NCBI GenBank assembly: GCA_965238275.1
Contig: OZ250186.1
Coordinates: 192,001-256,000 of the forward strand
Length of the DNA: 64,000 bases
From: Nitrosopumilus sp.
GTDB taxonomy: Archaea; Thermoproteota; Nitrososphaeria; Nitrososphaerales; Nitrosopumilaceae
Reading direction: 5' to 3'
In this document: positions 1 through 64,000 of the stretch, one piece after another
Layout: every line of letters starts with the position of its first letter
Position numbering within the stretch: position 1 is the stretch's first letter
Made by a program: the position numbers and the translations under genes
Notes under the pieces: model-generated
Told to the model about the DNA's origin: nothing
The model's database searches: none
Seen by the model: the letters and a program-made list of their open reading frames with translations, nothing else

Positions 1-1616
1 GCAGGCAGCCGAGCATGCCTCGCAGCTAAGGGAGGCGCGCGCGGCCAACTCGGCGCTGGCAGCCGAGAACCTGGGCATCAAAAGCCGCCGCTCCAAGAGG
101 CGGCTCCGGGAGTCGCCCGGGCCTGCGCCGGACCCGTTCAGGAAGGTCGTCTGCCTGCGCACCGGCCGGAACCCTCCCCCGATATCTGAAAAGAGGCTGG
201 TCGACCTGCACTCCTGCCCGCACGGCCACGCCCTCTCGACGGGGCCCACCGAGGTGACCTTCCGGGTAGTCGAGGAGATCATCGACGGGAAACTGACTGC
301 CATCCAATATACAGTCGTCCGCAGGTACTGCAGGGAATGCGGCAGGCAGTTTGCCCCCGAGATCCCCGGGGTCGTCCCAGGGGGGCGGTTCGGTGCCAGC
401 CTGACGTGCCTGGAGACTACCATGAGGATGCACGGCATCCCCTACGGCATCATCTGCAGTCTGATCAACATAATCCACCACGCAGGCCTTGCCAAGTCGA
501 CAGTCATCAGCCACGTGGACGCCGTTACGGGATCCCTCCACCCCCTCTACGAGGAGATGCTCGGGGAGATATTCTTCTCAGAGCATGTCTTTGGCGACGA
601 GACGAGCTGGAAGATAGCCGGGATACTGTACTGGCTGTGGGTGCTGGTAGGTGACGACTCGACTGTCTTTCACGTGGACAAGAGCCGGGGAGGCGACGTC
701 CTGGTGTCGCTGCTTGGAGGGTACGGCGGCCACGTCACCTCCGACTCCCACGCCCCGTGGAACCGCATCGGCAAGACCCACCAAAAGTGCCACTACCACT
801 ACCTCCGCGAGATCCTCCGCACCCTGACCATGAAATCCCCCGGACCCGAATTCAAAAAGTTTGCCAAGGCCCTGAAGGGGATAATCATCGATTCATGGTA
901 CCCGGACAAGGGGCTTGACCCGGACGACGACGGGGCCGCGCGAAACCTCAAGGTGCGCAACCTCCAGGCCCGGGTGAGGCGCCTGATCTCTGGCAGCTAC
1001 ACAGACGCCCACTGCAAGAGGTTTGTCAAGCGGCTGCGGCGCGAGATCACCCACCTGTTCCCATTCATCCGCCTCAACACAAAGTGCCATAACAACGATG
1101 CCGAGCGTCCCCTGCGGCCCAGCGTCGCATCCCGGAAGGTCTCAGGCGGCAGCAAGAGCCTTGCCGGCGCATACAACCACGCCGTCCTGGCCACCGTCCG
1201 CGAGACGTGCAGGAGGCGCGGAGTCAACCCGCACGACTTTTTGGTCGACTACATGCACGGCCTCGTCGAAAAAATTCCGGCAGCAGCAGCAACAGTCGCA
1301 TAAATCCTGCAAAATCCACTCCCTGACTGCCCCACGCAGACCCGTCGCGCCGGCAGTCTGGCGCATGTCAGGCTGCCGTACCGGCTGTCACCCGATCCCG
1401 GCACAACTCAGCGCCCCGGCCGCGCCAAAAAAGGCCACTTCGCAAACCCGATCACCGGATCGGCCAAAACATAACTCGGCCGGACCCTCCTCCCCGCCCG
1501 GAAAAAACCCAGAATAATGCCAATTAAATGGGCATTTACAGCCGAAAACGTAGCTCGGTTGGTAATTAATCGGGGCAAATCAGGCATGGAATCGCTTCGC
1601 AAAGGCGACCTCTTAC
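1..1616 (+). mobile_element. IS66-family insertion sequence, left part outside window; right end ...GCAAAGGCGACCTCTTAC
   Basis: Contains an IS66-type transposase. Ends in TTAC (1613-1616; IS66 ends are GTAA...TTAC) exactly where homology to tnpB begins at 1617. Confidence 0.8.
2..1303 (+). CDS. IS66-family DDE transposase (5' truncated by window edge)
   Basis: Frame is open from base 2 (QAAEHASQLREARAANSALAAEN coiled coil, CPHG...CREC zinc finger). Motifs GDETSW, SDSH, QKCHYHYLRE and NNDAERPLR are typical of IS66 TnpC. Confidence 0.9.
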   Translation, partial: QAAEHASQLREARAANSALAAENLGIKSRRSKRRLRESPGPAPDPFRKVVCLRTGRNPPPISEKRLVDLHSCPHGHALSTGPTEVTFRVVEEIIDGKLTAIQYTVVRRYCRECGRQFAPEIPGVVPGGRFGASLTCLETTMRMHGIPYGIICSLINIIHHAGLAKSTVISHVDAVTGSLHPLYEEMLGEIFFSEHVFGDETSWKIAGILYWLWVLVGDDSTVFHVDKSRGGDVLVSLLGGYGGHVTSDSHAPWNRIGKTHQKCHYHYLREILRTLTMKSPGPEFKKFAKALKGIIIDSWYPDKGLDPDDDGAARNLKVRNLQARVRRLISGSYTDAHCKRFVKRLRREITHLFPFIRLNTKCHNNDAERPLRPSVASRKVSGGSKSLAGAYNHAVLATVRETCRRRGVNPHDFLVDYMHGLVEKIPAAAATVA

Positions 1617-2028
1617 AAAGAAAGGCGGAATTTCAAGACGCGTGGAACACGCACATACAAGCCAGAGATGCGCTGCCTGCGGGGTAGTGGACAAGAAATC
1701 CAGGAACGGCGAATCATTTGTCTGCGTCTCATGCGGATGGTGCCACCATGCCGACAAGAACGCGGCAAAAAACATTTTGGATAATGACTGTCTCCATACG
1801 GAGGAGACTGGCGGCCAAGCCCACGGGAATCGTGGAGGCACCATTGCAGGTGTCGAGGTCGTCACAAGGCGCGAGGATCACGGATCGGATGGTTCTGGAA
1901 TGAACAATTCGACAGGTCGGCTTGGATCCGACAACGACGACAATATTGGAAGGTCTGACAGAGCGCCGGAAAGAGCATCAGGACATGCTACAGAGAGATC
2001 TGTTTGCACGAATTTTCGCTCGCCGCTA
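1617..2028 (+). pseudogene. tnpB: 3' remnant of a second tnpB element copy (Zn finger, RuvC-III, omegaRNA region, right end), interrupted by IS66
   Basis: Near-identical to 5653-6108 (HTSQRCAAC...CVSC...HADKNAAKNI). Homology stops at CGCCGCTATA (2021-2030). Confidence 0.88.
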
Positions 2029-2057
2029 TAGCAGGAATTTCATGTGACGTATGATGA

Positions 2058-2426
2058 TTGCAGGTTGGTGTGCAGGAAAACAGGACATGCAAGAACATTT
2101 GCCAAGAGGTTTGTGGTATAAAAAAAACGGGCACATGGTGGAAGGCACAGCTCAGATCAGGCAAGATCCAAGGCATGCGGAATCTGGACAGATCATCCCG
2201 GGGCACAAAATACGGTGCGGCTGTAACAGAGAATTTGGCAGGATGGCTCTGTAACTGCTGCAGCACATGGTCATGCAGAATCCACGCGACAAGGAACACA
2301 GGAAAAGTTCAGAGGGATAAAATGATGATGACGGTGCAGAAAAATCCAAAACCCATGTTTTTCGGAACGTGGTATTTTCCCATTCTGCAGTATTTGGGAA
2401 GACAAAACATGCACATTCCATTTTGA
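2058..2426 (+). pseudogene. possible highly decayed tnpB-like remnant
   Basis: Weak resemblance of KKTGTWWKAQLRSGKIQ and TKYGAAVTENLAG to the TnpB segment before the RuvC-II glutamate. No intact ORF. Confidence 0.25.
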
Positions 2427-2567
2427 GCGGTTCCATGGAATGCGCGTTAAAAGGCATGCCCAGAGATGCAGCGGGAGGCACCTAGGGATCCAGAGGGCAG
2501 GATGGGTTACAGTATATGGCATTTTCCTGCAGGCATACCATCACGCACAGAACCCAGATTATAATGA

Positions 2568-2687
2568 AATGCCAGCACTGTTGCTTCCCAAGGGCTCTCG
2601 CATCTTAGTAGCACAACAGCGACATCAGGTTTGACTTCCAAGTTCGGAATGGGATTGGGTCGCACCCTGACGCTATGGCCGGCTTGA
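2568..2687 (-). rRNA. rrf: 5S rRNA (stand-alone, ends approximate)
   Basis: Reverse complement reads GCCGGCCATAGCGTCAGGGTGCGACCCAATCCCATTCCGAACTTGGAAGTCAAACC...GGGAAGCAACAGTGCTGGC, with the conserved CCCATTCCGAAC loop and terminal helix. Confidence 0.93.
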
Positions 2688-2789
2688 CTATCAACGCCAA
2701 ACCCTCATCTATTAACGTAACGCCTGACCACGTGCAGGGAACAGTCGTCTCAAAGTAGGTATAAACAAAGGTGCCATCAATACCACACC

Positions 2790-4598
2790 ATGACCCACCG
2801 CGTTGCAGTGCTTGACAAGGAGCTGTGCATGCCAAGAAAGTGCGGCCTGGAGTGCATAAAGTACTGCCCGGTCAACAAGTCAGGCGCAGACTGCATAGCA
2901 CTTGACGAGGAGACAAAGAAGGCCAGAATAGACGAGGACATCTGCAACGGCTGTGGCATATGCGTCAAGGTCTGCCCGTTTGATGCAATCACCATAGTAA
3001 ACCTGGCAACAGAGCTTGCAACAGACAAGATCCACCAGTACGGCCCCAACTCGTTCAGGCTTTACAGGCTTCCTGCACCAAAGAAGGGCCAGGTCGTCGG
3101 ACTCTTGGGAAGAAACGGGATGGGAAAGAGCACAGTCATCAACATACTCTCCGGCAGCATAAAGCCGAACCTTGGAAGGTACGAGGATCCCCCGGAATGG
3201 GACGAGATTCTGAAATATTACAGCGGAACCGAATTAAAACACCACTTTGAGATGATCATGCAAAAGCAGATCCGCGCCTCAATGAAGCCCCAGCAGGTAC
3301 ACAGCATAGCGCAGGCCTTTGGCGGGACCGGAAGGGAGCTGCTGGACAGGTACGACCAGAGGGGCGTGTCGCGTGAGATGGTAAGGGAGCTGGGCCTGCA
3401 AAACTCCATGGAGCAGCCGTTGGCTGAGCTCAGTGGGGGGGAGCTTCAGAGGCTGGCAGTGGCAGCAGCAGCCTCCCGGGATGCCGAGTTTTACTTTTTT
3501 GACGAGCCGTCCTCGTACAACGACGTATTCCAGAGGACGTCGGTGGCCCGCGTGATACAGGGGCTGGCAGACATTGGAAGGAGCGTGATGGTAGTCGAGC
3601 ACGACCTTACCCTGCTTGATTTCCTGAGCGACCAGATAGAGGTGCTGTACGGGGAGCCTGCAGCATACGGGATAGTCTCAAGCGTTCTTTCAACCAAGGT
3701 CGGAATCAACGTGTTCCTTGACGGGTACCTGCCGGGAGAAAACGTCAGGTTCAGGGACAAAAAGTTCTCCTTTGATGCATCTTCCTCATCGACTGACATA
3801 TTCCAGGAGGGAAGCGACACAGTCTCGTACCCCGGCATCACCAAGAGTTATCCCTCGTTTTCAGTGGCAGTAGAGCCGGGACGGGTGCGAAAGGGCGAGG
3901 TCCTAGGGATAATGGGCGCAAACGCCCTTGGCAAGACGACCATGATGAAGATGATTGCAGGTAATGTGGAGCCGGATACTGGCAGCATCAAACAGAACGT
4001 AAAGATAGCATACAAGCCGCAGTACCTGCAGGGCGACATTCCAGCAGAGGTGGTTACCGTGCTTGAGAGGGCAAACGGCGCCTCCATAGAGGGTAGTGCC
4101 GAAGAGGAGCAGATTCTGGAACCGCTAAAGATCAAAAAACTCTACAACAAGCAGGTAAGATCCCTGTCCGGAGGAGAGCTGCAAAAGGTTGCAGTGGCAT
4201 CGTGCCTGTTGCAGAAGGTGGACCTGTATGCGCTTGATGAGCCGTCTGCATTCCTGGACGTGGAGGACAGGATCGCAGTGGCAAAGTTCCTGCAAAAGTT
4301 CGTCCGCTCGTTTGGCAAGTCGGCAATAGTGATAGACCATGACCTGCAGCTGATGGACCTAATCTCGGACAGCATGGTGATATTTGAGGGGGAGTCTGGT
4401 GTGGCAGGCCATGCCACCTCCCCCATGCCAAAGGCTGCGGCCATGAACAGGTTTCTCAAATCCCTGGAGATCTCCTTTAGAAGGGACGAGAGAAGCCTCA
4501 GGCCCCGCGTAAACAAGGCTGGAAGCAGGCTGGACAAGAGCCAAAAGTCATCAGGCGACTTTTACTATAGTGAAAAGCGAAAGTCCGTGCAATTTTGA
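2790..4598 (+). CDS. rli1: ABCE1/RLI1 ribosome recycling ATPase (last codons supplied by inserted element)
   Basis: N-terminal Fe-S cysteines (CxxxxCxxxCxxxCP; CxxCxxCxxxCP) and two ABC domains (GRNGMGKST, LSGGELQR; GANALGKTT, LSGGELQK). Confidence 0.97.
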   Translation: MTHRVAVLDKELCMPRKCGLECIKYCPVNKSGADCIALDEETKKARIDEDICNGCGICVKVCPFDAITIVNLATELATDKIHQYGPNSFRLYRLPAPKKGQVVGLLGRNGMGKSTVINILSGSIKPNLGRYEDPPEWDEILKYYSGTELKHHFEMIMQKQIRASMKPQQVHSIAQAFGGTGRELLDRYDQRGVSREMVRELGLQNSMEQPLAELSGGELQRLAVAAAASRDAEFYFFDEPSSYNDVFQRTSVARVIQGLADIGRSVMVVEHDLTLLDFLSDQIEVLYGEPAAYGIVSSVLSTKVGINVFLDGYLPGENVRFRDKKFSFDASSSSTDIFQEGSDTVSYPGITKSYPSFSVAVEPGRVRKGEVLGIMGANALGKTTMMKMIAGNVEPDTGSIKQNVKIAYKPQYLQGDIPAEVVTVLERANGASIEGSAEEEQILEPLKIKKLYNKQVRSLSGGELQKVAVASCLLQKVDLYALDEPSAFLDVEDRIAVAKFLQKFVRSFGKSAIVIDHDLQLMDLISDSMVIFEGESGVAGHATSPMPKAAAMNRFLKSLEISFRRDERSLRPRVNKAGSRLDKSQKSSGDFYYSEKRKSVQF

Positions 4599-4633
4599 GA
4601 TCCTTTTTAAGAAAATAAATCCCAACTACAGGT

Positions 4634-5995
4634 ATGATTGTCAGCAAAATCATCAAGATAACACAATCTCGGGAACTATCACGCAAGATCGTGAAGTGTT
4701 CCCGGGAAACTGACATCGTTTACGACATGACAATCATGATGAAACTTGCACATCCCAGAATCACGCAGTTTGACATCAACAACCTGATAACGAGATGGCG
4801 CAGGGAATTCAGCCTGACCAGCAGCGTCTGCATGCATGAGGCCGCCTCAAAACATGCTTTCCAGGCGGCAGTCAAATTCGGCAAGGCAAACCGGCTCAAG
4901 CACAACAAGCGCATCTGGCGCAAGAAACAGATCAAGATGGGGAAAAAGAAAACGTACAGGCACAATCGGTGGACCGAGCCGTCCGGCCTGATGAGGCGCG
5001 GCAGGAAAACAACCAGGCTGCGCTCGCTGAATTCACGCGGAAAGCCAAAACTGCGAGACAGCGGAGCCGTATTTCTGCCCGGACTCGGGGAAGTAAGGCC
5101 GCGCACGAGGGTTCCAGAAGGTAGACTGGTGTCATTCCAGATGGTTGATATCACAGGCAAAATCACGCGCAAGACCAAGGATGGTGATCGCGAATTCAAA
5201 CTGCATTTGCAGACAGAAGTCCCAGATACCGAACCCGCTACAGGCGGATGCAAGGCGGGGCTGGATCTTGGAGTCAGGCACCTTGCGGCAGTCGCAGACG
5301 AGGACGGGAACGAAAAACTGTACAATGTCCCGGGAGGCTGCAAGAGGCATGACGGCGACAGGATTGATCATCTGAAATCGCTCAGATCAAGATGCCAGAC
5401 AGGCTCCAGAAGATGGAAAGAGATCGGACGCAAGATAGCGCATGAATTGAAAAAGACATCAAACAGGCAAAAACACAACGAGATAGGCATTGCCCGTCGG
5501 ATAACAAAAGGACTGTCCGTATTGTTCTTGGAAGACCTGGATTTGACCAAGATGAGGAGATCCAACGGAGCAGCCTCAAAGACTGGGCTGAACCGCGAGA
5601 TGGCCTATTCCAGAATGGGCGAGTTCAGGATCCAGTTTGAATGGCAGATGAAAAAGAAAGGTGGAATTACAAAACGCGTGGAATCCGCACATACAAGCCA
5701 GAGATGCGCTGCCTGCCAAATAGTGGATAAAAAGTCCAGAAACGGCGAATCATTTGTCTGCACCTCATGCGGATGGTGCCACCATGCCGACAAGAACGCG
5801 GCAAAAAATATTTTTGATAGTGACTGTCTCCATACGGAGGAGACTGGCGGTCAAGCCCACGTGAATCGTGGAGGCACCATACGAGAAGATCAGGGAGGAG
5901 GTAAGAAAATCGTGGAGGCACCATTGCAGGTGTCGAGGTCGTCACAAGGCGCGAGGATCACGGATCGGGTAGTTCTGGAATGGACGACTCGATAG
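4634..5995 (+). CDS. tnpB: TnpB RNA-guided endonuclease (RuvC triad apparently intact)
   Basis: RuvC-I GLDLGVRHLA, RuvC-II VLFLEDLDL, zinc finger CAAC...CTSC, RuvC-III HADKNAAKNI. No tnpA adjacent. Confidence 0.93.
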   Translation: MIVSKIIKITQSRELSRKIVKCSRETDIVYDMTIMMKLAHPRITQFDINNLITRWRREFSLTSSVCMHEAASKHAFQAAVKFGKANRLKHNKRIWRKKQIKMGKKKTYRHNRWTEPSGLMRRGRKTTRLRSLNSRGKPKLRDSGAVFLPGLGEVRPRTRVPEGRLVSFQMVDITGKITRKTKDGDREFKLHLQTEVPDTEPATGGCKAGLDLGVRHLAAVADEDGNEKLYNVPGGCKRHDGDRIDHLKSLRSRCQTGSRRWKEIGRKIAHELKKTSNRQKHNEIGIARRITKGLSVLFLEDLDLTKMRRSNGAASKTGLNREMAYSRMGEFRIQFEWQMKKKGGITKRVESAHTSQRCAACQIVDKKSRNGESFVCTSCGWCHHADKNAAKNIFDSDCLHTEETGGQAHVNRGGTIREDQGGGKKIVEAPLQVSRSSQGARITDRVVLEWTTR

Positions 5996-6108
5996 GTCGG
6001 CTTGGACCCGACAGCGACGACAATATTGGAAGGTCTGACAGAGCGCCGGAAAGAGCACCAGGACATGCTACAGAGAAATCTGTTTGTACGAACTTTTGCT
6101 CGCCGCTA
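5830..6108 (+). ncRNA. putative TnpB omegaRNA/reRNA scaffold (5' boundary uncertain)
   Basis: Region after RuvC-III is conserved between both copies to the right end although the reading frames differ. Hairpins GTCGG...CCGAC and ACAGA-GNRA-TCTGT (GAAA at 6075-6078, GAGA in the other copy). Confidence 0.6.
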
Positions 6109-6209
6109 TACAAGTGATTTACGGTGCCTCTTGTGCGGAACGGAAATCAGGACGCAATTGATCATGACCATGCCCGGAACAGGCCGCATCAGGGCAATAG
6201 CAATACCTG

Positions 6210-6809
6210 TTGAAGCATTCGGCCACAAGAGGCTCATGCGATGAACATCAAGAGGGTCATTTTTGGCCGTTATGCAATTCTGCAAATGGGTCTACTGGCA
6301 GCATCACAGATATAGAACATGCACGCAAGTGTGAGAAATTGGGAAACAACGAGTATACGCCTGACGTAAAAAAGGGCATGGAGCTGGCCGAAAGGTGGGA
6401 ATATCGCAAGGCGGCCAGGTGTTTTGAGAGGGAGATAAGGCGTAATCCTGAAAATTATACTGCGTATATAAACGGCGTTCTGATATTGTTTCGGAGTGGG
6501 CAGTACAACAAGGCACTCAGATATGCCAACAGGTCAATAGAGATAGCCCCGGCCGAATCCATGGCACATCTCAACAAGGGAGCGCTGCTCAGCGAGGTTG
6601 ATGACCATGATGGCGCAATCAGGTGTTTTGACGAGGCAATAAGACTGGATACATACGGATGGGCCGGGTATTTTAACAGGGGCATGTCGCTGATGGAACT
6701 GGGAAGGGATAAAGAGGCAGTAGAGTGTTTCGATAAGGTTCTAGAGTTGGATCCTGGCAATGAAATTGCATTCGCCAGCAGGGCAGAGCTATTGGAGAAA
6801 AATGGATAG
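6210..6809 (+). CDS. tetratricopeptide repeat protein (start uncertain)
   Basis: About four TPR units, e.g. AHLNKGALLSEVDDHDGAIRCFDEAIRLD and YFNRGMSLMELGRDKEAVECFDKVLELDP. Confidence 0.85.
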   Translation: MKHSATRGSCDEHQEGHFWPLCNSANGSTGSITDIEHARKCEKLGNNEYTPDVKKGMELAERWEYRKAARCFEREIRRNPENYTAYINGVLILFRSGQYNKALRYANRSIEIAPAESMAHLNKGALLSEVDDHDGAIRCFDEAIRLDTYGWAGYFNRGMSLMELGRDKEAVECFDKVLELDPGNEIAFASRAELLEKNG

Positions 6810-7033
6810 CGTGGCAAGGCGACCAAATCCTTGGACAAGGTGAACAATTTAGAACCGGATGACTATGCTGCGTAGTGCCGGACATGTTGTTTCGCTCATT
6901 TTTTCATTTGGGTTGCATACAGGTACCAGTTGTTCATCTTGAAGCCACGCCGGAAAGGATAGTAAGGGTGCCTTGTTGCAAAAATTCCCGGCATCAAATG
7001 AGTGAAACATTGTGTCTGGCACTGCATGCAGTA

Positions 7034-7145
7034 TTACGTATCAACGCTGTCCGGGTCAATCTGCAGTGACGCATCAAGGCACCTTACTGCCTCCAGATAC
7101 ATTTCAAGGGAGCAGATGCAGTAGCCTGTGTTGTGGTATGCATGC
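7034..7145 (-). pseudogene. detached TPR repeat fragment downstream of the large TPR gene
   Basis: AYHNTGYCICSLEMYLEAVRCLDASLQIDPDSVD matches the repeat consensus of 7301-9757. Confidence 0.55.
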
Positions 7146-7300
7146 GTGTGTGTAACTGATCGGGATTTTGAAGTTAAATTTAGCCAATTGGTACATTGCC
7201 GGAAAAACCGTGTCGTTGTGCCTGACAGGCTGCTGCTGCAGCAGCAGCAGCACATGACGGCACGACATGGTTTGTCAGGCACCGGCCCTGCAGGTAGGCA

Positions 7301-9757
7301 TTACCTGCCGGAATGATCATGGTGGCATGAAGCATGCCCATAGCTTGGATCCAATTCCAATGCAGCATCAAAGCACTCCTGTGCCTGCCGACGCCTCCCA
7401 AGGGATTCGAGGGTATGGCCCCTGCTGTGGTGTATGTCGGCATTATTCGGATCCAGTTTCAGTGCAGCATCAAAACATTCCAGTGCCTCCTGATGCCTTC
7501 CGAGCAGTTCAAGCGTGATGCCCCGGATATTGTGTACACTGAGAAGAACCGGATCCAGTTTCAGCGCAGCGTCAAAACACTCCAGTGCACTCAAGGGCAT
7601 CTTAGTTTCCAAAAGACACATTCCCTTGTGGTAGTGCATGTGGGGATCATTAGGATCTAGGTCTATTGCAAGGTCATAGGATGCCGCGGCCGCTTCATAA
7701 TTGGAGAACATTTTGAGGTAGGATCCCTTGGTAATATGCAGCTGGGCATCTTCAGGATCCACGTCAAGTGCTGTGTCGATGCACGCAATTGTCTGCCCTA
7801 TGTTACCAAGCCTTGCAAGAAATTCGGCCTTTTTGACATACATCTCAGAAAAGACAGGATTCATCGCTATTGCCTTGTTGCACAACTCTACTCCCTGCGG
7901 ATACCTGCCAAGTTCCCAAAGAACGTCTGCCTTTTCAGAGTATGCATCAGAAAGGTCAGGATTCAGATCTATTGCCCGGTCATATGAGGCAATTGCCTGC
8001 TCGTGATCTCCAAGTTTCCAGTGGGCATATGCCTTCTCGTAATGCGCCATAGTGGCATCAGGATCCAGATCTATTGCCCGGTCACATGAGACGATTGCCT
8101 CTTCAAAGGCGTCAACCAATACTAGGGATCTTCCCCGGAAGTAGTGTGCGTCAATGTGATCGGGGTTCTTGCTTATTGCCTCATCAAAGCATCGTATGGC
8201 CTTTTTGTGGCTGTCAGTATCTGCAAGGGAGCGCCCTTTCATAAAATACAGGTTAGGAATGTCAAGACCCAGCCTTTGTGCCTTGTTGAAGCATCGCATG
8301 GCATCCTTATTGGAGTCCAGTTCTGCAAGGGAACATCCCTTGTAATAGTACAGTATGGGAAGATCAGGGTAGAGCCTTATTGCCTCATCAAAGCACGGTA
8401 TTGCCTTCCTGTGCATTCCAAGGAATGCAAGGGATCGTCCCTTTTGCTGGTGAGGCGCAGAATAGCCCGGCTCCAGCATTATTGCAGCGTCATAGCACCG
8501 GACTGCCTGTTTGTGATCTTCAGAGTCTGCAAGGACGTTTCCCTTTTCATAGTACGGCCAGCTAGTACCAGGGTAAAGAAGGATGGCAGTATCATAACAC
8601 CGGAGCGCATCCTTGTTCTCGCCAAGAAACGCATGGGAGAGTCCCTTTTCACGGTATACAGGTTCCGGAACCTGTCCAATCTGAATCGCCTTGTCAAAGC
8701 ATGGAATTGCCTGCCGGTAATCATAAAGCCTGAAAAATGCGTGTCCTTTGGAATAGTGTGCCCAGATGTCCTTTGGATCCAGGCGGATTGCCTCGTCAAA
8801 GCATTCCATTGCCTGCCGGTATTCCTTGAGTGATAAAAGGGCGCCTCCTTTGAGGTTGTGGTGTTCAGAATTTTCAGGATCCAGACGTATCATCTCGTCG
8901 TAGCAGGATGCCGCCTCTTTGAATCCTTTAAGGTATTCAAAGCAGCCTCCCTTTCTCAGGTGAGCATCAAGACGGCCAGGATCCAGGCGGATCGCCTCAT
9001 CAAAGGACTCTATTGCCTGTCCGTAATACTTGAACATCTCTAGTGTGCGTCCCTTGTAATAGTGCGCATCTGCGCGACAGTCCAGATCCAGGCGAATCGC
9101 CTCATCAAAGCACGATATTGTCTGCCTGTACTTTTCAGTGGACATGAGGGACAGTCCCTTGAAATATGCGACGCGGCCGTCCTCTGGATTGATCCTCGCT
9201 GCTGCATCATAGCACCGCATGGCCTCCTTGTGCATGTCAAGTGATGCAAAGTGCTTTCCTCTTTGCAGGAATTGTTCTATATCACGCTCAGGTAGTATTT
9301 CGCCGGCGGTGCCTGCGTTCAGGTAGGGCACAGAGGAGGAGGATTCATGTCTGCCATCTGCAGAACTGTCTTGTTCCAACCTCTCAAGGAACAGTGTGCA
9401 CTTTTTCCTGAACTTGGCAGCCTTTTCATCGTTGGGATCTATCTGCAGTGCCGCATCAAAGCACTTTGCGGCCTCGCGGTATCTTTCAATAGACGCAAGG
9501 GCATAGCCCTTGTTGCAGTGAGAATCAATAATGTCAGGGTCTATCCTTATCGCAGCATCAAAGCATTTGATTGCCTCCTCATATCTTTGAAGCAGCGCAA
9601 GGCATGTGCCCTTGTTGTTGCATGAGGCATAATCGGATGGATTTGCCTTGATTGCCCGGGTGTAGTATTTTATTGCCTGGGGGTAGGCACGGAGATCCGC
9701 AAGGGCATCGCCCTTTTTGCGATGGGAGCTGTCATCATTGGAGATCATCCGTTCCAT
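7301..9757 (-). CDS. large multi-TPR protein (~818 aa, about 20 repeats)
   Basis: Tandem 34-aa repeats (KG..L..L..Y..A..CFD.AI.LDP). ATG at 9757 preferred over 9949 because the longer frame overlaps dps and a TATATATA box lies ~25-30 bp upstream of 9757. Confidence 0.92.
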   Translation of the reverse strand: MERMISNDDSSHRKKGDALADLRAYPQAIKYYTRAIKANPSDYASCNNKGTCLALLQRYEEAIKCFDAAIRIDPDIIDSHCNKGYALASIERYREAAKCFDAALQIDPNDEKAAKFRKKCTLFLERLEQDSSADGRHESSSSVPYLNAGTAGEILPERDIEQFLQRGKHFASLDMHKEAMRCYDAAARINPEDGRVAYFKGLSLMSTEKYRQTISCFDEAIRLDLDCRADAHYYKGRTLEMFKYYGQAIESFDEAIRLDPGRLDAHLRKGGCFEYLKGFKEAASCYDEMIRLDPENSEHHNLKGGALLSLKEYRQAMECFDEAIRLDPKDIWAHYSKGHAFFRLYDYRQAIPCFDKAIQIGQVPEPVYREKGLSHAFLGENKDALRCYDTAILLYPGTSWPYYEKGNVLADSEDHKQAVRCYDAAIMLEPGYSAPHQQKGRSLAFLGMHRKAIPCFDEAIRLYPDLPILYYYKGCSLAELDSNKDAMRCFNKAQRLGLDIPNLYFMKGRSLADTDSHKKAIRCFDEAISKNPDHIDAHYFRGRSLVLVDAFEEAIVSCDRAIDLDPDATMAHYEKAYAHWKLGDHEQAIASYDRAIDLNPDLSDAYSEKADVLWELGRYPQGVELCNKAIAMNPVFSEMYVKKAEFLARLGNIGQTIACIDTALDVDPEDAQLHITKGSYLKMFSNYEAAAASYDLAIDLDPNDPHMHYHKGMCLLETKMPLSALECFDAALKLDPVLLSVHNIRGITLELLGRHQEALECFDAALKLDPNNADIHHSRGHTLESLGRRRQAQECFDAALELDPSYGHASCHHDHSGR

Positions 9758-9908
9758 AATGGACAGAACATTGAAAACCGCATATATATATTCAAAATGG
9801 CGCTGGTTACTTTGCCGCCATAGTCCATCACGAATTGTAACAGAATCCGGCACCATCAAATTCGGATACAGCCAAAATAAAAGAGATGTGGTAGGGAGCC
9901 TGCCCCTG

Positions 9909-10385
9909 TCAATCCAGTATGGATCGTAGCATCCAGGCAGTCTTTTCATGCTTTTCCATGAGGCCTATAAGAAAGTCCTCTGTCCCGGCATCAGCGTATG
10001 TGCCGCCGGCCTCAGGAATCTTCCTCCTCAGAACCCTGATGACTGTCTCGTGATCCTCCAAAAGGTTTGAGACCATGGCTGCAGCCTCAGGATACTTCCC
10101 GGGGTGCTCCCCTATCTGGGAGTTTTTCTGAAATTCGGCCAGGGTGGACAACGTCTTGAATCCCAAAGACCTGATTCTTTCGGCAATCTCGTCAATGTCA
10201 TCGGACAGCTCGCTGTACTGTTCCTCAAAGACCTTGTGGTACTCTGCAAAATGCGGGCCCGTAACGTTCCAATGGTAGTTTCGGGTCTTGGTGTACAGGA
10301 CGTACTCGTCACAAAGAACCGATTCAAGGATGCCTGCAACGCCCTTGCGGTTCTGCTCGGATATGCCAATGTCTGTATGTTTCAT
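9909..10385 (-). CDS. dps: Dps family ferritin-like DNA protection protein
   Basis: HWNVTGPHF..H..FEEQY and DEIAERI ferroxidase motifs; 158 aa. Confidence 0.95.
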   Translation of the reverse strand: MKHTDIGISEQNRKGVAGILESVLCDEYVLYTKTRNYHWNVTGPHFAEYHKVFEEQYSELSDDIDEIAERIRSLGFKTLSTLAEFQKNSQIGEHPGKYPEAAAMVSNLLEDHETVIRVLRRKIPEAGGTYADAGTEDFLIGLMEKHEKTAWMLRSILD

Positions 10386-10393
10386 ACAGTTAT

Positions 10394-10459
10394 TAGGAAT
10401 TATTCATATTTAATTGTTATTCCTAAATCAGAATTATTATCAATAAAGAATCATACCTA
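10394..10459. promoter_or_regulatory. four phased imperfect palindromes (consensus ~TAGGAAT-N-ATTCCTA), likely Fur/PerR operator
   Basis: Centres at 10401, 10418, 10435 and 10452 (17-bp period) in the dps-fur divergent spacer. Confidence 0.65.
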
Positions 10460-10500
10460 TTAAGAACAAGCGTTATATATCACAAGCAGTCACGTATATC

Positions 10501-10920
10501 ATGCAGAGGCCAGAGGATGTCGTGAAGCTGCTAAGGGAGGACGGGTTCAGGATAACTCCTCAGAGGGTTGCAATAGTGGAGCACATTCTCAAGACAGACA
10601 AGCATCCCAGCGCAGACTCTATCCACAGGGCAGTCAAAAGAAGGTATCCGATGATCGGCCTCTCGACAGTCTACAAGACACTGGAGATGCTAAAGGGGAA
10701 GAGTCTGGTAAGCGAGATTGGCGTGGACGGACAGGCCAGGTTTGATGCGCATACAGAGGATCACGTCAACCTAGTATGCATGAGGTGCGGCAGGATTGAC
10801 GATATCGACGAAAAGTCAATCAAAAGGATGCAGGCAAGGGTTGCACAAAAGTCTGGATACAGGATTGTGAGGGGCAGCTTTGAGATGACCGGGTATTGTG
10901 CTGGCTGCAGGTCCGATTAG
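10501..10920 (+). CDS. fur: Fur/PerR family metal-dependent transcriptional repressor
   Basis: RITPQR, HPSAD, STVYKTL, H.NLVCMRCG and GYCAGC motifs; divergent from dps. Confidence 0.92.
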   Translation: MQRPEDVVKLLREDGFRITPQRVAIVEHILKTDKHPSADSIHRAVKRRYPMIGLSTVYKTLEMLKGKSLVSEIGVDGQARFDAHTEDHVNLVCMRCGRIDDIDEKSIKRMQARVAQKSGYRIVRGSFEMTGYCAGCRSD

Positions 10921-11070
10921 GGTTAACACGATTCCAGGCAGATGCCACGTGCCGGTCTGAAAGGTTTTGGGGGATGCTGCCTGAGCCTGCAGGGCCAAGG
11001 CGGCAAATTGCGAAAGGCAGAAACCGGCAGGATTGTTGATTTATTTAATCGGATTCGGGTACCGGATGCG

Positions 11071-12063
11071 ATGTCAGACGGCGGGCAAAAGTGGACTGTA
11101 GGGAACGGACGCTCAGAGGAGGTCAGGGGCATGATCAGGTCGTATGGGGGAGTCGAGGACGAGGCCATCAAGTCAGATGCAGAGGCGTGGCGCATGCGGA
11201 TTGGCAAGGCGGTGTTTACCATGTACAGAACCGGAACCCTGTATAACAACATGGCAGGCAGCAGGGAGATTCTGGAACTCAGAGATGAGATTGGCAGGTG
11301 CTGCAAGTCCAAGTTTGAGAGTACGGGCAGGGACATCCTCATAGGCGTGGACGAGACCGGAAAGGGGGAGGTTGCCGGAGACGAGGTGCTGTGCGGCGTA
11401 CGTTTTCTGTCAGGCATGTACGGGGAGGTTGACAGCATGGCCGGAATGGCGGACACAAAATCCCGCAGGACGTACGGGTACTGGGACGGAATATTTTCCA
11501 AGGCAGGCAGTCTGGATGGCAGGGGGCTGCGCTCTGACATCGAAAGGATTCATCCAGAGAAGATTGACAAATACAACATAAACAGGCTCATGGATGCCGC
11601 ATACAAGAGGATCATTACACGCCTGATGCAGGGAATGACACCGGACAGGGCAAGCATAGTCGTTGACGACTACCAGATAGGACGCGAACTCAAAGGGTAT
11701 CTTGACAGCCTGCAAAGGAGCGGGGCAAAGATAATAGTCACACACAAGGCAGACGAGAGGTTTCTTGAGGCCAGGCTGGCATCGGCACTGGCAAAGAGGG
11801 AAAGGGAGAGGATAATGGCAGGGATTAATGACGGGTTTGTCATTGACGGCATCTCCATAGGATCCGGCGCGCCATCAGACGAGAGGACAAAAAGATGGCT
11901 TGCCGCATGGAAAAAGTCGGGACGGGAATGGCCGTGGTTCATTAAAAGATCCTACTCCAACATAAGAGAACTTGACGGCCTGTCAGGGAATGTAAAAAAG
12001 TCAGGCGATCCCCATAGTGGGTCGCTCAGCCAGTGGATGGATGGAGATGATGGTTCTGCCTGA
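11071..12063 (+). CDS. type 2 ribonuclease H (RNase HII/HIII family) with N-terminal extension
   Basis: IGVDETGKGE, MADTK, VVDDY and KADERFLEARLASALAK motifs. ATG 11071 follows an AT-rich TATA-like box at 11041. Confidence 0.8.
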   Translation: MSDGGQKWTVGNGRSEEVRGMIRSYGGVEDEAIKSDAEAWRMRIGKAVFTMYRTGTLYNNMAGSREILELRDEIGRCCKSKFESTGRDILIGVDETGKGEVAGDEVLCGVRFLSGMYGEVDSMAGMADTKSRRTYGYWDGIFSKAGSLDGRGLRSDIERIHPEKIDKYNINRLMDAAYKRIITRLMQGMTPDRASIVVDDYQIGRELKGYLDSLQRSGAKIIVTHKADERFLEARLASALAKRERERIMAGINDGFVIDGISIGSGAPSDERTKRWLAAWKKSGREWPWFIKRSYSNIRELDGLSGNVKKSGDPHSGSLSQWMDGDDGSA

Positions 12064-12151
12064 GAATAAATCATTAAACACAAGTTCGTAATGTCAGGCC
12101 GCACCACCAATAAAATATGGCGTGCATGAAAGGTTACAGGAATTGACCCGC

Positions 12152-12982
12152 ATGCTAAAAAAGGCGCTGGAAGGCGTGCTCACACCTGCAGAGAGCAACG
12201 AGTTCGTCTCGGCCTTTGACCAGATAGGGGAGATAATAGTGGTAAGAATCCCGGGCTCCCTCCTTCCAAAGAAGAAGATCATAGGGGAGGCCCTGCTAAG
12301 CCAGGTAAAGATAGCAAGAAGCGTCTTTCACCAGTCATCGGCAGTGGATGGCGACTTTCGCACAAGGAAACTGGAGATTCTTGCGGGGGCAGACAGCACC
12401 GAGACTGAATACAGGGAGTTTGGCTGCAGGTTTGCAGTGGACGTGGAAAATGCGTTTTTTTCTCCCAGGCTGTCCACGGAGAGGGAGAGGATAGCCGGGC
12501 TGGCATGCGACGGGGAGGTCATAGTCAACATGTTCGGGGGCGTCGGGATGTTTTCCATAATGGCTGCAAAGAGGAAAAAATGCACGGTATACAACCTGGA
12601 CATCAACCCTGTCGCCTCAGAACTGTGCAGGAGAAACATCGAATTAAACAGGCTTGCAGGAGACGTGGTATCAATCAACGGGGACGCCTCGGAGATCATA
12701 AGGGACCGGCTTCAGGGGGTGTCGGACAGAACCCTGATGCTGCTTCCGGAGAGGTCTGATGAGTTTCTAGGGTCTGCCGTCACTGCCACCAAGAGCGGGG
12801 GCACCATCCACTACTATTCCCACATACACGCAGACAGAAAATCAGACGCGGGGTCACTTTCTGAGGAGCACTACTCCGGCGTGGCACCTGTCAGAACCAG
12901 CATACACAACTCCAAGATTGTAAGGGCCGTGGGTCCAAGATACTACCAGACAGTCGTGGATGCGCAGATATTCAAGGACTAG
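12152..12982 (+). CDS. Trm5/Tyw2 (Met-10+) family SAM-dependent tRNA modification enzyme
   Basis: AFDQIGEI, FFSPRLSTER, NMFGGVGMF and DINP motifs. Confidence 0.88.
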   Translation: MLKKALEGVLTPAESNEFVSAFDQIGEIIVVRIPGSLLPKKKIIGEALLSQVKIARSVFHQSSAVDGDFRTRKLEILAGADSTETEYREFGCRFAVDVENAFFSPRLSTERERIAGLACDGEVIVNMFGGVGMFSIMAAKRKKCTVYNLDINPVASELCRRNIELNRLAGDVVSINGDASEIIRDRLQGVSDRTLMLLPERSDEFLGSAVTATKSGGTIHYYSHIHADRKSDAGSLSEEHYSGVAPVRTSIHNSKIVRAVGPRYYQTVVDAQIFKD

Positions 12983-13197
12983 CCATCAGAGGTGATGGAT
13001 GCCGGCGACGGCTTGGTTGTTGCCATGACGTATCCAATCCAGGCCACCACTCCGAGTATCCCCCCTGCAATCATCAGTACCGACAGCTGAAGCACGATGG
13101 GGCTCCACTCAGAGAGCATCAGCAGATAGGCATACAGAAAGAATCCCCCTATGCACAGGACAAATATGACAACACCCATCGCCTTGCGCCTGTCCAT
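12979..13197 (-). CDS. small two-helix membrane protein (DPM2-like)
   Basis: Two hydrophobic segments; C-terminal WIGYVMATTK. Confidence 0.7.
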   Translation of the reverse strand: MDRRKAMGVVIFVLCIGGFFLYAYLLMLSEWSPIVLQLSVLMIAGGILGVVAWIGYVMATTKPSPASITSDG

Positions 13198-13275
13198 GGA
13201 AAAAGACTTTCAGTCTAGTTATTTATTGGTTTGAGGACTATGACCCAGACGCGTAACATTTCCGGGTACCGCACG

Positions 13276-13773
13276 CTAGCGGAGCTCGATGGACATGAGG
13301 TATCCGTCCTCGCCGTCCCTATAGTATGTGTTCAAGCGCTGCCGTATTATAAAGCCCAGTTCCTCATAGAGCCGAATGGCATCGGTGTTGCTGCACCGAA
13401 CCTCCAGGTAGAACTCGTCGCATCCCTTGGACCTTACGCCATTGATTGACTCCTCCACCAAGACCTTGCCTATCCCCTGTCTCCTGTACCTGTCCTCCAC
13501 GGCAACAGAGACCATGTGTCCCTTCTTGACAAAGCCCAGCTTCTTAAAGTTTGAAAACCCGTGCTCCACCTTGCACATGATATATCCCACCCTCTTGTCT
13601 GCAATCTCGGCCACTATGAACGCCTCGGGAATCTCGGCAAGAAGGCTCTCGTAAAAGTAGTCAGAGTAGTGCTCTGGGAGCGTCTTGAGGTTGATCTCCA
13701 TTACGGAGATGAGATCACTTGCCTCGGCCCGCCTGATGCTGTACTGGCCAACCTGCCTGAGAATCATCTGCAT
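13276..13773 (-). CDS. ard1: N-terminal acetyltransferase Ard1/RimI (GNAT)
   Basis: LPEHY, VSVAV...RRQGIG, LEVRCSN and YYRDGEDG motifs. Confidence 0.92.
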   Translation of the reverse strand: MQMILRQVGQYSIRRAEASDLISVMEINLKTLPEHYSDYFYESLLAEIPEAFIVAEIADKRVGYIMCKVEHGFSNFKKLGFVKKGHMVSVAVEDRYRRQGIGKVLVEESINGVRSKGCDEFYLEVRCSNTDAIRLYEELGFIIRQRLNTYYRDGEDGYLMSIELR

Positions 13774-13848
13774 GGTGTTAGATGGTACAGAATGGGTATT
13801 TAATTTTAAACCAAAAGACCATTTAATGGAAAGGACGGCAGTCATGGT

Positions 13849-14946
13849 ATGGATGATCCGTCACAGGAGAAGATCACATCGATAGTCCGTCATGTGTTTG
13901 ATGTCAGCGAGTTCACAAAGACGGAGTTTGCGCTGGAGTTTAGGATAGCGGACTGGGATTTTAAGTCAAAGTTTGAGGATCTGGCAAGAAGGCTTGAGGG
14001 CATGAGTTACGTGTGCAGGCTTGAGAGGGTGGACGGGGGCATCTACGTCATAGTCCAAAAGTTCACACGTGGAAAGCAGGGATGGCTGTTCAGGTCATCG
14101 TGGGTTCCCAGGATTCTGTTTGCAGTAGTGGTTACCTTTGTGATGGTGGACGGATACTTTAGGACGGTCTTGGCAAATTCCATAATAAACATAGGGGACC
14201 CGCTCGAGATGGCAGTGGTGTACACCCTGTCGCTTCTTGGCATCCTGGGGGTTCACGAGATGGGCCACATCGTGGCTGCAAGGGTGCACAGGCTTGGCAC
14301 CACCTGGCCCTACTTCATCCCGGGACTTCCGGTGGTGGGAATCCCCACGTTTGGCGCATTCATCAAGTCAAAGGGTCTTACCATCAACAGGGAGATCCTC
14401 TTTGACGTGGCCATTGCAGGCCCTGTTGCAGGCCTTGTCATTGCAGTGATCGTCTCCATGTATGGCGCGTATACCGCGCCGATCCTAGACCCGGCAACAG
14501 CAACGATGCTGTTTGCAGACGACAGGCTGTCGGAGTGGAGCATGGGGGAGCCGCTCCTGATGACTGCCAGCCTGGCGCTGTTTGGCAAGGGGGTTGACAA
14601 CGAGGTCATAATGACGCCGGTGCTGTTTGCAGCATGGATAGGGCTGTTAATCACGTTTCTGAACCTGCTTCCCGCATGGCAGCTTGACGGCGGCCACATG
14701 GCAAGGACGCTGCTTGCCCCCAACCTGCACAGGTATGCCACGTACGGAAGCATCGCGGTGCTGACGCTTTTGGGATACTGGATAATGGCGCTGCTCATCC
14801 TGTTTATGAGCATGAGGGCGCCGAGTGCCACCCCCCTGGACAACGTCACGCCGCTCCCAAGGAACAGAAAGATGGCATATGTCGGAATCATAGTGCTTGC
14901 AGTCCTGTGCGCCCCGCTGCCGGCAGAGCTTGGCCTGCTACTTTAG
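13849..14946 (+). CDS. site-2 protease (peptidase M50)
   Basis: HEMGH zinc motif, AGP, NLLPAWQLDGG, multiple TM helices. Confidence 0.93.
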   Translation: MDDPSQEKITSIVRHVFDVSEFTKTEFALEFRIADWDFKSKFEDLARRLEGMSYVCRLERVDGGIYVIVQKFTRGKQGWLFRSSWVPRILFAVVVTFVMVDGYFRTVLANSIINIGDPLEMAVVYTLSLLGILGVHEMGHIVAARVHRLGTTWPYFIPGLPVVGIPTFGAFIKSKGLTINREILFDVAIAGPVAGLVIAVIVSMYGAYTAPILDPATATMLFADDRLSEWSMGEPLLMTASLALFGKGVDNEVIMTPVLFAAWIGLLITFLNLLPAWQLDGGHMARTLLAPNLHRYATYGSIAVLTLLGYWIMALLILFMSMRAPSATPLDNVTPLPRNRKMAYVGIIVLAVLCAPLPAELGLLL

Positions 14947-16011
14947 CAGCAGCCGGGCACCGTCCTTAACCACGGGTATCTTCTGCCGCGCGCCGTGTGT
15001 CTGCAGGAGGTAGTCAAGGGAGTGCTTTATGCCCGGGAGCGGGATCATGCCAAGTTTTTTGGTGTAAAACTCGGGCAGTACCGATACCAGCGCAGTCTGG
15101 AACTTTTCTTGGGTCTTGAGCAGAAACAGCAGGTTCTCCATCCGGTCCAGATACTTTCTGGGATTGCGTATCTGCTTCTCGTCCAGCCTGCCCTCGACGT
15201 ACTGCCCAAACGCATCAGAGCCCAGCCCCGCGCTGCACTCTGCCACCAGCACTGCAAGGCCGCCTGACTTTACTGCCTGCATGCAGTTCCAGAGTGGGGA
15301 GAGGGACTGGCCAAGGGTGTATCGCCCTGCGTCCCTGCCGGTGCTGACTATCATGGAGCGGTGCCTGCCGGCTTCCCTGATGCCCGGCTTGAGTGACTCT
15401 GTCACGGCAGCCGACTTGGACGGGTGCCCTATGGAGATGTCAACTATCCCCTCGGAGCTTGCAGCTATCTCAATTCCCTGAATCTCAAAGCCGTCGGCAA
15501 ACTTTTTGGCCTCTGCCATGCATGCAGTCTTCTCCCCCGGGGAGGGCAGGTCGCTGCCCCTCTTGGAGTATGCAGCAAGCATGGACTCTGCGCCGAACCT
15601 TCTGAGCAGGCGTGTCGCGACAGTCTCATACCCGAACAGCCCGTCAAACTCGGCTTCGCCTACAAACACAAGATCCGGGTTGATTCCTTCATGCCCGAAC
15701 TCGTCTACTGTGCTTCCCTCAGGCAGGCCCGCCCTGACTGCATTTAGTATTTCCCTGTCTGCCAGGATGCGGGGGAACGGCTTTGACTGTTTCTCGCACA
15801 GCATGAGGAGGGACGCGATAACCTTCTGTACGGATCGGGAGTTGTGCAGGGCTACAAGATCCATGGGCCGTGAAAGGTCAAGGGTCTCCAGCATCCCGTG
15901 AATCACGGGATCCTCAAGGCCGCCGGCAGAGTCAAGCGTCCTGTCCAGGTTCTCGGCACGTATGTCCAGTACGACATCGCCCATGCCGTAGTTCAGCCAG
16001 ATCTCAGGCAT
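14938..16011 (-). CDS. LarA/DUF2088-like protein
   Basis: N-terminal EIWLNYG and C-terminal VKSGG..VLVAECSAGLG resemble the lactate racemase fold family; catalytic function not evident. Confidence 0.55.
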   Translation of the reverse strand: MPEIWLNYGMGDVVLDIRAENLDRTLDSAGGLEDPVIHGMLETLDLSRPMDLVALHNSRSVQKVIASLLMLCEKQSKPFPRILADREILNAVRAGLPEGSTVDEFGHEGINPDLVFVGEAEFDGLFGYETVATRLLRRFGAESMLAAYSKRGSDLPSPGEKTACMAEAKKFADGFEIQGIEIAASSEGIVDISIGHPSKSAAVTESLKPGIREAGRHRSMIVSTGRDAGRYTLGQSLSPLWNCMQAVKSGGLAVLVAECSAGLGSDAFGQYVEGRLDEKQIRNPRKYLDRMENLLFLLKTQEKFQTALVSVLPEFYTKKLGMIPLPGIKHSLDYLLQTHGARQKIPVVKDGARLLLK

Positions 16012-16148
16012 ACACTGGTATGTGGTATCAGCTAAAATAAATCCAGTGCGGCTGTGCCGGATTATGCCAGGGGATCCTCATCATGCCCGGGCCGCACCTG
16101 CACGGTACGCTGGAATGACAGTAATCATGGGCTCGTCTGATGCATGGC

Positions 16149-16667
16149 CTATCTTAGGGATTGGTTGGGAATCGGCCCCGACTTGCCCAGTATCAGGTTG
16201 CGCACCTTGACCATCTTGCGTGCCAGTATGAATCCTCCGCCTGACATGCAGCTTCCTATTATTACGTGCAGCAGGCTGGAGTCTTGCTGAGGGGCAACCA
16301 GCAGGACATAGACAAATCCGGCGATCATCAGCAAGACCCCAAATGCCGCAAAGATTGCCATCATCATGGGAATTCTAGGGGGGATGGGAGGCAGTCCGTC
16401 TGGAGGACGATCGATGAATCGCGCGTCCTTGCAGACATTGCAGCAGCGTCTCTGCTTTTTTTCATGCCATACGGACTCTAGGAAATAAAATTCTTGATGA
16501 CATGAGCTGCACGCGGTTTTTGGCATGGTTACCCTTCCATGGTCGTCAAAGTCCTGGCCTATCCTCTTCATGCACTCCTTGCAAAAGTACCCGCGGACGC
16601 GCCACTGCTTTTGAAAGTTGTACTTTTTCCAACCCAGCGGAACGTTGCAGCCTGAACAGGAAGTCAT
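16149..16667 (-). CDS. double zinc-finger membrane protein, copy A
   Basis: CSGC, CKEC, CSSC, CNVC followed by a Pro-rich linker and two TM helices. Start overlaps the dur3 stop (ATGA). Confidence 0.75.
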   Translation of the reverse strand: MTSCSGCNVPLGWKKYNFQKQWRVRGYFCKECMKRIGQDFDDHGRVTMPKTACSSCHQEFYFLESVWHEKKQRRCCNVCKDARFIDRPPDGLPPIPPRIPMMMAIFAAFGVLLMIAGFVYVLLVAPQQDSSLLHVIIGSCMSGGGFILARKMVKVRNLILGKSGPIPNQSLR

Positions 16668-18658
16668 TTCCCGCCCGAAGATGATTCAGGAGTGGCCTTC
16701 TTTCCAAGCACCTTGGCGATTCCGTGCCTTGCCTCTATGATTGGCAGGCAGATTATGAAGAATGCAGCCGTGCTTACCCACACCACCGATATTCCGACCC
16801 AGACGCTGTACGCAAAGACGTCAAAGACCATCCCGGATGCTATGAGGGGCATGGGCCATCCAATTATCAGGATAAGCGTCATGAGACCGCCGCCCTTGAG
16901 GCTGAACTTGAATGCCCTTTGCAGGGTCGCCTCGTCTTCGGCTACCCTGGCAGACTGGGTCGCGGAGAGCTCCACGAGGGTGATCTTCTCCTTGAGGTCT
17001 TTCCAGTCGAATTTGGTCTTTGTTGCAAGGCTTCCAAAGAGGGCTATGGCGCCGCCGGTCAGGATTCCTGCGATGTTTCCAAACAGCATGGAGTTGTTGT
17101 GGCCGAGGGTCGCAAGGCTGATCTCGCCGTTGGCCCCTGGCAGGGAGCCTGCAACGCTGACCCATGTTATCAGGGCCACCACGAGTCCGATGATTGCGCC
17201 GGCGGTGGCTGCAACCTTGTTGGTCCTCTTCCAGAGTATTGTGAGCGCGATTGGAATCACGGCAGAGCCGATCAGTATGCCCATTGCCAGATAGACGAAT
17301 CCCAGGCTCAGTCCCATGGCCAGTAGCATTACGGCCAGTCCGCCCATGCCTAACCCGAAGGCGACGATGGTGGCACGCGAGACCTTCACCAGCTGCTTGC
17401 CTGTGGCGCCGGGGTTCTTGTAGGTCCGGTAGATATCATATGTGATTAGCGACGATACTGCAATCAGTTCTGCAGAGCCTGCAGACGTGACTGCCATGAA
17501 CAGCATTGTAAGTACCATGATGGCACCCACCTCGCCCATCAGGGCCGTGGCAGCTGCCGGAACCACTAATCCGAGCTGCACCTGCTCTGGAGTAAGATCC
17601 ACATCAAGCGCGACTGCAGTGAGTCCCATGGTGGTGGCAAGCGTGAATGGAATTGCAAACCAGCATGCGCCCCCAAGGAGGAATCCCCTGACGGTGGAGG
17701 ACGGCTGGGCGGCAATTGCCCTCTGCCAGTACGCCTGGTCTACAAATACGGTTCCAAAGTTTCCGACGATATTGATGATACCAAACATCAGCCCTCCGAG
17801 GGATGCCATGGTCAGGAACGCGCCTCCGGCATTGCCTTCAATCGGCCTGAGATCTGCTGCGGCGACGAGCTTTTCATACATGCCCTCAACGCCGCCGGTG
17901 ATGTCGCTGTTGATGTACACGGCCGCCACGAAGGACAGGATTACAACGAATATGATAATGGTGTGCATATAGTCTGCAACGAACGTGGCCTTTAGTCCTC
18001 CGACCAGCGTGTATATCATGACCCCGATGGGTATGAGGAACGCTGCAAGCGATATGTCCATGCCGGTAAGGCCGTTGACCACTGCGGAGCCTCCAAGGAG
18101 AAGCATTGCAGTGACTATCATGTTGGTGGTAAGTGCAAAAACCAAAAAGACCTTGTGCGAGCCGTTTCCATACCTTGCACGAATGATCTCCAGGAACGTG
18201 TGTGCGTTTGGCGCCTTGCGCTTGAGTTCAATTGCCAGGATTCCAAACAGAAGAACCTGGATTGACGCGCCTGCGGCATACCAGAAGGGACCGCTGATCC
18301 CGTATTGGTATGCTACTGTGGATGACTGCAGAAGTGTTGCAGCCCATGTCCATGCAGAAACTATGGCTGCTGCTGTAAGGCCGGTCTTGATTGTCCTGCC
18401 GGCAGTGTTGAACATCTCGGATGTCTGGTTGACTCCCAGATACTTTTCCTCGATCTTTACCTCCGCAGATATGATGACGGCAAATACGGCACCGAGTCCC
18501 ACCACTATTGCCCAGCCAATCCATTCGGGCAGGGCCTCGCCAATGGCAAAACCTTCTGAGATCTCGCCTGCCGCAAAGACAGTCTGGGGTGCAATGGCAA
18601 AGACGGCGCCCAGAACGAAAAGCGGCAAAAATCTCTTAATCGTTCCAGCCATCATCAA
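16664..18658 (-). CDS. dur3: DUR3-type sodium:solute symporter (urea active transporter), copy A
   Basis: SAWTWAATLLQSS, GISGPFWYAAGA, IVGNFGTVFVDQAYWQRAIAA; next to urease genes. Confidence 0.93.
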   Translation of the reverse strand: MMMAGTIKRFLPLFVLGAVFAIAPQTVFAAGEISEGFAIGEALPEWIGWAIVVGLGAVFAVIISAEVKIEEKYLGVNQTSEMFNTAGRTIKTGLTAAAIVSAWTWAATLLQSSTVAYQYGISGPFWYAAGASIQVLLFGILAIELKRKAPNAHTFLEIIRARYGNGSHKVFLVFALTTNMIVTAMLLLGGSAVVNGLTGMDISLAAFLIPIGVMIYTLVGGLKATFVADYMHTIIIFVVILSFVAAVYINSDITGGVEGMYEKLVAAADLRPIEGNAGGAFLTMASLGGLMFGIINIVGNFGTVFVDQAYWQRAIAAQPSSTVRGFLLGGACWFAIPFTLATTMGLTAVALDVDLTPEQVQLGLVVPAAATALMGEVGAIMVLTMLFMAVTSAGSAELIAVSSLITYDIYRTYKNPGATGKQLVKVSRATIVAFGLGMGGLAVMLLAMGLSLGFVYLAMGILIGSAVIPIALTILWKRTNKVAATAGAIIGLVVALITWVSVAGSLPGANGEISLATLGHNNSMLFGNIAGILTGGAIALFGSLATKTKFDWKDLKEKITLVELSATQSARVAEDEATLQRAFKFSLKGGGLMTLILIIGWPMPLIASGMVFDVFAYSVWVGISVVWVSTAAFFIICLPIIEARHGIAKVLGKKATPESSSGGK

Positions 18659-18692
18659 CTTGGATTAACGCCTCGGATTTACTTAGGAATTC

Positions 18693-18714
18693 AGAGACTT
18701 AGTCTCTTTAAATA
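18693..18714 (-). promoter_or_regulatory. dur3 promoter: TATA box with abutting perfect palindrome AGAGACT-T-AGTCTCT
   Basis: TATTTAAA on the minus strand (18707-18714) and a 7-1-7 palindrome at 18693-18707; palindrome repeated at 24147-24161. Confidence 0.6.
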
Positions 18715-18784
18715 GCTGGAATTGTCGCCGTCCCAAAAATTCATCAGATGGCGCCATTTCAGTCTGGATGTCTTCCCGGTTGGT

Positions 18785-18963
18785 TCATTCCAGTAGATGT
18801 CGACTGAGTCATTCCAGTAGATGTCGGCTGGGTATCGTTCCGGCACCGATGTCATTCCAGTAGATGTCGACTGGAACACATTCTGGTCAGACATATTCCA
18901 GTTCGGACATCATTCGGGTCTGGTTTCATTCGAGTCTGGCTTCATTCCAGCAGATGTCGACTA
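18785..18963. repeat. four ~22-bp direct repeats TCATTCCAGTAGATGTCG(A/G)CTG with irregular spacing
   Basis: Copies start at 18785, 18809, 18852 and 18942. Confidence 0.85.
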
Positions 18964-19374
18964 TACAGGAACCATGCCCAGACAGCAGTCATTCTCCCTG
19001 AGATGCCCGGTTGCGGGAAGCCGTACAGGGGAGGTATGAGGGTTTGGCAGCTCAGACAAATGCCTTTTCGTCATCATTCAGACATAACTCTGATTCTTCA
19101 TTGCAGCCAGCATAACCAAGGACGCGCCCGCTTTAAAATCAATGGCACGCCTTCTGTACATATCAGGATCACCCACAGGACCAGGCAGGGTTATTTGTAG
19201 AATCGATCAGACAAATTGCGAGCAGGAGTGCATGAGGCTGGTTCCTCCAGGGAATGTCATCGGCCACTCCATTTCATGTGTGGAATTGGCTGTCGGTTAC
19301 CCGTTGGAGTATCATGGCACGCCATGGTGTGAGTTTTATCTGAACCGTCCGTGTGAAGGCAAAATCATAGGAGG

Positions 19375-20784
19375 TCAGCCCAGGATTGGATACGCCTCAT
19401 TGGGTTTGATGAGTGTGATTCTGTCAGTAACCTTGAGGTACTCCTCGGGGTGTTCGGTATGGACCGGAAAGAGCATTCCTGCACCAATATCATCTACCAT
19501 CTTCAGCATGTCCTGGCCCCTGGCGTGTCCTGAGCAGTGAATGTGGTGGTGGCGCATCTGAAACCTTTCAATCCAGTTGTCCAGTCTCTGTGTATTGAGG
19601 TTCTGCTCCTCGGTGTACGGCTCGCTTGCAGAATGGATGTAGACTACGCCCGGGCTAGGCTTCATGTCAATCAAGGCGTTAAAGCTGAAGAATCCTATTG
19701 CACACAGATAGCGGTCAGGATGGGAGGCAATCTGGGCTGCAGTCAGTGCGTTGGGAGAGGTGGCAAACATGCGATCACTTCCGTAATAGTCCAGATCAGA
19801 GTACGTCCCGGATCCCTGCTTGCCCTTGTAGACTGCTATGTGCTCGTCGTTCCAGTTAGGCAGGTTCAGGACAGGATCAGCAGAGAGGTTCCTCAAAAGA
19901 TAGCAGTCCTTGATCTTTATTACCAGTTTTCTTCCGTTTGCCCGGGCTACATTGTAAAATGTCCTGACGCGATCCACGTCCTTGAAGTTAAAGTCTGCAA
20001 GGATCAGGTTGCCGGTACCGGCAGCCAGGCTGTTTGATCGGTCATATACGATCTGCTCACTCTCGTCTGAGGATGCCTCGCCTAGCCGGGTTCCCTCTGC
20101 AATAAGGGCCACCGGTCTTGCCTCCCTGGCCTTTTCAACAAACTCCGCAGTCATCTGCGGTTTTGTGCCATGACTCCTCAGATCGCCGGTGTACACGACG
20201 GGCCCCTCCGAGGTGTATATGATGAACCCGTATGCGCCGGGAACGGAATGATCCACATGGATCGGCTCGATCTCCAGCGAGCCTATTTTGAATTTGTCCC
20301 CCGTCCGGAACGTGTTGACGGTTCTCTGAATCTTTTGGTTGCTCTTATGCGCACCCACCAGATGGTACTCCAGAATCTCCTCGTCTATGGCATTGCGGGA
20401 GCGCTCCTGCATGGCCTGGATCATGTTTTTGGTGACCTCCCCCATGTACAGCGGTATGTCGCGGTGCAGAAACGACGCATAGTTGATGTGATCTGCGTGA
20501 GCATGTGAGAACAGTACTGCGTCAACCTCGGGGGATTTTATCTCCCTGCCTGCCCGGAACATCAGGTCGTCCCGGTATATTCCCGGTATGTCAGGAACCA
20601 GCCCCATGGTGATAAAGTCCAGGATTCCGTTTGACCAGCGCGGTGCAAGGTATCCTCCAAAATATCTCTCCATGGAGGAGAAGCTCTTTCCAAAATCCAG
20701 GAATATTCGGGTGTCCCCGTCCTCAAGAAGTATCTTGTTGCCCCCTATCTCGTTTACCCCGCCGTAAAATGTCAAAGAGACCAT
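19375..20784 (-). CDS. MBL-fold beta-CASP (RNase J-like) nuclease
   Basis: GGVNEIGGN, SHAHADH, VDHS, YTGD, HCSGH and PVHTEH motifs. Confidence 0.85.
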   Translation of the reverse strand: MVSLTFYGGVNEIGGNKILLEDGDTRIFLDFGKSFSSMERYFGGYLAPRWSNGILDFITMGLVPDIPGIYRDDLMFRAGREIKSPEVDAVLFSHAHADHINYASFLHRDIPLYMGEVTKNMIQAMQERSRNAIDEEILEYHLVGAHKSNQKIQRTVNTFRTGDKFKIGSLEIEPIHVDHSVPGAYGFIIYTSEGPVVYTGDLRSHGTKPQMTAEFVEKAREARPVALIAEGTRLGEASSDESEQIVYDRSNSLAAGTGNLILADFNFKDVDRVRTFYNVARANGRKLVIKIKDCYLLRNLSADPVLNLPNWNDEHIAVYKGKQGSGTYSDLDYYGSDRMFATSPNALTAAQIASHPDRYLCAIGFFSFNALIDMKPSPGVVYIHSASEPYTEEQNLNTQRLDNWIERFQMRHHHIHCSGHARGQDMLKMVDDIGAGMLFPVHTEHPEEYLKVTDRITLIKPNEAYPILG

Positions 20785-21111
20785 GTCATACCCATAGGCG
20801 CTGCATCAAGTTAAAATGATTGTGATGGCTCGACAGGGAACCGTTTCAGGGTCAGACTGCGGCACATTTCAGACTGCAACATACCAGGATGTGGGGGAGT
20901 CATATGCAAAAGTGTGCATTGCAGGTGCGGTGTCTTTTGCGGCATCGTGGACTTTTCTGAACACCCCGACAGGCCTGAACCGGGCTTTCATCCAATTCCT
21001 TCCGGAATGGCCGGAGTACTTGCTGTGACCCCTGCCGGATCCTTGGCATCAGATGATGCCTTTACCTGAGGCCGGCGTCGGGCATAAATACCAAAAAAAC
21101 AAGGCAATATC

Positions 21112-21300
21112 ATGGATAAACAGATGGTAATAATCGGGGCCATAACAGTCGCCATCGGCCTTACATTCCTTGGATACAACTTTCTGGATCCCACAACCGA
21201 GCAGTTCCTGATAGGCACTGCCATCTGGGCGGTAGGTCAGGTTGCATTGATTCTAGGTCTGACAGTATTCAGAAGGGAAGAAGGACTGAATATGCACTAG
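21112..21300 (+). CDS. small two-TM membrane protein
   Basis: Two hydrophobic helices; AT-rich box ~25 bp upstream. Confidence 0.6.
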   Translation: MDKQMVIIGAITVAIGLTFLGYNFLDPTTEQFLIGTAIWAVGQVALILGLTVFRREEGLNMH

Positions 21301-21479
21301 CAAGCTGCTGCTGCTGCTGCCTTGACAGAACCCACCTTGGACAGCCATCTGAACTGGTTTTGGATCAGATGATGCCTTGTGGTCAAGCTACATGTTTACC
21401 AGCAGTATTATTGCAGCACAGACTCCCATCAACGCCAGCATGTACTTGCGGTATTTGGGATTGCTTGTTCTCATCATAT

Positions 21480-22121
21480 CTACGTGCAGCATGGAGTCTT
21501 GCTCAGTCCATCTCCATGATATTTCAGGACCGAAGTTTTCGCACTAGGAGGGATGGGAGGCATGGTGACAGACAGCGCGGTGGCAGACATAAACGGGTTG
21601 TATGTGATGCTCTGGTTGGCGAATCGGCCCGTCGACTTGCCCAGTATCAGGTTGCGCACCTTGACCATCTTGCGTGCCAGTATGAATCCTCCGCCTGACA
21701 TGCAGCTTCCTATTATTACGTGCAGCAGGCTGGAGTCTTGCTGAGGGGCAACCAGCAGGACATAGACAAATCCGGCGATCATCAGCAAGACCCCAAATGC
21801 CGCAAAGATTGCCATCATCATGGGAATTCTAGGGGGGATGGGAGGCAGTCCGTCTGGAGGACGATCGATGAATCGCGCGTCCTTGCAGACATTGCAGCAG
21901 CGTCTCTGCTTTTTTTCATGCCATACGGACTCTAGGAAATAAAATTCTTGATGACATGAGCTGCACGCGGTTTTTGGCATGGTTACCCTTCCATGGTCGT
22001 CAAAGTCCTGGCCTATCCTCTTCATGCACTCCTTGCAAAAGTACCCGCGGACGCGCCACTGCTTTTGAAAGTTGTACTTTTTCCAACCCAGCGGAACGTT
22101 GCAGCCTGAACAGGAAGTCAT
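21480..22121 (-). CDS. double zinc-finger membrane protein, copy B (longer C-terminus)
   Basis: Identical to copy A up to ILGKS, then diverges; overlaps the dur3 stop. Confidence 0.75.
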   Translation of the reverse strand: MTSCSGCNVPLGWKKYNFQKQWRVRGYFCKECMKRIGQDFDDHGRVTMPKTACSSCHQEFYFLESVWHEKKQRRCCNVCKDARFIDRPPDGLPPIPPRIPMMMAIFAAFGVLLMIAGFVYVLLVAPQQDSSLLHVIIGSCMSGGGFILARKMVKVRNLILGKSTGRFANQSITYNPFMSATALSVTMPPIPPSAKTSVLKYHGDGLSKTPCCT

Positions 22122-24112
22122 TTCCCGCCCGAAGATGATTCAGGAGTGGCCTTCTTTCCAAGCACCTTGGCGATTCCGTGCCTTGCCTCTATGATTGGCA
22201 GGCAGATTATGAAGAATGCAGCCGTGCTTACCCACACCACCGATATTCCGACCCAGACGCTGTACGCAAAGACGTCAAAGACCATCCCGGATGCTATGAG
22301 GGGCATGGGCCATCCAATTATCAGGATAAGCGTCATGAGACCGCCGCCCTTGAGGCTGAACTTGAATGCCCTTTGCAGGGTCGCCTCGTCTTCGGCTACC
22401 CTGGCAGACTGGGTCGCGGAGAGCTCCACGAGGGTGATCTTCTCCTTGAGGTCTTTCCAGTCGAATTTGGTCTTTGTTGCAAGGCTTCCAAAGAGGGCTA
22501 TGGCGCCGCCGGTCAGGATTCCTGCGATGTTTCCAAACAGCATGGAGTTGTTGTGGCCGAGGGTCGCAAGGCTGATCTCGCCGTTGGCCCCTGGCAGGGA
22601 GCCTGCAACGCTGACCCATGTTATCAGGGCCACCACGAGTCCGATGATTGCGCCGGCGGTGGCTGCAACCTTGTTGGTCCTCTTCCAGAGTATTGTGAGC
22701 GCGATTGGAATCACGGCAGAGCCGATCAGTATGCCCATTGCCAGATAGACGAATCCCAGGCTCAGTCCCATGGCCAGTAGCATTACGGCCAGTCCGCCCA
22801 TGCCTAACCCGAAGGCGACGATGGTGGCACGCGAGACCTTCACCAGCTGCTTGCCTGTGGCGCCGGGGTTCTTGTAGGTCCGGTAGATATCATATGTGAT
22901 TAGCGACGATACTGCAATCAGTTCTGCAGAGCCTGCAGACGTGACTGCCATGAACAGCATTGTAAGTACCATGATGGCACCCACCTCGCCCATCAGGGCC
23001 GTGGCAGCTGCCGGAACCACTAATCCGAGCTGCACCTGCTCTGGAGTAAGATCCACATCAAGCGCGACTGCAGTGAGTCCCATGGTGGTGGCAAGCGTGA
23101 ATGGAATTGCAAACCAGCATGCGCCCCCAAGGAGGAATCCCCTGACGGTGGAGGACGGCTGGGCGGCAATTGCCCTCTGCCAGTACGCCTGGTCTACAAA
23201 TACGGTTCCAAAGTTTCCGACGATATTGATGATACCAAACATCAGCCCTCCGAGGGATGCCATGGTCAGGAACGCGCCTCCGGCATTGCCTTCAATCGGC
23301 CTGAGATCTGCTGCGGCGACGAGCTTTTCATACATGCCCTCAACGCCGCCGGTGATGTCGCTGTTGATGTACACGGCCGCCACGAAGGACAGGATTACAA
23401 CGAATATGATAATGGTGTGCATATAGTCTGCAACGAACGTGGCCTTTAGTCCTCCGACCAGCGTGTATATCATGACCCCGATGGGTATGAGGAACGCTGC
23501 AAGCGATATGTCCATGCCGGTAAGGCCGTTGACCACTGCGGAGCCTCCAAGGAGAAGCATTGCAGTGACTATCATGTTGGTGGTAAGTGCAAAAACCAAA
23601 AAGACCTTGTGCGAGCCGTTTCCATACCTTGCACGAATGATCTCCAGGAACGTGTGTGCGTTTGGCGCCTTGCGCTTGAGTTCAATTGCCAGGATTCCAA
23701 ACAGAAGAACCTGGATTGACGCGCCTGCGGCATACCAGAAGGGACCGCTGATCCCGTATTGGTATGCTACTGTGGATGACTGCAGAAGTGTTGCAGCCCA
23801 TGTCCATGCAGAAACTATGGCTGCTGCTGTAAGGCCGGTCTTGATTGTCCTGCCGGCAGTGTTGAACATCTCGGATGTCTGGTTGACTCCCAGATACTTT
23901 TCCTCGATCTTTACCTCCGCAGATATGATGACGGCAAATACGGCACCGAGTCCCACCACTATTGCCCAGCCAATCCATTCGGGCAGGGCCTCGCCAATGG
24001 CAAAACCTTCTGAGATCTCGCCTGCCGCAAAGACAGTCTGGGGTGCAATGGCAAAGACGGCGCCCAGAACGAAAAGCGGCAAAAATCTCTTAATCGTTCC
24101 AGCCATCATCAA
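22118..24112 (-). CDS. dur3: DUR3-type urea transporter, copy B
   Basis: Translation identical to 16664-18658; directly downstream of ureC. Confidence 0.93.
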   Translation of the reverse strand: MMMAGTIKRFLPLFVLGAVFAIAPQTVFAAGEISEGFAIGEALPEWIGWAIVVGLGAVFAVIISAEVKIEEKYLGVNQTSEMFNTAGRTIKTGLTAAAIVSAWTWAATLLQSSTVAYQYGISGPFWYAAGASIQVLLFGILAIELKRKAPNAHTFLEIIRARYGNGSHKVFLVFALTTNMIVTAMLLLGGSAVVNGLTGMDISLAAFLIPIGVMIYTLVGGLKATFVADYMHTIIIFVVILSFVAAVYINSDITGGVEGMYEKLVAAADLRPIEGNAGGAFLTMASLGGLMFGIINIVGNFGTVFVDQAYWQRAIAAQPSSTVRGFLLGGACWFAIPFTLATTMGLTAVALDVDLTPEQVQLGLVVPAAATALMGEVGAIMVLTMLFMAVTSAGSAELIAVSSLITYDIYRTYKNPGATGKQLVKVSRATIVAFGLGMGGLAVMLLAMGLSLGFVYLAMGILIGSAVIPIALTILWKRTNKVAATAGAIIGLVVALITWVSVAGSLPGANGEISLATLGHNNSMLFGNIAGILTGGAIALFGSLATKTKFDWKDLKEKITLVELSATQSARVAEDEATLQRAFKFSLKGGGLMTLILIIGWPMPLIASGMVFDVFAYSVWVGISVVWVSTAAFFIICLPIIEARHGIAKVLGKKATPESSSGGK

Positions 24113-24238
24113 CTTGGATTAACGCCTCGGATTTACTTAGGAATTCAGAGACTTAGTCTCTTTAAATAGCTGGAATTGTCGCCGTCCCAAAAATTCATCA
24201 GATGGCGCCATTTCAGTCCGGATGTCTTCCCGGTTGGT

Positions 24239-24374
24239 TCATTCCAGTAGATGTCGACTGAGTCATTCCAGTAGATGTCGGCTGGAACGCATTCTGATCC
24301 GGCATATTCCAGTTCGGACATCATTCGAGTCTGGCTTCATTCGAGTCTGGCTTCATTCCAGTAGATGTCGACTG
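24239..24374. repeat. three ~22-bp repeats TCATTCCAGTAGATGTCG(A/G)CTG plus two TCATTCGAGTCTGGCT repeats
   Basis: 22-bp copies start at 24239, 24263 and 24353. Confidence 0.85.
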
Positions 24375-24472
24375 TACAGGCATGAAGGGAATCATGGACG
24401 CCCCACAGTGTAGAGAACCATCATCCAATCAAGGATGCCTGAAGGGCCTTCCCAACATGACACACAGCAGTC

Positions 24473-26185
24473 TCAGTAGAGGTTGTACAGCCGGGACAGG
24501 GACAGTTTCTCAGACGGGTTGACTGTTGCAATCTTTCCATCCACCTTGACTTCGTATGTCTCGGGGTTGATCTCAATGTCCGGAGTCAGGTCGTTGTGGA
24601 CCATGTCCTTCTTTCCTATGGTACGGCAGTTCCGTACCGGAACGAGTCTCTTTTTGATGTTTATCTTGGATTCAAGTCCCTTCTCAAGCGCAAGGCCGGA
24701 TGTAAACGTCACGGATGTGGAGTGTTTTGCGCTGCCAAGCGCGCCAAACATTGGCCGGTAGTAGACAGGCTCCGTGGTGGGTATGGACGCGTTTGGATCG
24801 CCCATCAGCGAGTACGCTATGAATCCGCCCTTGATTATCATCTTGGGCTTTATTCCAAAGAACTGCGGGGTCCACACCACGATGTCTGCCAGTCGTCCAG
24901 GCTGCAGGGATCCCACATGCCCGGATATCCCGTGTGTGATGGCAGGGTTTATCGTGATCTTGGCCAGGTACCGTTTGACGCGCAGGTTGTCGTTGTCGCC
25001 TGTCTCCCCGGGAAGGCGCCCGGTCATCTTCTTCATCTTGTCGGCAGTCTGCCAGTTCCGTGTAGTGACCTCGCCTACGCGTCCCATCGCCTGGCTGTCA
25101 GAGGACATCATGCTTAGGGCGCCTATGTCGTGCAGGATGTCTTCTGCGGCGATGGTCTCCCCCCGGATTCTTGACTCTGCAAAGGAGACATCCTCGGGAA
25201 CCGACGAGTTGAGGTGGTGACACACCATCATCATGTCCAGATGTTCTGCAAGCGTGTTGACTGTAAACGGCCTTGTGGGGTTGGTTGACGACGGAAGGAC
25301 GTTTGCCTCGCCTGCAATCCTCATGATGTCAGGCGCATGCCCTCCCCCCGCGCCTTCGGTATGATACGTGTGGATGGTCCTGCCTGCTATTGCCTCTATG
25401 GTATCGTCTACAAAGCCGCACTCGTTGAGCGTGTCAGTGTGAATTGCAACCTGGGTGTCAGTCTTGTCTGCCACCCTCAGCGCAGAATCAATCGTGGCAG
25501 GAGTCGTTCCCCAGTCCTCGTGAAGCTTCAGGCCGCACGCGCCTGCCTCGACCTGTTCAATCAGGGCAGCCTCCTGGGAGTCGTTGCCCTTGCACAGGAA
25601 CCCAAAGTTCAGCGGAAACTCCTCGACTGCCTCCATCATCCGGTGAATGTTCCATGCCCCCGGAGTGCACGTGGTGGCGTTGGTCCCGTCTGCAGGCCCC
25701 GTGCCGCCGCCGATCATGGTGGTCGTGCCGTTGCATATGGCATCGATTGCCTGCTGGGGGGAGATGAAGTGGATGTGCGAGTCTATTGTTCCCGGCGTGC
25801 AGATCGTGTGCTCCCCTGCAATAACTTCGGTGTTTGAGGATATTATCATGTCCACCCCGTCCATTACGTTGGGGTTTCCGGCGTTTCCTATTCCTACAAT
25901 CACGCCGTCCTTTATCCCGATATCGCCCTTGATTATGCCCAGGATGGGATCCATAATCATCGCGTTGGTAATTACAAGATCAAGGGAGTTGTCCCGTGTG
26001 ACGCCGCTTGCCTGCGCGAGTCCGTCCCTGGCACTCTTTCCGCCCCCAAAGACTGTCTCATCACCATACCGGATAAGATCCCGTTCAATCTCTATGATAA
26101 GATCGGTGTCTGCAAGGCGGATCCTGTCTCCGGTGGTCGGACCGAAGAGCTCTGCGTACCTGTTTCTTGGAATGATCAGCGTCAC
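24473..26185 (-). CDS. ureC: urease alpha subunit
   Basis: [48 protein letters not shown]. Confidence 0.98.
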
Positions 26186-26559
26186 GCATCTGCCCCCTTG
26201 AATCCCTTCTTGCGGGCCCTGGCCATTGCCTCATCCCTCATGACATCCAGAGGACCGTTGACAAGTCCGCTGAACCCAAAGACTATCCGGGTCCCGCCAT
26301 ACTCGGTAAGCTCCACGTCACGCGAGTCGCCGGGCTCAAACCTTATCGAGGTTCCGGCAGGAATGTTGAGGTGGAATCCGTAGGCTGCGCTGCGCTGAAA
26401 CGACAGCGCCTTGTTGACCTCAAAAAAGTGCGTATGCGAGCCCACCTGGACTGGCCTGTCTCCGGTATTGGTCACGCGGACTGACACGGTGGCCTTTCCG
26501 TCGTTTGCGCAGATGTCCCCGTCAGATATTATGTATTGGCCAGGCTTCATGGACACCAT
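26182..26559 (-). CDS. ureB: urease beta subunit
   Basis: [19 protein letters not shown] and [14 protein letters not shown]; start overlaps the ureA stop (TGATG). Confidence 0.96.
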
Positions 26560-26861
26560 CACACTATCGGATCGTGCACCGTTACCAGTTTCGTCCCGTC
26601 CTCAAATGTAGCCTCCACCTGTATGGAGTGGATAAGATCAGTAACCCCGGGCAGCACGTCGTCTTTTGACAGGACGCCCCTTCCGGAGCTCATCAGCTCG
26701 GGTACCGACCTGCCGTCGCGCGCGCCCTCTAGGATATAATCAGTGATTAGTGCAACTGCCTCCGGATGGTTTAGCTTGAGCCCCCTGTCCTTTCTCCTCT
26801 GCGCAAGCTGTGCGGCCAGAAAGATGTACAGCTTGTCCATCTCTCTGGGGGTAAGCATCAT
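26559..26861 (-). CDS. ureA: urease gamma subunit
   Basis: [38 protein letters not shown]. Confidence 0.97.
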
Positions 26862-26883
26862 TGAACCAGCTATCAACCGAACG

Positions 26884-26897
26884 TATTTAATAATTAA
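26884..26897. promoter_or_regulatory. shared AT-rich TATA region of the divergent ureABC / ureEFGD operons
   Basis: TATTTAATAATTAA about 25 bp upstream of the ureA ATG in a ~50-bp spacer. Confidence 0.6.
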
Positions 26898-26911
26898 GGC
26901 AGCAGCCCACA

Positions 26912-27433
26912 ATGGAATATAACCCGGGCATGTGCCATACCGTTACGGTGCAAGTCGTCACATCCATACTAGGAAACATACTTGAAGACGAATCGTACAG
27001 GTCAGTTGATACCGAAGGGTTTGAGCGCCTCATGGTCTCAAGGCACGAGATGGGAAGGGGCAGGCTCCGAAGGAACACTGACAGGGGAACCGACGTGGGG
27101 CTCTCCCTTGAGGCCGGCCGTTCCCTGCACCACGGGGACATCCTTGAGGCCGGCGGCAAATCCATATTGATCCAGCAGATGCCCGAGAAGGTAATCTCCA
27201 TAACTGCCAGAAACGTGCAGGCAGGTACCGCCGTGCTCATAGGACACAGGATAGGAAACATGCACAGGCCGGTGGCCGTATCAGGGGACACGATATCGTT
27301 TCCCATCCAGGCAGATTCCGAACTCGAGACCTTTCAGAGAATCTTTGCAGACATGGCAGACCACATCACAATGTCGCAGGAGGAGGTTGTGTTTATCCCG
27401 CATGCAGGAGCCGACGTCCATGGACACGAATAG
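26912..27433 (+). CDS. ureE: urease accessory protein UreE (start uncertain)
   Basis: [29 protein letters not shown], His-containing tail. Confidence 0.9.
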
Positions 27434-28118
27434 CCACGCAGCAGAGCTGGACATGATGCAGATCACAGACTCCATGTTCCCGACTGGCCTCTTTGCAGCC
27501 TCAAACGGGCTGGAGAGCCTGTTTCTGGACGGGACAGTGACCACCGCAGAAGAGCTTGCAGAGTTCAACAGGACATGCATAAGGCAGCAGGTGGGCCCGT
27601 GCGAGTGCGTAATACTTGCAAACGCGTGCGAGGCTGCCGGGGCGTCTGACCGGAACAGGATAAGGGAGCTGGATGAGATATCCGGGTCTGTCAGGATGAT
27701 AAGGGAGACCAGGGAGGCCTCTGCCAGGTCCGGCAACCAGCTTGCAAGGTGCGTCGGCGGTTTTGCAGACGGGGAGGTCCTGGCCTGGTGGAACGCGGAG
27801 ATCAAGGAAGGAAGGATTGCCGGGACGTATCCGGTCTCCTTCGGGGTGTGCTGTGATGCCCTGGGAATCGGAGGGGAGAGGGCAGTACTTATGCTGCTGT
27901 ACGGCTTTGTGGCAGGAAATGTAGGCGCCTCGCTGCGCCTGGGAATGATCCAGCATCTCGAGGGTCAGGAGGTCATCCACTCCCTCAAGCCGCTAATCAC
28001 AGAGACTGCAAGAAGATATGCAGGTGCGCCGGTCTCAGAGGTGTGGCAGTTTGCGCCACAAACTGAGATCAACCAGATGCGGCACGAGAAGACAGACGCT
28101 AAAATGTTTATTACATAA
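27420..28118 (+). CDS. ureF: urease accessory protein UreF
   Basis: DSMFPTG.FA.S.GLE, RLG, C-terminal HE...KMFIT. Confidence 0.92.
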   Translation: MDTNSHAAELDMMQITDSMFPTGLFAASNGLESLFLDGTVTTAEELAEFNRTCIRQQVGPCECVILANACEAAGASDRNRIRELDEISGSVRMIRETREASARSGNQLARCVGGFADGEVLAWWNAEIKEGRIAGTYPVSFGVCCDALGIGGERAVLMLLYGFVAGNVGASLRLGMIQHLEGQEVIHSLKPLITETARRYAGAPVSEVWQFAPQTEINQMRHEKTDAKMFIT

Positions 28119-28135
28119 TGTCTGGATCTACTTGA

Positions 28136-28780
28136 ATGGGTAGGGTTCCCCGAATTGGAATAGGCGGTCCGGTAGGATCAGGCAAGAGCATGTTAATAGA
28201 GATGGTTGTGCCGGTGCTTGCACGGCACGGATACAGGGTAGGCATAATCTCCAATGATGTCATATCCAAGGAGGATGCAGACAGGATCAGGGCAAACCTG
28301 GCAACAAGACAGGAGCTGCTGCCAGAGGAGCTTGTCATAGGACTTGCCACGGGAGGCTGCCCACACACCGCCATAAGGGAGGATCCCTCGATGAACATCT
28401 CGGTGATAGAGGAGATGGAGGAGAGTCACCCCGAGCTTGACATTATCATTATAGAGAGCGGGGGGGACAACATAACGACCACGTTCAGTCCCATCCTTGC
28501 AGACTATTTCATGTACATCATAGATGTTGCAGGCGGCGACAAGTATCCAAGAAAGGGCGGCCTTGGCATCACCAGCTGCGATCTTTTGGTAATCAACAAG
28601 ACGGATCTGGCCGGCATGGTAGGCGCCAGCCTGGATGTCATGATGGAGGATGCCAGGCGCATCAGGGGGGAGAAGCCGTCCCTGCTTGTCAACTGCAAGA
28701 CCGGCGACGGAATCGGCAGCGTGGCCGGGCACATCATACACGACGTGCTCTTTGATGCAGGACCAAGGATTCCATCATGA
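28136..28780 (+). CDS. ureG: urease accessory GTPase UreG
   Basis: GGPVGSGKS, TGGCPHTAIRED, ESGGDN, INKTD. Confidence 0.97.
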   Translation: MGRVPRIGIGGPVGSGKSMLIEMVVPVLARHGYRVGIISNDVISKEDADRIRANLATRQELLPEELVIGLATGGCPHTAIREDPSMNISVIEEMEESHPELDIIIIESGGDNITTTFSPILADYFMYIIDVAGGDKYPRKGGLGITSCDLLVINKTDLAGMVGASLDVMMEDARRIRGEKPSLLVNCKTGDGIGSVAGHIIHDVLFDAGPRIPS

Positions 28781-29703
28781 GGGGGCAGGACTTTTACACG
28801 CCACTGGTACTTCCGGCCAGCATCAGGCAGTTTGACTCGGAGGCAGGGCATCTCGGGACGGGAGGCCCCGGAAGGAACGGATACCTCAGGGTGATACTCG
28901 AAGACGACACAGGGGGCAGGACCGTCATCAGGGAACAGTTCTCAGAGGCCCCCATGTACCTGCAGAGGGCGCTGTACCACGACCTGCACTGTCCCGGCAT
29001 GGCATACCTGTACGTCATGTCCACGTCAGGCGGCATCCTGCAGGGGGACAGGCACAGGATGGACATCACGCTGAGGAAAGATGCCATGGCGCACATCACA
29101 ACGCAGGGGGCCACCAGAATATACGGAATGAATGCCAACTGGGCAGCACAGACGATCAACGTGAGGCTGGAGAGCGGTGCCTATCTGGAGTTTGTCCCGG
29201 ATCAGATAATCCCGTACAGGAACTCCAGGTTCCACCAGGGGGTGGACCTGAACGTGCACGACTCTGCGGTACTGGTCTGCTCAGAGATGCTTGCCCCAGG
29301 CAGGGTCGCGATGGGGGAGTCTTTCGGGTATGACGTGTGCCATCTAAGGACTGCTGCACAGAACCAGTCGGGGATCCGGAGGTTTCTGGATGTCTCAAAC
29401 ATTGAGCCGGCAGTGCAGGGACTGGAATCATCCGGGGTGATGGGGAAATATGACATGGTCGGCTCAGTCTACATACTGGCCCCAGGACGTGACGTGAAGG
29501 AGCTGGAGGGCATCATTCATTCCAGGATATCGCAGGATGCAGAAAATGAAGGCGGGGTCAGCAGGATGAGGGACGATGCAGGGCTGCTGGTCAGGATACT
29601 TGGGAGTAGGGCATCAGGGGTAAGAGATCTGGTTCTGGGGATTACAGCAGACGTCAGAAGGACGTGCAGGGGAGCCCCGTTTCCGGATCTGAGAAAGAAC
29701 TGA
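28777..29703 (+). CDS. ureD: urease accessory protein UreD/UreH
   Basis: GGILQGD, ITTQGATRIY, PGRVAMGESF. Confidence 0.93.
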   Translation: MRGQDFYTPLVLPASIRQFDSEAGHLGTGGPGRNGYLRVILEDDTGGRTVIREQFSEAPMYLQRALYHDLHCPGMAYLYVMSTSGGILQGDRHRMDITLRKDAMAHITTQGATRIYGMNANWAAQTINVRLESGAYLEFVPDQIIPYRNSRFHQGVDLNVHDSAVLVCSEMLAPGRVAMGESFGYDVCHLRTAAQNQSGIRRFLDVSNIEPAVQGLESSGVMGKYDMVGSVYILAPGRDVKELEGIIHSRISQDAENEGGVSRMRDDAGLLVRILGSRASGVRDLVLGITADVRRTCRGAPFPDLRKN

Positions 29704-29749
29704 GCCACGCTGCTGCTGCTGCTGCGGCCAGGACGCCTGCATGCTGGTT

Positions 29750-32047
29750 CTAGTTGAGCAGCATGACCGGTTTTGAGGTGAGCTTGAGGACCTTTGTCGT
29801 GACATGGCCGTAGTCTTTGCCCGTGTTTCCCAGCCCCTTTCTTCCCATGGCAATCAGGTCCACCCCGAGCTTGTCGGCAAGCTCGACAATCCTTGTGGGG
29901 GGATCACCAAGCTTGACCATCCGGGAATAGTCGTTGATCTGTTTGGGCACCACGATGCTCCTGAGTACCACGCGGCCCTCGTCCTGCATCTGCGTGCTGA
30001 GATCATCGTCGATGCTTCCGCCATCGTCGGACCACTCTATGACGTGAAGCAGGTATATCTTGACGGAGGCGGCACCCCGGAACAGGTAGTTTGCGTTGTT
30101 CAGTGCGTTGAGGGATCTTGAGGAGCCGTCGACGGGCACCAGGATCTTCATCACCGGTTCCGTGTTAGGCGAATCCTGCTCCGGCTCCCGGTGTATGTCA
30201 GAGTCGGCAGCCTTTGTGATGATTATCCTGATGCTCTGCCTGGCCTCGACAAACGGCAGTATCACGACTGCAGCTGCTGCTGCAAACGCCCAAACCACCA
30301 CAAGTACTATCCATCCGGTAAACGACTCGACGGTAAAGACGTACTCGGTAAGATAAAACGACATCGGCCACACTATCACAAGGAATATCGTCACTCCAAA
30401 GCCGACCCGCTTGCAGAACTTGGATGCCCTTGCCAGCATCTGCTCGTCTGTGTCGTACTTTAGCATCGAGCGCACCTTGTCATCAACGAGCAGGATCTTC
30501 TGTTTGAGGATGCGAAAGTCAAACGACTCCGGAATGGCCAGACTGCCGATGACGGTAATTGCAAGGCTGGTGACTATGGCAGTTATGTTTCCTACAAGCA
30601 GCGGAGTCAGGCTCCCGGTAGAGGCAATTGTAATCTCGCCGGAGGCAAGGCTTGCAGACGTAATCCATGCCACAACCCCGCAGACCAGGCCCACTACTGC
30701 TGCCGATGTTGCAGCATACCTGTTTGTCTTGTGCCACAGGATGGAAAACGAGATTGGTGCCACGGCAGAGCCGATCAGAATACCCATCAGCAGGTAGACG
30801 TACTGCAGGCTGACCCCGAACTGGAAGAGCGTGGATGCCAGTATTCCCATGCCTATCCCAAACACCAGTATCGTGAGCCTGGAGACCCGGATAAGCTGCC
30901 GGCCGGTGGCAGACGGGCTCAGGTACGTCCTGAAGACATCGTAGGTTATCAGCGACGAGACGCTGACCAGCTGGGAGGAGCCTGCTGCCGTGACTGCCGT
31001 GAATACTATGGTAAGGATAAGGATCGCCCCCATGTCGCCCATCAGTTCTGATGCTGCAGTGGGCGCGACCAGCCCCAGCCCTATCTGATCCTGGGTCAGG
31101 GTTACGTCCGTCGCGATTGCGGCAAGCCCGAGGGTGGTGGCCAGGGTAAAGGGTATTGCAAACCACGCAAGGCCGCCGATTATGAATCCCCCCGTGGCAG
31201 CCTTTGGCCTTGCCGCAATGGCCCTCTGCCAGTAGGACTGGTCTACAAAGACGGTTCCAAAGTTTCCCACTATGTTGATTACGCCAAATATCAGCGCCCC
31301 GATCGAGGCCATGGTAAGAAAGCTTCCCATGGCGTTGCCCTCCACCGGCCTGAGTGCGGAGGCCTCAGTCAGCTTGTCGTACATTCCGGAGATGCCTCCA
31401 ATCTCCGGGCTGACAAAGTAGATTACAGTTACAAAGATCAGCACCACCACGAAGATCAGCGTCACGTTGATGTATTCGGCAAAGAACGTCGCCTTGAGGC
31501 CGCCAAATATGGTATAGAATATGATGCCTAGCGGCAGCAGGAATGCAGCCAGCGTAATGTCCACGCCCGTAAGCGAGTTGACCACTGCGGCGCCTCCAAG
31601 AACCAGCATTGCAGTGACTATGGTGTTTGTCATCAGTCCGAAGAACAGAAACACCTTGTGGGAGTGCCTTCCATACCGTACGTAAAGCATCTCAGGGAAG
31701 GTATGCGTCATGGGCGCCTTGCGCTTGAGCTCTATTGCAAGGATTGAGAACAATATCACCTGGATCGAGGCGCCTGCAGCATACCAGAACGAGCCGGCCA
31801 TGCCAAACTCATAGGTTACAGTGGAGGACTGGAGCAGGGTTGCAGCCCATGTCCATGCAGACACTATCGAGGAGGCGATAAGCCCGGTCTTTATGGTTCT
31901 GCCTGCAGTGTAGAACCACTCGGAGGTCTTTCTGGTTCCGAGCCACTTGGTCTCGGCCTTTACCATCAGGGCCACGGCCATGGCCATAATCAGTCCGACC
32001 CCAATCAGTACAAGATACCCGATATTCTCAGACAGAATTGCTGCCAT
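29750..32047 (-). CDS. dur3: DUR3-type symporter fused to a C-terminal universal stress protein (USP) domain
   Basis: DUR3 motifs followed by KILVPVDGS...GDP...DLIAMGRKG...PVMLL. Confidence 0.88.
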   Translation of the reverse strand: MAAILSENIGYLVLIGVGLIMAMAVALMVKAETKWLGTRKTSEWFYTAGRTIKTGLIASSIVSAWTWAATLLQSSTVTYEFGMAGSFWYAAGASIQVILFSILAIELKRKAPMTHTFPEMLYVRYGRHSHKVFLFFGLMTNTIVTAMLVLGGAAVVNSLTGVDITLAAFLLPLGIIFYTIFGGLKATFFAEYINVTLIFVVVLIFVTVIYFVSPEIGGISGMYDKLTEASALRPVEGNAMGSFLTMASIGALIFGVINIVGNFGTVFVDQSYWQRAIAARPKAATGGFIIGGLAWFAIPFTLATTLGLAAIATDVTLTQDQIGLGLVAPTAASELMGDMGAILILTIVFTAVTAAGSSQLVSVSSLITYDVFRTYLSPSATGRQLIRVSRLTILVFGIGMGILASTLFQFGVSLQYVYLLMGILIGSAVAPISFSILWHKTNRYAATSAAVVGLVCGVVAWITSASLASGEITIASTGSLTPLLVGNITAIVTSLAITVIGSLAIPESFDFRILKQKILLVDDKVRSMLKYDTDEQMLARASKFCKRVGFGVTIFLVIVWPMSFYLTEYVFTVESFTGWIVLVVVWAFAAAAAVVILPFVEARQSIRIIITKAADSDIHREPEQDSPNTEPVMKILVPVDGSSRSLNALNNANYLFRGAASVKIYLLHVIEWSDDGGSIDDDLSTQMQDEGRVVLRSIVVPKQINDYSRMVKLGDPPTRIVELADKLGVDLIAMGRKGLGNTGKDYGHVTTKVLKLTSKPVMLLN

Positions 32048-32189
32048 TGTACAGGATCAAAACCCACCAGCTATTAAAACGAATAATTCCAGGACGGCGC
32101 CTGCCAGCGCAGGACATGTCATGCGGGCCTGTTTCCTGAAGGCGGTGTGGTATGGACGCACCGGAGAGTTTTGCGTATCATCAATACAT

Positions 32190-32233
32190 GCAGGACCGCA
32201 TCTGCAGGACCGCATCTGCAGGACCGCATCTGC
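32190..32233. repeat. tandem repeat (GCAGGACCGCATCT)x3
   Basis: Three exact 14-bp units in the dur3-USP/Lrp divergent spacer. Confidence 0.85.
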
Positions 32234-32337
32234 GGGCCTTTGCATCAGACAGGCTCCGGACGCGGTATTTGCATACAATAACAACATAATTAAATAAATT
32301 AAATTATATTAAATACCAGTATGGTGATATAATACGG

Positions 32338-32874
32338 ATGGTAGACAGGATCGATGAGCTAATCATATCTGCACTCAGTCAGGACTCAAGGCAGAGCACC
32401 TTTGACCTGTGGGACTTTCTCAAGGGGTTTGGCTACAACATCTCAGAGGAAGAGATCGAGTCGCGCAGGAAGATTCTTGAAGAGGAGATCATCAAAAATT
32501 ATACCATCTCAGTAGACTCCAAGAAGCTCCCGGGCAGGGTAATCCGCGTAGACCTGGTCACATTCAGGACCTCACAGGCGCTTCCAAGCAGGCTTGAGGG
32601 ACTAAAGAGGTATCTCAAGGACGCGCCGTTTGTGATCTTTTCAGGCAAGACGCGCGGCGGATACGACTGGATTACGATAAAGTCGTTTCTGTCATCGGAG
32701 ATGGGAGACGAGGAGAACGACATATACAGGAACCTGTTTGGCGATATCATCCAGACTTATGAGGTGTATGACTTTGTTCCGCAGACAGTCGCCTCGCTTT
32801 ACGCCCTGTCCTATACGGAGGCCGAATACAAAAAGTTCCTCAAGGAGTGGGCCCCTCCGTTCATCGGGAACTAG
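32338..32874 (+). CDS. Lrp/AsnC family transcriptional regulator
   Basis: DRIDELIISALSQDSR HTH start, IIKNYTI linker, GGYDW RAM-type motif. Confidence 0.78.
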   Translation: MVDRIDELIISALSQDSRQSTFDLWDFLKGFGYNISEEEIESRRKILEEEIIKNYTISVDSKKLPGRVIRVDLVTFRTSQALPSRLEGLKRYLKDAPFVIFSGKTRGGYDWITIKSFLSSEMGDEENDIYRNLFGDIIQTYEVYDFVPQTVASLYALSYTEAEYKKFLKEWAPPFIGN

Positions 32875-32918
32875 TGCAGGCCAAGCAGGAAGAGTATACG
32901 TCTGGAAAATTAGAATAT

Positions 32919-33791
32919 CTAGCGTTTTAATTCCTTTTTGTACTTTATGGCCTCGTCGATCATGGAGTGCGTCCTTCTTCGGATGGTCATCAGGAACTGG
33001 ACCAGTTCTGCGCGCTCCTTGGGGCCTGCCTTGTGGGCATCATCTATCATGTCATCGAGTCTCGACAGGGTAATCTTGAGGGCAAGCATCGTCTTTCGAA
33101 TAATCTGATCCTCCTTTGATCTTGGCTCGGCGCGGTACTCGTAGTCCTCGGTCTGGGAGACAAGCTGGCTCTTCATCTTTCTAATCTGCCGGACAGTCAT
33201 CTTGTTGTCGACTATGTCATCTGCCATGCTGCCGACTGTCGGGCTTGCAAGATGCGAGCCGACCGTGGTAAGCTCCAGTGCCTGGCTGATGCTCAGGCTG
33301 TTTCCGGTAATCTTCTCCCTGACATCGCTGGGCAGCTTCAGGAGCTGCATCCTGTGCGAGACGTACTCTTCGCTCTTGCCTATCTTCCTTCCAAGATCGC
33401 TTACCCCTCCCCATCCAAAGTCCACCACATACTTTTGGTAGGCCTCTGCCTCCTCGATTGGGTCCATCGACTTTCTCTGCAGGTTTTCAGTCAGCTGGAT
33501 CTCAAATGCCTGCTTGTCAGAAAACTCGCGGATCTTGCAGGGCATGAACCTCCATCGGAGTGACTTGCACGCAGCGTGCCTTCTGTGTCCTGCAACAACC
33601 TCAAAGCCGTGCTCCAGCGGACGGATTACTATGGGCTGTAAAAGTCCGTGGGTCCTTATGCTCTCCTTCAGATTGGCAAGCTCGGGGGAGTTTTTTGGAT
33701 CGGCGTACCGGACAGGAAACTTTGAGGGCCTGATCATCCGCAGTTCTATTGGCTCGACCAGCGAATTGTCAAAACTCTCCATGCCCGTCAT
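32919..33791 (-). CDS. ParB/Spo0J family protein (no adjacent parA)
   Basis: L.ESI..HGLLQPIVIR, VAGHRR, ENLQRKSM.PIEEAEAY, HTH GKSEEYVS..MQLLKLP. Confidence 0.88.
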   Translation of the reverse strand: MTGMESFDNSLVEPIELRMIRPSKFPVRYADPKNSPELANLKESIRTHGLLQPIVIRPLEHGFEVVAGHRRHAACKSLRWRFMPCKIREFSDKQAFEIQLTENLQRKSMDPIEEAEAYQKYVVDFGWGGVSDLGRKIGKSEEYVSHRMQLLKLPSDVREKITGNSLSISQALELTTVGSHLASPTVGSMADDIVDNKMTVRQIRKMKSQLVSQTEDYEYRAEPRSKEDQIIRKTMLALKITLSRLDDMIDDAHKAGPKERAELVQFLMTIRRRTHSMIDEAIKYKKELKR

Positions 33792-34018
33792 GCCACATAC
33801 GATGGGGTTAAATAGTATTTATGATTTTTAGAATGACGGCTATTCCCCAGATGCGGGTGGTGCGTGCGTGCGTGCGTGCGTGCTGTCATTTCCATTCAGG
33901 TGCAGAATATGTCTGAGACGGGGTTACAGGTGAACCGTCCGGCTCGCCTGCACTTGCATGAGACCCCAAGGAACCTGCAAACCGAAGATTTTTTTATTGG
34001 CGCGCCCAAAGTCCAGAC

Positions 34019-34811
34019 ATGTCTTTTATTCAGAGAATCGACGAGATGATCGAGGACTACCTTCCCGCAGTTTAGCATCCATTCTACGAGATGTGGTCTG
34101 CAGGAGAACTGACGCAGGACTCCCTTGCAGGATACTCCAAGGAGTACTTTCAGTTGGTCAAGGCCGTTCCTTCATTCATGACGCCGATAATCGAGCGAGG
34201 AGAGAAGCCTGCTAAAGCATCCATTCTACGAGATGTGGTCTGCAGGAGAACTGACGCAGGACTCCCTTGCAGGATACTCCAAGGAGTACTTTCAGTTGGT
34301 CAAGGCCGTTCCTTCATTCATGACGCCGATAATCGAGCAGGCACCAGACGGCATCGTAGCAGAACTAGTCGAGAACAGGCAGGAGGAGTCTGATCACATA
34401 GGATCGTGGATCACCTTTGCAGGCCAGCTTGGCATACCAGAAGACCAGCTCACATCCTATGACGGGCTGCCAAAGACCCGCAGGGCAGTCTCTGATCTGA
34501 ACGGGCTGATGGACACGTTCGAGGGCGGCGCATGCGCAATGTACGCCTTTGAAAAAGAGATTCCAAGGATCAGCCAGACAAAGCTTGACGGCCTGGCCAA
34601 GTTCTATGGAATTACCAGTGACGCTGCAACAAAATACTTTAGGCTCCATACAGAGGCTGACATCAGGCATGCTGCATCGTGGCGTGGAATCCTTGAGGAG
34701 TCCTCGTCGAACCAGGACGACGACATGATTGCAATTGCAGACAAGTCAATCTCGGCACAGAACATGCTGCTTGATGCATGTTACGAGGAATACTGCCGGC
34801 AGGCCGCCTGA
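34019..34811 (+). pseudogene. CADD/PqqC/TenA-like diiron protein, 5' end disrupted by an internal duplication (longest ORF 34233-34811)
   Basis: EESDH, YAFEKEIPRISQTKLDGL and YFRLHTEADIRHA are CADD-like. Start ATG 34019 hits TAG at 34073; a ~120-bp segment is repeated at offset 142. Confidence 0.78.
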
Positions 34812-34859
34812 TCTTTAAAACCCCAACATTTTATACCCAAGAAAAAATTCATCTGCATG

Positions 34860-34933
34860 GGGCCCGTAACTCAGCTTGGTAGAGTAACCGGCTCATAACC
34901 GGTGAGCCAAGGGATCGAAGCCCTTCGGGCCCA
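34860..34933 (+). tRNA. tRNA with CAT anticodon, most likely tRNA-Ile2
   Basis: Cloverleaf with GGGCCCG/CGGGCCC acceptor and CCGG-CTCATAA-CCGG anticodon arm. The GGGCCC acceptor fits archaeal Ile2 rather than Met. Confidence 0.88.
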
Positions 34934-35036
34934 TCAACCCCACCACCCAAAGATTATCATGCGCAGTTTTGAAATTTACCACTCTTTTATGGAGTGGTGG
35001 AAAAGCAGGTGGTGCCATGCATGCCCGGGAATCATC

Positions 35037-36311
35037 CTACGTCCCCGAATCATCCAGTACCACGTATCCCCCTGACTGCGTGTACTGCCCGCTCAGACGC
35101 CACTGGCCCTCAGATATGCTCCATACCTCATAGTCGGCATCTGCCAGATCCCCTGCGTCATCGAACCTTATCTCGCCAATCACCCCCTGGTACTCCTCGA
35201 CCACGTCTTCAATGCTTGCCTTCATGTCATTGGCGTCTGTGCTCTGGGCATCAAGCATTGTAAGGGCCACTATCCACACCACATCATATGCTGCATACAA
35301 AAACGACTCCGGCGGATACCCCAGCCTCTCAGTCATGGCCGCCTCTACCTGCCTGTACTTAGGGCTGTCCGGTACGGACAGTGCAATCGAGTACAATCCT
35401 ACAGAATCTGCAAACGGCCCGGCAACCGGATCGTCTGTAATCCTATCATCCCCGATGACAGTCGTTGTGCCAAACCATGTCACATCATCAAGTGTCTCGT
35501 ATGACGCTGCTGCCCGTATGATCTCTATGTTCTCGCCGTAGCCGGAAAGCACCACTCCGACCCTGTCTCGCTCATTTGTCTTTACTGCCTCCTGCACCAT
35601 TCCATTCAGGTGACGGGCCACCTCTGTAAAGTTGGCAGTGTCAGGGTTGTACCTTATCCAGTTGCTTACTGTGCCGCCTCGTTCTGAAAAACCGTCCTGC
35701 AGCGCAGCTGTAATGCCGTCTCCCCAGACATCTCCGCGATAGACGTGAATCAGGGTATCCATTCCGTGGCCCCTTGCAGCCTCTGCCTGTATCCCTATGT
35801 AGTGGGTGTCTACTGCTGCCAAGCGGTAGACGTTGTCGTCTGGTACTGCAACTGCCGAGGCAGACGAGCAGCACGACACAACCAACATGCCGTTTGCGTC
35901 TGCATAGTTTTTGATGGCATTAACGTTGGCGCTTGCCACAGGCCCCACAATGACTCGCGTTCCCCGTTCATAAAGATCCATGGTCCTTTCAAGCGTAATG
36001 TCCGGCTGGGATTTGGTATCCTCTATTATCAGGTTTATGGCCCACGGATGGCCCTGCGTCTGAAGATACTCGTTGACGTCTGCCTCTGCAAGTTTTGTGA
36101 TTGCAAGGTACCCTTCTCCAATGTCTGAGAGAGTGCCGGTGATTGGCGCAAGAAGGCCTACTGGAATCTGGCCTGACAGTTCCCGAATCTCCGGTGCAGA
36201 GCCTTCGTCAGCCGGCACGCTACTGCCGATGCCAAGCGCAAAATATGCCACAATTACCACGCTGATTGCAGCTGCTGCTATTATCCCAATCTGCAGAATC
36301 CTGCCCTCCAT
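35037..36311 (-). CDS. membrane-anchored LivJ/K-type (PBP1) substrate-binding protein, orphan
   Basis: N-terminal TM, IPVGLLAPITGTL, IEDT...P, IVGPVAS, AYDVVW, G.I.FD..GD. Confidence 0.85.
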   Translation of the reverse strand: MEGRILQIGIIAAAAISVVIVAYFALGIGSSVPADEGSAPEIRELSGQIPVGLLAPITGTLSDIGEGYLAITKLAEADVNEYLQTQGHPWAINLIIEDTKSQPDITLERTMDLYERGTRVIVGPVASANVNAIKNYADANGMLVVSCCSSASAVAVPDDNVYRLAAVDTHYIGIQAEAARGHGMDTLIHVYRGDVWGDGITAALQDGFSERGGTVSNWIRYNPDTANFTEVARHLNGMVQEAVKTNERDRVGVVLSGYGENIEIIRAAASYETLDDVTWFGTTTVIGDDRITDDPVAGPFADSVGLYSIALSVPDSPKYRQVEAAMTERLGYPPESFLYAAYDVVWIVALTMLDAQSTDANDMKASIEDVVEEYQGVIGEIRFDDAGDLADADYEVWSISEGQWRLSGQYTQSGGYVVLDDSGT

Positions 36312-36534
36312 ACCACACCTCCGAAATGATGGTTAATATTTCTTGTAGGGTACGAGAGGCGGTAGCGCTGCATGATGAATTTGCAGCATCCGCACGGTAC
36401 CGGCCGCGCATCCGATCCTTTTGGATTCCCATGCAGAATACGGCCCGCCTAGGACTGACTAAACTGCCCTTGGGCCATACGAACAGATGCCATTTACAAA
36501 AGATTTTATGGTTAACAGGTGGTCATACTCTTGG

Positions 36535-36625
36535 GTTCCAGTGGTGTAGACCGGTCAAGCATACTGCCCTTTCAAGGCAGTGATCCCGGGTTCAAAATCA
36601 TTCGATGAAAGTCCCGGCTGGAGCA
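36535..36625 (+). tRNA. tRNA-Glu(TTC) with ~15-nt intron in the T-loop
   Basis: GTTCCAG/CTGGAGC acceptor, CTGCC-CTTTCAA-GGCAG anticodon arm. T arm CCGGG TTCAAA[ATCATTCGATGAAAG]T CCCGG; followed by CCA. Confidence 0.88.
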
Positions 36626-36655
36626 CCAAGATTTAATTACCAATAGCGGAGCTTT

Positions 36656-37522
36656 TTGAATAGTGCTGTCTTGAACAGAAAAAATATCGAGGTTAATCCG
36701 CTGCGTGAAACCCACGGAGAATACATCAACAGAATAAACAGGGCATTGGAAGACGAGCTTGCCACATATTCTGAATCCGAGTTTATAGAGCCGTTAAGGT
36801 ACTCCCTTGACGGCGGCAAGAGGATAAGGCCCGTCATACTGCTTCTGGCAGCAGAGTGCGTAGGCAGGACAGATGACAATACGCTTGCAGCAGCATGTGC
36901 AGTGGAGTTTCTGCACATGGAGTCCATCATACACGATGACATAATCGACAACGAGACCATGAGAAGGCAGAAGGATCCGTTCCACATCAAATACGGGTAC
37001 AACACCAGCGTCCTGACAGGGGACTTTGTCCTGGGACTGATCCTGGCAATATCGTCCAGGCTGGACAATCCCAGAATCACAAAGGATCTGGCGACCACTG
37101 CCATGCTGATGAGCGAAGGCGAGATGATCGAAAGCAGGCTGGAGACCAGCGAGGATGTCACCTTTGATGACTATCTGAAGGTAATCGAGTACAAGACGGC
37201 GACTGCCTTTGAGGTTGCAGCAAGGACCGGCTCGATAATTGCAGGAGGGGGCGCAAGGCAGGTAGAGTCGCTGACAGAGTACGGAAAGAACATAGGCATC
37301 GCATACCAGATAAGGGACGACCTGCTGGACTGGAAGAACGAGGACAAGTTATTCAACCTGCTAATCAAGAGAAGCTCGGATCCCAGGGACGTCTTTGACA
37401 AGATGGAGGAGATGCTGAAAAAGTACTCCGACAAGGCAAGGGCCGCCCTGAGAACGATACCTGACTGCGACGCCAAGGCAAACCTGGACAACCTCATAAA
37501 GTTCACATCATACAAGATGTGA
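36656..37522 (+). CDS. polyprenyl diphosphate synthase (start uncertain)
   Basis: GGKRIRP, HDDIID...RR, YKTA, YQIRDDLLD. Confidence 0.93.
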   Translation: MNSAVLNRKNIEVNPLRETHGEYINRINRALEDELATYSESEFIEPLRYSLDGGKRIRPVILLLAAECVGRTDDNTLAAACAVEFLHMESIIHDDIIDNETMRRQKDPFHIKYGYNTSVLTGDFVLGLILAISSRLDNPRITKDLATTAMLMSEGEMIESRLETSEDVTFDDYLKVIEYKTATAFEVAARTGSIIAGGGARQVESLTEYGKNIGIAYQIRDDLLDWKNEDKLFNLLIKRSSDPRDVFDKMEEMLKKYSDKARAALRTIPDCDAKANLDNLIKFTSYKM

Positions 37523-37630
37523 GGCGGCGCGCCCAAACCCCGCGACGGGGATTAATGGGGTCTGCTGGCGCATGCGATCATATTCCGGAATCATTCTGCC
37601 ACATGCCGGCAGGCCGCCCCGGATAACCCG

Positions 37631-39115
37631 TCAGGGCATTACGTTGAGCCCAATCACCGGGGATGCAAGCTCGACGAACTGGATAAGCGGTTCCGGATAC
37701 ACGCCGAATCCCACCAGGAATATGGTCGAGAATATCATGACTGCCATGATTGAGCGCGGCTCTGCGACCCTCTTTTCCTGCTCGCCTTCAAAGTACATCT
37801 TTCTTGTAAGCCAGCCATAGTATGCAAGGGAGAGTGCGCTGTTGAGCACGCCTGCAATCGCAAGCCACGGCGCCCACCAGATTGCAGATCCTGCATCCAG
37901 CGCGCTGCCAAACAGCATCAGCTTGCTCCAGAATCCGGACAGCGGCGGGATTCCTGCCAGTGCGAACAGGGCAATCACCAAACCCAGCGCGGTCACAGGC
38001 ATTCTCCGTCCAAGGCCCTTGAGCTTGTCGATGTGCGTCACTGCAAGGGTTGTGACTATGCCTGCTATCGCAATGAACGCTGCGCCCTTCATCACTGCAT
38101 GGTTGAATATATGGTAGAGGGATCCCTGCAGCCCCAGGGAGCTGTGCGGTGCCACGGCCAGGCCTATCAGGATGTATCCGGCGTGTGCTATGCTGGAGTA
38201 GGCAAGCATTCTTGAGATGTTCTTTTGCATGATCGCAGCAACGTTGCCAACAGTCATGGTCATTATCGCAAGAATTCCCAGGGCAAGCGTCCAGTCCAGG
38301 TTGAGCACGACCATTCCAAGGACCACCACCCGGATTGTTGCAGCAAAGCCTGCCTTCTTGGTGGCTGCTGCAAGAAGCGCAGCAATCGGGGATGGCGCCC
38401 CCTCGTAGGTGTCAGGAAGCCACTGGTGGAACGGTACCAGTCCCATCTTGAACCCAAACCCTGCAATGAACAGGCCCACCGAGAGCAGCGCAAGCGGAAG
38501 CAGCGACGGATCCAGCACCGAGTAGCCGGCAATGACCTGGCCTATGTTGGTGGTGCCAGTCAGCCCGTACGCTATTGAGATTCCGTATATGATGATTGCA
38601 GAGGAGAATGCGCCAAACAGGAAGTACTTGAGGGCCGCCTCGTTTGAGCTCGGGTTCTTCTTCATAAAGCCCACCAGGACGTACGTGGGGATGCTCATCA
38701 GCTCCCAAGCGACAAACAGCATCACAAGATCAGTCGAGTACGCCACCAGCACCATGCCGATTGTGGCAAGCAGTATCAGGGAGTAGTAGACTGCATGCGC
38801 GTTGTGCTTTCTCATGTAGTTGAACGAGCCCACGGTGGTGAACAGTGCCACTATCAGCATGGCTATTGCGAAGAATCCTCCAAACGCGTCATCGACTAGC
38901 ACGTCATCAGAGAAGAGTGCAGACGGAGATATCTCGTCGTTGACAAACTGGTATCCGACGTAGGCCAGCGATACTATGAGGGCTGCAAAGGCGATTGCAG
39001 CATAGAACGTGTTGGAGCCTTGCTCCCTTCGTGCAATGCTGATGATCGGAAGGAGCACGCCCACGGTTCCCAGAATGGCAATCAGTACCAGCGGTGTTGA
39101 AGTAGTCTCTAGCAT
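37631..39115 (-). CDS. nuoN: complex I subunit N
   Basis: EAALKYF, FKMGLVPFHQWLPDTYEG, RMLAYSSIAHAGY. Confidence 0.95.
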   Translation of the reverse strand: MLETTSTPLVLIAILGTVGVLLPIISIARREQGSNTFYAAIAFAALIVSLAYVGYQFVNDEISPSALFSDDVLVDDAFGGFFAIAMLIVALFTTVGSFNYMRKHNAHAVYYSLILLATIGMVLVAYSTDLVMLFVAWELMSIPTYVLVGFMKKNPSSNEAALKYFLFGAFSSAIIIYGISIAYGLTGTTNIGQVIAGYSVLDPSLLPLALLSVGLFIAGFGFKMGLVPFHQWLPDTYEGAPSPIAALLAAATKKAGFAATIRVVVLGMVVLNLDWTLALGILAIMTMTVGNVAAIMQKNISRMLAYSSIAHAGYILIGLAVAPHSSLGLQGSLYHIFNHAVMKGAAFIAIAGIVTTLAVTHIDKLKGLGRRMPVTALGLVIALFALAGIPPLSGFWSKLMLFGSALDAGSAIWWAPWLAIAGVLNSALSLAYYGWLTRKMYFEGEQEKRVAEPRSIMAVMIFSTIFLVGFGVYPEPLIQFVELASPVIGLNVMP

Positions 39116-39127
39116 TCCATCTCCCAC

Positions 39128-41209
39128 CTACACCAGCAACATCAGGACCACAAAGAGCAGTCCCGCCCCAAATACGAATAGATACGACTGTGATATTCCC
39201 GTCTGGCTTCCCTGTACGACCCTGGCACTCCATCCGACTGCCTTTTGTAATCCATCATTCATACCGTAGTCGATGACCGTCTTTTCAAAGTATCTGAACA
39301 CGCCCCTTGCCAGCCACAGTGGTGCTGCCACAAAGCACCAGTATATGATGGAGTTGAGGTACCACCTGTTCAGGAGGAACTTGTGGATTGCATAGAAGAA
39401 GATGTTGGAGTTTACAAACCTGACAGGATCAACCCACCTGCCTATGTAGAATATGTATCCCAGCCCGATTCCGATTGCAAACGCGGCAAGCGAGGATCCC
39501 AAGGCCACGGGGTTGAGTCCCTGCAGGAACTCTGGGAGGAAGGATGATGCATCAGCGGCCACGTGCTCGGTATGGATTCCAAAGTAGTTCTCCAGGTATT
39601 CGGTGAATACGTGGTGGAGTCCCTCCTCTGCAGACAGGCCGATGATTCCTATTCCGATGGTAAGCACGGCAAGGATTCCGTATGGAACCCACATGGACAT
39701 GGATGCCTCGTGTATGTGGTGGCCGTCTGCCTCCATCTTCTGGATGTGGCTGCTCTTCTTTCCAAAGAATACCATTCCCATCATTCGCGTGGTGTAGAAT
39801 GCCGTGATTACTGCCGTAACGACTGCTATGGTAAACAGCGGAAGGGCCCACTCTGCTCCGGACTCGTACACTGCTGCAAATACTGCATCCTTGCTCCAGA
39901 ATCCGGTGGTGATAAACGGCGCCCCCATGAGCCCCAGGCCTGCTGCCCACATGAAGGCGTATGTCTTCTTCATGTGTTTGCGCAGCCCGCCCATATCAGT
40001 CATGAACCGGGAGCCGACCACGTGCAGCAGGGAGCCGGCTGCCATGAACAGCGAGGCCTTGAACATTGCATGCGATATGAGATGGAAGAATCCGGCGGTG
40101 TATCCGTCGACGTACTGGTGTGAGAGGCCTGCAACGCCGAGTGCAAGCATCATGTAGCCTATCTGGGAGCCGGTAGAGTATGCAAGGACCTTTTTGATCT
40201 CCGGGTTGACCATTCCCTGCGTTGCCAGCAGCAGCGCAGTGATTGCGCCCACCCAGGCCACAATCTCAAAGAACTGGTCTGCCAGTATTCCTGCAGCGCC
40301 TAGCGCAAAGACGATCGGCCCGATCCTGGCAACCAGAAAGACGCCTGCCTTTACCATGGTTGCTGCGTGAATCAGCGCAGAGACTGCAGTCGGGCCGGTC
40401 ATGGCCTCAAGCAGCCACTCGTTTAGCGGGAACTGCGCGGACTTGCCGATGGCACCTCCAAAGATAAGCACGAAGGCAGGAACCAGCAGGCCCTGCGCGG
40501 ACATGGTAGTGGCCCAGGCAGTATCTGCCACCAGTTCCCGGAATCCAAAGGTTCCCGCAAAGAGGAATATCAAAAGCATGCCTGCAATCATCATGACGTC
40601 GCCGACCTTGGTCATGATGAAGGCCTTCATGCCTGCGTGTGTGGGGGAGTAGTAATCCAGCATGCCAAGGACCGTGCGGCCCTCCTGTCCCACGTGGTCC
40701 TTCTTCTTGTCGCGGTACCAGAAGCTGACAAGGGCGTACGAGGCAAGCCCCACGCCCTCCCATCCGAAGAAGACCTGCAGGAGGTTGTCGGAGAGAACTA
40801 TGAGCTGCATGGAGCCTATAAAGAACATCATCCAGAACCAGAACCTTACGATGTCCCGGTCGCCCTTCATGTATCCGGTGCTGTATACCATTATGAGGAA
40901 GGATATCCACCCCACCACGTTTGCCATGATTATGGAAAGCGGGTCTGCAAGCACGCCTCCATTGATGCCGATTGTCTCGATCCACATTATCTGATCGTGT
41001 ACCTCGTGGCCCTCCAGTGCCATCGGGAGAAGCGAGGCTGCAGACAGGGCACTCATAAGGGCAAATCCAACTGCCACGTATCCTGTCGCGTGCTTGGAGA
41101 ATTTGCCTACGCCGGGTATGATGAGGGCTGCTGCAAACGGCAGAATCCAGACAAGCCACGCGCTGAGGGCTCCTGCCTCGAATGGTAGACCGAGCGATTC
41201 AGTTGCCAT
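39128..41209 (-). CDS. nuoL: complex I subunit L
   Basis: GWEGVG, GKSAQFPL..WL..AM.GPT.VSALIHAATMV, HAMFKA. Confidence 0.96.
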   Translation of the reverse strand: MATESLGLPFEAGALSAWLVWILPFAAALIIPGVGKFSKHATGYVAVGFALMSALSAASLLPMALEGHEVHDQIMWIETIGINGGVLADPLSIIMANVVGWISFLIMVYSTGYMKGDRDIVRFWFWMMFFIGSMQLIVLSDNLLQVFFGWEGVGLASYALVSFWYRDKKKDHVGQEGRTVLGMLDYYSPTHAGMKAFIMTKVGDVMMIAGMLLIFLFAGTFGFRELVADTAWATTMSAQGLLVPAFVLIFGGAIGKSAQFPLNEWLLEAMTGPTAVSALIHAATMVKAGVFLVARIGPIVFALGAAGILADQFFEIVAWVGAITALLLATQGMVNPEIKKVLAYSTGSQIGYMMLALGVAGLSHQYVDGYTAGFFHLISHAMFKASLFMAAGSLLHVVGSRFMTDMGGLRKHMKKTYAFMWAAGLGLMGAPFITTGFWSKDAVFAAVYESGAEWALPLFTIAVVTAVITAFYTTRMMGMVFFGKKSSHIQKMEADGHHIHEASMSMWVPYGILAVLTIGIGIIGLSAEEGLHHVFTEYLENYFGIHTEHVAADASSFLPEFLQGLNPVALGSSLAAFAIGIGLGYIFYIGRWVDPVRFVNSNIFFYAIHKFLLNRWYLNSIIYWCFVAAPLWLARGVFRYFEKTVIDYGMNDGLQKAVGWSARVVQGSQTGISQSYLFVFGAGLLFVVLMLLV

Positions 41210-41212
41210 ACC

Positions 41213-42763
41213 CTAGACCCCCAGCACCCCGTTCATGTACGGAATGATTGATTGGTAAAAGATGTCAGGGTAGATCCCCACCACCATTGTAAATCCTGCA
41301 AGCACCATCATGGGCGCAGTCATGTACCAGCTTCCCTCCTTGACGTTCTCAAGGTGCTCGGGAGTCTTTCCAAAGAAGACGCGCTTGAGCATCCACAGCA
41401 TGTACGACATCGTAAGAACCGTGGCCACCAGCCCCAGGCCAAATGTTACTGCCCGTATGGTGGAGCCGTCGTTTATGGCAGTCTCAAGGGCGCCATAAAA
41501 CAGCACCCACTCCCCCATGAAGCCGCTGGTGGGCGGCACGCCCATTATCGTCATTGCCCCGATGACTGCGCAGACTGCAGTGATTGGCATCTTTCCGGCA
41601 AGGCCGCCAAGCTTGGATATGCTGCGGGTTCCGACCCGGACTATTATTATTCCGGCCATCATGAAGAGGATGCCCTTTCCTATTCCGTGGGTGACATACA
41701 TCATCTCGGCGCCTGCAAGCCCGAGGGCAGACAGGGAACCGATTCCAAACAGCAGGTATCCCATCTGGCTGATACTGGAATATGCAAGGAGCCGCTTGAG
41801 GTCGTCTTGCATCAGGGCCATGGCACCGCCGTATATCATGGTGACAAGACCCCATATGTGGAACCATATGGAGAGCTCGGCAAACGTGGCGGGCAGAAAC
41901 TCTACAATAAGCCGAAAGATTCCGTAGGCGCCGATTCCGATCATGGCAGGCGAAAGCAGTGCGCTGATCGGCGTGGGCGCAGAGCCGTGGACGTACGGCA
42001 GCCATATGTGGAACATGAACACGGCAAGCTTGACTCCCAGCCCGATCATTATCGCCACGGCAGATATCAGAACAATGTCTGGCGGGATCTCCGACTCCTG
42101 GATGTCTGCAAAGTCAAAGCTGCCGATTGTAAGGCCGATCATCAGAAAGCCCAAAAGCAGCACGACGGCGCCTGCATGCGTCCAGAACAGGAACATGAGG
42201 CCGATCTTCCGCCTCGGGCCGTCACCCCACAGCGCCACCAGGAAGAAACCCGGAATCAGCATCACCTCAAAGAAGATGTAAAACTCGATGAGGTTTGTAG
42301 AAAGGACCGTCCCGAGCATCCCCATGGCAAACACCAGATACAGGGCAAAGTAGAGCCCGGACTTGGCGTTGACGTATTCTGAGAGGGAGGGGGAGTCCAC
42401 AAGGGCGGTCTGCGTTCCACCCGATACGCTGATCTGCTCCTCCTCGTACTGCGCGTGGAACTTGTGAATCATGTAGGGCTTGGAGTACAGCACCAGTATC
42501 GTGGAGAGCACGTATATGATTATTGCAAAGGGCGATGCCAGGCCGTCAAGCAGGAATCCAAACTCGCCAAACTGTCCGGTCCACGGATAGTGCTCCTCGA
42601 CTGTTCCTGAGAGGGCGGCATTAACCACGAGGATCGTGGCGTACAGCAGGATTGCAAAGGTGAACCACATGGCAGGGGACGGGCCCGCCTTTTTTCCTAT
42701 GACGTATGCCACCGGGGATAGCAGTAGCGGCAGGAAGACTGCCTGTAGTAATGCATACTCCAT
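41213..42763 (-). CDS. nuoM: complex I subunit M
   Basis: FFEVMLIP, HIWLPYVHGSAPT, KRLLAYSSISQMG. Confidence 0.95.
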   Translation of the reverse strand: MEYALLQAVFLPLLLSPVAYVIGKKAGPSPAMWFTFAILLYATILVVNAALSGTVEEHYPWTGQFGEFGFLLDGLASPFAIIIYVLSTILVLYSKPYMIHKFHAQYEEEQISVSGGTQTALVDSPSLSEYVNAKSGLYFALYLVFAMGMLGTVLSTNLIEFYIFFEVMLIPGFFLVALWGDGPRRKIGLMFLFWTHAGAVVLLLGFLMIGLTIGSFDFADIQESEIPPDIVLISAVAIMIGLGVKLAVFMFHIWLPYVHGSAPTPISALLSPAMIGIGAYGIFRLIVEFLPATFAELSIWFHIWGLVTMIYGGAMALMQDDLKRLLAYSSISQMGYLLFGIGSLSALGLAGAEMMYVTHGIGKGILFMMAGIIIVRVGTRSISKLGGLAGKMPITAVCAVIGAMTIMGVPPTSGFMGEWVLFYGALETAINDGSTIRAVTFGLGLVATVLTMSYMLWMLKRVFFGKTPEHLENVKEGSWYMTAPMMVLAGFTMVVGIYPDIFYQSIIPYMNGVLGV

Positions 42764-43068
42764 TATCCCTTTAGGCTCCTAAAGTCTGCAATGTCTATGT
42801 TGTGGTACATGCGGTACGCCACAATTATCAGCGAGAGGCCCACTGCAACCTCTGCGGCTGCAATGGCAATAGAGAACAGCGCCAGCGTCTGTCCGCCGCT
42901 GTCAGGGATGAACCTTGCAAAGGCCACAAGATTGAGGTTGGCAGAATTGATGATGATCTCGATTGCAAAGAGCATCCTGATGAAGTTGCGCTTTACGGCA
43001 AGGCCGTATATCCCGATGCCCAGGAGGGCCACAGATACCAGCGTAAAGTCAACTAGCTCGCTGGCCAT
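42763..43068 (-). CDS. nuoK: complex I subunit K
   Basis: IE...NSANLN, IAAAEVAVGL. Confidence 0.95.
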   Translation of the reverse strand: MASELVDFTLVSVALLGIGIYGLAVKRNFIRMLFAIEIIINSANLNLVAFARFIPDSGGQTLALFSIAIAAAEVAVGLSLIIVAYRMYHNIDIADFRSLKG

Positions 43069-43561
43069 TCTCCACATCCTCCCGCTTGGCAAGAACCAGT
43101 GCACCCGTGACAGATCCTGTCAGAATCAGGGCCATCACTATCAGGGCAGGCCAGTAGTAGGTTACAAAGTCAGCGCCGATGTCCCTAAAGTCCACCGGAT
43201 CCTCATCGGTGGTTATTGACTTGATTCCGGAATCCAGAAATACTGCGCCCAGTGCCACCATCACCACCAGCATCAGAGCGATTCCGGCAAACTTTCTCCG
43301 GCTGTCCTCTATCTTTTTGAATATGAGCTCCCTCTTGACGAGCATGACGGTAAAGAGGATCAGCACTGCGATGGATCCCACGTATACGGCAATCTGGAAC
43401 AGGGCCACAAACGGCGAGTCCAGAAGGAGGAAGAACCCGGCTATGCCGCCAAGCGTGCCCATCAGGGCAATGGAGCCGTATATCAGGGATCGCAGTTCAA
43501 GGGCGGCAATTGCGGATCCTATCGTGATTACGGCCAGGGCCAGAAATACGGCATCAGCCAT
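43049..43561 (-). CDS. nuoJ: complex I subunit J
   Basis: QIAVYVGSIAVLILF. Confidence 0.93.
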   Translation of the reverse strand: MADAVFLALAVITIGSAIAALELRSLIYGSIALMGTLGGIAGFFLLLDSPFVALFQIAVYVGSIAVLILFTVMLVKRELIFKKIEDSRRKFAGIALMLVVMVALGAVFLDSGIKSITTDEDPVDFRDIGADFVTYYWPALIVMALILTGSVTGALVLAKREDVENGQRAS

Positions 43562-44051
43562 GCGTGGCGCCCCTGTCGGTAATCTTGATCTCGCTGTCCT
43601 GGGCTACGTACGGTTTTACTGCAAGCTGGGCAGGGGTGTATATCAGGCCCTCCTTTGAGAACGAGGACAGTTCGTAGTCGTTTGTCATGTATAGTGCGTA
43701 AAACGGGCATGCGTCAACACACAGGCCGCAGAAGACGCACTTGCCGTAGTCTATCTGGGGCATGATGGACTTTTTGTTCTGCTTTTGCTCCTCGGGCACC
43801 TTTACCATCGCTATTGCCTCTGCAACCCCCTCGCATGCAATGGAGCACAGCTGGCAGCCGGTGCAGTGGTCGTGAAACAGCATGTGGCGCCCCTTGAGCC
43901 CTGCGATTCCCACGCCGGTGGCCGGATCATACTGGTACCCGTCGCCCACAAACTTTAGCTTCTCCTCCGGGTATCTGAGCGTGAACCGCTTTACTGCAAG
44001 ATGCTTGATTCCAGAGTTGAGCGCTTTGATAATTCCTGTTGCAGTGTTCAT
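43554..44051 (-). CDS. nuoI: complex I subunit I (2x[4Fe-4S])
   Basis: TLRYPEE, CTGCQLCSIAC, CVFCGLCVDACP. Confidence 0.95.
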   Translation of the reverse strand: MNTATGIIKALNSGIKHLAVKRFTLRYPEEKLKFVGDGYQYDPATGVGIAGLKGRHMLFHDHCTGCQLCSIACEGVAEAIAMVKVPEEQKQNKKSIMPQIDYGKCVFCGLCVDACPFYALYMTNDYELSSFSKEGLIYTPAQLAVKPYVAQDSEIKITDRGATHG

Positions 44052-45346
44052 TGTAACCCTCCCGGTCCTAGGACTCCAGCGTAAAGCAGTCCCAGTGCAA
44101 TAAAGATGTTGACAAACGCAAGGCCGATGAGCTTGGTCCACCCCAGGTTCAGCAGCATGTCTATCCTGATCCTCGGGAACACCCCCCTTGGCAGGAGTAT
44201 GAAGAATATGAGGGCTACGGTCTTGAGGACAAACCAGAATGCCCCGTTAAGCATGTCCTGTGTGAAGAGCGGCAGTCCGGGAATCTGGGCAGATACCGGT
44301 CCGAGTTCTATCCCTTCGGTGATTATCTCTGCGGGGAACGGGGGCACCACCATGGGCCCGTTCCAGCCTCCCAGGAACAGCACCACAAACAGTCCTGCAA
44401 ACGCGTACAGTTTGAGGTACGTTCCAAGCTGCACCAGCCCGTACATCATTCCGGAGAACTCTGTGAGCCACCCGGCTACAATCTCGCTTTCTGCCTCGGG
44501 AAGATCAAAGGGGATCCTCTCCAGCTCTGCAAGCATCGTGATAAAGAACACGATCGCCCCTATCGGCAGGAACACTATCCACGGCACGATTGACTGGCTT
44601 GCCGCAATCTCCGAGAGGTTGAGGGTTCCAGTGATTATCACCACGCCCAAAAGCGAGAGGATCAGCGGAATCTCAAAGGACACCATCTGGAAGAGTGCCC
44701 GTATGCCTCCGATGAACGGGAACTTGCTGTTTGCCGACCAGGCAGACAGGACCGTGATTATGGGGAAGAATCCGATTACCGCAAAGACTGCAATCAGCCC
44801 CAGGTCCACGTCTGCCACCACCCAGCCGGGTGCGACAGGAATCAGTGCGACAAACGCAGCCGCCGTGGCTACGAAGATTACCGGGGCGGCCCAGAATATC
44901 GGCTTGTCGGCCTTGGCAGGTATTATGATCTCCTTGGATATCAGCTTCAGCCCGTCGCCCATCAGCTGCAGTATTCCCTCAAACTTCCCACAGTAAAACG
45001 GCCCCACGCGGAGCTGCATTTTTGCAAGCATCTTGCGTTCGACAAATATGGTTCCTGCGGCAATCAGTGCGGCAAACCCAAACCCCGGAAATGCTATCAC
45101 CCGGAATATGTCAGTGGACATGAATGCGTGTACCAGGGGGAGCGTTCGCGTGGGATCTATTATCCATGTGAATGCAAGGAACGGCGTGAGCAGTTCTCCG
45201 TTGATTACCGGCAGCTCGATGTAGAAGAGCACCATCATTACTGCGGGAACGCCCACCAGCACCATCAGGAAGAGCGTCCAGAACGCGTCGTTGATTATCG
45301 ACTTTATGAACTCGCTGAGTTTGAATTTGGGTGCTATTACTGACAT
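44048..45346 (-). CDS. nuoH: complex I subunit H
   Basis: ERKMLAKMQLRVGP, DGLKLISKE, RIPFDLPEAESE. Confidence 0.96.
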   Translation of the reverse strand: MSVIAPKFKLSEFIKSIINDAFWTLFLMVLVGVPAVMMVLFYIELPVINGELLTPFLAFTWIIDPTRTLPLVHAFMSTDIFRVIAFPGFGFAALIAAGTIFVERKMLAKMQLRVGPFYCGKFEGILQLMGDGLKLISKEIIIPAKADKPIFWAAPVIFVATAAAFVALIPVAPGWVVADVDLGLIAVFAVIGFFPIITVLSAWSANSKFPFIGGIRALFQMVSFEIPLILSLLGVVIITGTLNLSEIAASQSIVPWIVFLPIGAIVFFITMLAELERIPFDLPEAESEIVAGWLTEFSGMMYGLVQLGTYLKLYAFAGLFVVLFLGGWNGPMVVPPFPAEIITEGIELGPVSAQIPGLPLFTQDMLNGAFWFVLKTVALIFFILLPRGVFPRIRIDMLLNLGWTKLIGLAFVNIFIALGLLYAGVLGPGGLQ

Positions 45347-46479
45347 TATCGATCCGCCTCCACGGGCCAGTAGTTGAGACTCCAGTAGACAGCAGGCATG
45401 TTGCCAAGCTTTTCCCCCTTGAGAAGGTACGGCAGCGCTATAAGGTTCCTAAACGAGCCGACGCTCATCTTGACCCGGTACGGCTCTGGCTTTCCGTCAG
45501 AGACTATGTAGCATCCCAGGGAGCCCCTGCCTGACTCCACGCGCTTGTACACAGAGCCTATCACGCCCTTGGGGTTTGGCTTGAGCTTGACGCGGACGGA
45601 GCCTGACTTGGGTATCTTTTGCAGCGCCTGACGGATTATCTGGCAGCTCTCCAGCATGTCAAGCCACGGAACCTTGGAACGGGCATACGAGTCGCCCTCC
45701 TTCATCACGTTGGTCTGAAAGTCCAGCTCGTCATAAACGTCATACGGCTCCTTCTTTCTCAGGTCGTAGTCGACGCCGCTGGCACGGAGCACGGAGCCCG
45801 TGGTTCCAAGCCGGATTGCATCCTGCCGCGACAGCACGCCGGTATCCCTGGTTCTAGATATCAGGATCGGGTTGTCATAGAATATTGCAGAGTACTCCCG
45901 GATGCGTTTTTCAAAGTAGTTGACCTGACGCAGGCAGACATCCTCAAAGTTTGGGGGCAGGTCGTTTCGCACGCCTCCGGGAACAAAGTGTGCGTGGGTT
46001 ACCCTTGCACCTGTCATCTTCTCCATGAGATCTATCAGGAATTCGCGATCCCCGGCAGGCCACATGAACATGGTGGAGTGCCCAAGGAAGATTCCGTATA
46101 TTGCAAGCCAGTACATGGTGTAGATGCACCTGTTCAGTTCGGACGATATCACCCGGACGTATTTTGCGCGCTCCGGAACCTCGATTCCCAAAAGCTCCTC
46201 TGCACCCAGAACATATGGGTACAGGACGTTGCACGAGTCGTGAATAACGGGCCTCTCCAGATGCGGAATGTTTGTGATGTAGTTGCGGTATTCTGCCATC
46301 TTCTCCTCCCCGCGGTGCACGTAGCCTGGATCAGGGTCGCATGCGACTATGTAGTCGCCGTCTATCTGCACCACTAGCCTCATGTGGCCCGAGCCCGGGT
46401 GCTGAGGCCCGACGTTGAGGGTCATTATCCTCTCGTCGACTTTTTGGAGTGCTAGCCCAGGTGGAAGTTCTACGCTCAT
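45346..46479 (-). CDS. nuoD: complex I subunit D
   Basis: LNVGPQHP, GYVHRGEEK, ESGRG, C-terminal EADR. Confidence 0.96.
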   Translation of the reverse strand: MSVELPPGLALQKVDERIMTLNVGPQHPGSGHMRLVVQIDGDYIVACDPDPGYVHRGEEKMAEYRNYITNIPHLERPVIHDSCNVLYPYVLGAEELLGIEVPERAKYVRVISSELNRCIYTMYWLAIYGIFLGHSTMFMWPAGDREFLIDLMEKMTGARVTHAHFVPGGVRNDLPPNFEDVCLRQVNYFEKRIREYSAIFYDNPILISRTRDTGVLSRQDAIRLGTTGSVLRASGVDYDLRKKEPYDVYDELDFQTNVMKEGDSYARSKVPWLDMLESCQIIRQALQKIPKSGSVRVKLKPNPKGVIGSVYKRVESGRGSLGCYIVSDGKPEPYRVKMSVGSFRNLIALPYLLKGEKLGNMPAVYWSLNYWPVEADR

Positions 46480-46483
46480 ACCA

Positions 46484-47482
46484 CTATCTCCCCTTTATTG
46501 CAAAGTCCTTTCGGAGCGGAGGCAGGTCCGCCCAGTCCTCAGGCAGCAGCAATCTTCTGTTATCAGGATGACCCTCAAAATAGACGCCAAACATCTCAAA
46601 TACCTCCCTTTCATGAAACTCTACGCTGTAAAATACATCCCTGAGGCTTGGAAGCCTCGTGGCATCATTGCCAGGTATGGGATCCTCCTCCCTCTGCGCC
46701 CTGGTGGACAGCACAAGAATCTGCCTTTCCAGTTCGGGGTCAGTGTAAGATCCTATATGATAAACAACCTCAATCTCTTTGTCCTGGGGATAGTCCACTC
46801 CCGAGACTGACTCGACATGATCGTAGTTTAGTTCGTCACGAATATACTCGGCAACCTGATGAACGTCGTCCCTGCCGGCACGTATTCCGACCCGATCCTT
46901 GCTTACAAATGTGACACTGACCTTCTCCCCGAACTTTTCTACCAGTTTGGCAGATATGCCGGTTTCAAATACCGGAGGCGGGGCAGCCTTGGGTGCGGGT
47001 TTTCTTGCCATGGGTCTTCTTGCCATGGGTTTTCTTGCCACGGGTCTGGCAGGCGGTGTGGGTCTGGCTGCAGCGGGTCTGGCAGGCGGTGTGGGTCTGG
47101 CTGCAGCGGGTCTGGCAGGCGGTGTGGGTCTGGCTGCAGCGGGTCTGGCTGCAGCGGGTCTGGCTGCAGCGGGTCTGGCTGCAGCGGGTCTGGCTGCAGC
47201 GGGTCTGGCAGGCGGTGTGGGTCTGGCTGCAGCGGGTCTGGGTGCGGGCTTTGCAGTACCTGCTTTTGGAGCGGGTTTGGTTGGTGCGGGTTCTGGTTTA
47301 GTTTCTGTCTTTTCAGCGCCGGCTTTTGGAGCGGGTTTAGGTTTGGTTGGTGCGGGTTCTGGTTTAGTTTCTGTCTTTTCAGCGCCGGCTTTTGGAGCGG
47401 GCTTGGGTGCGGGTTTGGTTGGTGCATCCATGAGAGCATCTTCAGTCTTTGTCTCTACGGATCGTTCAAAATCAGAACCCAT
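46484..47482 (-). CDS. nuoC: complex I subunit C with long Pro/Ala/Arg/Lys repeat N-terminus
   Basis: EREVFEMFGVYFEGHPD.RRLLLPEDW...PLRKDF. Confidence 0.93.
   Translation of the reverse strand: MGSDFERSVETKTEDALMDAPTKPAPKPAPKAGAEKTETKPEPAPTKPKPAPKAGAEKTETKPEPAPTKPAPKAGTAKPAPRPAAARPTPPARPAAARPAAARPAAARPAAARPAAARPTPPARPAAARPTPPARPAAARPTPPARPVARKPMARRPMARKPAPKAAPPPVFETGISAKLVEKFGEKVSVTFVSKDRVGIRAGRDDVHQVAEYIRDELNYDHVESVSGVDYPQDKEIEVVYHIGSYTDPELERQILVLSTRAQREEDPIPGNDATRLPSLRDVFYSVEFHEREVFEMFGVYFEGHPDNRRLLLPEDWADLPPLRKDFAIKGR
46990..47420. repeat. nested coding tandem repeats in nuoC (15-, 33- and ~60-bp units)
   Basis: GGGTCTGGCTGCAGC, GGGTCTGGCAGGCGGTGT, GGGT(T/C)TTCTTGCCAT and duplicated GGGTTCTGGTTTAGTTTCTGTCTTTTCAGCGCCGGCTTTTGGAGCGGG. 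Confidence 0.93.
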
Positions 47483-47697
47483 TACACAAATCTCCTAGCC
47501 TCCATACATTTTAGCCTTTATCTTGGATGTTGTTATATGGATGCAGATTATGTTACACAGGACAGAAAGTATCCATCGTGGGATGCCAGGCAAATTCTGA
47601 ATCCATGATTTGTCTCAATCCGACTGGAACACGGAAGGTACCGGCAGACTTGCATGATGCCCGAATATGTTATGGGGTGAAGCAGACGGTCTGAAAA

Positions 47698-48222
47698 TTA
47701 TACAATCTTTCTGGCCTTCATCCTCTTGATCTTCTCCTGCAACAGGATGCATCCCTGTATGAGGGTCTCGGGTCTTGGAGGACAACCAGGAACATAGACG
47801 TCTACTGGAATCACGCCGTCGATTCCCGGCAGGACGTTATACGAGTCAAAGTACAGTCCGCCAGTAATTGCGCAGGCCCCCATGGCAATGACATATTTTG
47901 GCTCAGGCATCTGGTCATATACCAGTCTCAGACGGGGTGCCATCTTTCTTGTGATGGTTCCCTGTACTACTACCAGATCGCACTGTCTGAGTGAGCCAAA
48001 CGCTTCAATGATTCCAAACCGCTCCACATCATACCTTGGACTTGATGCTGCGCCAAACTCCACGCTGCAACAGGCAGTCTCGATGTGTACTGGCCAGAGT
48101 GACCAGATACGGCCCCAGTTGATGGCATAGCCCAATGGCTTGTCTATGGCCTTTTCCAGAATGTCTCCCAGCTTGCCAAGAAAGACGTTTGCGTTCTCCG
48201 GGGTTATTAGATCCTTGAGCAA
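47698..48222 (-). CDS. nuoB: complex I subunit B
   Basis: TACCSVE, AMGACA, YVPGCPPRPE. Confidence 0.96.
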   Translation of the reverse strand: MLKDLITPENANVFLGKLGDILEKAIDKPLGYAINWGRIWSLWPVHIETACCSVEFGAASSPRYDVERFGIIEAFGSLRQCDLVVVQGTITRKMAPRLRLVYDQMPEPKYVIAMGACAITGGLYFDSYNVLPGIDGVIPVDVYVPGCPPRPETLIQGCILLQEKIKRMKARKIV

Positions 48223-48262
48223 TCTTACCTCACAGTCCCATAGCCGTGTTCAATATAAAAAA

Positions 48263-48637
48263 CTACCATATCCTTCTCCTTCCGGACTGGTACAGGGCAA
48301 AGGCCATGGCTCCAAACATTATTCCAAGGAAACCGATCATCGGCAGGGTTGCGCTCTTTGGGAGTTCCAAGAGTGCACTGCCCCACGCATACAGGAATAT
48401 TGCCATGACATCAAAGACTACAAACATGAGGATGTAGGGATAATACTGCATCATAAAATGGGTTCGTCCTGCACCGGACGGGACCTGGCCGCACTCCATG
48501 GGCAGAAACTTTACAGGGTTGCTGCGTTTTCTGGGGGAGAGCATCCTGGACACTAGCAGTGCAGGTGCCATTGCCACTACGGCAAATCCAAACATCAATA
48601 CCACCGTACTGTAGTTTTCGGCCAGTTCTCCAACCAA
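48263..48637 (-). CDS. nuoA: complex I subunit A
   Basis: ECG, FVVFDV...FLYAW, three TM helices. Confidence 0.93.
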   Translation of the reverse strand: MVGELAENYSTVVLMFGFAVVAMAPALLVSRMLSPRKRSNPVKFLPMECGQVPSGAGRTHFMMQYYPYILMFVVFDVMAIFLYAWGSALLELPKSATLPMIGFLGIMFGAMAFALYQSGRRRIW

Positions 48638-48920
48638 TTTAGCTTCTGACCCTGATTTTTGTATAAAAAGGTATGGTACAGATTTGCGTATGCCAGATAC
48701 TCAGATCCGCCGCCGCCGCCGCCCCAGAGCGGTGGGATGCATGCAGTTCCGCGGATGCAAGCCGATTTTGGAGTTGTGCCAGATGTCAGGGTCACGGCGT
48801 GTCACTCAGGGGCATGCCGCAAGATGTCATCAATTGCTATATAATTACAGGCCATATCCACGATGATGGCATTAAAAACGCCAACCTGGCCTTTCATTTG
48901 ATTCTCAAATCCGGCCGCAC

Positions 48921-49067
48921 ATGAAAATATGCGCCTGCTGCAAAGGAGAACACCAGAACGACATTCTGAGGATATGTGATGACTGCCGCAAAGCCAAGTG
49001 GTGCGCAGATTGCGGCCAGAACAAGGCCGATCCGATGGGCATTTTTTGTACTACATGCGTGCCGTAG
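48921..49067 (+). CDS. 48-aa micro zinc-finger protein (not in ORF track)
   Basis: MKICACCKGEHQNDILRICDDCRKAKWCADCGQNKADPMGIFCTTCVP*: four CxxC motifs. Confidence 0.55.
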   Translation: MKICACCKGEHQNDILRICDDCRKAKWCADCGQNKADPMGIFCTTCVP

Positions 49068-49289
49068 CTATTTGGTTTCGGTTCGATGCCATCCAGACAC
49101 TTCTTGATCCATGGCATGAGTCAATGCCGAAACAGGTACACACGCCGTGCGTCATGACATGGGCCCTGAGAAGAAAAACAAGTGATGCTGACCCTGAACA
49201 TGCCTGAAAATTCATCTGTTCTGGACCTGGCTGTTGATTGTGAATCAGGAACGCCATCTCCCGGAGTACGCAGAGATCGGAATCAGGAC

Positions 49290-49360
49290 TACATATGTAA
49301 TGAAATTTTACCATATGGAAACTATTAATACCATATGGAAACAATATTAACCATACTATG
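49290..49360. promoter_or_regulatory. 20-bp-phased palindromic boxes (CCATATGG core), probable TA autoregulatory operator
   Basis: ACATATGT at 49291, CCATATGGAAAC at 49311 and 49331, degenerate CCATACTATG at 49351. Confidence 0.65.
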
Positions 49361-49963
49361 AAACAGCATGACTACACAGAGCAGTTATTTGGCAACAAGG
49401 CATCAATCAGAATTCTTCGTGCCATGATACGGCACAAAGGCAAGATCTTTACCGTTAGGGGACTGGCCCGGGATGCCGGCATCTCGCATCCCACGGCGTC
49501 ACAGACAGCTGCCAGCCTAGAAAAATTTGGTGTTGTGCACATTCAACCGGTGGGGCGGTCACACCAAATAGTGCTAAACGAAAAGAGCTATGTCCTAAAA
49601 AAAATCATAGAACCGATGTTCATGAATGAGGCTAAGACATTTGAACAGGTAGTTTCAGATCTCAAAGAACACCTCAGTACAAAAAAAATTATCTCGGCGG
49701 TAGTTTTTGGAAGTGCATCGAGAGGACAGGAAAAGGAAGGCAGTGATATTGATGTTTTTATCGTATCAAACGACTTTGATGATGCGATCGCGAGCGTATC
49801 AAACGCAAGCCAAGAGATATTTGTAAAATTTCACAGCAAGGTTTCGCCATTGATATTCTCGGAGGCCAAGCTTAAGTCAAAAAGAAAAAGCGAGCTCGTG
49901 CATTCAATTTTAGACAGCCACACAGCAATATGCGGAAAGAGTTTGGAGTCTATTTTAAAATGA
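49358..49963 (+). CDS. HTH-fused minimal nucleotidyltransferase (MNT antitoxin)
   Basis: N-terminal wHTH (TVRGLARDAGISHPTAS); exact GS-X10-DID motif. Confidence 0.88.
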   Translation: MKQHDYTEQLFGNKASIRILRAMIRHKGKIFTVRGLARDAGISHPTASQTAASLEKFGVVHIQPVGRSHQIVLNEKSYVLKKIIEPMFMNEAKTFEQVVSDLKEHLSTKKIISAVVFGSASRGQEKEGSDIDVFIVSNDFDDAIASVSNASQEIFVKFHSKVSPLIFSEAKLKSKRKSELVHSILDSHTAICGKSLESILK

Positions 49964-50349
49964 CAAGAAATGTGGATCCCAAAAAAGCGTCCAGATACAT
50001 CATAAAATCTGAGGAGTTTTTGGGAACGCCCAATATTGCGTTGCAGAGCGCCAAGTATAACAGTGCAGTAACAAACGCCATACACAGCGCAATTAGTGCA
50101 CTAGATGCATTAACAACAGCATACAAAGGAAAACGCGCATCCGATGATCATGCGGAGGTGTTATCACTTGTTCAAGGAATATTTACCCCGCAAGAATATC
50201 AGGAGATAAAAAAACAGTTCACCTCATTAATAGCCAAAAAGAATGCATCTGAATATCAGCCAGACCTGATGGATTCCAAAGATGCACATGACTCTGTAAA
50301 GTGGGCAGAAAGAATATTCAGCAGGATCAAAACAAGATTGAAAGGTTAG
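49960..50349 (+). CDS. HEPN domain protein (MNT partner)
   Basis: 129 aa helical, Y..AV..A.H.A, DH, KNASEY motif; ATGA overlap with the MNT gene. Confidence 0.82.
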   Translation: MTRNVDPKKASRYIIKSEEFLGTPNIALQSAKYNSAVTNAIHSAISALDALTTAYKGKRASDDHAEVLSLVQGIFTPQEYQEIKKQFTSLIAKKNASEYQPDLMDSKDAHDSVKWAERIFSRIKTRLKG

Positions 50350-50685
50350 GGCATACTGTATGCCATGACGCGGACGGATTTGATTGCAATATTCGGCATG
50401 ACGCAGGATGGATTGGACATACTGGGATGGTCTCCAGAATGGCACTGTCATGCTGTCTGCAATCATGCCGGTTCAGGGAATAAAAGAGCCGCAGATGTGG
50501 CCATCCCACACGCCAGCCCAATGCCATGACATCCGAGGAATGAATCCGTGCCCGGCACAGCAGTCCGGCCTGGAAGGAGCACCCGCACCTGCCGGCGGCG
50601 GCGGCAGCAGCAGCACCAGCACCAGACAGCACGGCAAGCCCGGCTTTTCTAAACTGCTTTATATCCCATTCATAATGGAGTGATC

Positions 50686-51150
50686 ATGCCAGATATAGGA
50701 GATACGGCCCCGGACTTTGAGATTCCAGACACCGAATTGAAGATGCGGACACTAGGCGAATTCAAGGGAAAGAAGACGGTCCTGTCATTTATTGTGGCGG
50801 CAAGCTCCCCGGTATGCCAGGCTGAGCTCTGTACTTTCAGGGACTCTTGGCAGGAGATTGCCGACCTTGGTGCGCAGGTGGTCGCAATCAGCAACGACGG
50901 CCCGTTTGCAAACAAGGCGTTTGCAGAAAAGAACGGCTTCAACTTTCCGCTGCTAGGCGACTACACCAGCAAGACAATCAAAGAGTATGGCATCCTGATG
51001 AAGGACCTGCTCCACATCAAGGACTACAACGCTGCAAAGCGCTCCGTGTTTATCGTCATGGAGGACGGGAAGATAGGGTACAAGTGGGTCTCAGAGAACC
51101 CCCTGAAGGAGCCCGACTACGGGGAGATCAAGGACTTTCTAAGAAAGTAA
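50686..51150 (+). CDS. peroxiredoxin (Bcp/PrxQ-like)
   Basis: GDTAPDF, SPVCQAELC, AISND, FPLLGD, RSVFIV. Confidence 0.9.
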   Translation: MPDIGDTAPDFEIPDTELKMRTLGEFKGKKTVLSFIVAASSPVCQAELCTFRDSWQEIADLGAQVVAISNDGPFANKAFAEKNGFNFPLLGDYTSKTIKEYGILMKDLLHIKDYNAAKRSVFIVMEDGKIGYKWVSENPLKEPDYGEIKDFLRK

Positions 51151-51249
51151 CCCCTGCTCCAACACATGTTTTCATTTCAAATACATGCCGGATCAGGCGC
51201 GGCCTGGCATAGCCGCATGTGTCATAATTTGGCCTGAACCGTGCAGGAA

Positions 51250-51762
51250 TCATTCGATGTCTGCAATGACGTCGCCCTTGGCAACAGTCGCAGTGTCCTT
51301 GATCTTCAGGGATCTTATCACGCCTGACTTGTGCGCCTTGATTGCAACCTGCATCTTCATGGACTCCAAGGTGCAGACAGTGTCTCCTGTCTGGACCGTG
51401 TCCCCCTCGGCCACCGCAATCGAGACGACCTTGCCTGGAATCTGGCTTTTGAGCCCGGTCTGCGCGTTGGCAGTGCTTGCCCCTCCGGAGTTCTTGTAGA
51501 CTATGTCGTCAAAGTCAACGTGCATGTTGACTGTAATGGGCGTGTTGTCCACCACCAGACTCATCTCGCTGGTGGAGTTTCCCAGGTACTTTGCCTTGTG
51601 GTATTTTTGATCCAGAATGAACTCGATTCCCTTAGAGTCCATCGCCAGTATCTTCAGCCGGTGCTCCGTGTCGTCTATTTTTATGGCATAGTCTCCCCCT
51701 CCGAGGTTTTCAGTTATTCTGCCGTCAAATGCTCTCTTGGTGTCTTGTATTCTGTACTTCAT
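51250..51762 (-). CDS. accB: biotin carboxyl carrier subunit of acetyl/propionyl-CoA carboxylase
   Basis: IPGKVV, ESMKM biotinylation motif. Confidence 0.93.
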   Translation of the reverse strand: MKYRIQDTKRAFDGRITENLGGGDYAIKIDDTEHRLKILAMDSKGIEFILDQKYHKAKYLGNSTSEMSLVVDNTPITVNMHVDFDDIVYKNSGGASTANAQTGLKSQIPGKVVSIAVAEGDTVQTGDTVCTLESMKMQVAIKAHKSGVIRSLKIKDTATVAKGDVIADIE

Positions 51763-51769
51763 TGTTCCA

Positions 51770-53257
51770 TCAGTCCAGCCTGTTTCTCCAGCTTGATCTT
51801 GTGTCCGAATCCTGTCGCACCCGGCTCTTAAAGTATTCGGAATGAATTATCGCAGCTGCAAGGGCCGCCTGGCTCTTTGCATCCTGTTCCCTTTTGATGT
51901 CCTTAGAGAGCCTGTCTATCATGCCGTGCCTCTGGAGAAAGTCGGTAGTGAGATTGCCGTTTTTGTACTCTTCAGATTCCATGATGGTCTTGTAGAGTGG
52001 AATCGAGGTCTCCACGCCCTGGACGTAAAAGTCGTTGAGGGCCACAAGCATCCGGGATCTTGACTCCTCAAATGTCTGCCCCCACGTGACAAGCTTGGCC
52101 ATCAGGGAGTCATAAAACGGCGATACCGTGCATCCGGGATAGAGGTAGGTGTCGCACCTTACCCCCGGCCCTGCAGGGATGGTCACGTCTGGCACCGGCC
52201 CGGTTGAGGGGGCAAACTCAAGGAACGTGTCCTCTGCGTTGATTCTGCACTCTATGGCATAGCCGTTCATCTTGAGATCGCTTTGCTTGAAGGGTATGGG
52301 CTCCCCGTTTGCAATGTCCAGCTGCAGCTTGACCAAATCAAGCCCGGAGACAAACTCGGTGATCGGGTGCTCCACTTGCAGCCTGGCATTAATCTCGATA
52401 AAGTAAAACTCTCCGTTGTCTGCCCGCAGGAACTCGGCGGTGCCCAGATTGGTATAGTCTACAGCATCGGCTGCATTGCACACTATCTGGCCTATGCGCT
52501 CCCTTGTCTCCTCGTCTACGATAGGCGAGGGCGTCTGCTCGATCAGCTTCTGGTTTCTCCTCTGGATGGAGCACTCCCGCTCGAAGATGTGGACGGTGTT
52601 CCCGTGGGTGTCCCTTGCCATCTGGTACTCTATGTGCCTGGTCTTTTCAAGGAATTTTTCTACAAGGATTGCCGACTTGCCCACGGCCGCGATGGACTCG
52701 CCTGTGACAGAATCGTATCCCTGGCGCAGCTCCTCGTCGTTGTGTGCAAGTCTGATTCCGCGTCCCCCTCCGCCGTACACGGACTTTAGAAGGACAGGGT
52801 ATCCTATCTTGTTTGCAACGTCTGCTGCCTCGTCTGCGTCATTCACCAGGTCCGGGCTTCCCGGGACTGTCGGCACGCCTGCCTTGAGCATGGCCGCCTT
52901 GCACCGCATCTTGTCGCCGCACAGATTCATGGAATCAGCAGACGGGCCGATAAAGTTGACGTGGCTCCCCTCGCACAGCCTTGCAAAGTCGTCATTCTCG
53001 GACAGAAAGCCGTATCCCGGATGGATCGCATCGGCCCCGGACGAGAGAATCACCTCGAGGATCTTCTGCTGGTTCAGGTAGGACTTTGCAGGTGCCGCGG
53101 GCCCTATGTGGTATGCCTCGCTTGCCTGCTTTACGTGAAGCGAGTTGCGATCCTCGTCAGAGTATACTGCCACGGTCTTGATGCCAAGGGCCTTGCACGT
53201 CCTGATGACGCGCAGCGCAATCTCCCCCCTGTTTGCGATAAGTACCTTCTCAATCAT
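51770..53257 (-). CDS. accC: biotin carboxylase subunit
   Basis: LIANRGEIA, HPGYGFLSEN, GGGGRG, CSIQRRNQK, EINARLQVEH. Confidence 0.96.
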   Translation of the reverse strand: MIEKVLIANRGEIALRVIRTCKALGIKTVAVYSDEDRNSLHVKQASEAYHIGPAAPAKSYLNQQKILEVILSSGADAIHPGYGFLSENDDFARLCEGSHVNFIGPSADSMNLCGDKMRCKAAMLKAGVPTVPGSPDLVNDADEAADVANKIGYPVLLKSVYGGGGRGIRLAHNDEELRQGYDSVTGESIAAVGKSAILVEKFLEKTRHIEYQMARDTHGNTVHIFERECSIQRRNQKLIEQTPSPIVDEETRERIGQIVCNAADAVDYTNLGTAEFLRADNGEFYFIEINARLQVEHPITEFVSGLDLVKLQLDIANGEPIPFKQSDLKMNGYAIECRINAEDTFLEFAPSTGPVPDVTIPAGPGVRCDTYLYPGCTVSPFYDSLMAKLVTWGQTFEESRSRMLVALNDFYVQGVETSIPLYKTIMESEEYKNGNLTTDFLQRHGMIDRLSKDIKREQDAKSQAALAAAIIHSEYFKSRVRQDSDTRSSWRNRLD

Positions 53258-53263
53258 GACTCA

Positions 53264-54811
53264 TCACAGGTTTATGTTCCCGTGCTTTCGCGGAAGCTGT
53301 TTTTCGCGCTTGTTTGCAAGCATTCTGAGGGCCTTGATGAGCATCGGTCTGGTCTCGGCAGGATCAATTACGTTGTCCACGGTTCCATGCGATGCTGCAA
53401 CGTAGGGGTTTTCGAACTTTTCTGCAAACTCGTCAATCAGACTCCCCTTGAGGGACTCGGGATTCTTCGCGGCGTTTAACTCTTTTCTGTACATTATCTT
53501 GACTGCAGCCTCCCCCCCCAGGACGGCGCACCTTGCAGTGGGCCAGGCATAGTTTATGTCGGTTCTGAGGTTCTTGCTGCCCATGGCGATGTACGCACCG
53601 CCGTAGGCCTTTCCGATGACCAGCGTGATGCGGGGAACGGTGGCCTCGCAGTACGCATACAGCAGCTTGCTGCCGTGCCGGATGATCCCGTTGTGCTCCT
53701 GGTTGGAGCCGGGCATGTATCCGGGGGTGTCGACTAGCGTGATTATCGGTATGTTGAAGGCATCGCAGAACCTGATGAACCGAGATGCCTTGCTTGAGGA
53801 GTCTATGTCAAGGGAGCCTGCAAGATGCATCGGCTGGTTTGCAATTATTCCGACCACCCTTCCGCCAAGCCTGCCATACCCCACTATGATGTTTGGTGCA
53901 AACAGCTCGTGCACCTCGAAAAAGTCGTGGTCGTCTACTATCGAGTTGATGATCTCCTTCATGTCATACGGCTGCAGCGGGTTTTCAGGGATTATGTTGA
54001 CAAGATTGTGGTCCAGCCTGTTGGGATCATCGTCTGTGCCTGTCCGGGGCGGCGCCTCGGTGTTGTTTTGCGGGAGAAACGAGACGAGTTTCTTGATGTA
54101 GTCCATGCACTCGTACTCGTTTTCTGCAACAAAGTGCGCAACGCCGCTCTTTGAGCCGTGCGTCATGGCCCCGCCAAGGTCGTCAAAGGAGATCTCCTCG
54201 CCAAGCACCGTCTTGACCACATCAGGTCCGGTGACAAACATCGTTCCTGCCTTTTGCACCATCACCACAAAGTCAGTCATGGCAGGTGAGTATACGGCGC
54301 CTCCGGCGGAGGGCCCAATGCTTGCAGTAATCTGGGGAACCACCCCGGAGGCAAGCTGGTTGTGATAGAATATGTCTGCAAACCCGTCAAGGCTCATGAT
54401 GCCTTCCTGGATTCGTGCGCCGCCGGAATCCATTATGCCGATTATCGGGCATCCTGTCCTGAGCGCATGATCCATGAGTTTGGTGATCTTTTTGGCCCCC
54501 ATCTGGCTAAGCGTTCCGCCAAGAACCGTAAAGTCATATGCAAATACAAACACCTGCCTTCCGCTGATGTCTCCGTACCCGCCCACAACGCCGTCGGTGA
54601 AGAACTTTTTCTTCTGCATGTCATACTCGTGGTAGTGGTGGGTGGTCATCGGGTCGACTTCGGTAAACGTACCCTCGTCAAGCAGCAGATCGATTCTTTC
54701 GCGGGCAGTCAGCTTGCCCTTTTCGTGCTGGGTCCTTATCCTGTCCTGGCCGCCGCCCTGGAGCGCAGTATTCTTGTGTCGGAGATACTCGTCAATCTTT
54801 TCTGAGTGCAT
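53264..54811 (-). CDS. pccB: carboxyltransferase subunit of acetyl/propionyl-CoA carboxylase (3HP/4HB cycle)
   Basis: GKLTARERI, DSGGARIQEG, GKAYGGAY, RKHGNI. Confidence 0.95.
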   Translation of the reverse strand: MHSEKIDEYLRHKNTALQGGGQDRIRTQHEKGKLTARERIDLLLDEGTFTEVDPMTTHHYHEYDMQKKKFFTDGVVGGYGDISGRQVFVFAYDFTVLGGTLSQMGAKKITKLMDHALRTGCPIIGIMDSGGARIQEGIMSLDGFADIFYHNQLASGVVPQITASIGPSAGGAVYSPAMTDFVVMVQKAGTMFVTGPDVVKTVLGEEISFDDLGGAMTHGSKSGVAHFVAENEYECMDYIKKLVSFLPQNNTEAPPRTGTDDDPNRLDHNLVNIIPENPLQPYDMKEIINSIVDDHDFFEVHELFAPNIIVGYGRLGGRVVGIIANQPMHLAGSLDIDSSSKASRFIRFCDAFNIPIITLVDTPGYMPGSNQEHNGIIRHGSKLLYAYCEATVPRITLVIGKAYGGAYIAMGSKNLRTDINYAWPTARCAVLGGEAAVKIMYRKELNAAKNPESLKGSLIDEFAEKFENPYVAASHGTVDNVIDPAETRPMLIKALRMLANKREKQLPRKHGNINL

Positions 54812-55024
54812 GACTGTGATACAGGGATCAGGTGTTATATTAATTTAATTTACTGGAATCGCCAGATCGCCCAAAATCAAAACACCGCATCAGGGTTTGG
54901 GGTTCCATTGGTAACCATCGGGATGGTCCGCCATCGTATACCCAGAATGGCCTGGCATCCAAGGATTGCACCTGCAATGCCAGACACTGCAGAATCATCT
55001 ATTTCTGGGATAGTCGATCGCATG

Positions 55025-55363
55025 TCAATTGGAGGACGGCGCATTCTCGGATCCAAGAATCCGGAACTTTTTGTTCGAGGCGCTCCGGTATGAGGCCAGC
55101 GGGCTGCTGCCCTGCTGCCGGCTGCACCTGTCGCAGATGCAAAACGGGGATACGTTCTGTATGTCGCACTCGTCTGCAAACTCGCACTCCGGACACCCTG
55201 CAGGGCCGCCGCATATGATGCAGTCCAGCCCGGCAGTCTCGGCGCATTTTTCGTGCTTGACTCCCAGCCCCCTTGCCCACAGTCCCATCTCGTTTACCTG
55301 GATCTTCTCCTTGCAGACTATGCAGGTGCCGGGATACTTCATGGGCATCTTCCTCCAGCTCAT
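55025..55363 (-). CDS. small Cys-rich putative zinc-binding protein
   Basis: MSWRKMPMKYPGTCIVC...HEKC...CIIC..CPEC...CICDRC; start overlaps the rfcL stop. Confidence 0.75.
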   Translation of the reverse strand: MSWRKMPMKYPGTCIVCKEKIQVNEMGLWARGLGVKHEKCAETAGLDCIICGGPAGCPECEFADECDIQNVSPFCICDRCSRQQGSSPLASYRSASNKKFRILGSENAPSSN

Positions 55364-56535
55364 CGTGCCTTTCCTGCCTCCTCCTCCTTTTTGATTATCT
55401 CTCCAAACTTCTCCAGTTCGGGGCCAGTCTCCAGGGATCCGTTCTTCAGGCAGTGCAGCATGTACGGCATGGATATTGTGACAAACGCGCTGGCAGACAT
55501 GTGCAGGCTTTTTGCCATCAGCAGCGAAAGCGATCTTATCTTGGCACCGTCCCACCGGATCCTGTTGAGCAGTGGCCACGAGATGTTGTACTGCGAGTAC
55601 CTGATTCTGGGATCATTGACGTACAGCCTTATCAGTATGCCGTTGAGGTACCGGAGAAGCCTCCAGTTCTGGGTGCGAAGAATCCGCCCGTACAGCATGT
55701 CTGCCTGCGATATCACGTCCAGATGGCGCGCAAGGGCCGGGCCGTCAAGCTTGCTTGATATTATGCTGGAGTAGAATGCGCCGATCTTTGTTCTGGGGTC
55801 GCCGTCCATCATGTACAGGATGCCTTCTGCCTCCCTTGCAGTCTCGGCCTTGAAGAACGCGTTGATGGCAGCCTCGGGGGATATGCCGCCTGTGGGTGAT
55901 TCGACAGGCGGGCTGAATCCGGTCGCCATGGATTGTGCAAGGTTGATCATGGAGCGTATGTCCCCGCCGGACCTGTTGATTGTCTTTATCAGGGAGCCGG
56001 GACTCAGCACCGCATTCTCCCTCTTCAGTATGTCCTCAAGGTACATCCGGAGGAGACGCGGCGGGATCTTTTTGAACTGTACTATTACAGAGGCCTTGCA
56101 GATCCCCTTCATCTTGTCTGAGGTTATGTCGTTTGCTGCAAGCACTATCGGAACAGTCGGCACCTTGAGTATCGCTGTAAGGGCTGCGGCCCCCCCGTAG
56201 TCTCCCCGCCCGTGTATCCCGTCTACCTCGTCGATGAAGATCATCGGGGAACCCATGACGCTTGCGTTTCCCAGCGCAGGGCCCAGAATCTCGTTGATCT
56301 TGGACTTGCTCCTAGTATCGCTTGCGTTGAGGCCCAGCATGTCATACCCGAACTGTCCTGCCGTAATGTATGCCAGGGTTGTCTTGCCCACACCGGGCGG
56401 ACCTGTCAGAAGGAGCGGTTTTGTGCCCTTTCTCCATTTGGCAAACCACTCCATGACTGCCGCCCGCGGCTCCTCGTTTCCCACCATGTCGCAGACGGCC
56501 GAAGGCCGGTACTTCTCAGACCACATCAACTGCAC
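55360..56535 (-). CDS. rfcL: replication factor C large subunit
   Basis: WSEKYRP, GPPGVGKTT, LNASDTR, IDEVDG, GDIRSMIN. Confidence 0.92.
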   Translation of the reverse strand: MQLMWSEKYRPSAVCDMVGNEEPRAAVMEWFAKWRKGTKPLLLTGPPGVGKTTLAYITAGQFGYDMLGLNASDTRSKSKINEILGPALGNASVMGSPMIFIDEVDGIHGRGDYGGAAALTAILKVPTVPIVLAANDITSDKMKGICKASVIVQFKKIPPRLLRMYLEDILKRENAVLSPGSLIKTINRSGGDIRSMINLAQSMATGFSPPVESPTGGISPEAAINAFFKAETAREAEGILYMMDGDPRTKIGAFYSSIISSKLDGPALARHLDVISQADMLYGRILRTQNWRLLRYLNGILIRLYVNDPRIRYSQYNISWPLLNRIRWDGAKIRSLSLLMAKSLHMSASAFVTISMPYMLHCLKNGSLETGPELEKFGEIIKKEEEAGKAR

Positions 56536-56536
56536 A

Positions 56537-57652
56537 TCACCCCGGAAGCGAGGACTCGAACGCAGACCAGCTGTCTGACTTTTTCAGCCGGTCGTGCCAG
56601 TAGTGGCTGTAGTGCTCGACTGTCAGGAACAGAAACTCCAGAAACTCGCGGTGTGTAAAGTCATCCGGCAGCAGGCCGGTTGCAAGCCTTGCATCCTGCA
56701 GGTACAGGTTGCTCTTCTCCAGGGTCAGATCAAAGCCCTTTCGGACATCGCCTGCAAGCAGGGAATAGTATAACGGCCATGACGGAATCTTTACAAAGCC
56801 GTTCTTCATCGAGTCCTCCATCTCGTTGCCGCACCCGACGCCCTCTGCTGCCCTTGCCATTCCCATATAGAATATCTCCCCCAGTGGCCTCTGCGCCAGT
56901 GCCATGTTCCTGCCGGCGGTGCCCATGACGGCCCGGTACTTTTTGTAGGATAGCGTCATCTCCTCTTCGGTAATCTCAGTTGGCTTTGACTTGAGCCGCT
57001 CATCAAGGTCCTGCCCTATCCGGGCATCCCGGAACCCCCGCTCAAACTCCTCAAGAACTTTGCTGCCGCCCCTGGATATCTTGTCGCGGGCAAGCCTCAG
57101 GATGTACGGGTTCATCAGCTTGTAGTCGTCAAGAAACTCCAGATCCTCGTCCTTGTCGACTATCCTGTCCATGGGCTCGCTGAGATCGATTGCCAGTATG
57201 TGCCCCTCCACGATGTCGCGCCTCAGGCCGGGGTCGTCCTTTTGTGTATACTCTGATGCTGCATCAAAGAGCGCGTTGAATACGGGAAAGGTCATCTTGA
57301 CAAAATTCGAGTTCAGTATGCGGAGGACCCTGTCCATGAGCACCTCTGGTTTTTCCAGGTTGGATCGTACCTGGCCGATCTTGGATGTCTCGAGTATCAT
57401 CTCGGAGGACTCGACCTCGTCTCCAAAGGCCTGCTGGGTTCCGGCCGGATCCCCATCGGAGATTATCAGGCCGTGAAGATCCCGTGCAAACCTTTGTGCA
57501 AAATCCGGAAACCCGGCTTCTGTCTCCTCCTTGTACTGTTTGAACATCTTGAACCCCTTGGACTTGAACAGTCCCTGTTTGAGGATCTGCTTGCCAGGCC
57601 TGGTGCTCAGCAGCGCATCCTTGCCCACCACTGACTGATCCTTGCCACTCAC
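56537..57652 (-). CDS. hypothetical protein (helical, co-oriented with rfcL)
   Basis: 371-aa ORF abutting rfcL; no motif recognised. Confidence 0.75.
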   Translation of the reverse strand: MSGKDQSVVGKDALLSTRPGKQILKQGLFKSKGFKMFKQYKEETEAGFPDFAQRFARDLHGLIISDGDPAGTQQAFGDEVESSEMILETSKIGQVRSNLEKPEVLMDRVLRILNSNFVKMTFPVFNALFDAASEYTQKDDPGLRRDIVEGHILAIDLSEPMDRIVDKDEDLEFLDDYKLMNPYILRLARDKISRGGSKVLEEFERGFRDARIGQDLDERLKSKPTEITEEEMTLSYKKYRAVMGTAGRNMALAQRPLGEIFYMGMARAAEGVGCGNEMEDSMKNGFVKIPSWPLYYSLLAGDVRKGFDLTLEKSNLYLQDARLATGLLPDDFTHREFLEFLFLTVEHYSHYWHDRLKKSDSWSAFESSLPG

Positions 57653-57749
57653 AAATTATGGCCTGTTTTTTGGTATTTATGCCTTCAATGTGCGCAGCAT
57701 GTCCCGGGCCAATCCTTCACTTAAATTACGAACGTCCAGATCGTCCCCC

Positions 57750-58583
57750 ATGGATGCAGCAGGTGTCCTCATGGAGGCCTCCAGGAGAATCTTTGAGAGC
57801 GTGGAGGGGATGGCAGGCACCGGCAGGGCCGCAGGGGACTTTGGGATAGGCGCAGGAGGGGACGTATCTCGAAACATAGACATCGTAGCAGAGAAGGCAG
57901 TGCTGGACTACCTCAGGGAGGTCGACTTTGAGTGTGTCGTCTTGGGCGAGGAGTGCGGAAGGGTAGAGCTCTCCGAGAACCCCAAAGGATACGTCATCAT
58001 GGATGCGATAGACGGCTCTGCCAACGCAGTGCACGGCGTCCCGTTCTTTTGCAGCTCCTTGGCGTTTGCCACGCAGTACAGCCTCAGCTCGGTTACCGAG
58101 GGGGTGGTTACGAATCTGACTGACGGACAGGCGTACAGCGCCTCAAGGGGAAAGGGCGCATTCATGGACGGTAGGCGCATAAGCGTCAGCGGCCAGAACC
58201 CCATCTACAGGATAATAGGGGTCAACACGTCAGGCGCCACTACAGACCTGATGAGAAGGATGCAGCCGGTATTTGAGAACAACCACACGAGGCACTTTGG
58301 TGCAAACGCCCTTGAGATGGCGCTTATTGCGCGGGGCTGCATGGACATGCTAATCGATCTGAGGGCAAAGATCAGAATCCAGGACATTGCCGCAGGATAC
58401 CTGCTGGTAAAGGAGGCAGGCGGCCTCATGCTGGACGGGAACCTGAATCCGCTGGATGCGGATCTGGACTATGGCACAAGAATCTCATTCATTGCCGCTG
58501 CCAACAACGGCATTCTCGGCGAGATAATGTCGCAGATCAACGGTACCGCGCCGGGGGACGGCGGTCAGTCCGGTGCCGGATGA
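57750..58583 (+). CDS. suhB: inositol monophosphatase / FBPase family protein
   Basis: GEE, DAIDGSAN, DIAAG...VKEAGG. Confidence 0.88.
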   Translation: MDAAGVLMEASRRIFESVEGMAGTGRAAGDFGIGAGGDVSRNIDIVAEKAVLDYLREVDFECVVLGEECGRVELSENPKGYVIMDAIDGSANAVHGVPFFCSSLAFATQYSLSSVTEGVVTNLTDGQAYSASRGKGAFMDGRRISVSGQNPIYRIIGVNTSGATTDLMRRMQPVFENNHTRHFGANALEMALIARGCMDMLIDLRAKIRIQDIAAGYLLVKEAGGLMLDGNLNPLDADLDYGTRISFIAAANNGILGEIMSQINGTAPGDGGQSGAG

Positions 58584-58641
58584 TACACTGGACATTCTAT
58601 AAAAGAAATACATTTAACCAAAGTTAGGAACTACCGTTTGT

Positions 58642-59484
58642 ATGGTAAAGGAGACAAAGGCCAGGATTACCTACGTAGAGCTGCTAAAGGAGGATTTGGT
58701 CATCATACGGCTGACTCCGGAGACGGGGATGCCACGGTACAGGACTGGCCAGTTTCTGACAATCGGCGTTCCGATACCCGCAGAAAAGAAGATCGTCAGA
58801 AGGGCATACTCCATCGCATCGCACCCGGAGAACAGAGACTACTATGAATTTGTAATAAGGTGGGTAAGAAAGCCGCTCCCGGGCCGCGTCACCACGGAGC
58901 TGTTCTATGCAAGCGTGGGTGATGTGGTGCACCTTGGGGATCCGACCGGCGCTGCGCTGCAGATAAGCCAGATACTGCCAGACGGCTCAGAGGACACCAG
59001 AAGGATAATCTGTGTTGGCGGAGGGACCGGACTGGCGCCGTTTATCGCCTTTGCAAAGCACCTGCACGACATCGGCGACAAAAGGGAGCTCATCGTGCTG
59101 CACGGCGCAAGCTATGTAGATGAGCTGAGCTACAAGCGCTTCCTGACTGACCTGGAGATAGAAAGCGAGGCCAGGGGAAGGGACCAGTGGGACTTTAAGT
59201 ACCGGGCTGCAATCAGCAGGCCAAAGGAGTTCTTCAACAGGTCATGGAACGGCCACGTGGGCAGGGTGGAGTCATTCTTCAAGCCAAACAAAAGGACTGG
59301 AATGTCACCAATCGAGGAGATGGTAGGCGAAGAGATCACTCCACAGAATACGATGATCTACATCTGCGGGTACCAGGGAACCATTGACGGGGTCATGGAG
59401 TCAATCGGCTCAAAAGGGTTCATCACAGAACACGAAAAGGACGCAGATGGAAACTATTCAATAAAGTACGAGTCCTATGGATAG
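58642..59484 (+). CDS. fpr: ferredoxin--NADP+ reductase
   Basis: GQFL, RRAYSIAS, GGGTGLAPF, YICG. Confidence 0.88.
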   Translation: MVKETKARITYVELLKEDLVIIRLTPETGMPRYRTGQFLTIGVPIPAEKKIVRRAYSIASHPENRDYYEFVIRWVRKPLPGRVTTELFYASVGDVVHLGDPTGAALQISQILPDGSEDTRRIICVGGGTGLAPFIAFAKHLHDIGDKRELIVLHGASYVDELSYKRFLTDLEIESEARGRDQWDFKYRAAISRPKEFFNRSWNGHVGRVESFFKPNKRTGMSPIEEMVGEEITPQNTMIYICGYQGTIDGVMESIGSKGFITEHEKDADGNYSIKYESYG

Positions 59485-59622
59485 ACGGACTCGTAGATGA
59501 TGATGATGATGATGCCATATTCATGATGCAGCCACCAAGTGTCGAATCGACGTGTGGCCTGGCCGTCCGCATCAGACATAACGCAAACAGACATGCAGCG
59601 ACTGCGCCAGCATCAAATGGGG

Positions 59623-60696
59623 TGTAATATATGATAATTATTTCGCCTAGTCATCGGTGTCCACCTCCATCCATTTTGGGTTGTCATTCCTGATCGCTTC
59701 AGTGGCCTTTCTGTTGCGAAACGCAAGCAATGGGGTCTCGTAGTTGTCAATGTCCAAGGACCAGTGAAGCCTGCGTTCGTTGTAGTATTCAATGTATTTT
59801 GACAATGACTCGTAGTGGTAAATCTCTTCTTCTATGCTGCGGTGGAACCGCTCCAGCTTGCCGTTGGTCTGGGGGTGGTACGGCCTGGTGTTTATCAGCT
59901 CGATTCCGCGGTCCAGCAACTCGGCCTCAAAGGCGGTAGGCTGCCATGATCCGGCAGGTGCCTTCCTTCTCCTGCCGTCTTCCCCTTTCTTGTGCCTGCC
60001 TGCCGCGCCTACAAAGCACGAACCGTTGTCAGATAGTATGGTGGCAGGCGTTCCAAACGTCTCGATTGCCTTTTGCAGCACGGCCACCGCGTTCTCTGAG
60101 GTGGCCTCGGTGAACAGCTGCGCTGCCGCCACGCACCGGGAGGAGTCATCCAGATACGTGACTAGGTTGAGTCCCCTGAAGCGCGGATCCTTCATGACGT
60201 GCCAGTCAACATGCCACATCGCGTTTGAGTATCTTCTCTCAAAGCGGACCCACTTTCTCTTCTTGGACTTTGCAGGAGACGCAGTCACCAGACCGTTGTC
60301 CTTCATGATCCGATATGTCAGGGCGTAGCTAATATCATGATTCCTTCTCAGTTTTTTGGCCGTCTGCAGAACGCCTACGGGTTCACGCCCGTGCTCCTCT
60401 AGCACCATGCTCACATCCGCGTCTGTCGCGTGCACTGGTCTTCTTCCCGGTCTCTGCAGCGCATGCACGGTACCCGTACGCCGAAACTCTGCATACAGTT
60501 GCTGGATGCGCCTCTGGGACACACCCACTTGTTTTGCCACTGTGGATGTCTTCTGTCCCTTTTGACACTGTGTAATTGCATACCGTACTGCCTTTTGTGT
60601 AAGCCTCGCTACCATGGATTTTCTTGATCGGTACAGCACAAAATACTCCTTGATAGTTCTCCTAAAATTAGGACGAACTAATTCTCGTACAATAGA
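59623..60696 (-). mobile_element. IS481-family element with ~25-bp imperfect TIRs and 16-bp flanking direct repeats
   Basis: Ends TGTAATATATGATAATTATTTCGCC and (rev. compl.) TCTATTGTACGAGAATTAGTTCGTC, 18/25 identical. CCAGCATCAAATGGGG at 59607-59622 and 60697-60712. Confidence 0.88.
59647..60615 (-). CDS. IS481-family (rve) transposase
   Basis: HTH N-terminus, WHVD, DDSSR, SDNG, PYHPQTNGKLERF, YN..R.H.SL. Confidence 0.92.
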   Translation of the reverse strand: MVARLTQKAVRYAITQCQKGQKTSTVAKQVGVSQRRIQQLYAEFRRTGTVHALQRPGRRPVHATDADVSMVLEEHGREPVGVLQTAKKLRRNHDISYALTYRIMKDNGLVTASPAKSKKRKWVRFERRYSNAMWHVDWHVMKDPRFRGLNLVTYLDDSSRCVAAAQLFTEATSENAVAVLQKAIETFGTPATILSDNGSCFVGAAGRHKKGEDGRRRKAPAGSWQPTAFEAELLDRGIELINTRPYHPQTNGKLERFHRSIEEEIYHYESLSKYIEYYNERRLHWSLDIDNYETPLLAFRNRKATEAIRNDNPKWMEVDTDD

Positions 60697-60750
60697 CCAG
60701 CATCAAATGGGGGTATGAATTTTTATATTCAGGGTCATCTTCACAAAATC

Positions 60751-60918
60751 ATGACAGCACTTGCGTGCATTGACTACGGTTTCGAATGCGACTTTGTGAC
60801 ACAGGGGGACGTAGAGAAGATAGTGGAGGAGTTTAGGGTGCACATGGAAGAGGAGCACGGAATAGAATACTCTGCAGAGGCAATCATGCAGTTTGTCATG
60901 AGAAAGCAGGGCAGCTAG
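60751..60918 (+). CDS. DUF1059-like small metal-binding protein
   Basis: LAC.DYGFEC.F...H..E.HG pattern. Confidence 0.75.
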   Translation: MTALACIDYGFECDFVTQGDVEKIVEEFRVHMEEEHGIEYSAEAIMQFVMRKQGS

Positions 60919-61991
60919 GCACCAGGCATCTTCATTCTAGCAGACAGTATCGGCAGTTCCTTGTCTATGATCTTCTCGACTGCAGGAACCAGCACCTTCT
61001 GGACTCTGGCACTCTCCTCGTAGATCTCAAATATCTGATCCCGGAAGAGCAGCTTGAGTCCGGGAAATGCCGTAATCCCCTCGTCGACTGTCCTTGGGTC
61101 AGACAGGTCCAGTATCAGGGTGCCCTTCTTCTTCTCCTCGAGTGCCAGATGGACGGTATCAGGGGTAATCAAAAAGTAGTCGGCAGTCGTGGCGACAAAC
61201 ACTATGTCGTATTTTTCAAAGTCGGCCATAACATCTGCAAAGTCGACTGGCTCTCCGCCAACCATGCTGCTGAATCCGGTTGCCCGTTCGATGGTTCTGC
61301 TTGTCACGGCAAACGAGATTCCCCTCTTGTTGAGGGTCTTTGCGACCATGGCAGCAGGTTCCCCGGTGCCTATCAGCAACACCTTCTTCTTTGAGTCCAG
61401 GCCTGCCTTCTCATCGACTAACCGGATTGCAACATCGCCAAGCGACATCACGTCCTTGCCGATTTTGGTGGTCTCCCGGATGCTGGTTGCCAGCCGGATC
61501 ACATCCCCAAACAGCTTGTTGATTATTCTCCCAGAGACGCCTGTAGCCTTTGCCTTGACCATGGACTCGATAATCTCCGCGTATACCTCCATCTTTCCGA
61601 TAACGACAGAGTCCAGACCTGTTGCAAGACGGAGCAGGTGCAGGTATACGTCATCGCCCTTGTACACCTCAAGGGTCTGATCAAAGTGATCGATATCAAT
61701 CTGCTCCAGCGTGGACAGGGAGACCCAGGTATCCTTGATCCTGTTCAGCGTCAAGCCCTTTCCCTCCTTGCGTCTTGCGTCAGGGGAGTCTTCAGTCACG
61801 ACGTTGCTGACTGTAAATATCTCAACCCTGCTTGCAGTCTGAAGGATTATGCATTCGTCCACCCCCGAAATCTTCCTGAACTCCTGGTACGCCACATCAA
61901 TGTCCTTGAATGTAAACTTTGAGAGCGTGTGCAGGGGAACGTTCTTGAAGGTAACCCGGGCATTCATTACATCAAAACTGATCTGGCTCAA
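60915..61991 (-). CDS. hemA: glutamyl-tRNA reductase-like protein lacking the catalytic Cys
   Basis: HemA fold (HL.R...GLDS, IG.G NADPH region, DLS.PR) but TASR replaces TCNR; only 358 aa. Confidence 0.82.
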   Translation of the reverse strand: MSQISFDVMNARVTFKNVPLHTLSKFTFKDIDVAYQEFRKISGVDECIILQTASRVEIFTVSNVVTEDSPDARRKEGKGLTLNRIKDTWVSLSTLEQIDIDHFDQTLEVYKGDDVYLHLLRLATGLDSVVIGKMEVYAEIIESMVKAKATGVSGRIINKLFGDVIRLATSIRETTKIGKDVMSLGDVAIRLVDEKAGLDSKKKVLLIGTGEPAAMVAKTLNKRGISFAVTSRTIERATGFSSMVGGEPVDFADVMADFEKYDIVFVATTADYFLITPDTVHLALEEKKKGTLILDLSDPRTVDEGITAFPGLKLLFRDQIFEIYEESARVQKVLVPAVEKIIDKELPILSARMKMPGA

Positions 61992-62002
61992 ACCATCACC
62001 TA

Positions 62003-62629
62003 CTACTGGATCCTGTCCCGTCCGCCCTTTGCGGTTCGAAAGACGTTCATGCCTATGAAATAATTCTCATGCAGGGACCGCAGATAGATTATCTTGTCCT
62101 TTACGTCCCGGATCTGTTTTGGGGTCGCATCCGGATCATTCTTCAGTATTTGAAGATCCTTCTTTGCCTCGTTCAGGAAAGAGTCCACTCCACGCTCATA
62201 GTTTGAAAGGCCGCCAAACTCCGGGCTCAGGACATGCTGGGGGACATACCTGGGGGTGTTGTCTATGGGGATCTCTGCCTTTCTCGTAAGCGACTCCTGC
62301 TGCTCTGCAGTGAGGATCGGTCTTGGGAACCTGTCCTTCTTGTGCAGGAAGAACTCAGGCTCGCCCATGTCGCGTCTGAATATCTCCTCGCCCTGCCTCT
62401 TAAAGGTATGAGTGGCCTTCTTTGCAGCGCTTGTCTTGACTGCAACTGCAATTGCCTTGTATTCGGCCTCGGCAGCAGCCTTGGCCTTGGCCTTGGCCTC
62501 CTCCACTTTTGCCATTGCCGCCTTTAGCGCGGCCTCTGCATCCTCGAGGATCTTTGCCGGGCTCTCTGCGGCAACGGGCGCATCGGCTACAACGTCTTCT
62601 GCCGGTACAGCCTCTGCTTTTTCGGACAT
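62003..62629 (-). CDS. hypothetical protein with Ala/Glu/Lys-rich N-terminal coiled coil
   Basis: ORF co-oriented just upstream of the hemA-like gene; AT-rich promoter-like region upstream. Confidence 0.7.
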   Translation of the reverse strand: MSEKAEAVPAEDVVADAPVAAESPAKILEDAEAALKAAMAKVEEAKAKAKAAAEAEYKAIAVAVKTSAAKKATHTFKRQGEEIFRRDMGEPEFFLHKKDRFPRPILTAEQQESLTRKAEIPIDNTPRYVPQHVLSPEFGGLSNYERGVDSFLNEAKKDLQILKNDPDATPKQIRDVKDKIIYLRSLHENYFIGMNVFRTAKGGRDRIQ

Positions 62630-62755
62630 CAAAGGTAGCTTGAATACCCTGAATTTTAATATTCTTCTATGTGCATTCCTGACAGACCGGCATCGACCAA
62701 TGCATGCAGGAGTCGTGGTTCGGCAGCCACATTGCGCATGAAATAGGATTAATGG

Positions 62756-62830
62756 CGCCCTCGGCGGGATTTGAACACGCGTCTCAGCCGTGACAGGGCC
62801 GAATTCTAGACCGGGCTATACTACAAGGGC
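62756..62830 (-). tRNA. tRNA-Asp(GTC)
   Basis: Reverse complement GCCCTTGTAGTATAGCCCGG...CGGCC-CTGTCAC-GGCTG...GTTCAAATCCCGCCGAGGGCG, then CCA. One T-stem mismatch. Confidence 0.92.
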
Positions 62831-62945
62831 ACAAATAATCTGGGCCATATCACCTGATTAAAAGTTTCTGTCACGACTAGTTAGTTTCACAACTATGCCT
62901 TACCGTCATCCAAATTTCAACGACGCCAAAACATGGCCGTTTTGT

Positions 62946-64000
62946 TCACGCCATCGCTATCGCCTCACGTGCCACTGCCAGCAGCATGTTGTATGTCCGG
63001 ATCCTTATTGCAATCTCTTGTACTATGTTTTCCATCTTTACCGCGTTGACCGAGCAGCCAAATATCCTTTTGAGTGACGAGAATACGATCTCTACCAGCC
63101 ATCGCCGCCCGTACCCCACGCGCTCCTTCCATTCCTTTTGGTTGGAGACGCGTTCGTCCACGTCTAGCGAGGCCAGCTTCTTCGGACTGGGGTTGCTGCC
63201 ACACATCTGATCCTGCGCGGCAAGCCCGCGCGTCCTGCCCACTCCATTGGCCCGGCCGTTGGCGTTTTTCTTTATCCTGATGAGCGGCACGATGCCTAAT
63301 CTGTGACAGTATTCGAATATCGCCCTCGTGTCGTATCCTGCATCTCCACGCAGTTCTATTACGATCTGCCCTCCCCCTGCGTGCATGACCGGGCAGAAAG
63401 GCACACGGCCGTACGGCCCGGTCGCGTTCTCGACGCCGGCCGCACAGGATCCGTCCGGGACATCCCCGGCATCGGGATGATCCTTGCTTTGGGATTTTTT
63501 GGAACCTGCTGCACGCCGTGCTTCCCTTACCTTCGCCTTGCCGACGCCGTCCCTGAGTCCTGCCGCATCCAGGCCGAGAATCTTCAGCGAGTCGTCTACG
63601 AGATCATTGAACTGGGACGAGTCGCCTTTCCTCTCGTCAGTCACCCTGAAGGCCAGTATTTCCCTCGTCTCCTGGTTTATCATGACGCTCAGCTTGATGA
63701 ATCCGCGCACCTTTCTGTGCTTGTGGTGTATCCAGTCGCTGCGCGTGGAGGGTGCGAGTCCGGTGGCGTCAGGCACCAGGCACAAGACGTCGCTGCCGTT
63801 TTGGATTGCAGTCACGCCACCCTCCTGCCGCACTTTCATGCCGCGTATCCTTCTCCACAGTGTGACGTGGTCTGGGGCGTCCTCTTGGCCAAGTGCCGAC
63901 ATGGCCATCCCCTGACACATTCGGTACGACAGGGTGCCGTAGATTGAGCGTATTCCTGCAATTGCCATCACGGCCACGTCCGGGTACTGGTATGGGCGCC
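62946..64000 (-). CDS. IS5-family transposase (5' end beyond window)
   Basis: Frame open to the edge (RPYQYPD), PDH.TL.RR, DATG, GDAGYD, GYGRRWLVEIVFSSLKRIFG. Confidence 0.9.
   Translation of the reverse strand, partial: RPYQYPDVAVMAIAGIRSIYGTLSYRMCQGMAMSALGQEDAPDHVTLWRRIRGMKVRQEGGVTAIQNGSDVLCLVPDATGLAPSTRSDWIHHKHRKVRGFIKLSVMINQETREILAFRVTDERKGDSSQFNDLVDDSLKILGLDAAGLRDGVGKAKVREARRAAGSKKSQSKDHPDAGDVPDGSCAAGVENATGPYGRVPFCPVMHAGGGQIVIELRGDAGYDTRAIFEYCHRLGIVPLIRIKKNANGRANGVGRTRGLAAQDQMCGSNPSPKKLASLDVDERVSNQKEWKERVGYGRRWLVEIVFSSLKRIFGCSVNAVKMENIVQEIAIRIRTYNMLLAVAREAIAMA

Follow-up and report, generated by a model that had tools for sequence, protein, structure and literature searches.

Background

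The locus described here, in which a tnpB-bearing element lies at the end of an ABCE1 (RLI) gene in a Nitrosopumilus genome, raises the question of what kind of transposase moves a TnpB that is enclosed by terminal inverted repeats and flanked by TA on both sides. Accounts of TnpB usually turn on its association with Y1 or serine transposases, which leave no scar, and the hallmarks of the IS200/IS605 elements are a Y1 (HUH) TnpA and subterminal hairpins, without inverted repeats or target duplication. An initial annotation of this sequence had suggested a non-autonomous element mobilised in trans by an IS630-like DDE transposase, with an IS607-like element having a TA crossover core as the alternative. 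In its passages on such associations, PMC13565253 describes the pairing of TnpB with DDE transposases as rare in prokaryotes and raises the question of whether a guide-RNA system is of any help to a cut-and-paste element.

Methods

The window, that is, the whole stretch of 64,000 nucleotides analysed, comprises positions 192,001 to 256,000 of contig OZ250186.1 (assembly GCA_965238275.1), and the coordinates of the element are given as window positions. The source genome (G000) is a complete 2.2-Mb genome in one contig (99.92% complete) and was compared with a sister genome (G017), with a total of 301 genomes of the order Nitrososphaerales, and with viral and metagenome sequences. Transposases and TnpB domains were identified with Pfam profiles. 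Matches between the inverted repeats of the window copy were counted by hand from the end strings, and the ABCE1 comparison was made on those loci of relatives that reach the end of the gene.

Results and Discussion

The element in the window and its family

The element extends over window positions 4568-6108 (1.54 kb), starts with TAG and ends with CTA, and tnpB is the only long ORF inside it, a transposase being absent as initially annotated (Table 1). The initial annotation had also described imperfect inverted repeats of about 25 bp with TA at both junctions, and the recount agrees: the left 27-mer (4566-4592) shares 20/27 positions with the right one (6084-6110, reverse-complemented) and 21/27 with the right end of a second, truncated copy, ending at 2030, and both copies terminate in CGCCGCTA-TA. 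The truncated copy holds a TNB domain fragment recognised by Pfam.

Table 1. Features of the tnpB-bearing element and its surroundings (window positions)
Feature	Position	Strand	Remarks
Second copy, 5'-truncated	1617..2030	+	tnpB 3' end, RNA region, right inverted repeat and TA; 83% identical to 5653-6110
ABCE1 (RLI) gene	2790..4598	+	last 9 codons and stop element-derived; native end C AAG TGA at 6111-6117
Target C directly 5' of the duplicated TA	4565	+	candidate last base of the TnpB target-adjacent motif
Left TA target-site duplication copy	4566-4567	.	preceded by C at 4565
Left terminal inverted repeat, 25 bp	4568..4592	+	resembles IS630 D-type repeats
tnpB ORF, 453 aa	4634..5995	+	core intact; Pfam OrfB_IS605 1.2e-13
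Conserved structured RNA, omega-RNA-like scaffold (predicted)	5800..6108, start approximate	+	includes right inverted repeat
44-nt insertion unique to the window copy	5864..5907	+	in a loop of the predicted RNA; gap in all other alignment rows
Right terminal inverted repeat, 25 bp	6084..6108	-	
Right TA duplication copy	6109-6110	.	

In an inverted-repeat search of the window copy alone (seed 6), the terminal pair was not among the hits, and 11 internal inverted pairs of 75-87% were returned; taken by itself, the terminal repeat of this copy is not above chance, and its support comes from the family. Chance occurrence of an inverted repeat and TA in one copy, a reading favoured by the failure of this search to single out the terminal pair from internal pairs of similar quality, is refuted by the ends common to 18/18 two-ended copies with fixed junction sequences, and its probability is negligible.

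About 18 two-ended copies, in addition to fragments, are present in the source genome, and 11 of them carry a near-full-length tnpB. The left and right ends of the consensus of the 18 agree at 23/27 positions, including a perfect 17-nt block, and TA occurs on both sides in 17/18. The copies of a young subfamily are 97-99% identical, and the window copy is old, being at best 93.4% identical to any other. Among the 301 genomes, TnpBs with at least 49% identity were found in the source and the sister genomes only, and the element families of the two show a mutual identity of only 55-58%. The scans of viral and metagenome sequences yielded distant TnpBs only, at 11 viral loci (up to 43% identity over part of the protein) and 80 metagenome loci (up to 41%, likewise over part of the protein); an IS630 gene is present at none of these 91 loci, which is uninformative on the present TnpB family. 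Another TnpB family of the source genome (at 171,837 and 577,394) is seen as two copies sharing only a truncated stretch of 1.2 kb, so that its ends are undefinable.

Empty sites and duplication of TA

Deletion of the element and one TA in silico restores an ABCE1 gene ending in ...TTT TAC TAC AAG TGA, the clean end predicted by the initial annotation, and the closest relative of this gene, in the sister genome (92% at the amino acid level), ends in ...TTT TAC TAC AAA TAG. The protein ends in ...YYK/R and one residue in 17 further relatives' loci (L003-L018), one of them reading ...YHKH; therefore, the tail ...YYSEKRKSVQF, native to none of these relatives, is element-derived. The empty ABCE1 site has a single TA in the sister genome and the other relatives, as does a second orthologous empty site, in which the source copy at 1,821,559 faces ...CTGC-TA-GCC... 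in the sister genome. Since both orthologous empty sites have one TA, the dinucleotide is duplicated on insertion. Two paralogous empty sites contain one dinucleotide slot each, reading TG and AA, and support a 2-bp slot rather than TA itself.

A 5-nt CTATA target, as in IS605, predicts a long read-through tail of ABCE1 and is rejected by the orthologs. For the source copy at 316,709 no empty site was defined, as the flank alignments end 78 and 868 nt before the junctions, and contigs joining across the whole element (the empty allele) were found in none of three DNA-like runs, which is not evidence of absence.

Transposases and the IS630 D-type candidate partner

No match to the Y1_Tnp profile and none to the Resolvase (serine recombinase) profile was obtained in the source or the sister genome, the control for the latter search being positive in 12/14 genomes. 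The source genome has 35 DDE_3 (IS630-type) matches, of which 32 exceed the cut-off. No copy of the element was found to enclose a DDE_3 transposase, which makes the element non-autonomous rather than an IS proper.

In an ordinary IS200/IS605 element of the IS1341 group, a Y1 TnpA would move single-stranded DNA and insert it 3' of CTA, the inverted repeat being a by-product of similar hairpins at the two ends. The near-invariant C-TA on the left (20/21) is readable as a target motif comparable to TTAC, the target of IS608; however, besides the lack of Y1_Tnp matches in the two genomes, the left end does not fold into a stable hairpin (-0.7 and -3.1 kcal/mol, z +1.85 and +0.44), as opposed to the Y1-type ends with a tnpA partner against which the initial annotation was to be checked, the ends form a true inverted repeat in the consensus, and these repeats also enclose genes for DDE transposases, all of which make this origin extremely unlikely. 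An IS607-like element, the serine recombinase of which would join a circular form to the target through a crossover core of TA with no true duplication, leaves a 2-bp core that is indistinguishable from a 2-bp duplication by sequence alone. It is nevertheless very unlikely, given the Resolvase searches and the match of the repeats to IS630 elements; further, IS607 elements are described without inverted repeats in the pertinent portion of PMC13565253.

An IS630 element of the D type at 1,873,253-1,874,348 of the source genome, itself without tnpB, encodes an intact 337-aa transposase with HTH and DDE_3 domains. The D-type elements of both genomes code for intact transposases of this size and domain make-up and are TA-flanked, and their inverted repeats share the pattern of the TnpB element, the homology being limited to these repeats; the right repeat of the above element agrees with that of the TnpB element at 24/28 positions. 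In the sister genome, the TnpB-element repeats have 0-2 mismatches to the IS630-D repeat pattern in 24 positions. Compared with the TnpB element, the nearest IS630-D repeats of the source genome show mismatches at 4-8 of 27-28 positions and, owing to these mismatches and to that IS630 being single-copy, recognition in trans is not assured there. Uninterrupted D-type transposases with at least 60% identity occur, among the 301 genomes, in the source and the sister genomes only, and no IS630 gene lies within 4 kb of any copy in the source genome or of 29 related loci. The TnpB families of the two genomes each bear the end repeats of their own host's IS630.

Instead of the D-type IS630 enzyme, another DDE transposase may be the mover, for example that of a lost master with exact repeats, or the family may now be immobile in the source genome, where no IS630 repeats are closer than 4/27 mismatches. 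A solo left end at 1,082,170, after which 18 nt match the IS630-D leader exactly, hints, but only hints, at a decayed master. Against this, the 98-99% identity among young copies points to recent movement, the source genome encodes an intact D-type transposase, and the repeats match near-perfectly in the sister genome; such a mover, or immobility, is thus improbable. The element is probably a non-autonomous IS630-type transposon, the sole cargo of which is an active-looking TnpB and a predicted guide-RNA scaffold, and the mobilisation in trans by an IS630-like DDE transposase put forward in the initial annotation gains support from the ends and TA common to the copies, the single TA of the two orthologous empty sites, the DDE_3 matches, the absence of Y1 and serine transposases in the two genomes, and the matching D-type repeats.

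The TnpB protein

The window TnpB matches, in addition to OrfB_IS605 (Table 1), the Pfam family Cas12f1-like_TNB (3.8e-15), both over the cut-off. Its tail leaves the usual frame of the family after about residue 417 because of a copy-specific insertion; the proteins of the other copies have 479-483 aa and, in most copies, the codon following ...NFRSPL consists of TA and the next flank base. Residues D216, E305 and D391 and the cysteines C363, C366, C381 and C384 (CxxC...CxxC) are unchanged across 17 aligned TnpB sequences; on the basis of alignment to PDB TnpB chains and of known motifs, we take the former to be the catalytic D, E and D of RuvC and the latter a zinc finger. The median dN/dS of the core is 0.18 (48 pairs). 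As judged from these comparisons, the TnpB is under purifying selection with its presumed catalytic residues and zinc finger retained, and it is active-looking.

The predicted structured RNA at the right end

About the last 270 nt of the element have a conserved RNA fold with compensatory changes, as predicted by RNAalifold: 64 pairs, 12 of them with compensatory changes, and 98.4% of cells paired, predicted and counted on one alignment of essentially two or three lineages. Slid controls gave 0-4 pairs with compensatory changes, and the Rfam search of the region matched no family. In this model, the conserved 3' RNA resembles an omega-RNA, with the right inverted repeat as its 3' part. The insertion unique to the window copy is skipped by contigs of two DNA-like runs and one RNA-library run, its position being ambiguous by up to 17 nt. 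In run X18, an RNA library, a contig of the element has a depth of 153 and ABCE1 one of about 8; as this ratio equals the copy number, it was rejected as evidence of expression.

Flank asymmetry and a possible mechanism

A C precedes the left TA at 20/21 left ends in the source genome, at 6/6 in loci L076-L081 and at 1/1 in L075, whereas on the right flank it is found at 10/24 ends in the source genome (left versus right, Fisher p = 1.3e-4). The C at 4565 is native to the target, since the empty ABCE1 site of the sister genome has it. Among the 18 two-ended copies, those at C-TA-C sites are in one of the two possible orientations only (7/7). The left-only C is consistent with selection for a target-adjacent motif (TAM) of TnpB, and could also have a cause other than the TAM.

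In the mechanism proposed here for an IS630-type passenger, the D-type transposase would bind the repeats of the TnpB element in trans, excise the element and insert it at a TA. RNA read through the right end would take the adjoining flank as guide and, after excision, TnpB would cleave the vacated site reading (...C)-TA-flank, following which recombination with the sister copy would restore the element. Restoration would be limited to insertions in which a C directly precedes the left TA, which would explain why the surviving copies have the C on the left side only. It is possible, though rather doubtful, that this archaeal TnpB lineage is a long-term pure passenger of IS630 with a TAM made up of the TA duplication and the 5' C. 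If true, the element would be a natural record that renewed cleavage of the vacated donor site under the direction of a guide RNA works for prokaryotic cut-and-paste DDE transposons too. It would then be for prokaryotes what Fanzor1 in mariner is for eukaryotes, and its acquisition may have been independent of the IS630-TnpB branch already published.

Relation to known systems

The element resembles the IS1341 group of IS200/IS605 in having tnpB as the sole gene and a predicted guide-RNA scaffold that extends from an overlap with the gene's 3' end to the right end, and differs from it in its inverted repeats and TA duplication and in the absence of end hairpins and a Y1 partner. With IS630 MITE-like derivatives it shares the repeats of an autonomous IS630, the TA duplication and the lack of a transposase; unlike these short deletion derivatives, it carries a functional-looking gene of 1.4 kb and a structured RNA. 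As with Fanzor1 in eukaryotic Tc1/mariner, a TnpB-family nuclease lies inside an inverted-repeat transposon that duplicates TA. The window protein is, however, prokaryotic, with the size and domains of an ordinary TnpB, and is no closer to the TnpB-like giant-virus protein 9b0l (3.4e-8) than to ISDra2 TnpB (5.2e-9) in PDB sequence matches. For Fanzor1 in Tc1/mariner, the 5' duplicated bases belong to the TAM according to the relevant passage of PMC13565253.

The sections of Altae-Tran et al. 2023 (PMC10691335) on IS630-linked TnpBs describe a 'DDE-6' branch with symmetric ends, as well as solo TnpBs inside such IS630 ends, for which mobilisation in trans is assumed. The arrangement of a TnpB within IS630 ends was thus already outlined in 2023 and is no new category; the initial annotation was right on IS630-type mobilisation, and its reading is less new than implied. 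As described there, DDE-6 TnpBs likewise lie within symmetric inverted-repeat ends of the IS630 type, with the 3' end of tnpB near the transposon end, and they occur in cis with an IS630 DDE gene and a separate HTH protein, several of them in giant viruses. In comparison with that description, the present element has no IS630 gene alongside and a Nitrosopumilaceae-like archaeal host.

The source genome offers a natural test set for whether a guide-RNA system aids a cut-and-paste element, comprising about 18 copies with defined ends, a candidate transposase and a flank asymmetry predicting the TAM, and the compact archaeal TnpBs (about 480 aa) with their defined, predicted RNA scaffold are material for nuclease testing. 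Distant TnpB relatives (28-41% identity) are found in a second type of inverted-repeat element, with repeats GGGAATTATATAC... and 8-bp duplications and, in view of these relatives, the TnpB clade may have switched DDE vehicles.

Structure of the element and duplication of the TA dinucleotide

The TnpB element that interrupts the ABCE1 gene contains a single long ORF, tnpB. The initial annotation had described terminal inverted repeats (TIRs) and TA at both junctions, bounding tnpB, and both features are confirmed: the left 27-mer agrees at 20/27 positions with the right 27-mer of this copy, taken as reverse complement, and at 21/27 with that of the truncated copy, the same counts as given originally. 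Judged from the window copy alone, the inverted repeat is unremarkable; an inverted-repeat search (seed 6) listed 11 internal inverted pairs of 75-87% in this copy, and the terminal pair was not among them.

Coordinates of the features in the window and of the IS630 D-type copies in the complete genome containing it (G000)
Feature	Coordinates	Remarks
IS66-family transposase gene fragment	2-1303 (+)	DDE_Tnp_IS66, 1.8e-26; runs off window start; adjoins the truncated TnpB-element copy
Second TnpB-element copy	1617-2030	5'-truncated
5S rRNA gene	2567-2686 (-)	Rfam RF00001, 80 bits; directly upstream of ABCE1
ABCE1 (RLI) gene	2790-4598	runs into inserted TnpB element
Target base C	4565	base before left TA
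Left TA	4566-4567	read from the sequence
TnpB element	4568-6108	starts TAG..., ends ...CTA
tnpB ORF	4634-5995	453 aa; Pfam OrfB_IS605 (1.2e-13) and Cas12f1-like_TNB (3.8e-15)
44-nt insertion	5864-5907	without counterpart in other copies; shifts reading frame of tnpB tail
Right TA	6109-6110	followed by C AAG TGA
IS630 D-type copy	G000 1,873,253-1,874,348	TA-flanked; ends TATAGTGACGCGCAAAAGTTTTGACAAA and, as reverse complement, TATAGTGGCGATCAAAAGTTCTTGCAAA
Second IS630 D-type copy	G000 2,123,842-2,124,945	intact

The ABCE1 gene of the closest relative (sister genome G017; ABCE1 92% identical) ends ...GAC TTT TAC TAC AAA TAG, and in 17 loci from other relatives that extend to this point the end reads ...YYK/R followed by one more residue, with one ...YHKH. 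Comparison of these ends with the window junction (...GAC TTT TAC TA-element-TA C AAG TGA) places a single TA in the empty site, and the native end of ABCE1 is as initially proposed. Had the target been five bases long (CTATA), as in IS605, ABCE1 would have gained a long read-through tail, which the orthologs exclude. Another orthologous site is that of the G000 copy at 1,821,559, which reads ...AAAATCATGC-TA / element / TA-GTCCTTATTTTTAACC, its empty counterpart in G017 being ...AAAATCCTGC-TA-GCCATTATTTTTAACC. Two further copies lie in repeated DNA, where the uninterrupted paralogs have one dinucleotide in place of the insertion, in these cases TG and AA instead of TA; they back a 2-bp slot only. 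In an RNA library, a contig from a 90-95% similar relative reads ...TACTA followed by sequence unlike the element, and looks like another empty site. Judging from the orthologous sites, the TA is duplicated on insertion.

The family in the complete genome

In G000 (one complete contig of 2,216,668 bp), 40 segments matched the query (window 4501-6200) in blastn, and 18 copies were paired with both ends, 17 of them 1.49-1.67 kb in length and one interrupted and thereby extended to 7.4 kb. The left junction reads TATAG in 17/18 and TGTAG in one, the right junction CTATA in 17/18 and CTATG in one; a C lies directly 5' of the left TA in all 18, while the base 3' of the right TA is variable. The consensus ends (left TATAGTGAAAAGCGAAAGTTCGTGCAA; right, as reverse complement, TATAGCGGCGAGCGAAAGTTCGTGCAA) agree at 23/27 positions, with an inner stretch of 17 nt that matches throughout. 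Of the 18 copies, 11 contain an ORF of 474-493 aa. Identity among the copies ranges from 77.5% to 98.9%, with a young group of 5-8 copies at 97-99%; the window copy is older, its best identity with any other copy being 93.4%.

The left inverted repeat is interrupted by other DNA in three copies (G000 644,183; 828,588; 2,148,269), two of which share the exact break position, between ...GCGAAAG and TTCGTGCAA. The near-identical flanks at 828,588 and 2,148,269 suggest that a segment may have been duplicated, or that another element may target the same site.

Candidate transposase

Neither Y1_Tnp nor Resolvase gave a match in G000 or G017 (controls positive in 6/14 and 12/14 known genomes, respectively), and DDE_3 (IS630) gave 35 matches in G000, 32 of them over the cut-off. 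The IS630 elements of G000 comprise several subfamilies with differing end repeats. An autonomous element with repeats like those of the TnpB element, which the initial annotation had proposed to look for, is found in both G000 and G017 in the form of one such subfamily, the D-type, whose ends follow the same pattern. The first D-type copy in the table encodes an uninterrupted 337-aa protein (P0001) with HTH and DDE_3 domains, and its ends agree with those of the TnpB element at 24/28 (right) and 19/27 (left) positions, the likeness being limited to the repeats. Two more D-type copies in G000 are broken. The intact first copy sits in a run of TAC repeats (G000 1,873,215-1,873,255 and 1,874,349-1,874,365). 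A solo left end (G000 1,082,170-1,082,260) has 23 nt identical to the TnpB-element repeat and, 20 nt further on, 18 nt identical to the D-type leader; possibly this is what is left of an autonomous IS630 whose repeats were precisely those of the TnpB element.

The TnpBs of the sister genome G017 are 49-58% identical to the window TnpB. Six full-length TnpB elements there (loci L076-L081, which overlap the G017 loci L030 and L049 by coordinates and were counted once) are bounded by TATACTGACGCGCAAAAGTT... and TATACCGACGCGCAAAAGTT.... Five uninterrupted D-type transposase genes, in elements with repeats TATACTGACGCGCCAAAGTTTTTG..., were located in G017 using P0001 as the query; the two sets of repeats differ by 0-2 mismatches in 24. 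The repeat start common to the TnpB element and the co-resident IS630 is TAG in G000 and TAC in G017; the repeat type of the TnpB element is thus, in both species, that of a co-resident IS630, and G017 strengthens the case for the IS630 link. In a search of 301 genomes of the order, only G000 and G017 yielded TnpBs with 49% identity or more, and only these two yielded uninterrupted D-type transposases with 60% or more; the two genomes are kin, so that the shared occurrence carries no independent statistical weight. In 29 related loci the 4 kb around tnpB contain no IS630 gene, and no composite autonomous form (tnpB with an IS630 gene) was found.

The earlier interpretation of a non-autonomous element moved by a DDE (IS630-like) enzyme is supported by the IS630-like repeats together with the zero counts for Y1_Tnp and Resolvase, and the window element is probably a non-autonomous IS630-type TnpB element. 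Such elements are already known: a TnpB branch with IS630 DDE transposases, an HTH protein and symmetrical ends is described by Altae-Tran et al. 2023 (PMC10691335) and restated in a 2026 review (PMC13565253). The present family is a new, unusually well-resolved member. A full-text literature search, the supplements of PMC10691335 aside, found neither the archaeal family nor its flank asymmetry described, nor a TAM (target-adjacent motif) for any TnpB carried by an IS630, and no publication was retrieved for TnpB with Nitrosopumil*.

Asymmetry of the flanks

Reading into the element, position -1 in G000 is C at 20/21 left ends, the sole exception being a badly diverged end, as against C at 10/24 and G at 9/24 right ends (Fisher p = 1.3e-4 for C). 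C also occupies this position at 6/6 left ends of L076-L081 and 1/1 of the related locus L075, the right ends of both being not C-specific. In the pooled data C is found at 27/28 left versus 14/33 right ends (p = 4.9e-6), the right-hand set including the two IS630-D ends and seven L076-L082 ends and omitting that of L075. At -3 an enrichment of T is seen at left and right ends alike (G000: left 16/21; right 14/26, including the two IS630-D ends). A symmetric transposase preference fits the G/C beside TA and the T at -3 on both sides; it does not account for C on the left only. The left C belongs to the target, because two empty sites show it. Seven of the 18 two-ended copies occupy C-TA-C sites, in which either orientation is possible, and C is on the left in 7/7.

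TnpB would need the left C with TA as its TAM. The element's own right end, ...GCTA-TA, presents A at the position of the empty site's C; occupied sites would be spared and emptied sites cut by TnpB, and restoration after excision would be confined to insertions that have the left C. As regards TAM and restoration this reading is tentative, its chances being put at slightly under even. It is modelled on the donor-site re-cutting described for IS605 TnpB (Meers et al., preprint 10.1101/2023.03.14.532601), and the TAM is also in line with the TSD-containing TAMs reported for Fanzors (PMC13565253).

TnpB protein and putative RNA

All 17 aligned family members share D216, E305, D391 and four zinc-finger cysteines. 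Among the PDB chains matched by sequence are ISDra2 TnpB (5.2e-9) as well as further TnpB and Cas12f proteins. Median dN/dS is 0.18 for the tnpB core (11 intact G000 copies; 48 pairs with dS >0.05) and 0.55 for the tail after RuvC-III (35 pairs). On these sequence data, the TnpB cargo looks functional. In most copies the long tnpB frame stays open as far as the terminus of the element (...NFRSPL; 6106-6111 is the corresponding place in the window), where the next codon consists of the duplicated TA and the first flank base and is therefore a stop only if that base is A or G; by the predicted frames, 7/11 intact copies stop at this codon and 4/11 continue beyond it into flanking DNA.

Between the G000 and G017 families, conservation of the last ~270 nt far exceeds that of the proteins. 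RNAalifold (11 sequences) predicted 64 pairs in this region, with 98.4% of cells paired and 12 pairs kept through changes on both sides, as against 0-4 such pairs when the partners were slid by 1-3 columns; the counts were made on the very alignment that gave the structure, and it covers two or three lineages only. Rfam gave no match for the region. In the predicted 3' helices the right inverted repeat pairs with upstream sequence, so that the repeat would serve transposase and RNA alike.

Other TnpB families

G000 has 34 TNB-domain matches, about nine of which represent other TnpB families (171,837; 577,394; 1,130,379; 787,096; 1,933,306 and others), in a genome without Y1 or serine transposase matches. 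More distant TnpB relatives (28-41% identical) were observed at L031 and L050 (genome G249) and L033, L051, L086 and L091 (G056-like), in elements with a different inverted repeat (GGGAATTATATAC...) and 8-bp direct duplications (TTTAGCTT, TAACGAAG, TAATTATA); no partner transposase was identified for this second type of repeat. A 13-mer of it occurs 24 and 22 times in these two genomes versus 0-1 for the control, mostly in pairs 1.4-2.1 kb apart, with one MITE-like pair 0.3 kb apart.
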